DNA from: Edaphobacter aggregans | GTDB taxonomy: Bacteria; Acidobacteriota; Terriglobia; Terriglobales; Acidobacteriaceae | Assembly: GCF_003945235.1 (NCBI RefSeq) | Contig: NZ_RSDW01000001.1 | Coordinates: 2,460,001-2,492,000, forward strand | Direction: 5' to 3' | DNA length: 32,000 nt | In this document: positions 1 through 32,000 of the stretch, piece by piece | Layout: each line of letters starts with the position of its first letter | How positions within the stretch are numbered: the first letter of the stretch is position 1 | The notes under the pieces: model-generated | Told to the model about the DNA's origin: nothing | The model's database searches: none | Seen by the model: the letters and a program-made list of their open reading frames with translations, nothing else | Position numbers and translations under genes: made by a program

Positions 1-2
1 AC

Positions 3-2987
3 GCCCACCTTACCGCCGACTTCCAACTCCAGATCGGCGGCGCCACCGAAACCGTCACCGTCTCAGCCGTGACAGGCGAAACCCTCAACACCACCAGCGG
101 CGAAATCTCTCACGTCATCGACCCCAAGCAGGTCGCGAACCTCCCGCTCAATGGGCGCAACTACATTCAGCTGATGACCCTCATCCCGGGCGCCATCACC
201 ACCAATCCCGATAACTTCGCAATCACTACCAGCCTCGCGTCCAACACCCAATCTATCAACGGCAACCGTGCCGACTCCTCCAATCTCACCGTCGATGGCG
301 CCTACAACCAGGTCGCTGGCTCGAACTCCAGCTTGATGAATAACGTCAGCCCCGACTTCATTCAGGAAGTTAAGATTGCAACTTCGAACTTTTCCGCTGA
401 ATACGGCCGCACCTCTGGCCCCGCCTTCAATATCGTGACCAAGAGCGGCTCCAACGGCTTCCACGGCGGCGCCTTCTACTTCATGCGCAACAACTATCTG
501 GACGCCCGCAACTACTTCGCAGCCAAAAAGACGCAGCTCATCTATAACGACTTCGGTTACAGCATCGGCGGCCCTATCTTCCGCGACAAGCTCTTCTTCT
601 TCGGCGGCGAAGAGTGGCGTCGTTTGCGCCAGCAGGCAGCGCCCACGCGCTTTACCGTTCCTGACTCCGCTCAGCTCGCCGGCAACTTCTCTGGTTTGGG
701 ACAGCTCTTCTACCCTGGGACCAAGAATCCCATTCCCGGCAACAACATCGCCTCGATGATCACTCCAGATGGTCGCGCCATGGCCAACGTCTACAGTACG
801 ATGGTCGGGTTAGGGCTGAGTTATACCGATACAGTCACAGCGAACAACCTCACGCTGGCCCCTTCGAATCCGCTCAACTTCCGTCAGGACTTCGTTCGTC
901 TCGACTATCACCTCAACGACAGGCACTTCCTCTATGGCCGTTGGATCAACGACAACAACTCTCTGATCGATCCCTACGGAACCTTCTCAGACAGCGGAGT
1001 CCTGCCCACCACACCAACGCAGCGCAATCGTCCCGGACAGAGCTACCTCCTCAATCACACCTGGAACATCTCCCCAACCCTCATCAACCAGGCACAGGTC
1101 AACTTCAGCTGGGCCGCACAGCGTATTCCTCCCTACGGCGTCAACTGGCAACGTTCCACCTTCGGCTTCCAGTTCAACCGTCTCTATCCAGGCGGCGGAT
1201 CGTATCCCACCGGAATCCCTAAGGTCACGATCACCGGCTTCGCGCCATTCCAGGGCCCCAACTTTGCCCTCAAGTCGCCGACAACGGATATCGAGCTTGG
1301 CGATTCGATCTCCTTCATCAAGGGCAACCACCTCATCAAGGCCGGCGTCATCGTCATCCGCGATCGCGTCGATCAGAACGGCCGCCCCTACTACACCGGC
1401 AACATCAACTTCAACGGAAGCAACGCCTCACTCACCACGGGCAACGCGATGGCCGACGCTCTCATCGGCAACTTCGCCAGCTACTCCGAAGCTAGCTCCG
1501 ACCCAACCGGACACTTCCGCTTCACCCAACCCGAAGCCTTCGTCCAGGACTCCTGGAGAATGCTCCGTAACCTCAGCATCGAGTACGGCATCCGCTTCCA
1601 GTACATCCAGTCCATGTACACGCAGGGCAACAACATGGGCAACTTCGATCCCTCGGTGTACGCAGCTGGCACCCCCGTGCAGCTCAACACCAACGGAACA
1701 CTTGTTCCCAACTCCGGCAATCCTTACAACGGACTCGTTCGTGCTGGAAGCGGCATCCCCTCCGATCAGGTCCAGCGCGTACCCAACGTCAACACCGCGC
1801 TCTTCCCGCTCATCCCGGCTGGAGCACCTCGCGGTCTCTACAATATGAATGGAGCTGTAGGGCCGAGGTTCGGTTTCGCTTACGCTGCGGATGAGAAGAC
1901 CTCCATTCGCGGTGGCTACGGAGTCTTCTTCTTCCGTCCCGAAGGCAACCTGACCTTTAGCCAGGTCAACGTCGCGCCGTTCCTCTCCAACACGGAGTTC
2001 GACAACGGCAACCTCGCCACGCTGGGCACTGGCACACCGAACACCAGCGCAATTCAGGGCACCATTACCGCGATCAATCCCCACCTGATCAACCCCTACG
2101 TCCAACAGTACAGCCTCGGCGTGCAGCGTCAGCTCCCCTACGACATCCTGCTCGAAACCTCCTACGTAGGAAACGTCGGACGCCACCTAGTGCGCCAGCC
2201 AAACGTCAACTTCCCCAGCCTCACTGGCACCGCGGCAAATCCCACCTTCAGCACCAACTACTTCAATCCGTACAAGGGCTATAGCACTATCAGTATGTGG
2301 TTGAGCGACTCCACCACCAACTACAACTCGCTGCAGCTCTACGCCGTCAAACGTGCTGGCCGGGTCACCTTCACCGCCGGTTACACCTACGCCAAGAACC
2401 TCGGCGACTCCTCCAGCAACAACGTGACGCTGGAGAACTGGCAGAACATTCCCTACAACTATGGCTCTCTTAGCATCGATCGCAAACACGCCTTTGTAGG
2501 AACGGCTGTCTGGCAGATCGCCGAACTCAGAGGTCAGAACATGATGGTGAGGGAAGTCCTTGGCGGCTGGCAGTTGAGCGGAGTAGGACGCGCTCAGAGC
2601 GGCCCCTACTACTCCATCACCAGCAGCACCGCGACCGGCACCCGCCGTTCGGACTTCCTCGGTGGCCCCTATCTCGTTCAGAGCGGCCGCAACGCAAACA
2701 ACTACATCAACAAGGCTGCATTCGGCACCCCACCGGCCACCCGCTTCGGCAACTCGGGTGTTGCTCCAGTAGAAGGCCCGGGCTTGCAGCAGATTGACGC
2801 CACACTGGCAAAGACCTTCGCCGCCGAAAGGCGCGTGCAGGCCAGGTTCCAGTGGGACATGTTCAACGTCCTGAACCGCACCAACTACTCCAACCTCAAC
2901 GCAACAACAACGGCGAGCAGCTTCGGAACGATCTCCGCTGCCTACCCACCAAGGCAGATGCAGTTCGGACTCAGAATCATCTTCTAA
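3..2987 (+). CDS. TonB-dependent outer-membrane receptor (Acidobacterial CarboxypepD_reg/plug/barrel type), 5' end outside window
   Basis: The frame is open from the window edge (AHLTADFQLQIGGATETVTVSAVTGE...), so the GVG/M at 69 is not the real start. It has the LPLNGRNY plug-region motif. The long sequence is rich in Asn/Gly/Tyr/Ser, as in beta-barrels. It ends ...MQFGLRIIF with a terminal aromatic residue typical of OM barrels. Confidence 0.85.
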   Translation, partial: AHLTADFQLQIGGATETVTVSAVTGETLNTTSGEISHVIDPKQVANLPLNGRNYIQLMTLIPGAITTNPDNFAITTSLASNTQSINGNRADSSNLTVDGAYNQVAGSNSSLMNNVSPDFIQEVKIATSNFSAEYGRTSGPAFNIVTKSGSNGFHGGAFYFMRNNYLDARNYFAAKKTQLIYNDFGYSIGGPIFRDKLFFFGGEEWRRLRQQAAPTRFTVPDSAQLAGNFSGLGQLFYPGTKNPIPGNNIASMITPDGRAMANVYSTMVGLGLSYTDTVTANNLTLAPSNPLNFRQDFVRLDYHLNDRHFLYGRWINDNNSLIDPYGTFSDSGVLPTTPTQRNRPGQSYLLNHTWNISPTLINQAQVNFSWAAQRIPPYGVNWQRSTFGFQFNRLYPGGGSYPTGIPKVTITGFAPFQGPNFALKSPTTDIELGDSISFIKGNHLIKAGVIVIRDRVDQNGRPYYTGNINFNGSNASLTTGNAMADALIGNFASYSEASSDPTGHFRFTQPEAFVQDSWRMLRNLSIEYGIRFQYIQSMYTQGNNMGNFDPSVYAAGTPVQLNTNGTLVPNSGNPYNGLVRAGSGIPSDQVQRVPNVNTALFPLIPAGAPRGLYNMNGAVGPRFGFAYAADEKTSIRGGYGVFFFRPEGNLTFSQVNVAPFLSNTEFDNGNLATLGTGTPNTSAIQGTITAINPHLINPYVQQYSLGVQRQLPYDILLETSYVGNVGRHLVRQPNVNFPSLTGTAANPTFSTNYFNPYKGYSTISMWLSDSTTNYNSLQLYAVKRAGRVTFTAGYTYAKNLGDSSSNNVTLENWQNIPYNYGSLSIDRKHAFVGTAVWQIAELRGQNMMVREVLGGWQLSGVGRAQSGPYYSITSSTATGTRRSDFLGGPYLVQSGRNANNYINKAAFGTPPATRFGNSGVAPVEGPGLQQIDATLAKTFAAERRVQARFQWDMFNVLNRTNYSNLNATTTASSFGTISAAYPPRQMQFGLRIIF

Positions 2988-3002
2988 CCTGACCAAACAA
3001 AA

Positions 3003-3042
3003 AATGGGCGGGGATTGCAGCCGTAAGCAATCTCCGCCCATT
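3003..3042. terminator. Strong hairpin between convergent genes (bidirectional intrinsic terminator candidate)
   Basis: AATGGGCGGGGATTGC (3003-3018) pairs with GCAATCTCCGCCCATT (3027-3042), with one wobble/mismatch. On the minus strand it is followed by TTTTTGTTTGG. It lies between the receptor stop (2987) and the blaR1-like stop (3066). Confidence 0.7.
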
Positions 3043-3065
3043 CCAGCTTAACGAGCCGTTCACAC

Positions 3066-5156
3066 TCAATTCGCCGAAGGCCTCTCGACACGGTCAATCA
3101 CAATCACATCTACCGGAGCTTTGGTCGATACCAGCTTCAACCCCAACTGTTCCTGAATCGCGGTGAAAAGGTCCGGCGGAGCATCAGAGCTTTCCGTCGC
3201 CGAATGCATCTCCTCCGGCGTCCACCTCAACCTCAAGTCAAACCTTCCTGCGAGTTCGGTCTGATCCACCACTGGCCGGTCCAGAGCGCCCTGTTGCATT
3301 GCTCCGGCAACATCCGCCATCGTTGCGTTCGTCGCGCCCATATTTCCCGGCGGTCCGAATCCTAGACCTGGGAGTTGGCTAGGATCGCCCTGGCTTCTGG
3401 TCAGTTTGGGACCAGTCTTTGCGACCGTGAGCGCGTACACGCTCAGTTCTCGCTTTTCATAATGAAATTTGAGCTGAAACCGATCCGCCACCAGCTTTCT
3501 GACCATCAATTGCCATTGCTTGATGCTTGGTTCACCCTCGCCATCGGGTACAGCGGAGATATCGTACGTCTCCGAACTAAACCAATCGGGTGCGCCCGCA
3601 ATCTCGCGTCGTTGGAGTCCATAGGCAAACTGGATCAGTTGGCTCAGAGAAATGTGAGTGACCGAAAAGCGGTGCGGATCAAACCAGAATCTCGGTCCAT
3701 GTTCATCAGGACTGCCTGGCTTGATCGTGGCGACTTCAAATGTCGGATTCGCGTCCGCAGCCATGGGAGCCAAGCGCCGTGGAGGCTGGGGAATCGTCCA
3801 CTCAGTCTCTAGCGTGGCGCGTGCAAAATTCAGCGGCAGCGGATTCTGTCCTTGCCTCCACATCCCTGTGATGGAGTTGCCATCGGCGCCCAGAGTGCCT
3901 TCGTATGTGGCAAAGGGAAGATCGATCTTTAGCAAAGAGCCCTTGAACGTGGCGGAAATCGCAGGTATGCCGCCCGTTGGCCCGTCGATGTTGTAGAAGA
4001 TAGCCCTCAACATCGCGTCATCCACCGTCGTGATTTTAACCACAAAGCGTAAGTCTCTATCCGTATGCAGTGTCCCCTGCCAGGTAGCGGCGATGTTCTT
4101 GGCTGGGTTTGCCGGCGCGGATTGAGCCCGAACTTCCGCAACCCTGCCCTCCGTAATATGCAGTAGCCCAAAGACCATCGGAACAGAGATCGCCGCGATC
4201 CCAACGGTGCTTAGCAGTAGTTTTCGGCTCAAATCCAATTTGAGCGTCACCTGATTCGTCATGATGCGAAGAATGCGCTGCTTCAGTTCCGAACCCGTAA
4301 CGCCCGAAATGCATGCGAGGGTAGACTCGGTATAAAACTTGCAGACGTTGAGAATACTCTCTGCATAAACTTCCGCTTCATTGCCGAGCTGCAAAACCGC
4401 TTCATCGCAGGCCCGCTCGCGCTCTTCAATCAGGCGTCGCTCTATCCACCAGACTCCCGGATGAAACCAGAAGATCGCTTCGACCGCCATGTGGATCGCA
4501 GCCGTAAGATTATCGCGACGTAGGACATGGCAATTCTCGTGCGCCAGGATACTGCGAAGCTGGGGCGCCGGAAGTCGATCCACTATTTTTTCTGGCAGCA
4601 GAAGTACCGGACGGATAATGCCGACGATTCCGGGTTCGATCATGCGCGAAGTTGAGAAAACTGGCACATCGATCGGCAGGGGCATTCGAGAAGCCGACCG
4701 CAGCATAGAGCGAATTGCCCACCAGTCGCGCGACCAGCGCAGAAGTAGGAAAAGGAATCCGCACAGCCACAGAACCACAAAAATCTCAGGAAGAAGACTA
4801 CCGTGGTGAGGAGCCGAAGCAACAGTCGCTGGCTCGGCAAAAGCAGTCGTGAACGACTCCGAACTCTGTGGGCTCTGCAAAAAAGGATGTGCCATCTTCA
4901 CCATGGCGCTGGCAAGCTGCGGGCTCCCTATCGGAGACATGCTCGCAGGACGAAGCCAATCACCGATCGCAGCCAGCAGCGAGAATGGCACAAGCAGCTT
5001 GAGAGACGCCGTCATCCAAATCCAGTAGCGCGTCCGCGCCTGGTTACGCTTCAACAGCAGCGTCAGCAGCCACGCCACTAGCATCACCAGCGTCGATTGC
5101 CATAAATGATTGACGATTGCTGCCGACCAGCTTTCTTTCCAGAGCTCGGTGAACAT
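3066..5156 (-). CDS. BlaR1/peptidase M56 family membrane sensor-protease fused to TIGR03435/DUF3738-type C-terminal domain
   Basis: 696 aa. The N-terminal multi-TM region contains an HEXXH zinc motif (AHENCHVLRRDN). The C-terminal part has FEVATIKPGSPDE..., AYGLQRREIAGAPDWF and ...QLGLKLVSTKAPVDVIVIDRVERPSAN, the pattern I know for the soil-bacterial TIGR03435 family. Its ATG lies 2 nt after the blaI-like stop. Confidence 0.85.
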   Translation of the reverse strand: MFTELWKESWSAAIVNHLWQSTLVMLVAWLLTLLLKRNQARTRYWIWMTASLKLLVPFSLLAAIGDWLRPASMSPIGSPQLASAMVKMAHPFLQSPQSSESFTTAFAEPATVASAPHHGSLLPEIFVVLWLCGFLFLLLRWSRDWWAIRSMLRSASRMPLPIDVPVFSTSRMIEPGIVGIIRPVLLLPEKIVDRLPAPQLRSILAHENCHVLRRDNLTAAIHMAVEAIFWFHPGVWWIERRLIEERERACDEAVLQLGNEAEVYAESILNVCKFYTESTLACISGVTGSELKQRILRIMTNQVTLKLDLSRKLLLSTVGIAAISVPMVFGLLHITEGRVAEVRAQSAPANPAKNIAATWQGTLHTDRDLRFVVKITTVDDAMLRAIFYNIDGPTGGIPAISATFKGSLLKIDLPFATYEGTLGADGNSITGMWRQGQNPLPLNFARATLETEWTIPQPPRRLAPMAADANPTFEVATIKPGSPDEHGPRFWFDPHRFSVTHISLSQLIQFAYGLQRREIAGAPDWFSSETYDISAVPDGEGEPSIKQWQLMVRKLVADRFQLKFHYEKRELSVYALTVAKTGPKLTRSQGDPSQLPGLGFGPPGNMGATNATMADVAGAMQQGALDRPVVDQTELAGRFDLRLRWTPEEMHSATESSDAPPDLFTAIQEQLGLKLVSTKAPVDVIVIDRVERPSAN

Positions 5157-5158
5157 GG

Positions 5159-5554
5159 CTACTTCTCCTTCGAAGAAAGTTGCCGCAACATCTTCTCTGC
5201 CTCTTTCACGTCTGCAAGAGACAACTTGCCGCCTTTGATCAGGTGCGCCATCACAAGCTGGGAGCGGCCGCCGAACAGCGTCAGCAAATCATCAACCAAG
5301 CGGCGCTGGGCAGCGTCTCGCGTGATCGAAGCTGCAAAAAGGTGGAAGTTTCCCACCTTCCTCACCCGGCGCACGATTCCTTTCGCCTCCAGCCGGTAAA
5401 CCATGGTCTGAATCGTGGTGTAGGCTGGCCGCGGCTCTGCGGGAAAGGACTCTTGTATCTCTCGAAGGGAAATCTCGCTCTTCTCCCACAGCGCCTCCAT
5501 GATCTGGTATTCCATCCTGGACAACTTCGGAGCGGGCACATTCGCCTCCTTCAT
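5159..5554 (-). CDS. BlaI/MecI/CopY family transcriptional repressor
   Basis: MKEANVPAPKLSRMEYQIMEALWEKSEISLREIQESF... is a winged-helix N-terminus typical of the family. It is translationally coupled to the downstream M56 gene. I prefer the ATG at 5554 over the track start (GTG 5608), because a TTGACA-N17-TAATTG promoter lies between them. Confidence 0.8.
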   Translation of the reverse strand: MKEANVPAPKLSRMEYQIMEALWEKSEISLREIQESFPAEPRPAYTTIQTMVYRLEAKGIVRRVRKVGNFHLFAASITRDAAQRRLVDDLLTLFGGRSQLVMAHLIKGGKLSLADVKEAEKMLRQLSSKEK

Positions 5555-5567
5555 ACTTATGTCGGTA

Positions 5568-5596
5568 CAATTACTACTCGTGTATGTTTTTGTCAA
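5568..5596 (-). promoter_or_regulatory. Candidate sigma70 promoter of the blaI-blaR1 operon with overlapping TACA-N11-TGTA dyad (possible BlaI operator)
   Basis: On the minus strand: TTGACA (5596-5591), a 17-nt spacer, then TAATTG (5573-5568), about 13 nt before ATG 5554. The dyad TACA/TGTA (5566-5569 and 5581-5584) spans the spacer and -10. Confidence 0.45.
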
Positions 5597-5647
5597 GGAA
5601 GGCGCCACACACGCGCACGTTGCCCTTGCCGTTGCCTGTTCTTCTAG

Positions 5648-5720
5648 TTGTCATCCCGTAGGGATCTGCTTCTGTAGTTGTCGTTGCTCTTGTGATCCCC
5701 AAAAGGGATCAGCTTCTGTC
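5648..5720. repeat. Two tandem REP-like hairpin units
   Basis: Unit 1 is AGTTGTC-ATCCC-GTA-GGGAT-CTGCTTCTGT. Unit 2 is AGTTGTC...GATCCC-CAAAA-GGGATC-AGCTTCTGT. Each is a short GC hairpin followed by the shared GCTTCTGT tail. Confidence 0.4.
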
Positions 5721-5849
5721 CTTACACCCCCAAAACAGGTCATCCACCAACCGCAATAGCCACACTTTTCACCACGAGCTAACCACAAAACACCACGCGC
5801 AACACGCAAAAAACCCAACAAAACCAACCCTCCACCACACCAAAAAAAT

Positions 5850-5895
5850 CCGCACAAAAAAACAAAAACCGCGAGGGGCAGATTACCCCTCGCGG
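5850..5895 (-). terminator. Rho-independent terminator of the LysM gene
   Basis: The 10-bp stem CCGCGAGGGG (5869-5878) pairs with CCCCTCGCGG (5886-5895). On the minus strand it is followed by TTTTTGTTTTTTTGTG. It sits 20 nt after the LysM stop. Confidence 0.8.
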
Positions 5896-5914
5896 CCTCC
5901 GTCACCTTCAAACC

Positions 5915-6190
5915 TTACCCAAGCACAGGCACATTGATCTGCTGCCCAGCCTGAATCCTGTCCGGGTTATCAATCCCGTTCGCAGCAGCTATCTCGTTGT
6001 ATTTGTTAGCCGTCCCATAGAACAGCTTACTCACCTTCGACAAGTTGTCCCCCGTCTTGATGATGTAAGGCTGCTCTGCCCCACCCGTCGTCACAATCTC
6101 ATGCTTCAGATCCGAATACGTAGGATCCACCTGCTTAATCACATCCCAAACCCGATTCGCAATCACCGTCGAAGGCACAACGCCTTTCAA
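5915..6190 (-). CDS. LysM peptidoglycan-binding domain protein (BON-like plus LysM, YgaU/Kbp-like C-terminal part)
   Basis: YIIKTGDNLSKVSKLFYGTANKYNEIAAANGIDNPDRIQAGQQINVP is a canonical LysM domain. The preceding LHLKGVVPSTVIANRVWDVIKQVDPTYSDLKHEI resembles a BON-type segment. The track start is a TTG with no SD. Confidence 0.8.
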   Translation of the reverse strand: MKGVVPSTVIANRVWDVIKQVDPTYSDLKHEIVTTGGAEQPYIIKTGDNLSKVSKLFYGTANKYNEIAAANGIDNPDRIQAGQQINVPVLG

Positions 6191-6288
6191 ATGAAGCTGT
6201 TCCCCACCTTCGCGCCGTACTCCGCGTAGCCTTCAATCGTAGCAATCACCGGATCGTACTTCTGCTTCAAAGCATCAAGATCAGCCAT
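5915..6288 (-). pseudogene. Same gene including a 33-codon 5' segment in another frame (apparent 1-nt frameshift or homopolymer error)
   Basis: ATG at 6288 has a strong SD (GAGGAGAGTTGTG-ATG) and opens MADLDALKQKYDPVIATIEGYAEYGAKVGNSFI*, stopping at 6187. Shifting frame at the C4 run (6202-6205) joins ...YGAKVG to EQLHLKGVVPS... of the LysM ORF. Confidence 0.5.
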
Positions 6289-6380
6289 CACAACTCTCCT
6301 CTGTCAGCCTGCGCCAACGTCATTCGTGCCATTGGAAACCTATGCCGGGAAGAACCGCAACGCCAGCCTGACTCGCTCGA

Positions 6381-6797
6381 CTAGACCAGCTTGCCCAGAA
6401 ACTGCTGCGCCAGACCGCCCAGAGAACCCTGCTCCGCAGCCTGCCCATTTGGCGCAAAGTGTTGAATCGCCATCGGCAAAATCGTCGCCAGCGCAGTCTG
6501 CACAATCTGCGGCGATACACCCGCGCGCTCCGCTGTCTTCTCGATAAGGCCGGTTCCACTCAGCCCCTGCTGTACCTGCTCGGGGGTCGCTGTAGCATTC
6601 TGCCCGGTGCTCCATGCGCCGACATGCTCTTCCATCCCATTCTGTTTGAAGCTGTTCAGCAGCCCCTGAATTCCCTCAGGATGCTGCGTCAACGCCTCAA
6701 TAAAACCACCCGCTACCTTAGCCTGATCCGTCCCGGCAGCCTGTCCAGCCTGTCCGGCTAAAGCCTGAATCGTATCCAGAATTCCCATCTCAGACAC
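6381..6797 (-). CDS. YidB-like protein (DUF937 family)
   Basis: 138 aa, rich in Gly/Gln/Ala. It has ...LLNSFKQNGMEEHVGAWSTGQNATATPEQVQQGLSG...ERAGVSPQIVQTALATILPMAIQHF, the pattern I associate with YidB/DUF937. Confidence 0.65.
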   Translation of the reverse strand: MSEMGILDTIQALAGQAGQAAGTDQAKVAGGFIEALTQHPEGIQGLLNSFKQNGMEEHVGAWSTGQNATATPEQVQQGLSGTGLIEKTAERAGVSPQIVQTALATILPMAIQHFAPNGQAAEQGSLGGLAQQFLGKLV

Positions 6798-6928
6798 CTC
6801 AACACAGTTGAATTTTGATCGGAAAAATAGCCCAGCACTGTCAGATGGCTCCTTTTCTCACCGAGCCGTCCGCAAGCCAGGAATATTTATCAATCCGTCA
6901 TCATCCTGCCCCACGAATCACCGCCAAA

Positions 6929-7510
6929 TCACGCCCGTTTGGAGGTTTTCTTCGCCACCGCCTTCTTCACTGCCTTCTTTACTGAGACCTTCTTCAATGC
7001 CTTTTTAGGAGCCAACTTCTTTGCTGCCTTGGCAGGAGTTGTCCTCTTCTCCCCGGCAACTCTCTTCTTAGCCGGAGCCTTCTTCCCTGCCGCCCCCTTA
7101 CCCGGAGTCTTGGCCACCTCTGCTCCGTTCCCGCTCGATTTCCCTGCCTCATGCGAATTCATCAACCGCTCGATTTGTTCCAGCAAAATCCGCGTATGCA
7201 TGGGCTTCACCAACATCTTGTCGGCGCCCATCTCCTGCCAGTCTTCGTCCGCCAGCGGAAACGCCGTCAGCAGTGCCACCGCGGGATGATACGCCGCCTC
7301 GCGCGCAGTTCGGATCACCTCGGCTCCCGCCTCGTCATTCTCCATTCGCATGTCGGTGATCACCATGTTGTATTCGTTCTTGCGCAGCTTGAACTTGCCG
7401 TCACGCGCGGAAGCGGCCGTATCCACATCAAACCCGCTGATCTCCAGGATTGCCTTCATCGTCAACAGCACAGCCACTTCATCATCCACCAGCAGGATCC
7501 GACGTTTCAT
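6929..7510 (-). CDS. Response regulator receiver domain with Lys/Ala-rich histone-H1-like C-terminal tail
   Basis: The start MKRRILLVDDE is at ATG 7510; the track start at 7630 is upstream. The REC residues are present: DD, ITDMRM, LLTAF, LVKP. The last ~70 aa are AKK/KKA repeats (GKKAPAKKRV...AKKLAPKKALKKVSVKKAVKKAVAKKTSKRA). Confidence 0.85.
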   Translation of the reverse strand: MKRRILLVDDEVAVLLTMKAILEISGFDVDTAASARDGKFKLRKNEYNMVITDMRMENDEAGAEVIRTAREAAYHPAVALLTAFPLADEDWQEMGADKMLVKPMHTRILLEQIERLMNSHEAGKSSGNGAEVAKTPGKGAAGKKAPAKKRVAGEKRTTPAKAAKKLAPKKALKKVSVKKAVKKAVAKKTSKRA

Positions 7511-7659
7511 TGCAGGCCCTCTCTCAGACTTTCTTACAATACACACCTTGCACAGAACACGTCCTTGGATGAAGGCCGACCATCCAACCGTTGTCCCCGG
7601 CCCATCCTGCGTCCCATTCTTCTCATACAACCAACCGTAGGCGGAAAGCAGCTAAGTGG

Positions 7660-7665
7660 TATACT
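7660..7665 (+). promoter_or_regulatory. Candidate -10 box (TATACT) upstream of infC
   Basis: TATACT lies ~88 nt upstream of the proposed ATT start. The -35 is weak (TAGGCG, 17 nt upstream). Confidence 0.25.
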
Positions 7666-7752
7666 TCTTGTTCCAGCGCAACCGAGCAAGCAAGGTGCGC
7701 CAACCCAAAAACAACGCATGGCGAGCCCGATAAAGCCGCTGTGGAGGGACCT

Positions 7753-8382
7753 ATTCCACCAATCGATAAACGTTCCGCAAAGTCTTTCATCCGCACCAAC
7801 GAACGCATCCGCGCACGCGAAATCCGTGTCATCGACGAGAACGGCGAACAACTCGGCGTTATGCCTCCGTTCGAAGCACTCAAAATGGCCCGTGAGCGTT
7901 CCCTTGACCTCGTAGAGATCTCTCCCAACGCCGTCCCGCCAGTCTGCAAAATCCAGGACTACGGCAAATTCCTTTACGAGAAGGACAAGAGCGACCGCGC
8001 CGCCCGCAAGAAGCAGAAGGTCATCGTAATCAAAGAGGTCAAGTTCTCCGTCACCGTAGACGAGCACGACTACCAGACCAAAAAAAATCAGGCTGTTCGC
8101 TTCCTCGGCGATGGCGACAAGGTCAAGGCTTCGCTTCGCTTCAAGGGCCGTCAGATGGCCCACCGCGATCTCGGCTACAAGATTATCAATCGCCTCATCC
8201 TCGATATCGGGGACGCTGGCACGGTTGAGTTTATGCCCCGCATGGAGGGAACAACACTCCACGCCATCCTTGCCCCGTCCAAAAAAGCTGAGGCCGCCCC
8301 GAAAAAGCCCGCTACTGCCTCGGCACCTTCACCTTCGAAGCCCGTCGAGCCCGCCGCACAACCCGCCCCGACCACCGCTTAA
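7753..8382 (+). CDS. infC: Translation initiation factor IF-3, ATT start codon
   Basis: ...IRTNERIRAREIRVIDENGEQLGVM...LDLVEISPNAVPPVCKIQDYGKFLYEK...LRFKGRQMAHRDLG... aligns along its length with E. coli IF3. There is no in-frame ATG near the conserved N-terminus. GGAGGG (7743-7748) sits 4-5 nt before in-frame ATT 7753, giving an N-terminal length like E. coli IF3. The protein ends in a Pro/Ala/Lys-rich tail. Confidence 0.85.
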   Translation: MPPIDKRSAKSFIRTNERIRAREIRVIDENGEQLGVMPPFEALKMARERSLDLVEISPNAVPPVCKIQDYGKFLYEKDKSDRAARKKQKVIVIKEVKFSVTVDEHDYQTKKNQAVRFLGDGDKVKASLRFKGRQMAHRDLGYKIINRLILDIGDAGTVEFMPRMEGTTLHAILAPSKKAEAAPKKPATASAPSPSKPVEPAAQPAPTTA

Positions 8383-8408
8383 AAAGTCAATTCCTCACCC
8401 TCGAACGT

Positions 8409-8434
8409 AGGCTAAGTCCTCAGGGGCTTAGCCT
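8409..8434 (+). terminator. Hairpin after infC (weak terminator candidate)
   Basis: AGGCTAAGTCC-TCA-GGGGCTTAGCCT. No clear T-tract follows. Confidence 0.35.
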
Positions 8435-8711
8435 TGCGTCAATCTGGCTAAGCTTGAGGAAGCACAGTCCTTCGTGTTCGAATCCCCCAAAACTTACCCT
8501 CAGTAATGGCGCACACCTTTGCGCATCGGCCACAATTGTTGCCCTATTTGATCAAATTCAATCTATGAAATTGATGAAGCCGCATTTCCCCATCCAGATA
8601 TTGCCTAACAAGATACCCAAAAACCACATCTTCTAGGCCAGCAAGACCACCGCAATGCCGGGTTCAACATCCAAAGATAATGTTACTTCAGTAATTTGAG
8701 ATGTTTTATAT

Positions 8712-8756
8712 TCCTTTATATACCTCATTACATTGGACTTATTGTCCTTTACATCC
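8712..8756 (+). promoter_or_regulatory. Direct repeats TCCTTTATATACC / TCCTTTACATCC spaced 33 nt apart in the AT-rich upstream region
   Basis: The repeats are at 8712-8724 and 8745-8756. The second ends 20 nt upstream of the predicted -35. By my count, 8691-8760 contains 20 G+C in 70 nt. Confidence 0.4.
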
Positions 8757-8775
8757 TATGGTTACTTTAGCTCGT

Positions 8776-8804
8776 TTGTCCAGAAAAATCTGGAGATGTA
8801 AATA
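8776..8804 (+). promoter_or_regulatory. Candidate sigma70 promoter of the small-peptide genes
   Basis: TTGTCC (8776-8781), a 17-nt spacer, then TAAATA (8799-8804). An AGGGG SD (8812-8816) and ATG 8826 follow. Confidence 0.45.
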
Positions 8805-8825
8805 CGACTTTAGGGGTACTCCATC

Positions 8826-8996
8826 ATGAAGCTTATCGTCCGCGCAGTCGTCGTCGCCCTCGTCCTCACCGGTGCAGCAGCCTCCACCCAGATCGCCTCG
8901 GCCTCTGCTAGCTCCAAAGTCACCATCGCTAAGAACAGTGCTATGCCCATCCCCATGTGCGCTCCCGATGATGCCAATGCCTGCGGCTTGCGCTAA
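8826..8996 (+). CDS. Small secreted peptide A (56 aa, signal peptide plus C-terminal C-x7-C motif), uncharacterised
   Basis: MKLIVRAVVVALVLTGAAASTQIASASASSKVTIAKNSAMPIPMCAPDDANACGLR*. An SD precedes the ATG. The N-terminus has K/R, a hydrophobic core and an ASA-type cleavage site. It has a paralog 237 nt downstream, and the differences are mostly synonymous in the C-terminal motif. Confidence 0.7.
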   Translation: MKLIVRAVVVALVLTGAAASTQIASASASSKVTIAKNSAMPIPMCAPDDANACGLR

Positions 8997-9062
8997 CGTC
9001 CCCTAAACATTCGCAATCTTTCTAAGTATCCAAAATATCAGCTAGATGCAAAGGCCAATCCC

Positions 9063-9233
9063 GTGAAAACTATCGTACGTACTTTCGTCGCAGCCATTGT
9101 CCTCTTGGGTGCAGCAGCCTCCACCCAGATTGCCTCCGCCTCCAACCAAACCAAGGTTACCGTCGCCAAGACCAGTGCCATGCCGATTCCCATGTGCGCT
9201 CCTGATGATCCCAATGCCTGTGGTTTGCGCTAA
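9063..9233 (+). CDS. Small secreted peptide B (56 aa), paralog of peptide A
   Basis: GTG start after AAAGG: (M)KTIVRTFVAAIVLLGAAASTQIASASNQTKVTVAKTSAMPIPMCAPDDPNACGLR*. It has the same length as peptide A and 44/56 identical residues. I count 15 synonymous codon differences between the two genes. Confidence 0.7.
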   Translation: MKTIVRTFVAAIVLLGAAASTQIASASNQTKVTVAKTSAMPIPMCAPDDPNACGLR

Positions 9234-9256
9234 ACCAAGTTGGTAAGATTATCAAA

Positions 9257-9281
9257 GTAACCGAGATATTTATTGTAACCG
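9257..9281 (+). promoter_or_regulatory. Direct repeat GTAACCG-N11-GTAACCG upstream of the 7-TM gene
   Basis: GTAACCG occurs at 9257-9263 and 9275-9281, in the 93-nt gap between peptide B and the membrane-protein gene. Confidence 0.3.
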
Positions 9282-9326
9282 CCTCAAAGTTAGGCTACGC
9301 TGATGGTAGTCATTGGGAGGCGGTCA

Positions 9327-10232
9327 ATGTCTCAAGGCATATTTGTCGCGGCGTTATCTTACCTTGAACTAATTTTTTGCGCAGTAGTTCTTCTGGCTTT
9401 GGTGCGCTCTGGAGCAGCTCGCAAGTTCATCTTTTTGACTTCGCTGCTCGGTATAAAGCTCATCTCCGGATTAGCAGGCTCGATTATTCTCGGTTTGTCA
9501 TCGCGAGGGATTGAGCGGCATCTCGCCTATCAGATGTATTTTTACGTCTACTGGATTTCATATGCCCTGGAGGCGATCTTTTCCCTCCTTGTCATCTACA
9601 GCATCTTTAAGCTAGCGATGGCTCCGCTGAAGGGTTTGCAAACTCTTGGAATGCTGGTCTTCCGGTGGGTTGCAGCGATTTCGGTTGCAGTTGCCATCGG
9701 CGTTGCGCTCACGCCGCACCTCTCCGGTGTGAAGTTCATGGTCTCCATGGTCACGCAGCTTCAACAGACATCGAGCATTCTCACGCTTTGTCTATTGCTG
9801 TTCGTCTGTTTTGCTATTCGTCCAATGGGTCTTTCCTACCGCAGCCGAATTTTTGGCGTGAGCTTTGGCCTTGGCTTTCTGGCAGCGGTCAGCCTGGTGG
9901 ATTCCGCATGGCTCTCACATAATTCCAATTTGTACTCCACCATCAACATCATTAATGGTGCAGCGATCTGCCTGACCCTTCTCATCTGGTCAGCTTACTT
10001 CACGTTCCCGGAGCCAAAGCGCCGCTTCATCGTTCTACCCACCACTTCGCCATTCCTGCGGTGGAACCAGATCTCGATGGCTTTGGGCGATGACCCCGGC
10101 TATGTAGCCATCGGCGGCATTCCACCTGAGCTGTTCGCACCGGCTGAACTTGAGGTCATGCGGCGTGCGTCGGCAAAGATGCCTGGCAATTTGGAAGGCC
10201 ACGCTGGGGTGCATCACTCCATCTCCGCGTAG
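9327..10232 (+). CDS. Orphan polytopic membrane protein (about 7 TM helices plus ~70-aa soluble tail), no recognisable domain
   Basis: I prefer ATG 9327 (MSQGIFVAALSYLE...), preceded by GGGAGG at 9315-9320, over ATG 9303. About seven hydrophobic stretches of ~20 aa are visible by eye. The C-terminal tail is PEPKRRFIVLPTTSPFLRWNQ...GHAGVHHSISA. Confidence 0.75.
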   Translation: MSQGIFVAALSYLELIFCAVVLLALVRSGAARKFIFLTSLLGIKLISGLAGSIILGLSSRGIERHLAYQMYFYVYWISYALEAIFSLLVIYSIFKLAMAPLKGLQTLGMLVFRWVAAISVAVAIGVALTPHLSGVKFMVSMVTQLQQTSSILTLCLLLFVCFAIRPMGLSYRSRIFGVSFGLGFLAAVSLVDSAWLSHNSNLYSTINIINGAAICLTLLIWSAYFTFPEPKRRFIVLPTTSPFLRWNQISMALGDDPGYVAIGGIPPELFAPAELEVMRRASAKMPGNLEGHAGVHHSISA

Positions 10233-10268
10233 CACCATCGCACACCATACTGATTCATCAGGGCAACA

Positions 10269-10300
10269 AAAGAGGCCATCCCAAGCGGGATGGCCTCTTT
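10269..10300. terminator. Bidirectional intrinsic terminator between the 7-TM gene and rpsA
   Basis: The perfect stem AAGAGGCCATCCC-AAGC-GGGATGGCCTCTT is followed by TTTATTCTT on the plus strand and TTTGTTG on the minus strand. Confidence 0.85.
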
Positions 10301-10326
10301 ATTCTTATAGCCTTTGAGAGTTGAGC

Positions 10327-12273
10327 CTACTCGCGCTCTGACTCAGATCGCTTCCAATTGATCAGATCACCCAGCGTCGTGCTGCTGCTCGATGAAGAAG
10401 ACGAACTCGAGGAACCCTTGGGAGACTTGTCGCGCTCCTTATAGCTCTCGACCTCTGCACGGCTGGCCTCTTCGCCAACGGCCCGGATGCTGAGACCGAC
10501 CTTCTTCTCATCCTGGTTCATCTTGACGATCTTGAACTCGTGCTCAGAGTCAACGTCCAGCTGCACCGGCTTGTTGTCCGCGCCGACAGCCTCGGACACA
10601 TGGCACAATCCCTCGACTCCTTCAGCGATCTCAACAAAGGCACCGAACTGCGCCGTACGCAGAATCTTGCCCTTGATGACGTCGCCAACGCGATGCTGTG
10701 CGAAGAACGTCTCCCAAACATCAGGCTGCAACTGCTTGACGCCTAGCGACAGGCGGCGATTCTCAGGCTCAACGCCCAGAACGATCGCCTTGACCTTCTC
10801 GCCCTTCTTCAGAACCTCAGAAGGATGCTTGATCCGCTTGGTCCAGCTCAAGTTCGAGACGTGCACCAAACCATCAATCCCGTCTTCGATCTCGATGAAT
10901 GCACCGAAGTCGGTCAGGTTGCGAACACGACCCTCAATGATCGCGCCGGTAGGATACTTATCCTCCAGCTGCTCCCATGGATTCTCCTGCAGCTGCTTCA
11001 TACCCAGCGAGATGCGCCGATCGTTCGGGTTCACGCTCAGAATGATCGTGTCGACCTCATCGCCCGGCTTGACCATCTTCGACGGATGCTTCATCCGCTT
11101 GCTCCATGTCATTTCAGACACGTGCACGAGACCCTCAATGCCCTGCTCCAGCTCGACGAACGCGCCGTAGTCAGTAACCGACAGAACACGGCCACGAACC
11201 TGCGCACCAATCGGGTAGCGCTCCGTCGCATCAAGCCACGGATCAGGCGTCAACTGCTTGAAGCCCAGCGACACGCGCTGTTTGTCCTTGTCGAACTTCA
11301 GAACCTTCACCTGAATCTCGTCGCCGACGTTCACCAGATCACGCGGATGCGTCAACCGGCCCCAGCTCATGTCAGTGATGTGCAGCAGGCCATCAAGGCC
11401 GCCCATATCGACGAACGCGCCGTAGTCGGTCAGGTTCTTTACCGTTCCGGTCAGAATGCTGCCCTCTTCCAGAGTCGCGAGCGTAACAGCCTTCTTCGCG
11501 TTCTGGTCTTCTTCGAGCAGTTCCTTCCGGCTGATCACAACGTTGCCACGCTTCTTGTTCAGCTTGATGACGCGGACTTCGATCTCCGTGCCGATATAGC
11601 CGTCCAGATTGCGCACTGGACGAACCTCAACCTGCGATCCGGGCAAAAACGCCTTGATGCCGATATCGACGGTCAGGCCACCCTTGACGCGGCTCAGAAC
11701 CATGCCCTTGACGGGCGTCTTCTCGTTAGCGGCCTGCTCCAGCTTGTCCCAGACCTTATGGCGAAGCGCCTTCTCGTAGCTGACCAGGTAGCCACCTTCG
11801 GGCTCCTCGCGTTCAACCACAACCTCAACAGAATCTCCGGCCTGGAACTTGGACACACCATTGATGTCCAGAACCTGGTCCAGCGGAATCAGACCTTCCG
11901 ACTTGAGCCCGATATCGACAACGACATGTTTGTCCGTAATCTTGACCACGGTACCAGTAACGATGACCTCTTCTGCGGTCAGGCTCTGTGCGGCGGCAGC
12001 GTCAGCAGCCTGCTCGCGGTCAAAATTCGCCAATGCGGCCGCAAAATCGGCTGCATCATAGTCCGGCTCGTCGTGGGAGGCGTCGATCGCGGTGGCTACA
12101 TGGCCATGCTCTTCGCTCGCACTTGACGTGTCGTGGGCGGTCTCATGCTGTTGGGTTGAGGTGGATTCAGAAGACAGGGCGGCGTTCTCCGCTGTCGCTT
12201 CGGGCGCTAGGACTTCCAGTTCGGTGGTCAGGGGTTTGCTCTCGGCTTGTTCAGGATTATGGTTATCTACCAT
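10327..12273 (-). CDS. rpsA: 30S ribosomal protein S1
   Basis: Six S1/OB repeats are present (e.g. GTVVKITDKHVVVDIG, GMVLSRVKGGLTVDIG, GTVKNLTDYGAFVDMGGLDGLLHITDMSW, GRVLSVTDYGAFVELEQGIEGLVHVSEM...). I prefer ATG 12273 over the TTG at 12297. Confidence 0.9.
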   Translation of the reverse strand: MVDNHNPEQAESKPLTTELEVLAPEATAENAALSSESTSTQQHETAHDTSSASEEHGHVATAIDASHDEPDYDAADFAAALANFDREQAADAAAAQSLTAEEVIVTGTVVKITDKHVVVDIGLKSEGLIPLDQVLDINGVSKFQAGDSVEVVVEREEPEGGYLVSYEKALRHKVWDKLEQAANEKTPVKGMVLSRVKGGLTVDIGIKAFLPGSQVEVRPVRNLDGYIGTEIEVRVIKLNKKRGNVVISRKELLEEDQNAKKAVTLATLEEGSILTGTVKNLTDYGAFVDMGGLDGLLHITDMSWGRLTHPRDLVNVGDEIQVKVLKFDKDKQRVSLGFKQLTPDPWLDATERYPIGAQVRGRVLSVTDYGAFVELEQGIEGLVHVSEMTWSKRMKHPSKMVKPGDEVDTIILSVNPNDRRISLGMKQLQENPWEQLEDKYPTGAIIEGRVRNLTDFGAFIEIEDGIDGLVHVSNLSWTKRIKHPSEVLKKGEKVKAIVLGVEPENRRLSLGVKQLQPDVWETFFAQHRVGDVIKGKILRTAQFGAFVEIAEGVEGLCHVSEAVGADNKPVQLDVDSEHEFKIVKMNQDEKKVGLSIRAVGEEASRAEVESYKERDKSPKGSSSSSSSSSSSTTLGDLINWKRSESERE

Positions 12274-12612
12274 GTGATTGCGGACTCCGGGATCCAAGGG
12301 TACGTTCCATCTCGGGCGTCGCTTCAGGAACCATCAGCGCTCTGTTTAGGAGGCTGGCTGGTCTTCCATCCCGTAAAAACTCGTCAGGCAGGAATGAACG
12401 ACATCTAGCAGAGGAGCGGCTGCACTTGGGTCCCCCACGCAGTGGCTCACCTAAAATCATAGAACTTCGAACCCAATACGTCAACAGAACTGCCCTCGCG
12501 CGACAGCATTTTCACCGCCACGTCATCCATTCCTGTCAAATCGCCCTCCCGCTCACCTCGCACATACCAAACCGCCAGCCAGAACGGATCCACCCGCTAT
12601 ACTCGCCCATAT

Positions 12613-13221
12613 ATGAATCGCCTCTGGACCCCTTGGCGCTACAGCTACATCACCCGTGCCGACGAGCAAGCCCGCACCGGTGTCCCTCCTGCGCTCGCCA
12701 ACTGGCCTGCCGCCGAAGATAAACGCTGCGTCTTCTGCAACATGATCGCTGCAACCGATTACGCCATTGCCCACGGCATGCAGCCCGAGATCGCCGAGCA
12801 GGCTGCCCGTATCGTCTACCGTGGCCAGCACTGCTTCGTCTGCCTCAACGTCTACCCATACTCCACCGGCCACGTTCTCATCGTTCCCTACCTCCACCTC
12901 GACTCCCTCGCCGCCCTGCCCACCGACGACGCCCACGAGATGATGCTCATCGCCCAGCAGGCCGAGACCGCACTCCGCCACGTCTATCACCCCGACGGTC
13001 TCAACTTCGGCCTCAACCTCGGCGAAGCCGCAGGCGCCGGCATCGCAGCCCACATCCATCTCCATGCCCTTCCACGCTGGAGTGGTGATACCAATTTCAT
13101 GACCGTGATCGCCGAAACTCGCGTTCTTCCCGAGGCTCTCGACGTCACCTGGACGAAGTTGCGCGAGGCCTTCAACAATAAGACAACTTCCTCAACACCT
13201 GCCTCATCCAATCCTCTATAA
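12613..13221 (+). CDS. HIT family hydrolase (Ap4A phosphorylase/GalT-like branch)
   Basis: It has the histidine triad HIHLHALPRW and the N-terminal MNRLWTPWRYSYI typical of this HIT subgroup. Confidence 0.8.
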   Translation: MNRLWTPWRYSYITRADEQARTGVPPALANWPAAEDKRCVFCNMIAATDYAIAHGMQPEIAEQAARIVYRGQHCFVCLNVYPYSTGHVLIVPYLHLDSLAALPTDDAHEMMLIAQQAETALRHVYHPDGLNFGLNLGEAAGAGIAAHIHLHALPRWSGDTNFMTVIAETRVLPEALDVTWTKLREAFNNKTTSSTPASSNPL

Positions 13222-13620
13222 ACCCAGGCGAAAACTTCGCCCTGATTGAGGGGATCCTATGGCAAATCTACCTAAGTACCCTCCCGCATCTGTCCGGCCG
13301 GGCTCATCTTCATCTCGCACAAGCAATAACCGCGATCCAGAGCCACGACCTTACCTCCTCACCCTGCAACTTCGGAAACCTGGTTCTTCAGAGAAGCGCT
13401 TTGTTCCTCTTTTTCCCCACGAGTCCGAAGACGCACGCCTCACTGGCTCTACCCGTTCTCTCTACCGCAGGTTGCTGGCCCTGAATCTTCCTGGAGCCAG
13501 CCGCGAAATCGAGGTCTCAGCGAAGACCACTATTGTCAGCTCAAAGATAGCCTGAACCTCTGAGCTGCAACCGAGATACCAAGTCCACCGCTCACTTATT
13601 GAGTTGGCGGGATGAGATAA

Positions 13621-13653
13621 AGATGCCCCAGCGAAAAGCTGGGGCATCTTTTT
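13621..13653 (+). terminator. Strong intrinsic terminator with no obvious gene in front of it
   Basis: AGATGCCCCAGC-GAAAA-GCTGGGGCATCT is followed by TTTT. It lies 400 nt after the HIT stop and 130 nt before the next start codon. Confidence 0.75.
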
Positions 13654-13784
13654 ACAACAAAATTACATGGACGCGACAGCTTCTTACTCCATCCACTATT
13701 CTTCTCACACAGCCTGGGACTATACTTGCCACGCTCTCAGAAACATCTCCTGAGAACGGTTCTTCAGTAGCCCGTGGAGGCGAC

Positions 13785-15320
13785 ATGACGACCACCTCTG
13801 GATCCATCGCAGCTTTGCTGGCCATCGCTCTGTTCGGAACTGCTTCGCGAGCACAGGAAGTCTCCAATCCAATCCAGACCGGAGACAAGACCGAAGCGTC
13901 CGCTCCAACACTTCCGCAATCCTCACCTACACCTAATGGTCCCGCAGGCGTGCGCATCGTCCGCCTCAGCCAGGTGAACGGTGAGGTGGAGTTGGATCGC
14001 AAGACCGACCGCGGATTCGAGACGGCATTCACCAATCTTCCTGTCGCACAAAGTCAGCGATTACAGACTCACCAGGGTATAGCTGAGGTGGAGTTCGAAG
14101 ACAACAGTACATTGCGCATCACCCCCAACACCCAAATCGAATTTCCCGCTCTCCAGCGCAGTCCCGCCGGCGCGACAATCACTACCGTCAAGCTATTGAC
14201 CGGCACTCTCTATGTAAGTCTCGCTGGAACCAAAGGAAACGAGTTCACCGTTACCCTCGGCAACGACACGATCGTCCTCACACCCTCCAGCCACATTCGC
14301 ATCGACTCGGATGCATCCAAAGCGAAGCTTAGTGTCTTCAACGGCAGTGTGCAGGTTGCGAACTCGTTAGGCACCACGACGGTGGGCAAAAACAAAGCGC
14401 TCGCCTTCGATGCCAACACGCAAGCTCCTCCGGTAGTGGCCAAGAATGAAGAACCCGGCGCCTTTGACGAATGGGACAAGAAAGAGATGGACTATCACAA
14501 TCTCCGTTCCGTCCCGGCAGCGTACGGAGGGGGCTCCTCTCTCTACGGCATCAACGACCTCAACTACTACGGCAGTTTTTCGGATGTGGGAGGATGCGGC
14601 TCCATGTGGCGTCCTTACCTTGCCAGCGCAGCCTTTGATCCCTTCGCCAACGGTGTCTGGGCCTGGTATCCCAGTGCTGGCTACTCCTGGGTATCTCCGT
14701 ACCCATGGGGCTGGACTCCATTCCACTACGGCAGTTGGAATTACTGTCCGGGTAGCGGCTGGGGCTGGCAGCCAGGCGGCCAGTGGACCGGCATCGCCAA
14801 CTATCAGACCACTCTTAACCCCGCCCGCTGCGCGACCTGCCCGAAGCCTCCGCGTGCTCCGGTTGCCGGCCAGTCCACGCTGGTCGTCGTCAATAACAAA
14901 CCCCTTGCCGTCTCGCGGCTATCCTCATCATCCGACACCTTCGTCTTCCACAAAGACTCCGCGGGCCTTGGAGTGCCTCGCCAATCCTTCGGCAACCTGA
15001 ATAAGATCTCTTCAGGAGTAGCGCAACACGGCTCCGTATCGACCCCTGCGTTTGTATCAAATCCGGCTGGTCCCGAACGCGGCAACAACGCATGGGCTGC
15101 TCACAACGCGGAAGGTCAAAACAGGTCCAACAGCGCGTCGACTCACGCCGATCAGAGTTCTCGATCGTCCGGATCTTGGTCGAACGCATCTCACACCTCT
15201 TCGTCGGGCCAATCTTCACCCGGCGGCTGGTCAGGTGGATCCCACGCATCTTCGCCATCGCCTTCACCTGCATCCTCTGGTGGACCTGCGCCCGCTGCCA
15301 GTGCCCCCAGTCACAAATAA
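13785..15320 (+). CDS. Secreted FecR-domain protein with Trp/Gly/Tyr-rich C-terminal region and Ser-rich tail
   Basis: GGAGG sits 4 nt before ATG 13785. The signal peptide is MTTTSGSIAALLAIALFGTASRAQE. The FecR-like beta-sandwich segment is RIVRLSQVNGEVELDRK...AEVEFEDNSTLRITPNTQIEF...LLTGTLYVS. Further on comes ...YPWGWTPFHYGSWNYCPGSGWGWQPGGQW. The track start at 13599 overlaps the upstream terminator and is rejected. Confidence 0.75.
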   Translation: MTTTSGSIAALLAIALFGTASRAQEVSNPIQTGDKTEASAPTLPQSSPTPNGPAGVRIVRLSQVNGEVELDRKTDRGFETAFTNLPVAQSQRLQTHQGIAEVEFEDNSTLRITPNTQIEFPALQRSPAGATITTVKLLTGTLYVSLAGTKGNEFTVTLGNDTIVLTPSSHIRIDSDASKAKLSVFNGSVQVANSLGTTTVGKNKALAFDANTQAPPVVAKNEEPGAFDEWDKKEMDYHNLRSVPAAYGGGSSLYGINDLNYYGSFSDVGGCGSMWRPYLASAAFDPFANGVWAWYPSAGYSWVSPYPWGWTPFHYGSWNYCPGSGWGWQPGGQWTGIANYQTTLNPARCATCPKPPRAPVAGQSTLVVVNNKPLAVSRLSSSSDTFVFHKDSAGLGVPRQSFGNLNKISSGVAQHGSVSTPAFVSNPAGPERGNNAWAAHNAEGQNRSNSASTHADQSSRSSGSWSNASHTSSSGQSSPGGWSGGSHASSPSPSPASSGGPAPAASAPSHK

Positions 15321-15412
15321 ATTCCTCGAATTCGCCGATTAACGCGAACTGAAAAGAAAGTGTGTGCGTAATCCCTTCCGCTGGGAAGAGCACCCTTCTT
15401 CGAGGAGAAGTC

Positions 15413-17869
15413 ATGCAGTCAATGCTCCAGGACCTTCGTTACGGACTGCGCCAACTGCGTAAATCGCCAGGTTTCACGTTAACGGCCGTGTTGACCTTGG
15501 CATTAGGCATAGGAGCAACGACAGCCCTCTTCAGCGTCGTCGACGGCGTGCTCCTCAAGCCCCTCGCCTATCGCGACAGCGGCCACCTGGTCGTCGTATG
15601 GGAGCGGGTTCGCTATATCGAAAAGCTCTTCCCCTACGTCGGAGCCAATGCCCGGCACGCCGACATCTGGCGTCGCCAGTCCACGGCCTTCACCGACCTC
15701 ACTCTCTTCCAGCAAGGTTCCACCGGCGTCAGCCTCGGCGTCGATCACCCTCGCCTCGTCGGCAGAATCACCGCCCAGCCGAACCTCCTCGATGTCCTCG
15801 GTGTCCAGCCCACTCTGGGCCGCAACTTCCTGCCGGAGGAAGCTGTGGAAGGACACGAGCAGGTCGCCATCATCAGCTGGCATCTCTGGCAAACCCTCTT
15901 CAACGGCGACAACGGCATCATCGGAAAGTCCGTTCAAATGGCCGGAACGCCATTCCAAATCGTAGGCGTCCTTCCTCAGAACTTTTACTTTCCCAAGTCG
16001 AACGAATTATCACCATCACCAGTGGCTCGCCAACTCCCCGACAGCGAGATCGTCACCCCTCTCGTGATTGATCCCACTAAAAACTACGGATGGAACAGCG
16101 ACTACGGCAACTACGTTGCATTCGGCCGCCTCAAGCCCGGCATATCGCTCGCCCAGGCCACGGAAAATCTCAACATCATCGCAGACGATATCGCCCGTCA
16201 GATTCCGCCCAATCAAATCGACGGCAACCCGCGCGGCGCGCTCGCCACCTACATCCAGCCGCTCAAAGAAGCCATCGTAGGCCCAACTGCGGCGCGTCTC
16301 TGGCTTCTTCTGGCCGCAGTATGCAGCGTTCTTCTCATCGCCTGCGTCAACCTGGCAAACGCCCAGCTCGCCCGGTTTGTGCATCGCGACCGCGAAGTAG
16401 CACTACGCTCTGCCCTCGGCGCATCTTCCGCACGACTCCTGCAAAGCGCTCTAGCCGAAGTCTGCCTTCTTTCCATCGTTGGCGGAACACTAGGAGTGGG
16501 ACTGGCTTTTGCCGCAGTCCATTGGTTCTCGAGCTTCGCGCAGACCGCGATTCCCCGGATGAACTCTATCTCGATCAACTTTGTCGTGCTCGCACTCTCT
16601 GTCCTGCTGACCGTCGGAGCATCCTTCATCTTTGGTGTACTTCCGGCCCTGCGTGTCCTCCACATCAAGCCCCAGCAGGCCCTGCAAGGACTTGGTCGCG
16701 CATCCGGATCTCGCCGAAGCAATCTATTGCGACGCTGGCTCGTCGGAGCGCAGGTGTTTTTCTGCACAACGTTATTGGTCGTCTCAGGACTCTTCGCCAA
16801 AAGCTTGATTCGTCTCTCGACATTCGACAAAGGCTTCTCGACCGACCACGTCGTTGCAGCGGATGTCGTCCTTCAAGGCAAGGCCTTCACGGAAAAAGCT
16901 CGCGCCACCTTCGACGACGGAGTTCTCGAAAAACTGCGTGCGATTCCCGGAGTGCAATCGGCATCCATAGTCAGCGCGATGCTGCTGGAGGGAGAGACCT
17001 GGCTCGATGGTATTTCGCCCACCGGCCAACCCGACCAGCGAAGCGCCATCGCCAACTATCGATTTATAGGCCCTGACTACTTCGCAACGTTGCAGGAACG
17101 AGTCATCGAAGGCCGCGCCCTCAACGACCACGACCGCGGAACCAAAAATGCAGTGATCTCGGAAACCACAGCCAGGGCGGTATGGCCGAATCAGGATCCG
17201 GTCGGCCGCCAGTTCACCCACAACGGACAAGCCACGACTATAGTTGGCATCGTCGCTGACGCACACAATAACTCGCTACGATCCGCACCGGTCAACATGG
17301 TCTATCTGCCCTATTGGGACGACCCTCCCAGGAGCGCCTACTTCCTCGTGCGGGGTTCGCAAGATCCATCCCTTCTCATAGGAGCTGTGCGCACCGCTAT
17401 CTGGAACTACAATCCCGACGTCACAATCGCCCGCGTTCATACTCTGGATTCGCAGGTAAGCGATTCGCTCGCACCCGAACATCTCCAGACCACCATCTTC
17501 GTTGCATTTGGCGCAGCCGCGCTTCTCCTTGCCCTTCTCGGCATCTACGGAACGTTGAGCTACTCCGTCGAAGCCCGCACGCAGGAAGTAGGCATTCGCA
17601 TGGCCTTAGGAGCAACACGCCAGAGCGTCTATCGGCTGATGCTGGGAACGATCGTTGCGCCAGTCCTCACCGGCCTTGCTCTGGGCTGGATCGCGAGCCT
17701 CAGCATCGGCAAAAGCCTCGCAGCGCTGCTCTATGGAACATCCCCCAGCGATATATCTGTGGTTCTACCCGTAATCGGCATCTTCGCCGTCGCCGCCGGA
17801 GCCGCAACATTCCTGCCGTGCAAACGCGCAGCCGCAATTGAGCCCATGGAAGCCCTCCGAACGGACTAA
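15413..17869 (+). CDS. ADOP-family ABC transporter permease (MacB-like periplasmic domain plus FtsX, duplicated)
   Basis: GAGGAG precedes ATG 15413. The N-terminal [38 protein letters not shown] is the signature of TIGR03434 (Acidobacterial duplicated orphan permease). There are two FtsX-like 4-TM halves. No ATPase gene is adjacent. Confidence 0.85.
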
Positions 17870-17911
17870 AGGAACTCTCGGAAAACGGTGTAAAGACCGA
17901 AGAGCAACCCA

Positions 17912-18190
17912 TCAATCAGCCGTATGGGCCTTGATGTAATTCCTCAGCGCAAGATTTGTATCCATGGCCTTCTGTACTCCGTTGTCCATCATCCGCAACC
18001 AGGCCGATGCTGGCTCCTTCTGCTCTGTCATGCTCAGCAGATAGCTGGTTTGCACAATGATCTCCAGCGCATTGCTTAGCTCATGCGCCAGCTTGCGAAT
18101 CTCGACAGCAATATCTTCGGGGATACATTCGGCATCAGCTGGCGCCTGTGGTTTGTTCGTAGAGTCTGTCATCATTGGGTCATTTCGCAT
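17912..18190 (-). CDS. Small protein with HisKA-like H-box (free-standing DHp-like helical hairpin)
   Basis: 92 aa. EIRKLAHELSNALEIIVQTSYLL resembles the H-box and helix 1 of histidine kinases. A second predicted helix follows (WLRMMDNGVQKAMDTNLALRNYIKAH). There is no ATPase domain. The start is uncertain (18190, 18175 or 18172). Confidence 0.55.
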   Translation of the reverse strand: MRNDPMMTDSTNKPQAPADAECIPEDIAVEIRKLAHELSNALEIIVQTSYLLSMTEQKEPASAWLRMMDNGVQKAMDTNLALRNYIKAHTAD

Positions 18191-18321
18191 ATCTCGAAGG
18201 TAGACGTGCTCGAACGCAGATAAGTCTACGCAGCCTGCGCCAGAATTGACAGCGCACGCCAGCTTTGAAACACTAAAGACTCGCGGTTAGCGTGTCCGGC
18301 CTTGGCCGACGCGACCACCGT

Positions 18322-18408
18322 GCCGTAGTGGCGGAATTGGCAGACGCGCATGGTTCAGGTCCATGTACTCGCAAGGGTGTGGGGGTTCGAGTCCCCCCTT
18401 CGGCACCA
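18322..18408 (+). tRNA. tRNA-Leu (anticodon CAG), class II with long variable arm, CCA encoded
   Basis: The acceptor is GCCGTAG/CTTCGGC, with one U5-U68 mismatch. The D arm is GCG-GAATTGGCAGA-CGC. The anticodon arm is CATGG-TTCAGGT-CCATG. The T arm is GGGGG-TTCGAGT-CCCCC, followed by ACCA. Confidence 0.9.
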
Positions 18409-18418
18409 AAGTTCAAAA

Positions 18419-18447
18419 GGAGCACTCTTTAGAGTGCTCCTTTTTTT
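18419..18447 (+). terminator. Intrinsic terminator after tRNA-Leu
   Basis: GGAGCACTC-TTTA-GAGTGCTCC is followed by TTTTTTT. Confidence 0.85.
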
Positions 18448-18468
18448 CGCTCGCCGTAGAATGGCTAT

Positions 18469-19272
18469 ATGCCGACCCAGCTCGACCAGATCCTCGCGCA
18501 TACCCACCTCCAGGTAAACTCCCGTAAGGCCGCCGCCGACTACGGTGAGCTAGAGCGCAGAGCCGCCCTCCACACTCCCCGCGGATTCACCGCAGCCCTC
18601 CGCGCCGCCGCCGAAAAAGGCCCCGCAATCATCTCCGAAATCAAGAAGGCCTCCCCCTCCAAAGGCCTCATCCGCAAGGATTTCTACCCAGCAGACCTTG
18701 CCCGCGGCTTTGAATCCCACGGCGCCGCGGCCCTCTCCGTCCTAACCAACGAGGAATTCTTCCAGGGCTCCCTCGACGATCTCCTCGCCGCCTCCGCTCA
18801 GGTCCGCATCCCCTGTCTTCGCAAGGACTTCATCCTCGACCCCTTCCAGATCCTCGAAGCCCGAGCCGCCCACGCCGACGCCATCCTCCTCATCGTCTCT
18901 GCCCACACCGACGCCACCCTCAGTGATCTCCGAGACGAAGCCCACAGCCTTGGCCTGGACGTCCTCTGCGAGACCCACGACCGTCAGGAGCTCCAGCGCG
19001 CCATCGACCTCGGCTTCGACCTCATCGGCGTCAACAGCCGCGACCTCCGCACCTTCACCGTACGTCCCGAAGTTTTTCTGGAACTCGCCCCTTGGATGCC
19101 TCGCCAGGCCGTCATGGTCGCCGAAAGCGGCCTCCGAACCTCCGACGATCTCGTCAAACTTCGCGGCGTGGGCTACAACGCCTTCCTCATTGGCGAAACA
19201 CTCATGCGCCAGCCCGATCCAGCCGCCGCCCTCGCCCTCCTCCTCGATCGCGAGTACTCCAAAGAACACTAA
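18469..19272 (+). CDS. trpC: Indole-3-glycerol phosphate synthase
   Basis: It has IISEIKKASPSKGLIR, CLRKDFILDPFQILEARAAHADAILLI and LIGVNSRDLRTF, which are TrpC motifs. Confidence 0.9.
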   Translation: MPTQLDQILAHTHLQVNSRKAAADYGELERRAALHTPRGFTAALRAAAEKGPAIISEIKKASPSKGLIRKDFYPADLARGFESHGAAALSVLTNEEFFQGSLDDLLAASAQVRIPCLRKDFILDPFQILEARAAHADAILLIVSAHTDATLSDLRDEAHSLGLDVLCETHDRQELQRAIDLGFDLIGVNSRDLRTFTVRPEVFLELAPWMPRQAVMVAESGLRTSDDLVKLRGVGYNAFLIGETLMRQPDPAAALALLLDREYSKEH

Positions 19273-19274
19273 CC

Positions 19275-19964
19275 ATGTGGATCAAAATCTGCGGCAACAC
19301 CAATCTCAATGACGCCCAACTAGCCGCCGAGCTAGGCGCCAACGCGCTGGGCTTCATCTTCGCCGAAAGCAAGCGTCAGGTCACCGCCGCCGAGGTCGCC
19401 CGCATCACTCCCCACCTGCCGCAACACATCGAGCGCGTAGGCGTCTTCGACTCCCACAACGCCGACCAGATCGCCGCCATCACACGCGCAGCCGACCTCA
19501 CCGCCATCCAACTCCACGGCGGAGTCGATCAGCAACTGATCCATCGCCTGAACGAAATCTTCGAAGATCGAGTGAAACTCATCCAGACCATCCACTGGAC
19601 AATCGAATCCAAAGACAGCGCCGCAACCGTAGCCTCACAGCTCAAGGAAATACATCGCGCAGCCATAGTGGGAAGAGTCCTCATCGACTCAAAAGTAGGT
19701 CAGGCAGGCGGCGGAACCGGCGTAAGCTACGACTGGAAAGCAGCCAAAGCCGTCCTCACAGAAAACGCCAGCGGCCTCAGCATTATCGTCGCAGGAGGCT
19801 TGGGCCCGGACAACGTCGCCGAAGCCATTCACGGCCTCACACCCTGGGGAGTAGATGTGTCGAGTGGGGTGGAGAGAGAACCAAGGGAGAAAGATTCAGC
19901 AAAACTCGCCGCCTTCATCAAAAACGCCCGGCAAGCAAGCCAGCAAAACCAGCGCACATCCTAG
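19275..19964 (+). CDS. trpF: N-(5'-phosphoribosyl)anthranilate isomerase
   Basis: The start MWIKICGNTNLNDAQLAAELGANALGFIF lies 2 nt after the trpC stop. ...VAGGLGPDNVAEAI...PWGVDVSSGVE is also present. The upstream part of the track ORF (from 19092) overlaps trpC and is rejected. Confidence 0.9.
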   Translation: MWIKICGNTNLNDAQLAAELGANALGFIFAESKRQVTAAEVARITPHLPQHIERVGVFDSHNADQIAAITRAADLTAIQLHGGVDQQLIHRLNEIFEDRVKLIQTIHWTIESKDSAATVASQLKEIHRAAIVGRVLIDSKVGQAGGGTGVSYDWKAAKAVLTENASGLSIIVAGGLGPDNVAEAIHGLTPWGVDVSSGVEREPREKDSAKLAAFIKNARQASQQNQRTS

Positions 19965-20113
19965 TGGTGCGGCGCAACCTCATGCACATGCGCCCTGGGG
20001 ACGCGGCTACGAACTACCTGCGGCCGCATATGAGCTCCACTCGTCGTCGGCCGTGCAAAAGCCAACGCTGGAGCAAGCATAAGCGACATCGCGATCAAAG
20101 CTTTTAATCTCAT
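19961..20113 (-). CDS. Possible small secreted His-rich peptide (50 aa), hypothetical
   Basis: GAAGGG SD-N7-ATG opens MRLKALIAMSLMLAPALAFA|RPTTSGAHMRPQVVRSRVPRAHVHEVAPHH*. It has a signal-peptide-like N-terminus. Its stop overlaps the trpF stop by 4 nt. It uses rare-looking codons (AGA, TTA), so coding status is uncertain. Confidence 0.3.
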   Translation of the reverse strand: MRLKALIAMSLMLAPALAFARPTTSGAHMRPQVVRSRVPRAHVHEVAPHH

Positions 20114-20309
20114 AATGGGCCCTTCTGCTACCTACATCTATAGGACGCGCAGAACCACCACGCGGATTCATTTTTGCCGCCGACCTCTACCCCGAAAAGC
20201 AGCCAGAATCCATCCCCAAAACGGGGCATACCAAGGCAGTATGACCCAAAACCCTTTTCCTGTCACCCAAATCCACAGCCGGGGACCCCAATCGTAAACG
20301 GCAGCCCAA

Positions 20310-22463
20310 TCAGGGCTGATCCACCTTCATCCCTAATTCCTTCACCAGGAACGCATACTGATCCACAGCCAACTCCACCCGCTTGCTCAGCGGCATTCCA
20401 CCCCCATGCCCGGCCCGCGTCTCCACACGAATCAGCACTGGATTAGGCCCCACCTGAGCCGCCTGCATCGCCGCAGCAAACTTGAAGCTGTGCGCCGGGA
20501 ACACCCGGTCATCATGATCCGCAGTCGTAATCAGCGTAGGAGGATACGCAACCCCGGCCTTCACGTTATGCAGCGGCGAGTACTTATAAATCGCCGCAAA
20601 CTCCTCCGCATTCTCCGACGGAGCCCCATAGTCCGCCTTCCACGCCCACCCAATCGTGAACTTATCGAACCGCAGCATATCCATCACACCCACCGCAGCT
20701 AGCACCGCACCAAACAACTCAGGCCGCTGAATCTCACTAGCCCCCACCAGCAGCCCGCCGTTGCTCCCACCCGAGATCGCCAGCTTCGGCGTAGACGTGT
20801 ACTTGTTCGCAATCAACCACTCCGCTGCGCCAATAAAGTCATCGAACACATTCTGCTTCTTCAGCTTCATGCCACCCTGATGCCAATCCTCGCCATACTC
20901 TCCGCCACCCCTCAAACTAGGCTGCACATACACTCCACCCATCTCCATCCACAACACATGCGACGCCGAAAACTCCGGCAGCAGCGAGATGTTGAACCCA
21001 CCGTACCCATACAGCAGCGTAGGATTCGTCCCATCCAGCTTCAGCCCTTTCTTGTAGCTCAAAAACATCGGCACCTTCGTCCCATCCTTGCTCGTATAAA
21101 ACACCTGCTTCGTCTCATACAACGCAGGATCGAACTTCAACTTCGGTTGCCGATAAAGCGAAGTCTTCCCCGTCTTCATATCCAGCCGATAGATCGTTCC
21201 CGGCGTCGTAAAGTTCGTGAACTGGAAGAACGTCTCCTTATCCTCACGCTTGCCGCCAAACCCCGCCGCAGTCCCAATCGACGGCAGAGTCATCCGCTCC
21301 ATCAGCTTCCCATCACGCGAATGAAACTCCACCAGACTCTGCGCATCGGCCAGATAGTTCGCGATCAGCGTGTCATGAACCATCGACACACCGTCCAGCT
21401 TGTTCTTCGTCTCGGGAATCACTGTCTTCCAATCCGCTCGCTCCGGATGCTTCAGATCAATCGCGATCACCTTCCCATTGGGAGCATCCAGCGTCGTATG
21501 CACCCAGAACAACGTGCCGTCGTTATCGATTGGCTGGTACACAGCATCCGCCACCGTCACCAACTTGATCACAGCCGCATCTGGATGCTCCAGGTCCTTC
21601 ACCCACAACTCATTATTCGGACTAGTCCCCTTCGTCATATAAAGCAGCAGATATCGCCCGTCATCCGTCACCTGAGCCCCAACGTTCAGCTCCTTGTCAT
21701 CCGGACGATCGAAGACCAGCTTGTCCTCACTCTGCTTCGTCCCCAGCTTGTGAAAGAAGACCTTGTGATAGTAGTTCGCCGCCTTCAGAGCATCCGCCTT
21801 AGGAGCGTCATACCCCTCATAGAAGAACCCGCTCCCATCCTTCAGCCACGCCGCCCCGCTGAACTTCGACCACTCGACCAAATCAGGCAGATCCTTACCC
21901 GTCGAAACATCCCGCACATGCCACTTAACCCAATCGCTGCCCGCATCGGCAATCGAGTAAGCCGCCAGCTTCCCATCATCCGTAATGCTCAATCCACTGA
22001 TCGCCACCGTCCCATCAGCCGACATCGTATTCGGATCCAGCAGCACCTTCGACTCGCCCGTCAGCCCTTCCTGCCAGTAGATGACGTTCTGGTTCTGCAA
22101 CCCCTCATTGTGCGAGTAGAAGTACCGCGTTCCCCGACGCGCAGGAGCCGTATACCGCTCAAAGTTCGTCAGCTCCATCAATCGGCTGAGCATCTTCTCG
22201 CGGCTAGGCACCGTCGCAAGATACTGCTGTGTCAGCACGTTCTCCGCATCCACCCATTGCTTCACCTCGGCCGAGTCCACATCCTCCATCCACCGGTAAG
22301 GATCTCTCACCTTCGTCCCGAAGTAGTCATCCACCTGCTCTACCGTGTGGGCCTTGGGATACTCAGGCCTGGCGCCCTTATCGCCGGACGCGCCAGCAGC
22401 ATGAGACATCGTTAAATCGGTGGAAAGCAGTGCAGCAGCAAGTATCGGTTTCATCAGTCGCAT
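20310..22463 (-). CDS. Prolyl oligopeptidase (S9A family), secreted
   Basis: 717 aa with a signal peptide (MRLMKPILAAALLSTDLTMSHAAGA). It has DPYRWMED, the beta-propeller region, the catalytic GGSNGGLL and the ...TRAGHGGG motifs. Confidence 0.9.
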   Translation of the reverse strand: MRLMKPILAAALLSTDLTMSHAAGASGDKGARPEYPKAHTVEQVDDYFGTKVRDPYRWMEDVDSAEVKQWVDAENVLTQQYLATVPSREKMLSRLMELTNFERYTAPARRGTRYFYSHNEGLQNQNVIYWQEGLTGESKVLLDPNTMSADGTVAISGLSITDDGKLAAYSIADAGSDWVKWHVRDVSTGKDLPDLVEWSKFSGAAWLKDGSGFFYEGYDAPKADALKAANYYHKVFFHKLGTKQSEDKLVFDRPDDKELNVGAQVTDDGRYLLLYMTKGTSPNNELWVKDLEHPDAAVIKLVTVADAVYQPIDNDGTLFWVHTTLDAPNGKVIAIDLKHPERADWKTVIPETKNKLDGVSMVHDTLIANYLADAQSLVEFHSRDGKLMERMTLPSIGTAAGFGGKREDKETFFQFTNFTTPGTIYRLDMKTGKTSLYRQPKLKFDPALYETKQVFYTSKDGTKVPMFLSYKKGLKLDGTNPTLLYGYGGFNISLLPEFSASHVLWMEMGGVYVQPSLRGGGEYGEDWHQGGMKLKKQNVFDDFIGAAEWLIANKYTSTPKLAISGGSNGGLLVGASEIQRPELFGAVLAAVGVMDMLRFDKFTIGWAWKADYGAPSENAEEFAAIYKYSPLHNVKAGVAYPPTLITTADHDDRVFPAHSFKFAAAMQAAQVGPNPVLIRVETRAGHGGGMPLSKRVELAVDQYAFLVKELGMKVDQP

Positions 22464-22621
22464 TCTCTCAGTACTCCGGCAGAAGAGTACTTACTCCCGC
22501 CGCTACGAGAATATCGTGAATTGCGCACTGTCATCTTGCGAACCTCCGCGAGAAGGGCTATAACAATCCCCTCTTCCAATGGGCCCCTCACAACAAATTT
22601 GAAATCCGAAGGAGTGCTGTT

Positions 22622-23437
22622 ATGGCCAAATCGAAAAAGGCCTCAAAGAAACATACTGTCACATCCCCGGCGCTCTCAACCCGCAAGGTCGAGAGATTCG
22701 GCTGGGTTCCTGACCTTCCCGATCAACGCGACTTCCTCTACGCCGCACCCGCGCCGTATCAGGCCAATACCCCAAAGAGCGTCGATCTCCGCAAACAATG
22801 CCCCCCTGTTTACGATCAGGGCCAACTCGGTAGTTGCACCGCCAACGCCATCGCCGCAGCCATTGAGTTCGATCAGATAAAAGCCAGCCTGACCGAATTC
22901 ACGCCATCGCGCCTCTTCATCTACTACAACGAGCGCTCCATGGAAGGCACCATCAACTCCGACGCAGGCGCACAGATCCGCGACGGCATCAAGAGCGTCG
23001 CGACCTTGGGTGCTCCCCCCGAATCCGACTGGCCGTACAACATCGCAAAGTTCACCCAGAAGCCGCCGAACGCCGCCTACACCGATGCCAAACAGCATCT
23101 CGTCGTCCTCTATCAGCGACTCATTCAGGAACTCAACACACTCAAAGGCTGCCTTGCCTCTGGTTTCCCCTTTGTGTTCGGCTTCACCTGCTACGAATCC
23201 TTCGAGAGTAAGGCTGTAGCCAAATCCGGTATTCTCCCCATGCCCGGATCCGGCGAAAAAGTCGTAGGTGGTCACGCAGTCGTCTGCGTCGGTTACGACG
23301 ATGCCTCCCGCATGTTCTGGGTCCGCAACTCCTGGGGCAAGAGCTGGGGTGTCAAAGGCTACTTCAAGATGCCCTACTCCTACCTCACCAACCCGCGCCT
23401 GGCCTCGGACCTCTGGACCATCCGCAGCGTGCAGTAG
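22622..23437 (+). CDS. Papain-family (C1) cysteine peptidase, no obvious signal peptide or prodomain
   Basis: AAGGAG SD. It has the catalytic QGQLGSCTANA (Gln/Cys), GGHAVVCVGYDD (His) and VRNSWGKSWG (Asn/Trp). The N-terminus MAKSKKASKKH is Lys-rich and not hydrophobic. Confidence 0.85.
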   Translation: MAKSKKASKKHTVTSPALSTRKVERFGWVPDLPDQRDFLYAAPAPYQANTPKSVDLRKQCPPVYDQGQLGSCTANAIAAAIEFDQIKASLTEFTPSRLFIYYNERSMEGTINSDAGAQIRDGIKSVATLGAPPESDWPYNIAKFTQKPPNAAYTDAKQHLVVLYQRLIQELNTLKGCLASGFPFVFGFTCYESFESKAVAKSGILPMPGSGEKVVGGHAVVCVGYDDASRMFWVRNSWGKSWGVKGYFKMPYSYLTNPRLASDLWTIRSVQ

Positions 23438-23440
23438 CCA

Positions 23441-23872
23441 TCACCCCTTCATCACAGCGACCGGGAACGACGCTGTCTTCCCGGTCGAGCTTTTCTCCCA
23501 CGCACGCACCGACTCAAACCGCAGCTCGCACCGTCCCTCAGCCTTCGCTGCAAACACCCACACCCTCTCTCCACCAGCACCCGGCACGCCCGAACCCGGC
23601 TTCGCCTCATCGTCCTCGACAGCAAGAATCCCCGCACAATCCCCACCCACCTGCCATCGATACCCCGTAGTCCTGTTTTCCGGCAAAGTAATCCGAACCC
23701 GCTCCCCAACCTGCATCGTGACAGGCCGACCCGCCGCCGCTTCATCCAGCTCAATCATCGCCGCACCTCGCGTGCATCCCTGCACCGCGCCCAACGCAAG
23801 CACGCCTAAGAAGGTCGCTCCCGCAAACCCGCTCCACCATCCGGTCGCACCAGAATGATAGTCCACACTCAC
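23441..23872 (-). CDS. Chagasin-family cysteine-peptidase inhibitor (MEROPS I42), with N-terminal hydrophobic anchor/signal
   Basis: It carries the three chagasin loop motifs: ENRTTGYRW (NPTTG-like), GVPGAGGERVW (GxGG) and VRAWE (RPW-like). The N-terminal WWSGFAGATFLGVLALGAVQGC is hydrophobic. The start is uncertain: GTG 23872 or 23866 after GGAG, while the track uses TTG 23896. Confidence 0.8.
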   Translation of the reverse strand: MSVDYHSGATGWWSGFAGATFLGVLALGAVQGCTRGAAMIELDEAAAGRPVTMQVGERVRITLPENRTTGYRWQVGGDCAGILAVEDDEAKPGSGVPGAGGERVWVFAAKAEGRCELRFESVRAWEKSSTGKTASFPVAVMKG

Positions 23873-23920
23873 AGCGCTCCATATCCTTCGTTCCAAACTT
23901 ATGTCATCCTGACCGAAGTG

Positions 23921-24934
23921 ATGTCTCTATCAAACCTCCGACCCTTTCTTTCTCTTCTCCTGGCCGCCACCGCCCTTGCCCAATCCCCCCAGGACAACCA
24001 GCCCTACACCCTCAAGACCCAATCCAACGTCGTCCTCGTCCCCACCACCGTCGAGACCAAGCACGGCGACATCCTCTACACCCTCAAGCCCGAGCAGTTC
24101 GTCGTCGAAGACAACGGCGTCCCCCAAACCATCCACCTCGACCAGGACACCGATGCCCTCGGCCTCTCCCTCGTCGTCGTCATCCAATGCAGTCGCTCCG
24201 CCATCATGGAGTTCGCCAAATTCCGCGGCCTCCTCACCATGATCGACGCCGTAGCCGGTGACGCCCCACGCGAAGTAGCCGTCGTCACCTACGGCTCCAC
24301 CCCCGAGCTCCTCGGCGACTTCTCCGCCGACCCTGCCGCCGCGGCCCACGCCCTCTCCCAGCTCGAGCCCTGCGACGACGACCCCAACGCCGCCACCCTC
24401 GATGCCGTAGCCTACGCCACCGGCCTCCTCGAAGCCCGTCAGAACCACTACCGCCACGCCATTCTCCTCATCAGCGAGACCCGTGACCACGGCAGCGAGA
24501 TCAAGCCCGCCAAAGTCATCGCTGCCCTCGGCCGCACCAACACCGTCGTCGACTCCGTAGCCTTCGGCCCCGGCAAAACCGAGATCCTCAACGACCTCCA
24601 CTACGGTGGAGGAAGCGGCCCCTTCGGCCTCCTCATCATGGCCGTCAACGCCATCAAGAAAAACGCAGCCCACGAGCTGGCCTCCCTCTCCGGCGGCGAA
24701 TACATCAACTTCAGCACCCAAAAGGGCTTCGACAACGGCCTCCACCAGCTCTCCAACCACATCCACAACTACTACCTCATCAGCTTCCAACCCCACGCCG
24801 AAGCGAACGGCGCTCCAGCTCCCGGCATGCACTCCATCCGAGTAAAAATCCCCGACTACCCCGACGCCAAAATCCGCTCCCGCGAAAGCTACTTCAGCGG
24901 TACTCTCGACACCATCCCACCCGAGGCCCAGTAG
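23921..24934 (+). CDS. Secreted VWA domain protein (TIGR03436-like Acidobacterial VWFA-related family)
   Basis: ATG 23921 opens a signal peptide, MSLSNLRPFLSLLLAATALAQS. The N-terminal segment VVLVPTTVETKHGDILYTLKPEQFVVEDNGVPQTI is typical of the family, and a VWA-like core follows. The track start at 23855 is rejected. Confidence 0.7.
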   Translation: MSLSNLRPFLSLLLAATALAQSPQDNQPYTLKTQSNVVLVPTTVETKHGDILYTLKPEQFVVEDNGVPQTIHLDQDTDALGLSLVVVIQCSRSAIMEFAKFRGLLTMIDAVAGDAPREVAVVTYGSTPELLGDFSADPAAAAHALSQLEPCDDDPNAATLDAVAYATGLLEARQNHYRHAILLISETRDHGSEIKPAKVIAALGRTNTVVDSVAFGPGKTEILNDLHYGGGSGPFGLLIMAVNAIKKNAAHELASLSGGEYINFSTQKGFDNGLHQLSNHIHNYYLISFQPHAEANGAPAPGMHSIRVKIPDYPDAKIRSRESYFSGTLDTIPPEAQ

Positions 24935-24968
24935 CAACCCCCGATTCACGGGCTAACTATGGTTTTCC

Positions 24969-24984
24969 GGATTATTAATAATCC
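24969..24984. promoter_or_regulatory. Perfect 16-bp palindrome GGATTATTAATAATCC
   Basis: It is exactly self-complementary and AT-rich. It lies in the 275-nt intergenic region upstream of the GH63-like gene. Confidence 0.45.
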
Positions 24985-24994
24985 CCAAAAATAG

Positions 24995-25016
24995 TATCCG
25001 CATAGCAAAGCGGATA
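24995..25016. promoter_or_regulatory. Inverted repeat TATCCGC-N8-GCGGATA
   Basis: The 7-bp perfect arms lie 10 nt after the 16-bp palindrome and share a GGAT(A/T)A core with it. Confidence 0.35.
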
Positions 25017-25209
25017 ATTCTAGGTGGCTTGAAAGCATCTGAAAACAATGGCCGAACTAGCGCCAGGCTTTCGATCTGGCGCGCCTGTACGTTTGGCAGG
25101 ATAATGAACGGCGCAGCGAATAACCTCGTCTAATCGTCGCGGCTGCGCACGTTTTTCGGGCCACGCACAACTCCTGATTCGTGATCTGGCAAGAGCCTTG
25201 GAGGAATCA

Positions 25210-27993
25210 ATGGCACAAGCCGCAGCAGAACAGCGAAGACTTAAGGAAGCCGGCCAAAAACTTGTCCCCTGGAAGAAGTGGGGACCCTACCTCAGTGAAC
25301 GGCAGTGGGGGACAGTCCGAGAAGATTACAGCGACAACGGAAACGCCTGGGACTACTTCACACACGATCAGGCACGGTCGAGAGCGTATCGCTGGGGTGA
25401 AGACGGCCTGGCGGGAATCTCAGATGACCATCAGGTCCTGTGCTTCGCGATTGCCCTGTGGAATGGCAAGGATCCAATTCTGAAGGAACGGCTCTTCGGG
25501 TTGACGAACAGCGAGGGCAATCACGGCGAGGATGTAAAGGAGTACTACTTCTATCTGGACAGCACGCCGACGCACTCATACATGAAGTATCTGTACAAGT
25601 ATCCGCAGGCAGCTTACCCATATGAGGATCTGATTAAGACAAACCGCGAGCGTGGACGCGGTAAACCCGAGTACGAGTTGTTAGATACCGGTGTGTTTAA
25701 CGAAGACCGCTACTTCGACGTGTTGGTCGAATACGCGAAGGCGGGTGCGGAGAGCCTCGAGATTAAGATCAGCGTGTCGAACCGGGGGCCAGAGGCGGCG
25801 ACGCTGCACCTATTGCCAACGCTGTGGTTTCGAAATACGTGGATGTGGTCGGATGCAGGCAGCAAGCCGGTGCTGAAAGGCGCACAGCACAAGGGGTTCA
25901 GCGTGATCTCAGCCCATCATACGGACCCGATCTTTCAGGAGTCGCTGGCCGACTACGGCTTGTACTGCGAGGGAGACACCCCGCTGCTGTTTACCGAGAA
26001 CGAGAACAACAACGAAAAACTGTTTGGAACCCGGAACGCTTCTCCTTATGTGAAGGATGCCTTTCACAACTACCTCATCCACAACCAGAAGGAGGCAGTG
26101 AATCCCGCGTTGGAGGGCACAAAGGCAGCTCCTCACTACACGCTCAATGTTGGGCCGGGAAAGACGGAGGTTGTGCGTCTGCATCTCGGACGAGCCGTCG
26201 CGGAGCTGAAAGCGCGGCCATTTGAACACTTCGACGAAGTCTTTGCGGCACGGCTGAAGGAGGCAGATGAGTTCTACAACGGGATCACGCCGGAAAAGGT
26301 GAAGGCCGATCCCGATCGCGCGATGGTGATGCGGCAGGCTCTGGCCGGAATGCTCTGGAGCAAACAGTATTTCTACTACGACCTGAATGTGTGGTTGAGA
26401 GAGCATAAGGTGGAGCCAACAAGCTCACCGGAGATCAGACAAAGGGTGCGGAACGGCGAGTGGTTCCACATGTACAACAACGACATCATCTCGATGCCCG
26501 ACAAGTGGGAGTATCCCTGGTACGCAGCGTGGGACCTGGCGTTTCATATGCTCGCGTTCCAGACGGTAGATCCGGATTTTGCCAAAGCCCAGCTGATGCT
26601 CATACTTCGAAACGATTATCAACATCCGAATGGTCAAGTACCGGCCTACGAGTGGAATTTTGGCGATACCAATCCGCCAGTCCATGCCTATGCCACGATG
26701 CAGATTTACCTGAGCGACAAGGAGAGAAACAATGGCCAGGGCGATCTCGAGTTTTTAACCTACGCATTTTCGAAGCTGCTGGTGAACTTTACATGGTGGC
26801 TGAACAGAAAGGACCGCGCAGGAAACAATCTATTTGAGGGCGGATTCCTCGGCCTGGACAATATCGGAGTCTTCGACCGGAGCGCTCCGATTCCGGGCGG
26901 TGGCTACCTGGAACAGGCGGACGGAACGGCATGGATGGTGTTCTTCAGCCAGCAGATGCTGCGGATCGCAGTGGAGCTGGCACTGCACTACCCAGTCTTC
27001 GAAGAGTTCGTCATCAAGTTCTTCGAGCACACAATGTGGATCGCCGGAGCGATGGACCGAATGGGGAACGCAAAAAACACGATGTGGAATGAAGAGGATG
27101 GTTTTTTCTACGATGTCCTGCGGATGCCGAATGGTCAGGCGTTTCAGATGAAGGTGCGATCGATGGTAGGACTGCTGCCTTTAACTGCAGTGGCGATCTT
27201 CGAGGAAGATCTGCAGGAGAAGCTACCGACGTTTCGCAAGTATGCGAGGAACTTTTTGGCGAGGCATCCGGAGCTGGCCGCGAACCTTCACATGCCGACC
27301 GCTCCAGGTATAGCTGGGAGAAGATTGCTGTCCACGGTGAACGAAGACAAGCTGCGACGAATTCTGACGAAGATGCTGGACGAGAAGGAATTCTTCGGCC
27401 CCCATGGGATTCGTGCACTCTCGCTCTACCACAGAGACCATCCGTTTGAGTTCGACATGGGGGGGCAAAAGTCTTCGGTGGGATATCTTCCGGGAGATTC
27501 GGACAGCGGGATGTTCGGAGGAAACTCGAACTGGAGAGGCCCGGTGTGGATGCCGGTGAACTTCCTGCTATATACCTCGCTGATGCGCCTCGGAGCGTAC
27601 TACGGCGACACGTTCACGATTGAGTGCCCAACGGGCTCGGGGCATCTGATGACTCTGTTCCAGGTAGCCAAGGAGCTGGGAGAGCGGCTAATCGGAACGT
27701 TCGTCAAAGATAGCTCAGGCAAGCGGCCTGTGTTTGGAGACGTGGAGAAGTTTCAGACTGACCCGCACTGGCGCGACAACGTGCTTTTCTACGAGTACTT
27801 CCACGGCGATACCGGGGCCGGCGTAGGAGCCAGCCATCAGACCGGATGGACGGGCTGCATAGCGCGGATTATTCAGGGGAACGGAGCCTTCAAGGAGTCA
27901 GATGTTCTGGAGCGTGATGTTGAACGGCGCGCGATCAGGCTTGGACAAGGTCAGAAGGTCGACACGACGAGCGCTGCGATCACAAAGCCGTGA
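25210..27993 (+). CDS. GH63-like (MGH1-like) glycoside hydrolase / glucosidase
   Basis: GGAGG sits 6 nt before ATG 25210. The protein is 927 aa. WKKWGPYLSERQWGTVREDYS, YPWYAAWDLAFH and the (alpha/alpha)6-type C-terminal region (...FHGDTGAGVGASHQTGWTG) match my recollection of the bacterial GH63-like family. Confidence 0.75.
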   Translation: MAQAAAEQRRLKEAGQKLVPWKKWGPYLSERQWGTVREDYSDNGNAWDYFTHDQARSRAYRWGEDGLAGISDDHQVLCFAIALWNGKDPILKERLFGLTNSEGNHGEDVKEYYFYLDSTPTHSYMKYLYKYPQAAYPYEDLIKTNRERGRGKPEYELLDTGVFNEDRYFDVLVEYAKAGAESLEIKISVSNRGPEAATLHLLPTLWFRNTWMWSDAGSKPVLKGAQHKGFSVISAHHTDPIFQESLADYGLYCEGDTPLLFTENENNNEKLFGTRNASPYVKDAFHNYLIHNQKEAVNPALEGTKAAPHYTLNVGPGKTEVVRLHLGRAVAELKARPFEHFDEVFAARLKEADEFYNGITPEKVKADPDRAMVMRQALAGMLWSKQYFYYDLNVWLREHKVEPTSSPEIRQRVRNGEWFHMYNNDIISMPDKWEYPWYAAWDLAFHMLAFQTVDPDFAKAQLMLILRNDYQHPNGQVPAYEWNFGDTNPPVHAYATMQIYLSDKERNNGQGDLEFLTYAFSKLLVNFTWWLNRKDRAGNNLFEGGFLGLDNIGVFDRSAPIPGGGYLEQADGTAWMVFFSQQMLRIAVELALHYPVFEEFVIKFFEHTMWIAGAMDRMGNAKNTMWNEEDGFFYDVLRMPNGQAFQMKVRSMVGLLPLTAVAIFEEDLQEKLPTFRKYARNFLARHPELAANLHMPTAPGIAGRRLLSTVNEDKLRRILTKMLDEKEFFGPHGIRALSLYHRDHPFEFDMGGQKSSVGYLPGDSDSGMFGGNSNWRGPVWMPVNFLLYTSLMRLGAYYGDTFTIECPTGSGHLMTLFQVAKELGERLIGTFVKDSSGKRPVFGDVEKFQTDPHWRDNVLFYEYFHGDTGAGVGASHQTGWTGCIARIIQGNGAFKESDVLERDVERRAIRLGQGQKVDTTSAAITKP

Positions 27994-28026
27994 GAGTCTT
28001 TGCTGAAAGAAATTCGAGTCCTAAAA

Positions 28027-28059
28027 AAAGGACGCCCCAATTAATCTGGGGCGTCCTTT
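28027..28059. terminator. Bidirectional intrinsic terminator between the GH63-like gene and the S15 hydrolase
   Basis: AAAGGACGCCCCA-ATTAATC-TGGGGCGTCCTTT. The flanking A7/T7 run gives a T-tract on the minus strand and TTTG on the plus strand. Confidence 0.85.
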
Positions 28060-28079
28060 GAAAACCGTTGCAAAAACAA

Positions 28080-30101
28080 CTACTCAACAACCGGCAGGCT
28101 GATAAAGCTCGCCGTACCTGGAGCACCCCAGACACGCTGCGTAGCCTTCTGATAATCCGCTGGCTTCGCATCGAAGATATTCGACACAAAAGTCTGCGGA
28201 TTCCGGTCGTACAGCGGAAACAGCGTCGACTGCACTTGCACCATAATCCGGTGCCCCGGCTGGAAGACGTGGTTCACATTCGGCAGATCGAACTTCACCA
28301 GCTCCGGCTCATTCGGTTTGAACGCCTCTGGATGTTCGAAGCTCTTGCGATACCGTCCGCGGAAGATATCCAGCGATATCGGCAGCTCATAGCCGCTCAT
28401 CGGCGCCGTCACTGTCGCATCGTCCGGATACACGTCGATCACCTTCACGACCCAGTCGCTGTCAGTACCACTGGTCGAGGCATAAAGGTTCACCTCAGGA
28501 ACGCCGCTCACTCGCGTCGCCGCAGTCAGTGGATCGGACACGTAGGTCAGCACGTCGGGTCGGTTATCAACAAAGCGCTGATCCTGCACCAGCCATGTCT
28601 GCCACGTGCCCACATCGCCCGTCCGCGGCAAAAACGGCACCGGCTTCGCGGGATCAGAAACATATTCCGCGAACTTGTTGCCACCGGCAGCAGGCGCGTC
28701 GAACGACAATTTCCCATCGGCCTTGAGATACAGCGGCTTCGACTTGCTCGCGCACCCCGCGTCACAGCTCAGAGGCCACTTCTGCAAGCGGTCCCAGTGA
28801 TCCTCGCCCGAGTTGTAGATCAGCACTGGCGGAGTGTTGGCCTTCGGTGCACCCTCCCTCAGATACTGGTCCATAAACGGGAACATCACTGAGTTGCGAA
28901 CGTCCGCCGTCGTGTCGCCGTCCCACGTGAACGGCCCCATCACGTGCCCTTCACGGTTGATCTGGCTGTGGAACCACGGCCCAATCACCAGGAAGTTCTT
29001 ATCGTTGTTCTTATCCTGCGACTCCCACTGCTTGTAGGCATGGTTCGCGCCATACATGTCCTCTTGGTCCCACAGTCCCTGCAGCCACATCGTCGGAACC
29101 GTCAGCGGCGTCTTGCCGATCAGCCTGTCCAGACCTTGGCTCTGCCAGAAGCCGTCGTACGCAGGATGCGCCTCTATCGTCTTCCAATAAGGCAGTTGAT
29201 CGTGACCCAGCGAGCGCGCGAAGTTGCCCGCCGAGCCCTTTTCCAGGAAGTTCACATAGTCATCATGGTGCTCATGCAGAACCCTCGGCCCAGCGCCGCG
29301 CGCAGCCGTCTGCGAAGTGAAATAGTCCAGCATGCGCTGCCGGAACGCGCCGTAGTGGAACCAGTCGTCGCCCATCCAGCCATCAACCATCGGGCTCTCG
29401 GGAACGGCAACCTTCAACGCCGGATGTGGATGTAGCAACGCCATCACCACCGTGTAGCCCTCGTACGACGAGCCGATCATGCCCACCCGGCCATTGCTCT
29501 CCGGCAAATTCTTCGTCAACCACTCGATCGTGTCGTAAGCGTCCGTCGTGTCGTCCGCGCCCGTCGGGTTGTACGGTCCAACCGGCGGCGGCGTCATCAG
29601 GTACACACCCTCCGATCCATACTTGCCGCGAACGTCCTGATAGATGCGGATGTACCCAGCCTTCACAAAAATCTCATCGGACAAGCCCAGCTCATCGATC
29701 ATATGAGGCGACTCTGCCTTCGCTGCAGCCCCTCGCCCTCCACGTCCTGCCGCCGCAGCAGCAGGTGGTCCGGTAGGCACCGGCGCACTCCCCGCAGTCG
29801 CACGTGCAGCCGAAGCGCGAGCCGCAGCGTTATAGCAAGTTCGCGTCATCACGATCGGAGCATTCTTCGCACCCTTCGGAATCACGATCACGGTGTACAG
29901 CTTCACGCCGTCGCGCATCGGAATCATCTCCACACGCTTCTCGTAGTCGAACTCCACCTTTGGCGCTTTGTAAGGCGTCCGTTCAGGTGGCGTAAAGCTC
30001 GCCGGAATATCGTTTACGACTGGCTTCTCTTGCGCGATGGATGGAAGACTGCACAAGGCAACAGCTAGCCCTGTAACTGCAACATGGCAGAACGATCTCA
30101 T
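28080..30101 (-). CDS. CocE/NonD family hydrolase (peptidase S15, Xaa-Pro dipeptidyl-peptidase / alpha-amino-acid ester hydrolase-like), secreted
   Basis: The signal peptide is MRSFCHVAVTGLAVALCSLPSIAQE. It has RTCYNA...SPHMIDELG...YQDVRGKYGSEG and the nucleophile motif GSSYEGY. The C-terminal beta-sandwich region contains ...VFQPGHRIMVQVQST. Confidence 0.85.
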   Translation of the reverse strand: MRSFCHVAVTGLAVALCSLPSIAQEKPVVNDIPASFTPPERTPYKAPKVEFDYEKRVEMIPMRDGVKLYTVIVIPKGAKNAPIVMTRTCYNAAARASAARATAGSAPVPTGPPAAAAAGRGGRGAAAKAESPHMIDELGLSDEIFVKAGYIRIYQDVRGKYGSEGVYLMTPPPVGPYNPTGADDTTDAYDTIEWLTKNLPESNGRVGMIGSSYEGYTVVMALLHPHPALKVAVPESPMVDGWMGDDWFHYGAFRQRMLDYFTSQTAARGAGPRVLHEHHDDYVNFLEKGSAGNFARSLGHDQLPYWKTIEAHPAYDGFWQSQGLDRLIGKTPLTVPTMWLQGLWDQEDMYGANHAYKQWESQDKNNDKNFLVIGPWFHSQINREGHVMGPFTWDGDTTADVRNSVMFPFMDQYLREGAPKANTPPVLIYNSGEDHWDRLQKWPLSCDAGCASKSKPLYLKADGKLSFDAPAAGGNKFAEYVSDPAKPVPFLPRTGDVGTWQTWLVQDQRFVDNRPDVLTYVSDPLTAATRVSGVPEVNLYASTSGTDSDWVVKVIDVYPDDATVTAPMSGYELPISLDIFRGRYRKSFEHPEAFKPNEPELVKFDLPNVNHVFQPGHRIMVQVQSTLFPLYDRNPQTFVSNIFDAKPADYQKATQRVWGAPGTASFISLPVVE

Positions 30102-30283
30102 AGAACTTTTTTCCTTGGAGCCCTCCTGGTGACGGGCCGATGAAAGTTTTAGAAACTATACCATCGCGCAGAAAGCCGCACGAGGCTTGAAGATCAGAAC
30201 GACACGCTCTCCATGCCTCCGTCGACGAACCCGCAACTGCAACACGCCGCGCTTGAAAATCTCCTGCACTTCTACTTTTGTAT

Positions 30284-30313
30284 TTGACAGTCGTTCCCCA
30301 CATCAGGCTAAAT
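30284..30313 (+). promoter_or_regulatory. Candidate sigma70 promoter for the lyase gene
   Basis: TTGACA (30284-30289), an 18-nt spacer, then CTAAAT (30308-30313). This implies a ~160-nt leader. Confidence 0.4.
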
Positions 30314-30366
30314 GTTGTCGTTATTTAGTCCGCTCTACAAACATAATCTAAAACCTTGAAGACATT

Positions 30367-30397
30367 CGTTTGTCTAACGAATCTCTTCTCATGCTCC
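30367..30397 (+). promoter_or_regulatory. 13-bp-arm inverted repeat in the lyase leader (operator or RNA hairpin)
   Basis: GAAGACATTCGTT-TGTCT-AACGAATCTCTTC, with one mismatch in 13 bp. Confidence 0.4.
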
Positions 30398-30480
30398 GCC
30401 TCGGCTGCGACATCGCAGAACCGCGCCGGGACGTCTCCCCGCACACACAAATAGAAAGTCCTAACAGGAGTAATGATCCG

Positions 30481-32000
30481 ATGAGAACTTCACGCAGAGT
30501 CGTTGCCGCATTTCTCGCAATGGTCGCACTTATCTTTTGCAGCTGCCCTACAACCCAAGCCCAGACCACACCCTTCAAGCATCCCGGCGTTCTCGTCAGT
30601 CAGGCCCAACTCGACTACATCAAGACCATGATCGCGGCGCACACCGAGCCCTTCTACTCTGCATTTCTCAAAGCGCAAAACAGCAACATCGGCCAGCTCA
30701 ACTACCAGATTCAGGGCCCGCCGGCGACCGGCATCATCGAGTGCGGCCCCACCTCGAATCCCAACTTCGGCTGTTCCGCCGCCGACAATGACTCCAGCGC
30801 CGCCTATCTCCAGGCCCTCCTCTGGTACATCACCGGCAATCAGACTTACGCCAACAACGCGATCGCCATCCTCAACACCTACGGCTACAACCTCAAGGGC
30901 TATACCAATTCCAACGCCCCGCTCCAGGCCGCATGGGACTCAGAAAAATTCCCCCGCGCTGCTGAGATCATCCGCTACACCAACGCCGGATGGGCCGATG
31001 CCGACATCCAGCAGTTCAAGACCATGCTCTCCACCGTCATCCTGCCCGGCATCATCAACGGCTCGACCTCCAACGGCAACTGGGAGATCAGCATGATCGA
31101 GGGCATGATCAACATCGGTGTCTTCAACGACGACGTCGCGACCTTCAACAAGGGAGTCCTCTACTGGAAGCAGCGCATCCCGGCCTACTTCTACTACCAC
31201 ACTGACGGCGCTGCACCTGTACCTGCTCCTCGCGGCACCGCAAGCTGGTACGGACAGACCGTCTTTGACTCACGCGTCGACGGCATCTCGCAAGAGACCT
31301 GCCGCGACTTCGGCCACGCCCAGTATGGCATCTCCGGCGCACTCGACGCCGCCGAGACCGCGCGCATCCAGGGTGTTGACCTCTACAATGACGCCTCCAG
31401 TAACGCGCTGCTCCGCCTCACCTCAGCACTTGAGTTCAATGCGAAGTACCAACTCGCCAACTCCTCCACCGTGCCCAGCTATGTCTGCGGCGGCACCGTC
31501 ACCCTGCAGGTCTACCCCACCGACGAGATCGGCTACAACAACTACCACAATCGTCAGGGCCTCGAACTTCCGCTGACTATCCAGTACCTCAATCAGGTCA
31601 TCCGTCAGCTCGCCAACCCCACCGAGTACCACATCATGGTCTATGAAACCCTTAGCCACGGTGGCGACGCCTCGTTTCTGCAGCCCTTCCTCATGCGCAG
31701 CCCGTCGACCGCAGCATCGATCCGCGGCGGCAGCAGCACCACCTTCACCATCAACATCATCCCCGGCAGCGACCCGAACCCCACCGTCGCCTTCAACGTC
31801 AGCGGACTCCCCGCAGGCGTAACCTACAGCTTCAGCCCATCAACGGTCACCGGCGCTGGCTCATCCACCCTCACCATCACCGCCGACTCCACGACAGCCT
31901 CAGGCGTCTATCCACTCACCGTCACCGGCGTAGGTGCCACCGCCATGGAGACCTCCAACCTTCCCCTCACCCTCACCGTCAACGCGGCCTCCTCCGACTT
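30481..32000 (+). CDS. Secreted alginate-lyase-family (PF05426-like) polysaccharide lyase with C-terminal Ig-like repeat region, 3' end outside window
   Basis: This gene is not in the ORF track because there is no stop before the window end. My translation is MRTSRRVVAAFLAMVALIFCSCPTTQAQTTPFKHPGVLVSQAQLDYIKTMIAAHTEPFYSAFL...SSAAYLQALLWYITGNQTYANNAIAILNTY...SNGNWE...CRDFGHAQYG..., followed by ...STTFTINIIPGSDPNPTVAFNVSGLPAGVTYSFSP.... It is open through 32000, and codon third positions are strongly C-biased, as in neighbouring genes. Confidence 0.65.
   Translation, partial: MRTSRRVVAAFLAMVALIFCSCPTTQAQTTPFKHPGVLVSQAQLDYIKTMIAAHTEPFYSAFLKAQNSNIGQLNYQIQGPPATGIIECGPTSNPNFGCSAADNDSSAAYLQALLWYITGNQTYANNAIAILNTYGYNLKGYTNSNAPLQAAWDSEKFPRAAEIIRYTNAGWADADIQQFKTMLSTVILPGIINGSTSNGNWEISMIEGMINIGVFNDDVATFNKGVLYWKQRIPAYFYYHTDGAAPVPAPRGTASWYGQTVFDSRVDGISQETCRDFGHAQYGISGALDAAETARIQGVDLYNDASSNALLRLTSALEFNAKYQLANSSTVPSYVCGGTVTLQVYPTDEIGYNNYHNRQGLELPLTIQYLNQVIRQLANPTEYHIMVYETLSHGGDASFLQPFLMRSPSTAASIRGGSSTTFTINIIPGSDPNPTVAFNVSGLPAGVTYSFSPSTVTGAGSSTLTITADSTTASGVYPLTVTGVGATAMETSNLPLTLTVNAASSD

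Follow-up and report, generated by a model that had tools for sequence, protein, structure and literature searches.

In the agr system, a ring-and-tail autoinducing peptide derived from AgrD is sensed by the polytopic protein AgrC, and agr-type cassettes have been captured by phages, such as the Clostridioides phage phiCDHM1. Phage versions also exist of the RRNPP cassettes (arbitrium), in which the receptor is a cytoplasmic TPR protein that is reached after Opp import. Small proteins of the MgrB and AcrZ type are uncleaved, span the membrane once and are made at modest levels. In soil, the Acidobacteria rank among the most abundant bacteria, and genetically among the least understood. Within the 32-kb window of Edaphobacter aggregans DNA (the whole stretch that was analysed), two tandem genes encoding small, predicted exported peptides (A and B) precede a gene encoding an orphan membrane protein with seven transmembrane helices (7-TM protein). 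A peptide signal paired with a membrane receptor is our preferred, albeit unproven, reading of this locus.

As in agr, a tailed small peptide with a C-terminal macrocycle is encoded beside a protein of six to seven helices with very short external loops. In contrast to agr and HPK10, however, the 7-TM protein of the module lacks HisKA and HATPase, and no cognate response regulator adjoins it. The module likewise lacks an AgrB-type processing and cyclising enzyme, its ring is predicted to be a disulfide rather than a thiolactone, export would be of the Sec type in a diderm host, and its peptide is conserved between genera rather than diversified. With the Rap-Phr/RRNPP systems it shares a two-gene cassette in which a short gene for a pro-peptide with a Sec signal lies directly beside that of the (here presumed) receptor, but in the module the peptide is paired with a 7-TM membrane protein, the two genes stand in the opposite order, and that of the peptide has undergone tandem amplification. 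Class II bacteriocin operons also encode exported small peptides followed by a same-strand membrane protein, with a disulfide near the peptide C-terminus. Unlike class II and IIb systems, the module is core and syntenic, contains one to six near-identical peptide copies rather than two complementary peptides, has no GG leader, ABC transporter or immunity-family match, and encodes a peptide under purifying selection. The seven-helix bundle, with its probable N-out/C-in orientation, recalls 7TMR-DISM proteins and GPCRs, and GPCR-type bundles are the only, sub-significant, fold matches, but the extracellular sensor and intracellular output domains of 7TMR-DISM proteins are absent. MgrB-PhoQ and AcrZ-AcrB resemble the module in that a larger membrane protein has a protein of <60 aa tied to it both genetically and functionally, whereas the module probably yields a periplasmic peptide that is cleaved and soluble and is encoded at an amplified gene dosage. 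Finally, the module differs from RiPP systems in the absence of a modifying enzyme gene and in the Sec-type signal at the peptide N-terminus.

All genomes of this major family that were examined have kept the pair, and no curated library annotates it. It displays hallmarks of control that is both strong and specific: the peptide gene is amplified in tandem, an invariant promoter/leader block extends over 145 nt, and a covarying hairpin lies across the ribosome-binding site of the 7-TM gene. Whatever its function, the module provides two new protein families and two new cis-regulatory elements. Should the 7-TM protein prove to be a receptor, it would provide a rare example, among bacteria, of a minimal GPCR-like sensor to which a peptide ligand is genetically linked.

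Organization of the locus

The genes of the module and its 3′ boundary are as follows.

8826-8996, + strand: peptide A precursor, 56 aa, ATG start; MKLIVRAVVVALVLTGAAASTQIASA / SASSKVTIAKNSAMPIPMCAPDDANACGLR, split at the predicted cleavage point
9063-9233, + strand: peptide B precursor, 56 aa, GTG start; MKTIVRTFVAAIVLLGAAASTQIASA / SNQTKVTVAKTSAMPIPMCAPDDPNACGLR, split at the predicted cleavage point
9327-10232, + strand: orphan 7-TM protein, 301 aa (ORF 9303/9327-10232; orthologs align from the ATG at 9327)
10269-10300, no strand assigned: predicted intrinsic terminator hairpin, serving the convergent 7-TM (+) and rpsA (-) genes

All of the features described in a first-pass annotation of this DNA were recovered in place or nearly so, including the three genes on the same (+) strand, and our analysis supports their interpretation as one functional, self-contained module. 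Its 5′ boundary is sharp, with cross-species conservation climbing from 3 to 43 loci over positions 8677-8684 and extending up to the start codon of peptide A. The infC hairpin that had been proposed as the upstream boundary is present at 8409-8434 (AGGCTAAG/CTTAGCCT), but it is not flagged by a terminator scan and is common to only about two other loci. At the 3′ end, the perfect bidirectional terminator that had been postulated is borne out by a perfect 14-bp stem (eight GC pairs) with a 4-nt loop, an A-run on its 5′ side (AAAG) and a T-run on its 3′ side (CTTT followed by ATTCTT). The GC-rich stem, T-run and opposite-side A-run are those expected of a Rho-independent terminator. Of 77 related loci, 70 have an equivalent GC-rich hairpin with A and T runs (dG ≤ -18 kcal/mol) 3′ of their 7-TM gene.

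The module is indeed of lower G+C content (0.43 at 8400-8799 and 0.46-0.52 in the first part of the 7-TM gene) than its flanks (0.55-0.59), which is attributable to intergenic regulatory DNA and the codon content of a membrane protein. The earlier suggestion of accessory or horizontally acquired DNA finds no support, given the synteny of the locus in Edaphobacter, Granulicella and Tunturiibacter, its presence also in Terriglobus and the lack of any plasmid match or copy. On the basis of the sequence comparisons, the peptide/7-TM pair appears to be an ancient working unit rather than imported DNA, vertically inherited and specific to the Acidobacteria. No GG-leader, ABC exporter, kinase or modifying enzyme adjoins the module, in agreement with the first reading of the region; the nearest transporter-type gene, coding for a MacB/FtsX permease, is 5 kb away, and an adjacent ABC/C39 gene was found neither in the window nor in related loci. 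A response regulator gene is syntenic with the module, but infC lies between the two and the regulator is missing at distant loci.

The putative exported peptides

Peptide A is identical to a hypothetical protein of Edaphobacter aggregans (P0207), and for peptide B 249 homologs were identified, all source names given being Edaphobacter or Granulicella. Peptides A and B are paralogs derived from a tandem duplication (237-nt spacing; DNA identity: 78-86%) and share the C-terminal loop P-x-P-x-C-x-P-D-D-P-N-x-C-G. The ratio of dN (0.156) to dS (0.721) between them is 0.22, while the median dN/dS across 1787 ortholog/paralog pairs is 0.18, indicating that these are real coding genes under purifying selection. 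A probable Sec-type signal peptide is present on both, comprising K2, R6, a hydrophobic core of 13-14 residues and an A-x-A site; a plausible A-x-A cleavage site follows the core in every homolog, and no GG motif was found before the core. The peptide family has no credible match in Pfam, NCBIfam, PADLOC or PHROGs, and the NCBIfam matches for the module proteins are restricted to sub-threshold ones of the signal-peptide type (e.g. MarB and MTB12).

Several other assignments of the peptide were considered and rejected, namely a lipoprotein (no Cys among the first 40 residues), a Braun-type peptidoglycan tether (variable C-terminal residue), a PEP-CTERM/exosortase substrate (no C-terminal anchor) and a copper-binding peptide acting via MxxxM (Met residues not kept in distant homologs).

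The N-terminal segment is under the same degree of constraint as the mature part (dN/dS: 0.178 vs 0.181), its MK..(I/V)R(A/F)...TG pattern is the most recognisable stretch in the most distant homologs, and AlphaFold2 modelling of the peptide alone is confident for this signal helix only, with low confidence elsewhere. Together with the strict adjacency of the genes, these features would suit a stoichiometric small subunit of a 7-TM complex, formed by the peptide or by its hydrophobic N-terminal segment, whether cleaved or uncleaved. We consider such a subunit improbable, as a 13-14-residue core with an A-x-A site in every homolog is the usual make-up of a cleaved signal peptide and has too few residues for a stable transmembrane helix. 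A 1:1 stoichiometry is moreover hard to reconcile with a copy number that varies and with translation that is controlled separately. The mature peptide is almost invariant between genera; specific pheromones usually diversify, and this invariance therefore stands against a receptor function of the partner.

Putative promoter and leader of the peptide genes

The region upstream of the peptide genes harbors a conserved promoter/leader block of 145 nt, in which the following elements can be observed.

8683-8694, no strand assigned: palindrome TTAC-N4-GTAA (GTTACTTCAGTAAT), candidate operator/activator site, ~80 nt upstream of the putative transcription start
8695-8732, + strand: conserved AT-rich block T..ATA.T....TAT.T...T.ATT (40-locus alignment; G+C 0.43)
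8733-8762, + strand: promoter-like pair of the peptide genes, TTGGAC (8733-8738), 18-nt spacer, TATGGT (8757-8762)
8766-8825, + strand: peptide 5′ leader, TGTCCAG.GAAATC ... A.TAC AACT TT.GG.G (from the alignment), Shine-Dalgarno AGGGG at 8812-8816

The palindrome is the single TTAC-N4-GTAA match in the 32-kb window, where 0.05 would be expected by chance, and cross-species conservation climbs just before and over it. It is kept as (G)TTAC.T.AGTAA in 40 aligned loci, including one (L082) whose 7-TM protein is only 33% identical. A LexA-type box, which the palindrome may resemble, was considered and dropped as a reading. The AT-rich block resembles an UP element and precedes the probable promoter of the peptide genes, over which the columns ATT.GACTTA ... 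ATC.TAT..TT are conserved in the alignment of 40 loci; a simple sigma-70 scan did not call this promoter-like pair. No strong structure is evident in the peptide leader (z = -0.22), and its ribosome-binding site should thus be accessible.

This high-dosage design, with one to six gene copies, a strong-looking conserved promoter and an open leader, would also befit an abundant periplasmic or envelope effector, for instance a disulfide-loop protease inhibitor or a metal/redox buffer, for which the 7-TM protein serves as a handler (anchoring, maturation, turnover or passage) and not as a receiver. The near-invariance of the ring between genera suggests a conserved molecular target, and the module occupies a core-genome site beside housekeeping genes. 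A disulfide ring of nine residues in which Pro occupies ring position 6 is also reminiscent of Bowman-Birk/SFTI-type loops, which may serve as a lead, although the defining Thr at P2 and Ser at P1′ are missing. Furthermore, a metal site is made less likely by the Met residues adjacent to the ring, which vary in distant homologs, and the 7-TM protein has neither conserved catalytic or charged intramembrane residues nor similarity to transporters, peptidases or transferases. An effector of this kind is conceivable but on balance unlikely.

The 7-TM protein

The ATG at 9327 is located 6 nt downstream of GGGAGG (9315-9320). The estimate of about seven transmembrane helices and a short soluble tail made at first reading agrees with an AlphaFold2 model (pLDDT 88.7; pTM 0.82) of seven long helices, inter-helix loops of 1-7 residues and a tail of ~75 aa. 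The N-terminus is predicted to be outside and the C-terminus inside. Conservation is higher on the cytoplasmic side (0.53 vs 0.34, p = 1e-13), where the tail contains the conserved motif PEPxR...LPxTSPxxRWNxIAxALG. The periplasmic loops, 1-6 residues in length, are the least conserved part of the protein, an observation that speaks against a receptor. Columns that are ≥90% conserved among 45 diverse family members include no His, Asp, Glu or Cys, and no conserved catalytic or charged intramembrane residues were found.

That the protein has no domain that can be named holds true, with no credible Pfam or NCBIfam match for the window protein. Across the 45 family members, any one Pfam family matches at most two members (best E = 0.0029), and 7TMR-DISM is absent among the Pfam matches at E ≤ 1. 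Pfam also returned neither a TPR match nor a domain in the ~75-aa tail, and immunity families (CPBP/Abi, EntA_Immun and similar) gave no credible 7-TM match in Pfam or NCBIfam. For all three module proteins, PADLOC returned 0 families and no defence-protein match, while PHROGs contained no credible family. Similarity of the 7-TM protein to transporters, peptidases or transferases was likewise not found. A Foldseek comparison of the model against the PDB yielded 0 matches at E ≤ 1e-3, the top matches being GPCRs, LYCHOS and rhodopsins (E 0.024-0.4; TM-score 0.32-0.46); these are sub-significant even at the best E of 0.024, which weighs against the receptor reading. Publications on the peptide/7-TM pair were not found in a literature search, and both the 7-TM and the peptide family appear to be new by these comparisons.

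Matches of a sequence profile to JNK/MAP-kinases among PDB sequences (E ~6e-4), covering TM7 and the tail, were rejected as chance because a membrane helix cannot share homology with a kinase lobe.

The seven helices, the lack of invariant His, Asp, Glu or Cys, the weak GPCR-type matches and the cytoplasmic-side conservation together favor a receptor-like over an enzyme-like protein. The absence of a recognisable output domain and of a linked kinase or transducer is a further point on the opposing side.

The peptide-to-7-TM spacer

Two overlapping elements are located in the spacer that separates the peptide genes from the 7-TM gene.

9273-9301, + strand: promoter-like element, TTGTAA (9273-9278), 17-nt spacer, TACGCT (9296-9301)
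9278-9324, + strand: predicted stem-loop over the 7-TM Shine-Dalgarno, 5′ arm 9278-9285, 3′ arm 9317-9324

In the promoter-like element, TTG is invariant and the T-A-n-n-n-T letters are kept in at least 70% of 42 loci. This element may constitute a separate promoter of the 7-TM gene, but could also be a conserved RNA loop. The 3′ arm of the stem-loop takes in four of the six bases of GGGAGG, the 7-TM Shine-Dalgarno, and the structure has a folding energy of -25.7 kcal/mol (z = -3.75). By per-sequence folding, at least 6 of the 12 nt at positions -16 to -5 are paired in 72/77 loci, with highly varied arm sequences, and a covariance model finds one match per locus in 74 of 92 sources. Compensatory changes occur in 11/11 pairs of the stem-loop. 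Its covariation score, computed on a hand-given structure with covariance-model realignment, is 0.30, as compared to 0.18 for shuffled alignments (0/500 reach 0.30) and 0.06-0.14 for slid controls. RNAalifold predicted zero pairs on a MAFFT alignment of the 7-TM leader, since indels shift the arms out of register. The leader elements have no match in Rfam 15, the sole match at E ≤ 1 in 7000-11000 being a chance snoRNA elsewhere. A CsrA site in the loop of the stem-loop was rejected, as it lacks the GGA motif.

The copy number of one to six, the open peptide leader and the hairpin and promoter-like element before the 7-TM gene favor an unequal dosage of the two products, with the peptide probably made in excess of the 7-TM protein.

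Linkage of the peptide and 7-TM genes

In the synteny survey that had been recommended, which covered 80 Acidobacteriaceae species genomes, the 7-TM gene is immediately preceded by peptide genes in 79, while in the 80th only 105 nt of DNA is available upstream of the 7-TM gene. The usual order is response regulator / infC / peptides / 7-TM / rpsA. More distant 7-TM relatives (27-39% identity) occur in other neighbourhoods, including gyrB/rpsA, the trp operon, rpmA-rplU and acetyl-CoA synthetase, and still have a peptide ORF upstream, with the single exception of L091, a family member that has no peptide upstream. Look-ups that started from three peptide proteins led to eight places. A similar-sized gene directly follows the peptides in all cases with enough downstream DNA, and the long contigs show the full response regulator/infC/peptides/gene/rpsA frame. 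Conservation of the 7-TM gene without adjacent peptides, or the reverse, had been named as evidence that would undo the pairing; neither pattern emerged from the genomes.

The response regulator-infC-...-rpsA region is syntenic in the closest 80 genomes, and adjacency there is not independent evidence because the whole region is kept. Two unrelated neighbours could in principle be held together in this manner by regional synteny alone. The pair persists, however, among changed neighbours, apparently also in a phage, and peptide distances track 7-TM distances beyond rpsA (partial r = 0.58, permutation p = 0.001), with rpsA, whose distances average only 0.05, as a weak phylogenetic control. An explanation by synteny alone is thus close to refuted and strikes us as extremely improbable. 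With each half of the 7-TM protein controlled for the other, the correlation with peptide distances is 0.30 for the periplasmic and 0.13 for the cytoplasmic half. The lack of an upstream peptide at L091 and the weakness of the rpsA control can both be held against the receptor reading.

One to six tandem peptide genes are present per locus, with ~30 loci containing a single gene, and the copies within one genome are near-identical paralogs. These findings do not fit the two-peptide bacteriocin to which the arrangement had been likened. The broader idea of the first-pass annotation, in which a polytopic protein confers immunity to a Sec-dependent bacteriocin (toxin), draws on the order of exported small peptides and membrane protein on one strand and on the multiple peptide copies, and some class II microcins and bacteriocins also have a C-terminal disulfide loop. 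Against this, the module is vertically inherited at the same chromosomal site in 80 species genomes, and the peptide is under strong purifying selection and near-identical between genera. There is furthermore no outer-membrane exporter, GG leader or ABC/C39 transporter, the 7-TM protein matches no immunity family and no plasmid copy exists among the matches. A toxin-immunity pair is accordingly quite unlikely.

Proposed mode of action

We tentatively suggest, as the reading we prefer, that the target of an abundant disulfide-loop peptide in the periplasm is a dedicated, receptor-like 7-TM protein of which little is made. The tandem genes would be translated into pre-peptides and exported by Sec, and signal peptidase cleavage after about residue 26 would release a periplasmic peptide of ~30 residues, in which the C-terminal 9-residue ring C-A-P-D-D-P-N-A-C is likely closed by a disulfide. 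The peptide would be rendered abundant by its strong regulated promoter, open ribosome-binding site and one to six gene copies, while the 7-TM protein would be kept scarce by a weak promoter of its own and by sequestration of its ribosome-binding site in read-through transcripts. The peptide may then bind the co-encoded 7-TM protein and act on it at its periplasmic face. The 7-TM protein would relay the signal to a partner via its highly conserved cytoplasmic face and tail. Sec export in a diderm leaves the peptide in the periplasm, and cell-to-cell signalling would need a further exit, which counts against the receptor reading.

A probable phage-borne copy of the pair

Tunturi_5, a jumbo phage of Tunturiibacter, encodes a protein (gp204) that is remotely homologous to the 7-TM family (hhalign probability: 95%; E = 3.8e-8). 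An unannotated ORF directly upstream of gp204 encodes a putative signal peptide and the sequence C-D-P-T-D-P-S-C, and the peptide/7-TM pair is thus apparently present in this phage. IMG/VR pattern scans with the host family and gp204 identified no relatives, and gp204 is not discussed in the Tunturi phage paper. That a phage probably carries the pair in full points to genes that function jointly by themselves and whose manipulation is of benefit during infection. A more speculative and rather doubtful extension is that the module represents a new class of Acidobacteriaceae peptide signalling, in which a Sec-exported disulfide-ring peptide and its cognate receptor, a bare GPCR-like 7-TM protein signalling via its conserved cytoplasmic tail to a partner, belong to the core genome, a dedicated promoter/operator and an RNA switch uncouple their syntheses, and a jumbo phage has captured the pair to manipulate its host or eavesdrop on it. 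Phage Tunturi_5 and Tunturiibacter psychrotolerans X4BP1 provide a cultivable phage-host pair in which the module can be tested.

Organization of the peptide/7-TM locus

The same-strand layout of two small peptide genes, a seven-transmembrane (7-TM) protein gene and a perfect terminator proposed in the first-pass annotation was recovered in the window, downstream of infC, as follows:

7591-8382 (ORF finder listing), + strand: infC, with IF3_N and IF3_C domains, upstream of the peptide genes
8826-8996, + strand: peptide A, 56-aa ORF
9063-9233, + strand: peptide B, 56-aa ORF
9327-10232, + strand: 7-TM protein, 301-aa ORF, start set by ortholog alignment and GGGAGG at 9315-9320
10269-10300, downstream of the 7-TM gene: perfect 14-bp hairpin, terminator

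The rpsA gene converges on the terminator hairpin from the opposite side, and a terminator downstream of the 7-TM gene is retained, with covarying stems, in 70/77 loci. In many bacteria rpmI-rplT is found downstream of infC. In the window (8383-8825) infC is followed by no rpmI-rplT; an unconserved spacer of ~300 nt leads to the peptide module.

Conserved features of the predicted exported peptides

Peptides A and B represent a tandem duplication with a spacing of 237 nt. Both consist of M-K-x-I-V-R, a hydrophobic core of 13-14 residues running to T/L-G-A-A-A-S, an A-S-A site and a mature part of ~30 residues with the C-terminal end S-A-M-P-I-P-M-C-A-P-D-D-x-N-A-C-G-L-R; signal-peptide cleavage, giving a mature form expected to begin near Ser27, and a disulfide are predicted for both. 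The dN/dS ratios (A versus B: 0.22; median of 1787 ortholog/paralog comparisons: 0.18) demonstrate that the peptide ORFs are genuine genes. The presumed signal part (window 8826-8903 and 9063-9140) is under the same constraint as the mature part (dN/dS 0.178 vs 0.181), and the M-K-x-x-(I/V)-R-(A/F)...T-G pattern it carries is the portion of the peptide best preserved in the most distant homologs, which would be unusual if it served only as an export signal. This segment could mediate binding if the peptide were a stoichiometric small subunit in a membrane complex with the 7-TM protein, a reading we consider unlikely.

Linkage of the peptide and 7-TM genes

Scanning a single genome from each species yielded 278 relatives, the best 80 of which, at 58-92% identity, were analysed. 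The named sources are Edaphobacter, Granulicella, Tunturiibacter and Terriglobus, while nearly all others are Acidobacteriaceae or Acidobacteriota MAGs. In 79/80 loci the 7-TM gene is immediately preceded, on the same strand, by one to six peptide genes, the last copy typically ending ~90-170 nt ahead of the 7-TM start; in the remaining locus the available upstream sequence is just 105 nt long. Across all loci analysed, roughly 30 carry one peptide copy, 22 two, 19 three, eight four, five five and two six, the counts at three loci (L022, L027 and L059, one of them E. aggregans DSM 19364) being minimum values because masked stretches of the genome collection (N runs) fall within their arrays. 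Most of the 80 loci share a common frame, namely response regulator (-), infC (+), peptides (+), 7-TM (+) and rpsA (-).

We also analysed nine distinct loci encoding 7-TM relatives of 27-39% identity, with neighbors including gyrB, rpsA, a trp operon, rpmA-rplU and acetyl-CoA synthetase. A peptide ORF, called or uncalled, is located directly upstream of the 7-TM gene in eight of these nine. All eight ORFs contain the N-terminal M-K-x-x-x-R-hydrophobic segment, mostly ending in T-G, and seven a C-terminal Cys-x(4-7)-Cys loop, usually Pro-flanked, with a single Cys in the eighth (L092). Reverse look-ups from three peptide proteins furthermore returned the same locus type wherever sufficient DNA was available. 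The synteny survey thus bears out the expected co-occurrence (79/80 and 8/9 loci), and the pairing is independent of the response regulator/infC/rpsA frame; mere adjacency of the two genes is very improbable. The ninth distant locus (L091) has no peptide ORF upstream of its 7-TM gene (L091:2870-3823; protein P0374; 317 aa; 28% identity), which is located near a HipA-like gene and is the sole member found without one; it is possibly a paralog that has become decoupled or mobile.

Every source name, also within the distant clade, belongs to Acidobacteriota, and a plasmid search yielded no homolog. The module is universal, has a core-genome location and has descended vertically, and as such the earlier suggestion of accessory or horizontally acquired DNA is not upheld, an accessory distribution being absent.

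The 7-TM protein

An E. aggregans entry matches the 7-TM protein at 100% identity. The confident AlphaFold2 model, built with 45 diverse homologs (pLDDT: 88.7; pTM: 0.82), shows seven long helices followed by a ~75-residue tail holding two short helices, in agreement with the about seven helices and short tail first predicted. Positive residues after helices 1 and 5 suggest an external N-terminus and a cytoplasmic tail (residues 227-301). The family is large and without a name, with more than 2153 matching proteins in a 90%-clustered collection and 743 matching clusters at 50% identity (E <= 1e-3). The window protein matched no family in Pfam, NCBIfam, PADLOC or PHROGs, and no Pfam family was matched by more than two of 45 family members. 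Foldseek comparison of the model against the PDB returned nothing at E <= 1e-3; the weak top matches are nearly all GPCRs, the GPCR-like part of LYCHOS and microbial rhodopsins (TM-scores: 0.32-0.46), which for this model indicates a generic seven-helix bundle and no more.

His, Asp, Glu and Cys are all missing from the columns that are conserved in 90% or more of 45 family members, arguing against an enzyme, redox or heme protein. Conservation is highest on the cytoplasmic side, in that half of helices 4-6, in the loops and in the proximal tail (PEPxR...LPxTSPxxRWNxIAxALG); the mean is 0.53 there versus 0.34 on the periplasmic side (p = 1e-13).

Putative regulatory elements of the module

No nucleotide conservation across species is seen in the infC-peptide spacer up to ~8680, after which it rises steeply through to the start codon. 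The alignment of this block shows:

8683-8694: TTAC-N4-GTAA palindrome, conserved and unique in the window
after the palindrome: AT-rich stretch
8733-8762: promoter-like TTGGAC-N18-TATGGT
upstream of peptide A: conserved peptide leader with AGGGG Shine-Dalgarno, showing no structure in a folding test

Two elements are common to 78 loci in the spacer that separates the last peptide gene from the 7-TM gene. The first, TTGT.T-N17-TA...T (window 9273-9278 and 9296-9301), is a putative promoter, its invariant letters following the sigma-70 pattern. The second is a stem-loop whose arm sequences are lineage-specific and which always pairs the region after TTGT with the Shine-Dalgarno region (window 9278-9285 with 9317-9324; -25.7 kcal/mol; z = -3.75). 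At least half of positions -16 to -5 are paired in 72/77 loci, and a covariance model hits 74/92 sources, exactly once per locus. Compensatory changes occur at all 11 pairs, with a covariation score above all 500 shuffles and all slid controls. Neither element has a match in Rfam.

We propose that read-through RNA from the strong peptide promoter would carry both arms and keep the 7-TM ribosome-binding site closed, while RNA begun at the internal promoter would lack the 5′ arm and be translatable, so that a very abundant peptide could be uncoupled from its scarce membrane partner. Transcription would on this view start strongly near 8769, yielding abundant short RNAs for the peptides, and more weakly near 9308. 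Alternatively, the conserved TTG and GCTAGGCT letters may be RNA-level features of one regulatory hairpin. A TGCA-N6-TGCA / GCAA-N-TTGC palindrome is also found in most related loci, after the last peptide gene and ahead of the TTGT element (e.g. L009:3918-3936). It is lacking in the window and in the related locus L001, the window equivalent (9234-9244) having ACCAAGTTGGT there.

A probable phage-borne copy

A search of GenBank phage proteins returned a single match, gp204 of the 309-kb jumbo phage Tunturi_5 of Tunturiibacter, annotated as hypothetical. The phage host, T. psychrotolerans X4BP1, has a chromosomal module (L071). Profile comparison with the 7-TM family (95% probability; E = 3.8e-8; 223 aligned columns) and retention of the YFxxYW and W..F..(D/P)EPR motifs establish homology, if a remote one. 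The phage pair is located as follows:

L101:2499-3702 (PP885688.1, about 143,383-144,586), - strand: gp204 and upstream ORF (the latter at about 144,275-144,586 of the record), adjoining an ADP-ribosyltransferase toxin gene

The 103-aa upstream ORF, in an unannotated 395-nt gap directly upstream of gp204, starts MKKYLALVALALLMSLSHAARA-QQAIPTTPSDPTTVCDPTDPSCLDS and comprises a signal peptide, a C-D-P-T-D-P-S-C loop within the variation range of the host peptides and a long Asp/Pro/Thr-rich tail. It is probably the peptide counterpart. An internal ATG of gp204 (L101:2842) with a good Shine-Dalgarno lies 31 nt past the end of this ORF, and the annotated gp204 start is probably mis-set. The published phage description (PMC11924767) makes no mention of gp204 or the upstream ORF, and pattern scans of IMG/VR found no relative.

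Possible function and relation to known systems

In logic, the module is akin to agr-type and Rap-Phr-type cassettes, with a pro-peptide beside its own sensor and probable phage capture, but differs from the former in having no kinase or processing enzyme and from the latter in having no TPR receptor. Class II bacteriocin operons are alike in layout; however, the module has neither a GG leader nor an ABC exporter, matches no immunity family and lacks an accessory distribution, and the two-peptide bacteriocin reading of the first-pass annotation is not supported. As the module fails the defining tests of all three systems, we place it in the general class of exported peptides with a dedicated membrane partner. 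Its two protein families are undescribed, as are two of its cis elements.

Any function must account for strict co-inheritance in changing contexts, a core-genome location and probable capture by phage. The peptide genes are amplified and appear to be strongly driven, beside a 7-TM gene that appears to be restrained. The Pro-rich peptide ring, presumably disulfide-closed and periplasmic, is nearly invariant, and the seven-helix protein is apparently non-enzymatic, its most conserved surface being cytoplasmic in the predicted topology. Tentatively, we favor a ligand-receptor (or effector-sensor) pair whose members act across the inner membrane. That the peptide is instead a periplasmic effector and the 7-TM protein its dedicated handler appears rather doubtful. 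A toxin-immunity system is improbable, since the module is universal and vertically inherited, the peptides are under purifying selection, single-copy loci exist and there is no outer-membrane exit route. Peptide and 7-TM divergence are correlated over and above the rpsA expectation (partial r = 0.58; p = 0.001), and the peptides track the periplasmic half a little more closely than the cytoplasmic one, which is supportive of a ligand-receptor pair, if weakly.

Genes flanking the module

The wider neighborhood of the module in the window includes:

3066-5156, - strand: BlaR1-type M56 peptidase with DUF3738
6929-7630, - strand: response regulator with a receiver domain only and a Lys/Ala/Pro-rich, histone-H1-like C-terminal tail (...KKAPAKKRVAGEKRTTPAKAAKKLAPKKALKKVSVKKAVKKAVAKK...)
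10327-12297, - strand: ribosomal protein S1 (rpsA), with an N-terminal extension of ~100 aa and a C-terminal run of 13 serines (KGSSSSSSSSSSSSSTTLGD...)
13599-15320, + strand: FecR/DUF6600 protein
15362-17869, + strand: MacB/FtsX-type permease

The response regulator gene is divergent from infC and keeps its synteny with the module in most of the 80 loci, but is absent from the distant loci; its product, a candidate DNA-binding protein, could recognize the conserved palindrome. The M56 peptidase, FecR/DUF6600 and MacB/FtsX genes, none of which occurs within the 4-kb flanks of the module analysed in related genomes, are typical Acidobacteria genes.

Follow-up and report, generated by a model that had tools for sequence, protein, structure and literature searches.

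What do the two short, similar open reading frames that lie in tandem at positions 8826 to 9233 of this stretch of Edaphobacter aggregans DNA (32,000 nt, hereafter the window) encode, and what do they belong to? A preliminary description read them as genes for secreted peptides with a cysteine loop, of no named family that it recognised. It lacked the gene for the seven-helix membrane (7TM) protein that follows them, the variable tandem copy number, and the architecture of regulatory RNA and promoters.

Two tandem peptide genes

Recounting placed two ORFs of 56 codons apiece on the forward strand where they had been described: peptide gene A at 8826..8996, with an ATG start (MKLIVRAVVVALVLTGAAASTQIASASASSKVTIAKNSAMPIPMCAPDDANACGLR), and peptide gene B at 9063..9233, with a GTG start (MKTIVRTFVAAIVLLGAAASTQIASASNQTKVTVAKTSAMPIPMCAPDDPNACGLR), each encoding 56 aa. 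Both are preceded by an SD-like element, AGGGG at 8812-8816 (9 nt to the ATG) and AAAGG at 9050..9054 on the forward strand (8 nt to the GTG), the latter inside the 66-nt spacer between the copies. Counting the GTG start as Met, 44 of the 56 residues are identical, and there are 15 synonymous codon differences; the last 19 codons hold six synonymous changes and one nonsynonymous change (A50P). All of these figures agree with the earlier count, to which we add that the nonsynonymous differences number 13. The product of gene A is 100% identical to EDE15_2079, a hypothetical protein of E. aggregans and the sole annotation of this copy, while that of gene B is identical to P0059, a gene call found only in JGI data; copy B has no annotation in the NCBI record. 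The family HMM recovers both (E = 4.6e-26 for gene A and 5.1e-25 for gene B).

At the nucleotide level, 133 of 171 positions are identical, and the differences fall on codon positions 1, 2 and 3 in the ratio 11/6/21. The flanks of the two copies cannot be aligned, so the similarity is confined to the ORFs and ends at their borders. Nei-Gojobori dN/dS is 0.216 overall (dS ~0.78), being 0.32 in the signal region, 0.40 in the linker and 0.029 in the C-terminal 19 codons. The dN/dS calculation that the preliminary description had proposed thus gives 0.03 (paralogs) to 0.09 (family) on the C-terminal core. Could the repeats nonetheless be a duplicated non-coding DNA or RNA element, with one frame open by chance? 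The ORFs are short, and copy B starts with GTG and went unannotated. However, differences concentrate at third codon positions, dN/dS lies between 0.03 and 0.22, SDs are present, the similarity stops at the ORF borders, the frame is kept in the homologs described below, and Rfam returned no family over 8380-9340 even at E <= 1. The distribution of differences over codon positions, together with dN/dS, effectively refutes the non-gene reading, to which we give next to no credence, and the earlier view that selection acts on the protein rather than on a repeated non-coding element holds. On the sequence evidence, both ORFs are true genes, part of a module that the Acidobacteriaceae have conserved. 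Inter-copy spacers in the family have a median length of 66 nt and conserve the SD alone, implying one polycistronic transcript.

A family of short exported precursors

The preliminary description had also suggested looking for homologs with a conserved reading frame, and these are abundant. There were 126 close matches of equal length, and an exhaustive profile search gave 184 cluster representatives, far more than chance would give; frame and both cysteines are preserved throughout, in more than 300 homologs with identity down to ~35%. An SD-like motif precedes 186 of 190 peptide gene starts across the family. Precursors are 52-68 aa long and share one layout, in which a Sec-type signal peptide is followed by a variable Ser/Thr/Ala/Lys linker and a near-invariant C-terminal core. 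The core motif is P-x-P-x-C-x-P-x-D-P-x-x-C-G-(I/L/M), with the loop consensus C-(A/P)-P-(D/N)-D-P-N-(A/G)-C, C-x7-C being the spacing in 92 of 110 diverse members. From genus to genus the core hardly changes, and purifying selection on it is strong. Distant members conserve only P, C, D, P, C and G, and not the Met residues, which are enriched near the loop in the Edaphobacter clade together with Cys and Asp. PPD and PPN occur in the C-termini of many members; most Edaphobacter copies, both window copies among them, have AP instead of PP. The tail past the second Cys ranges from 0 to 21 residues. After C-G it differs between genomes but is homogenised within each, copies from the same genome being near-identical, tail included.

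Signal peptides were assessed by a rule-based check over 230 members. The n-region has a net charge of +1.9, and the hydrophobic run is 13 residues long at the median; 228 members have a (-3,-1) signal-peptidase site and 188 an A-x-A site. Of the 229 scorable members, 228 show signal-peptide features. A run of this length is too short for a stable membrane anchor and, together with the A-x-A sites, predicts cleavage rather than anchoring. The AF2 model of the peptide alone has a helix at residues 2-29 (the signal), followed by a low-confidence disordered coil. The signal peptides of the preliminary description are thus borne out by this check, although its word 'secreted' stands only in part: Sec export is predicted, but because Acidobacteria have two membranes the default destination is the periplasm. 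Judging from these features, Sec would export the precursors and signal peptidase I would release mature peptides of ~28-31 aa (~2.9-3.1 kDa), whose two cysteines probably close a disulfide loop of nine residues, stiffened by proline, in the oxidising periplasm.

The peptides match no Pfam or NCBIfam family, MgrB included, in keeping with the earlier failure to recognise a named family, and we found no description of the peptide family or the partner family in the literature. Several resemblances were considered and rejected. A lipoprotein is rejected by the absence of a lipobox Cys, a CaaX-like C-terminus by the tail of 0-21 residues after the second Cys, and an Excalibur or EF-hand DxDxDG calcium loop by the absence of the motif from the peptide sequences. 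An exosortase/PEP-CTERM pair was likewise dismissed, as the peptide has no C-terminal TM and the partner neither an EpsH match nor an invariant His. The canonical Bowman-Birk/SFTI loop, C-T-(K/R/F/L)-S-x-P-P-x-C, is likewise a Pro-containing disulfide loop of nine residues; the likeness ends with the C-x7-C spacing and one Pro position, and Pfam gives no Bowman-Birk match.

A seven-helix membrane protein is the constant neighbour

The locus census was anchored on the partner protein, and contexts were inspected within +/-4 kb. In 78 of 78 informative reference-genome loci the peptide genes lie immediately upstream of the partner gene on the same strand, and there are none elsewhere within +/-4 kb of those loci. 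Each locus has one to six tandem peptide copies, and the order of the module is an upstream control region, the 1-6 peptide genes, a spacer of ~100 nt and the gene for a 7TM protein of ~300 aa. The pair stays intact amid unrelated flanks (gyrB with L27/L21, Der with rpsA, RNase R with YdjM, and infC with rpsA). All other neighbours are housekeeping genes that differ between contexts, leaving the 7TM protein as the sole constant neighbour. This constant adjacency marks out what appears, from gene order, to be a conserved two-part envelope module across Acidobacteriaceae.

In species-representative genomes we located homologs at 206 sites, in chromosomal surroundings (the figure counts sites and is not a share of genomes), and the family is confined to Acidobacteriaceae, an acid-soil lineage. 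A search of 72,556 plasmids found no homolog, and PADLOC gave no defence-system match. In the contexts examined, there was no RiPP-modifying enzyme (radical SAM, LanM, YcaO, etc.) in the neighbourhood, no adjoining peptide-processing or export gene of the AgrB or ComAB type, and no linked outer-membrane secretion gene. A response regulator lies near the pair only in Edaphobacter-type synteny and is absent from three distant contexts (L005, L007 and L008). Metagenome contigs over the loci are ordinary assemblies, often broken inside the repeat array.

In the window, the partner gene occupies 9327..10232 on the forward strand and encodes a predicted seven-helix inner-membrane protein of 301 aa with a conserved cytoplasmic tail (LPTTSPFLRWNQISMALGDDPGYVAIGG). 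It is homologous to the gene after the peptide genes in every context examined (36-76% identity). After it comes a terminator-like GC-rich hairpin with a T-rich tract (10269..10300, forward strand), the only terminator-like site in 8300-10400. The AF2 model has seven TM helices (pLDDT 77, pTM 0.71) with Arg/Lys clusters on the cytoplasmic loops and tail, and from these positive residues on alternate loops we infer an N-out/C-in topology. External loops are very short in the model, and conserved polar residues (Y68, Q144/Q146/Q147, S193 and W195) line a cavity predicted to face the periplasm. The most conserved segment is the cytoplasmic tail, with the motif LPTTSPxxxWNxIS..LGDxPG. Cys155, embedded in the membrane, is invariant and Cys161 nearly so; there is also a polar stretch, QLQQ. 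No His or Asp is invariant.

Searches of the partner against Pfam, NCBIfam, PADLOC and PDB sequence profiles gave no match, and the Pfam, NCBIfam and PDB profiles showed no protease, transporter or oxidoreductase signature. None of 121 partner homologs has a HisKA or HATPase domain, and we found neither a recognisable cytoplasmic output domain nor an extracellular sensor domain in the partner. In Foldseek comparisons with the PDB, the best matches are all GPCR-type 7TM bundles (E >= 0.017, TM-score 0.33-0.50, identity 8-18%), and 7TMR-DISM_7TM matches marginally (E = 0.013) in one of the 121 homologs. We take the GPCR-like similarity of the model as generic seven-helix-bundle likeness only, and do not claim homology to GPCRs. 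A DsbB-, VKOR- or CcdA-like oxidoreductase was rejected, as the partner has one invariant Cys only; so was a PilZ-like tail, which has the wrong spacing and no Pfam match.

Putative control elements before the peptide genes and the partner gene

Upstream of the peptide operon lies the palindrome GTTACTTCAGTAAT (8682..8695), a candidate regulator-binding site with the family consensus GTTAC-N4-GTAAC. A relaxed form is present in 77 of 81 distinct loci, 140-149 nt upstream of the first peptide ATG in 68 of them, and is found also in the distant contexts L005, L007 and L008. A sigma-70-like promoter candidate for the peptide genes follows at 8733..8762 on the forward strand (TTGGAC at 8733-8738, 18 nt, TATGGT at 8757-8762), and its hexamers are conserved across loci (TTAGAC/TTGGAC ... 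TATTGT/TATGGT). However, the minus strand holds a closer match to the consensus (TGGACA-18-TAGGAT, 8782 to 8753), which makes the assignment of this candidate to a strand ambiguous. Further downstream on the forward strand are a conserved leader block, TGTCCAGAAAAA (8777..8788); a local hairpin partly within it, TCCAG-AAAAAT-CTGGA (8779..8794); and a conserved AAATACGACTTTAGGGG block (8800..8816), which contains the Shine-Dalgarno of peptide gene A. GTCCAG occurs within 110 nt upstream of the first ATG in 73 of 81 loci.

Right after the last peptide stop is a small hairpin on the forward strand (TTGGTAA-GA-TTATCAA, 9240..9255), and the equivalent place in other loci has a small palindrome, GCAA-N4-TTGC or TGCA-N6-TGCA. 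A sigma-54 reading of TGCA-N6-TGCA was rejected, the GG/GC spacing being off by one in most loci. A sigma-70-like promoter candidate for the partner gene lies at 9273..9301 on the forward strand (TTGTAA at 9273-9278, 17 nt, TACGCT at 9296-9301). Its layout, TTGnnn / 17 nt / TAnnnT, is seen in 82 distinct loci, 77 of them with the exact 17-nt spacer, and better hexamers are found in lineages whose arm sequences are unrelated (TTGAAG-17-TACAAT in L008 and TTGACG-16-TATCCT in L007). The window's -10 hexamer, TACGCT, matches at 3/6 positions, and the window promoter falls below the threshold of a generic scan; this assignment and that of the upstream promoter both rest on weak hexamers.

The ~100-nt spacer before the partner gene also holds a putative SD-sequestering hairpin (9278..9324, forward strand). 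Its 5' arm, ACCGCCTC (9278-9285), lies inside the promoter spacer and pairs with GAGGCGGT (9317-9324), the 3' arm that overlaps the partner SD, GGGAGG. RNAfold of 9225-9345 gives -33.6 kcal/mol (z = -2.48), and the partner SD is paired in 79 of 85 loci. In MAFFT-aligned partner leaders the 3' arms are out of register, and RNAalifold predicts no consensus structure from them. Co-variation was therefore judged alignment-free, from cognate and non-cognate duplexes and a tally of pairs per column. Pairing energy of the arms is -16.5 kcal/mol for cognate arms, compared with -10.5 for non-cognate and -8.9 for shuffled ones. Each stem column has 3-6 canonical pair types, and the paired fraction is 0.79 vs 0.66 +/- 0.02 for permuted partners; stem pairings fitted by duplexfold are biased towards structure, and the permutation controls address this bias. 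By these measures the hairpin arms co-vary, with the spacer of the sigma-70-like promoter base-pairing with the Shine-Dalgarno of the partner gene.

In read-through mRNA from the peptide genes, the hairpin would form and block translation of the partner. Transcripts starting at the embedded promoter would lack the 5' arm, allowing the partner to be translated. Synthesis of the partner would thus not depend on that of the peptide, and would be far lower. A hairpin with an embedded promoter may be a compact design for uncoupling the expression of adjacent genes. A hairpin that lowers partner synthesis from the peptide mRNA would also fit a partner needed in catalytic amounts, without proving them.

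A possible ligand or modulator of the membrane protein

What might such a pair do? Our preferred reading, which we hold tentatively and at somewhat less than an even chance, is that the abundant periplasmic peptide is a cognate ligand or modulator of its 7TM partner. Tandem amplification of the peptide genes would serve high dosage. The peptide would bind the periplasm-facing cavity (Y68, Q144/Q146/Q147, S193, W195), and the 7TM protein would relay occupancy to the cytoplasm via its invariant C-terminal tail. The pair would then act as an envelope-state or self-sensing circuit, with a logic comparable to CpxP/CpxA or MgrB/PhoQ. We count in its favour the 7TM model with its weak GPCR-type Foldseek matches and most conserved cytoplasmic tail; the 78/78 adjacency amid unrelated flanks, the copy number of 1-6 and the co-varying hairpin with its promoter; and the chromosomal, core-genome character of the family, for which the searches above found neither plasmid homologs nor defence-system matches. 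Against it, the partner has no recognisable output domain, none of the nearby genes is a conserved one for a cytoplasmic signalling protein, and the likeness of the partner to GPCRs is only that of a generic seven-helix bundle (TM-score <= 0.5). Known peptide signals usually diversify between strains, unlike this core, which is nearly invariant across genera. It also seems odd that an MgrB-like modulator should need six copies; amplification fits a consumed or structural product better. A stronger form, in which the looped periplasmic peptide is the dedicated ligand of a bacterial 7TM receptor with a novel tail motif and hairpin-insulated synthesis, making up a family-wide signalling system, strikes us as rather doubtful.

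MgrB has two functionally important periplasmic cysteines. As in MgrB-PhoQ and CpxP-CpxA, the tiny protein seen here starts with a hydrophobic segment, is predicted to end in the periplasm and has a polytopic membrane protein as its proposed target; as in MgrB, the predicted periplasmic C-terminus contains Cys. MgrB itself is a 47-aa membrane protein that inhibits PhoQ (PMC8404706). The present peptide differs in having a cleavable-type signal rather than an anchor, in sharing no sequence similarity with MgrB, in being tandemly amplified and in always adjoining its partner, which unlike PhoQ is a 7TM protein without a kinase domain. AgrD/AgrC and ComC/ComD likewise combine a linked small exported peptide with a multi-pass sensor, peptide dosage and regulated expression. 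Those peptides have double-glycine or amphipathic leaders, are processed and exported by AgrB or ComAB, are hypervariable between strains when mature, and are detected by histidine-kinase receptors with an adjacent response regulator. The likeness here is the genetic linkage of a small exported peptide to a multi-pass membrane protein; in contrast to Agr and Com, there is a Sec signal, no kinase, no conserved linked regulator and a near-invariant core. The partner resembles eukaryotic GPCRs and 7TMR-DISM proteins as a predicted N-out/C-in seven-helix bundle, but has no extracellular sensor or recognised output domain, and its TM-scores do not exceed 0.5. If the pair were ligand and receptor, its architecture would be analogous to that of eukaryotic peptide GPCRs, but prokaryotic.

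Alternative explanations

The peptide could instead be the substrate, as precursor or cargo, of a 7TM protein dedicated to its maturation, export or anchoring. The partner might then modify the Cys loop or the tail, move the peptide onward or attach it to the envelope, with the tandem copies supplying large amounts of a consumed or structural product. Strict gene adjacency would be expected of such a pair, and tandem multi-copy precursors are typical of ribosomal peptide natural-product loci and of structural subunits made in abundance; past C-G the tail differs from genome to genome and is homogenised within each, as a removable or recognition segment might be, and the invariant membrane-embedded Cys155, nearly invariant Cys161 and polar QLQQ could be functional residues of the partner. 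However, Pfam, NCBIfam and PDB profiles reveal no catalytic motif, enzyme or transporter family in the partner, its Foldseek matches are receptors and not transporters or enzymes, it lacks an invariant His or Asp, and the peptide's own Sec signal makes a dedicated inner-membrane exporter unnecessary. We consider this explanation unlikely, and regard as still less probable that the peptide is a Sec-dependent, bacteriocin-like antimicrobial from which the polytopic membrane protein protects the producer. Sec-dependent class II bacteriocins are small, disulfide-stabilised peptides with a Sec signal, encoded beside a multi-pass membrane protein, and it is to these, with their CPBP/Abi-type immunity proteins, that a small, amplified, Cys-stabilised exported peptide next to a multi-pass protein bears a resemblance. 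An NCBIfam bacteriocin-like model also matches the peptide below threshold, in the signal region only (E = 0.086; 13 bits vs a cutoff of 40). Yet this family is core-genome-like and family-wide, with 206 sites in stable chromosomal positions and none on plasmids, and its almost invariant core under purifying selection is unlike patchy, diversifying bacteriocins. In a host with two membranes, Sec export would take the peptide no further than the periplasm, and the linked genes include none for secretion across the outer membrane. At the very time of toxin transcription, the hairpin would lower expression of the immunity protein, and Pfam gives no Abi/CPBP match for the partner.

A third way to read the pair makes the peptide itself the effector, as a periplasmic redox or metal buffer or a protectant against acid or envelope stress, with the 7TM protein co-regulated or accessory. 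High dosage from 1-6 copies, a disordered low-complexity linker, the restriction to acid-soil Acidobacteriaceae and the Met, Cys and Asp enrichment round the loop in the Edaphobacter clade would all suit this role. Distant members do not conserve Met, though, we know of no metal-binding or thioredoxin-type spacing that C-x7-C would match, and adjacency in 78 of 78 loci over rearranged contexts is hard to explain without a direct functional link; we judge a protectant quite improbable. Yet another role is that of an arrest-peptide uORF of the 'monitoring substrate' kind, in which stalling on the Pro-rich C-terminus opens the hairpin and switches on translation of the partner. The ribosome exit tunnel buries ~30-40 nascent residues, so that during a stall on the C-terminal motif the signal would be unable to reach Sec. 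Three published hallmarks of the class (PMC7897499) are superficially present here: an upstream ORF that begins with a topogenic signal, a conserved Pro-rich sequence at its C-terminus, and a stem-loop that sequesters the SD of the downstream gene. As in SecM, MifM, VemP and ApcA/ApdA/ApdP, a small upstream ORF with an N-terminal signal and a Pro-containing C-terminus is combined with an SD stem-loop. But arrest peptides of this class are encoded immediately upstream of a sec or yidC localisation-machinery gene (PMC7897499), whereas Pfam, NCBIfam and PDB searches identify no Sec or YidC component downstream of these peptides. Published searches require 80-200 aa and a hydrophilic part of at least 40 aa (PMC7897499), compared with 56 aa and ~30 residues past the signal here. 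The 5' arm of the hairpin begins 33-45 nt or more past the stop, beyond the footprint of a terminating ribosome; 1-6 tandem copies would be senseless for a cis-acting leader; and AP replaces PP in most Edaphobacter copies, including both in the window. We thus disfavour an arrest-peptide role and think it very improbable.

Implications for acidobacterial biology

Few bacteria of acidic soils and peat are as abundant as the Acidobacteriaceae, or as poorly understood genetically. Here, they carry a strictly conserved two-gene module, and for neither of its proteins do curated libraries offer an annotation or a detectable relative. The parts of the module stand out with unusual clarity: a Cys-loop peptide in amplified copies, the 7TM protein with its invariant cytoplasmic tail, a conserved operator-like palindrome and a co-varying hairpin that appears to bear a promoter. 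Should the peptide be a ligand or modulator of the 7TM protein, the pair would represent a new type of bacterial envelope signalling and a tractable entry to acidobacterial physiology, with possible roles in acid or envelope stress, aggregation or exopolysaccharide production. Should it be a processed product or a toxin, it would found a class of peptides of its own, together with a maturation or immunity protein that is equally new. As the family also shows, genes of fewer than 60 codons that annotation pipelines overlook, or leave without a name, can belong to the core.

Peptide genes and their products

The two tandem 56-codon ORFs lie where the preliminary description had placed them, copy A starting with ATG (8826-8996, + strand) and copy B with GTG (9063-9233, + strand), each preceded by the Shine-Dalgarno (SD)-like element claimed for it. 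The product of copy A matches EDE15_2079 of Edaphobacter aggregans, annotated as 'hypothetical protein', at 100% identity, and that of copy B is the same as a protein called in JGI data only. A recount gave the same 44/56 identical residues (taking the GTG start as Met) and the same 15 synonymous codon differences, alongside 13 nonsynonymous ones; the last 19 codons again hold 6 synonymous changes and 1 nonsynonymous change. The copies share 133/171 bases, with differences at codon positions 1/2/3 of 11/6/21, and their flanks cannot be aligned with each other. Selection on the protein, as proposed earlier, is borne out by Nei-Gojobori dN/dS between the copies, which is 0.216 overall, 0.32 in the signal region, 0.40 in the linker and 0.029 over the C-terminal 19 codons (dS ~0.78). 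This codon-position and dN/dS pattern refutes the reading of the copies as a non-coding element, to which we assign practically no probability; they are coding genes under purifying selection, not a chance pattern.

Neither peptide reaches the threshold in Pfam or NCBIfam (the best sub-threshold matches are confined to the signal region), in line with the earlier remark that the motif was not recognised from any named peptide family. Homologue searches, a check suggested there, recovered 126 relatives of 54-62 aa (word-indexed search) and, when 1.84 billion cluster representatives were searched exhaustively with an HMM, 184 representatives, nearly all 52-68 aa (56 at E <= 1e-10). The family N-terminus resembles MKxIVRAFVvaLaLTGaAAS and is followed by a variable Ser/Thr/Ala/Lys-rich linker of 12-20 residues, the core (A)(M/L)P(I/V/T)P(M/V/T)C(A/P)P(D/N)DP(N)(A/G)CG(I/M/L) and a short variable tail. 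The loop is C-x7-C in 92/110 diverse members. Pooled over 79 loci, dN/dS is ~0.09 in the core (dS saturated) vs 0.38 in codons 2-20.

The signal peptides claimed earlier are also predicted by rules for charge, hydrophobic run and cleavage sites, scored on 230 family members: the n-region charge is +1.9, the hydrophobic run has a median of 13 residues, and 228 members have a (-3,-1) site, 188 an A-x-A site. Predicted mature peptides have ~28-31 aa (2.9-3.1 kDa for the window copies), and AF2 models the peptide as a helix (2-29) followed by low-confidence coil. Judging from these sequence features, the precursors would be exported by Sec and cleaved at the predicted site, and the two cysteines would form a disulfide loop. 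Export by Sec ends short of the outer membrane, so the peptide is expected in the periplasm.

In some distant members the C-terminal tail holds an additional pair of Cys (e.g. CHLCGLGGCIN, CGMCQANGSCSQ), and others have a third Cys adjoining the loop (PCCAPDD), which suggests sub-families with two disulfides (proteins P0276, P0281, P0295, P0310, P0339, P0343; P0058, P0069, P0074). Several database entries, rare next to the intact copies, are frameshifted or read through, with a normal N-terminus and an unrelated tail (P0248, P0256, P0259, P0267, P0278, P0282, P0298; L067:3591-3857); they probably reflect misassembly of the repeat array, not pseudogenes.

Linkage to a membrane protein gene

In Edaphobacter-type genomes, as in the window, the gene order is a response regulator (-), infC (+), 1-2 peptide genes (+), an unannotated protein of ~300 aa (+) and rpsA (-). 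Since shared order within one genus proves little, we examined distant peptide homologues (36-48% identity). Their neighbourhoods are unrelated (gyrB with L27/L21; Der GTPase with rpsA; RNase R with YdjM), but in every one a protein of 289-310 aa without a Pfam match is encoded ~80 nt 3' of the peptide gene on the same strand, and these proteins are homologous to that of window gene 9327-10232 (36-76% identity), hereafter the partner.

Scanning one genome per GTDB species with the partner as anchor yielded 206 homologous stretches. Among the best 80, all labels are of Acidobacteriaceae type (Edaphobacter, Tunturiibacter, Granulicella, Terriglobus, isolates KBS/TAA) with one exception, L039 (CAVZYX010000015.1), labelled 'uncultured Actinomycetes bacterium'; its module, with four peptide copies, is typical of Acidobacteriaceae, and the label of this MAG is probably wrong. 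When the peptide-family HMM was run on all six-frame ORFs of these best 80 of 206 loci, 1-6 tandem peptide genes were found directly upstream of the partner in 78/80, and none elsewhere within +/-4 kb of it; the other two loci have <200 bp of upstream sequence. The peptide genes are obligately linked to the seven-helix (7TM) partner gene. The module is chromosomal, and searches found neither plasmid homologues nor a match to a defence-system model.

Across all loci with clean peptide calls, copy number is 1 (28 loci), 2 (27), 3 (17), 4 (9), 5 (3) or 6 (1), with 3-4 copies in close relatives of the window strain. Copies from the same genome hardly differ, even in the tail that varies elsewhere, which on sequence comparison indicates recent duplication or concerted evolution; the window's two copies have diverged unusually far from each other (dS 0.72). 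N runs lie inside three arrays (L032:3083-3448; L037:3100-3885, from E. aggregans DSM 19364; L069:3524-3878) and many metagenome contigs end within one (L093-L100), so copy number is under-called in public data.

Regulatory architecture

The ~170 nt 5' of the first peptide gene are conserved family-wide. They contain a palindrome, GTTAC-N4-GTAAC (8682-8695), present in 77/81 loci and at a fixed distance in 68, and conserved leader blocks comprising sigma-70-like hexamers (8733-8738 and 8757-8762), TGTCCAGnGAAA (8777-8788) and AAATACAACTTTAGGGG, which includes the SD (8800-8816). A generic promoter scan returned a minus-strand sigma-70-like match in the same blocks (TGGACA-18-TAGGAT, 8753-8782, 9/12 to consensus) that scores better than the plus-strand hexamers, making their assignment ambiguous. 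From this candidate a transcript, divergent or antisense, could run towards the palindrome (8682-8695); the minus strand showed no conserved ORF. The inter-copy spacers (median 66 nt) conserve the SD alone, which makes co-transcription of the copies probable.

The interval from the last peptide gene to the partner (median 100 nt) has a common layout in 82 distinct loci: A/T-rich sequence, then TTGnnn, 17 nt (in 77/82), TAnnnT, 21-35 nt and ATG. The partner's SD base-pairs with the 5' portion of this 17-nt spacer; the window's arms are ACCGCCTC (9278-9285) and GAGGCGGT (9317-9324), with a fold energy of -33.6 kcal/mol (z = -2.5). The SD is paired in 79/85 loci, and the arms vary widely in sequence among lineages while keeping their complementarity. 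Mean duplex energy is -16.5 kcal/mol for cognate arms vs -10.5 for non-cognate and -8.9 for shuffled ones, stem columns show 3-6 canonical pair types, and the paired fraction is 0.79 vs 0.66 +/- 0.02 with permuted partners. The SD hairpin therefore co-varies.

Since transcripts from the embedded promoter would start, by inference, 3' of the hairpin's 5' arm, the simplest reading is that the partner is translated only from its own transcript: the hairpin would block its translation on read-through mRNA from the peptide genes, and the partner's own transcript would escape. We infer a high dosage of exported peptide and a low, independently expressed partner. Within 8300-10400 a terminator-like site was found only past the partner gene (10269-10300), and no Rfam family matches the module region.

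Downstream of the last peptide stop, several loci (L001, L011, L019, L023, L026, L027, L038 and others) share a small palindrome (TGCA-N6-TGCA / GCAA-N4-TTGC) that precedes the -35-like hexamer of the partner promoter by ~40-50 nt; the window has a different hairpin at the equivalent place (TTGGTAA-GA-TTATCAA, 9240-9255). The palindrome could be bound by a protein or could belong to an mRNA 3' end; its spacing does not fit a sigma-54 promoter.

The partner protein

Public annotations differ in the partner's start (window 9303 vs 9327; protein P0126), giving 309, 301 or 276 aa. We favour ATG 9327 (9327-10232, + strand, 301 aa), given the SD GGGAGG (9315-9320) and family conservation. The 121 aligned homologues (34-92% identity) have no Pfam family in common, and no relatives were found in NCBIfam or by profile search of PDB sequences. 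The window's partner and those of the distant loci share the invariant motifs QLQ, C155, RPxG..S.xSR, SAW, PEP and LPxTSPxxxWNxI..LG.

From this alignment, AF2 (pLDDT 77, pTM 0.71) predicts transmembrane helices at 2-27, 35-60, 64-97, 102-128, 135-167, 174-196 and 205-226, very short external loops and a small, low-confidence C-terminal domain. Arg/Lys clusters in loops 1-2 and 5-6 and after TM7 point to an N-out, C-in topology by the positive-inside rule. The outer half of the bundle contains several conserved polar residues (Y68, Q144/146/147, S193, W195), and the cytoplasmic tail is the most conserved stretch. In TM5 (residues 144-161), QLQQ forms a polar stretch in the outer half and the segment LTLCLLLFVCF places two cysteines within the membrane (C155, which is invariant, and C161, conserved in at least 90%); this could be relevant to a redox or ligand-binding role. 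Foldseek against the PDB returned only GPCR-type seven-helix bundles (GPR61, GABA-B, histamine H1, LYCHOS); with a best E of 0.017 and TM-scores of 0.33-0.50, we take this likeness as generic architecture and not as homology to GPCRs.

Possible functions

We tentatively propose that the peptide acts on the 7TM protein as a ligand or modulator and that the 7TM protein signals through its conserved tail, a reading we consider quite possible but short of probable. The generic nature of the partner's structural likeness speaks against it, as does its lack of an output domain or linked signalling partner; the invariant core is unlike strain-specific pheromones, and tandem amplification would better suit a consumed or structural product. 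Multi-copy precursors and homogenised tails would agree with a substrate and its maturase, exporter or anchor, although searches with the partner gave no catalytic signature, and we regard such a pair as unlikely. A toxin with its immunity protein seems improbable for a broadly distributed, chromosomal and plasmid-free module whose peptide is under purifying selection and has no route over the outer membrane, and whose SD hairpin would reduce expression of the immunity protein. That the peptide is a periplasmic protectant or buffer is quite improbable, as it would leave the 78/78 linkage to the partner unexplained.

Arrest peptides that serve as 'monitoring substrates' share with the module a signal, a conserved Pro-rich C-terminus and an SD hairpin. 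However, the module departs from the published criteria (PMC7897499) in the class of the downstream gene and in peptide size, the stop codon is separated from the hairpin's 5' arm by 33-45 nt or more, and a leader acting in cis would have no use for tandem copies; we consider this reading very improbable.

Systems that pair a small exported peptide and its cognate membrane protein are known as a general kind. Neither family has a prior description in the literature or curated libraries searched, and to our knowledge novelty extends to both families, to the coupling of a tandem Sec-peptide array with a 7TM protein and to a promoter embedded in the hairpin. The preliminary description is confirmed in its finding and supported in its interpretation; what is mainly added to it is the obligate 7TM partner, together with the regulatory architecture.

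Other features of the window

The response regulator (6929-7630, - strand), divergent from infC, adjoins the module in Edaphobacter-type synteny only; it combines a receiver domain with a long Lys/Ala/Pro-rich, histone-H1-like C-terminal tail in place of a standard DNA-binding domain. A tRNA gene (18322-18405, + strand) is the sole Rfam match in the 32 kb. The rpsA product, ribosomal protein S1 (10327-12297, - strand), ends in 11 serines followed by a short acidic/basic tail.
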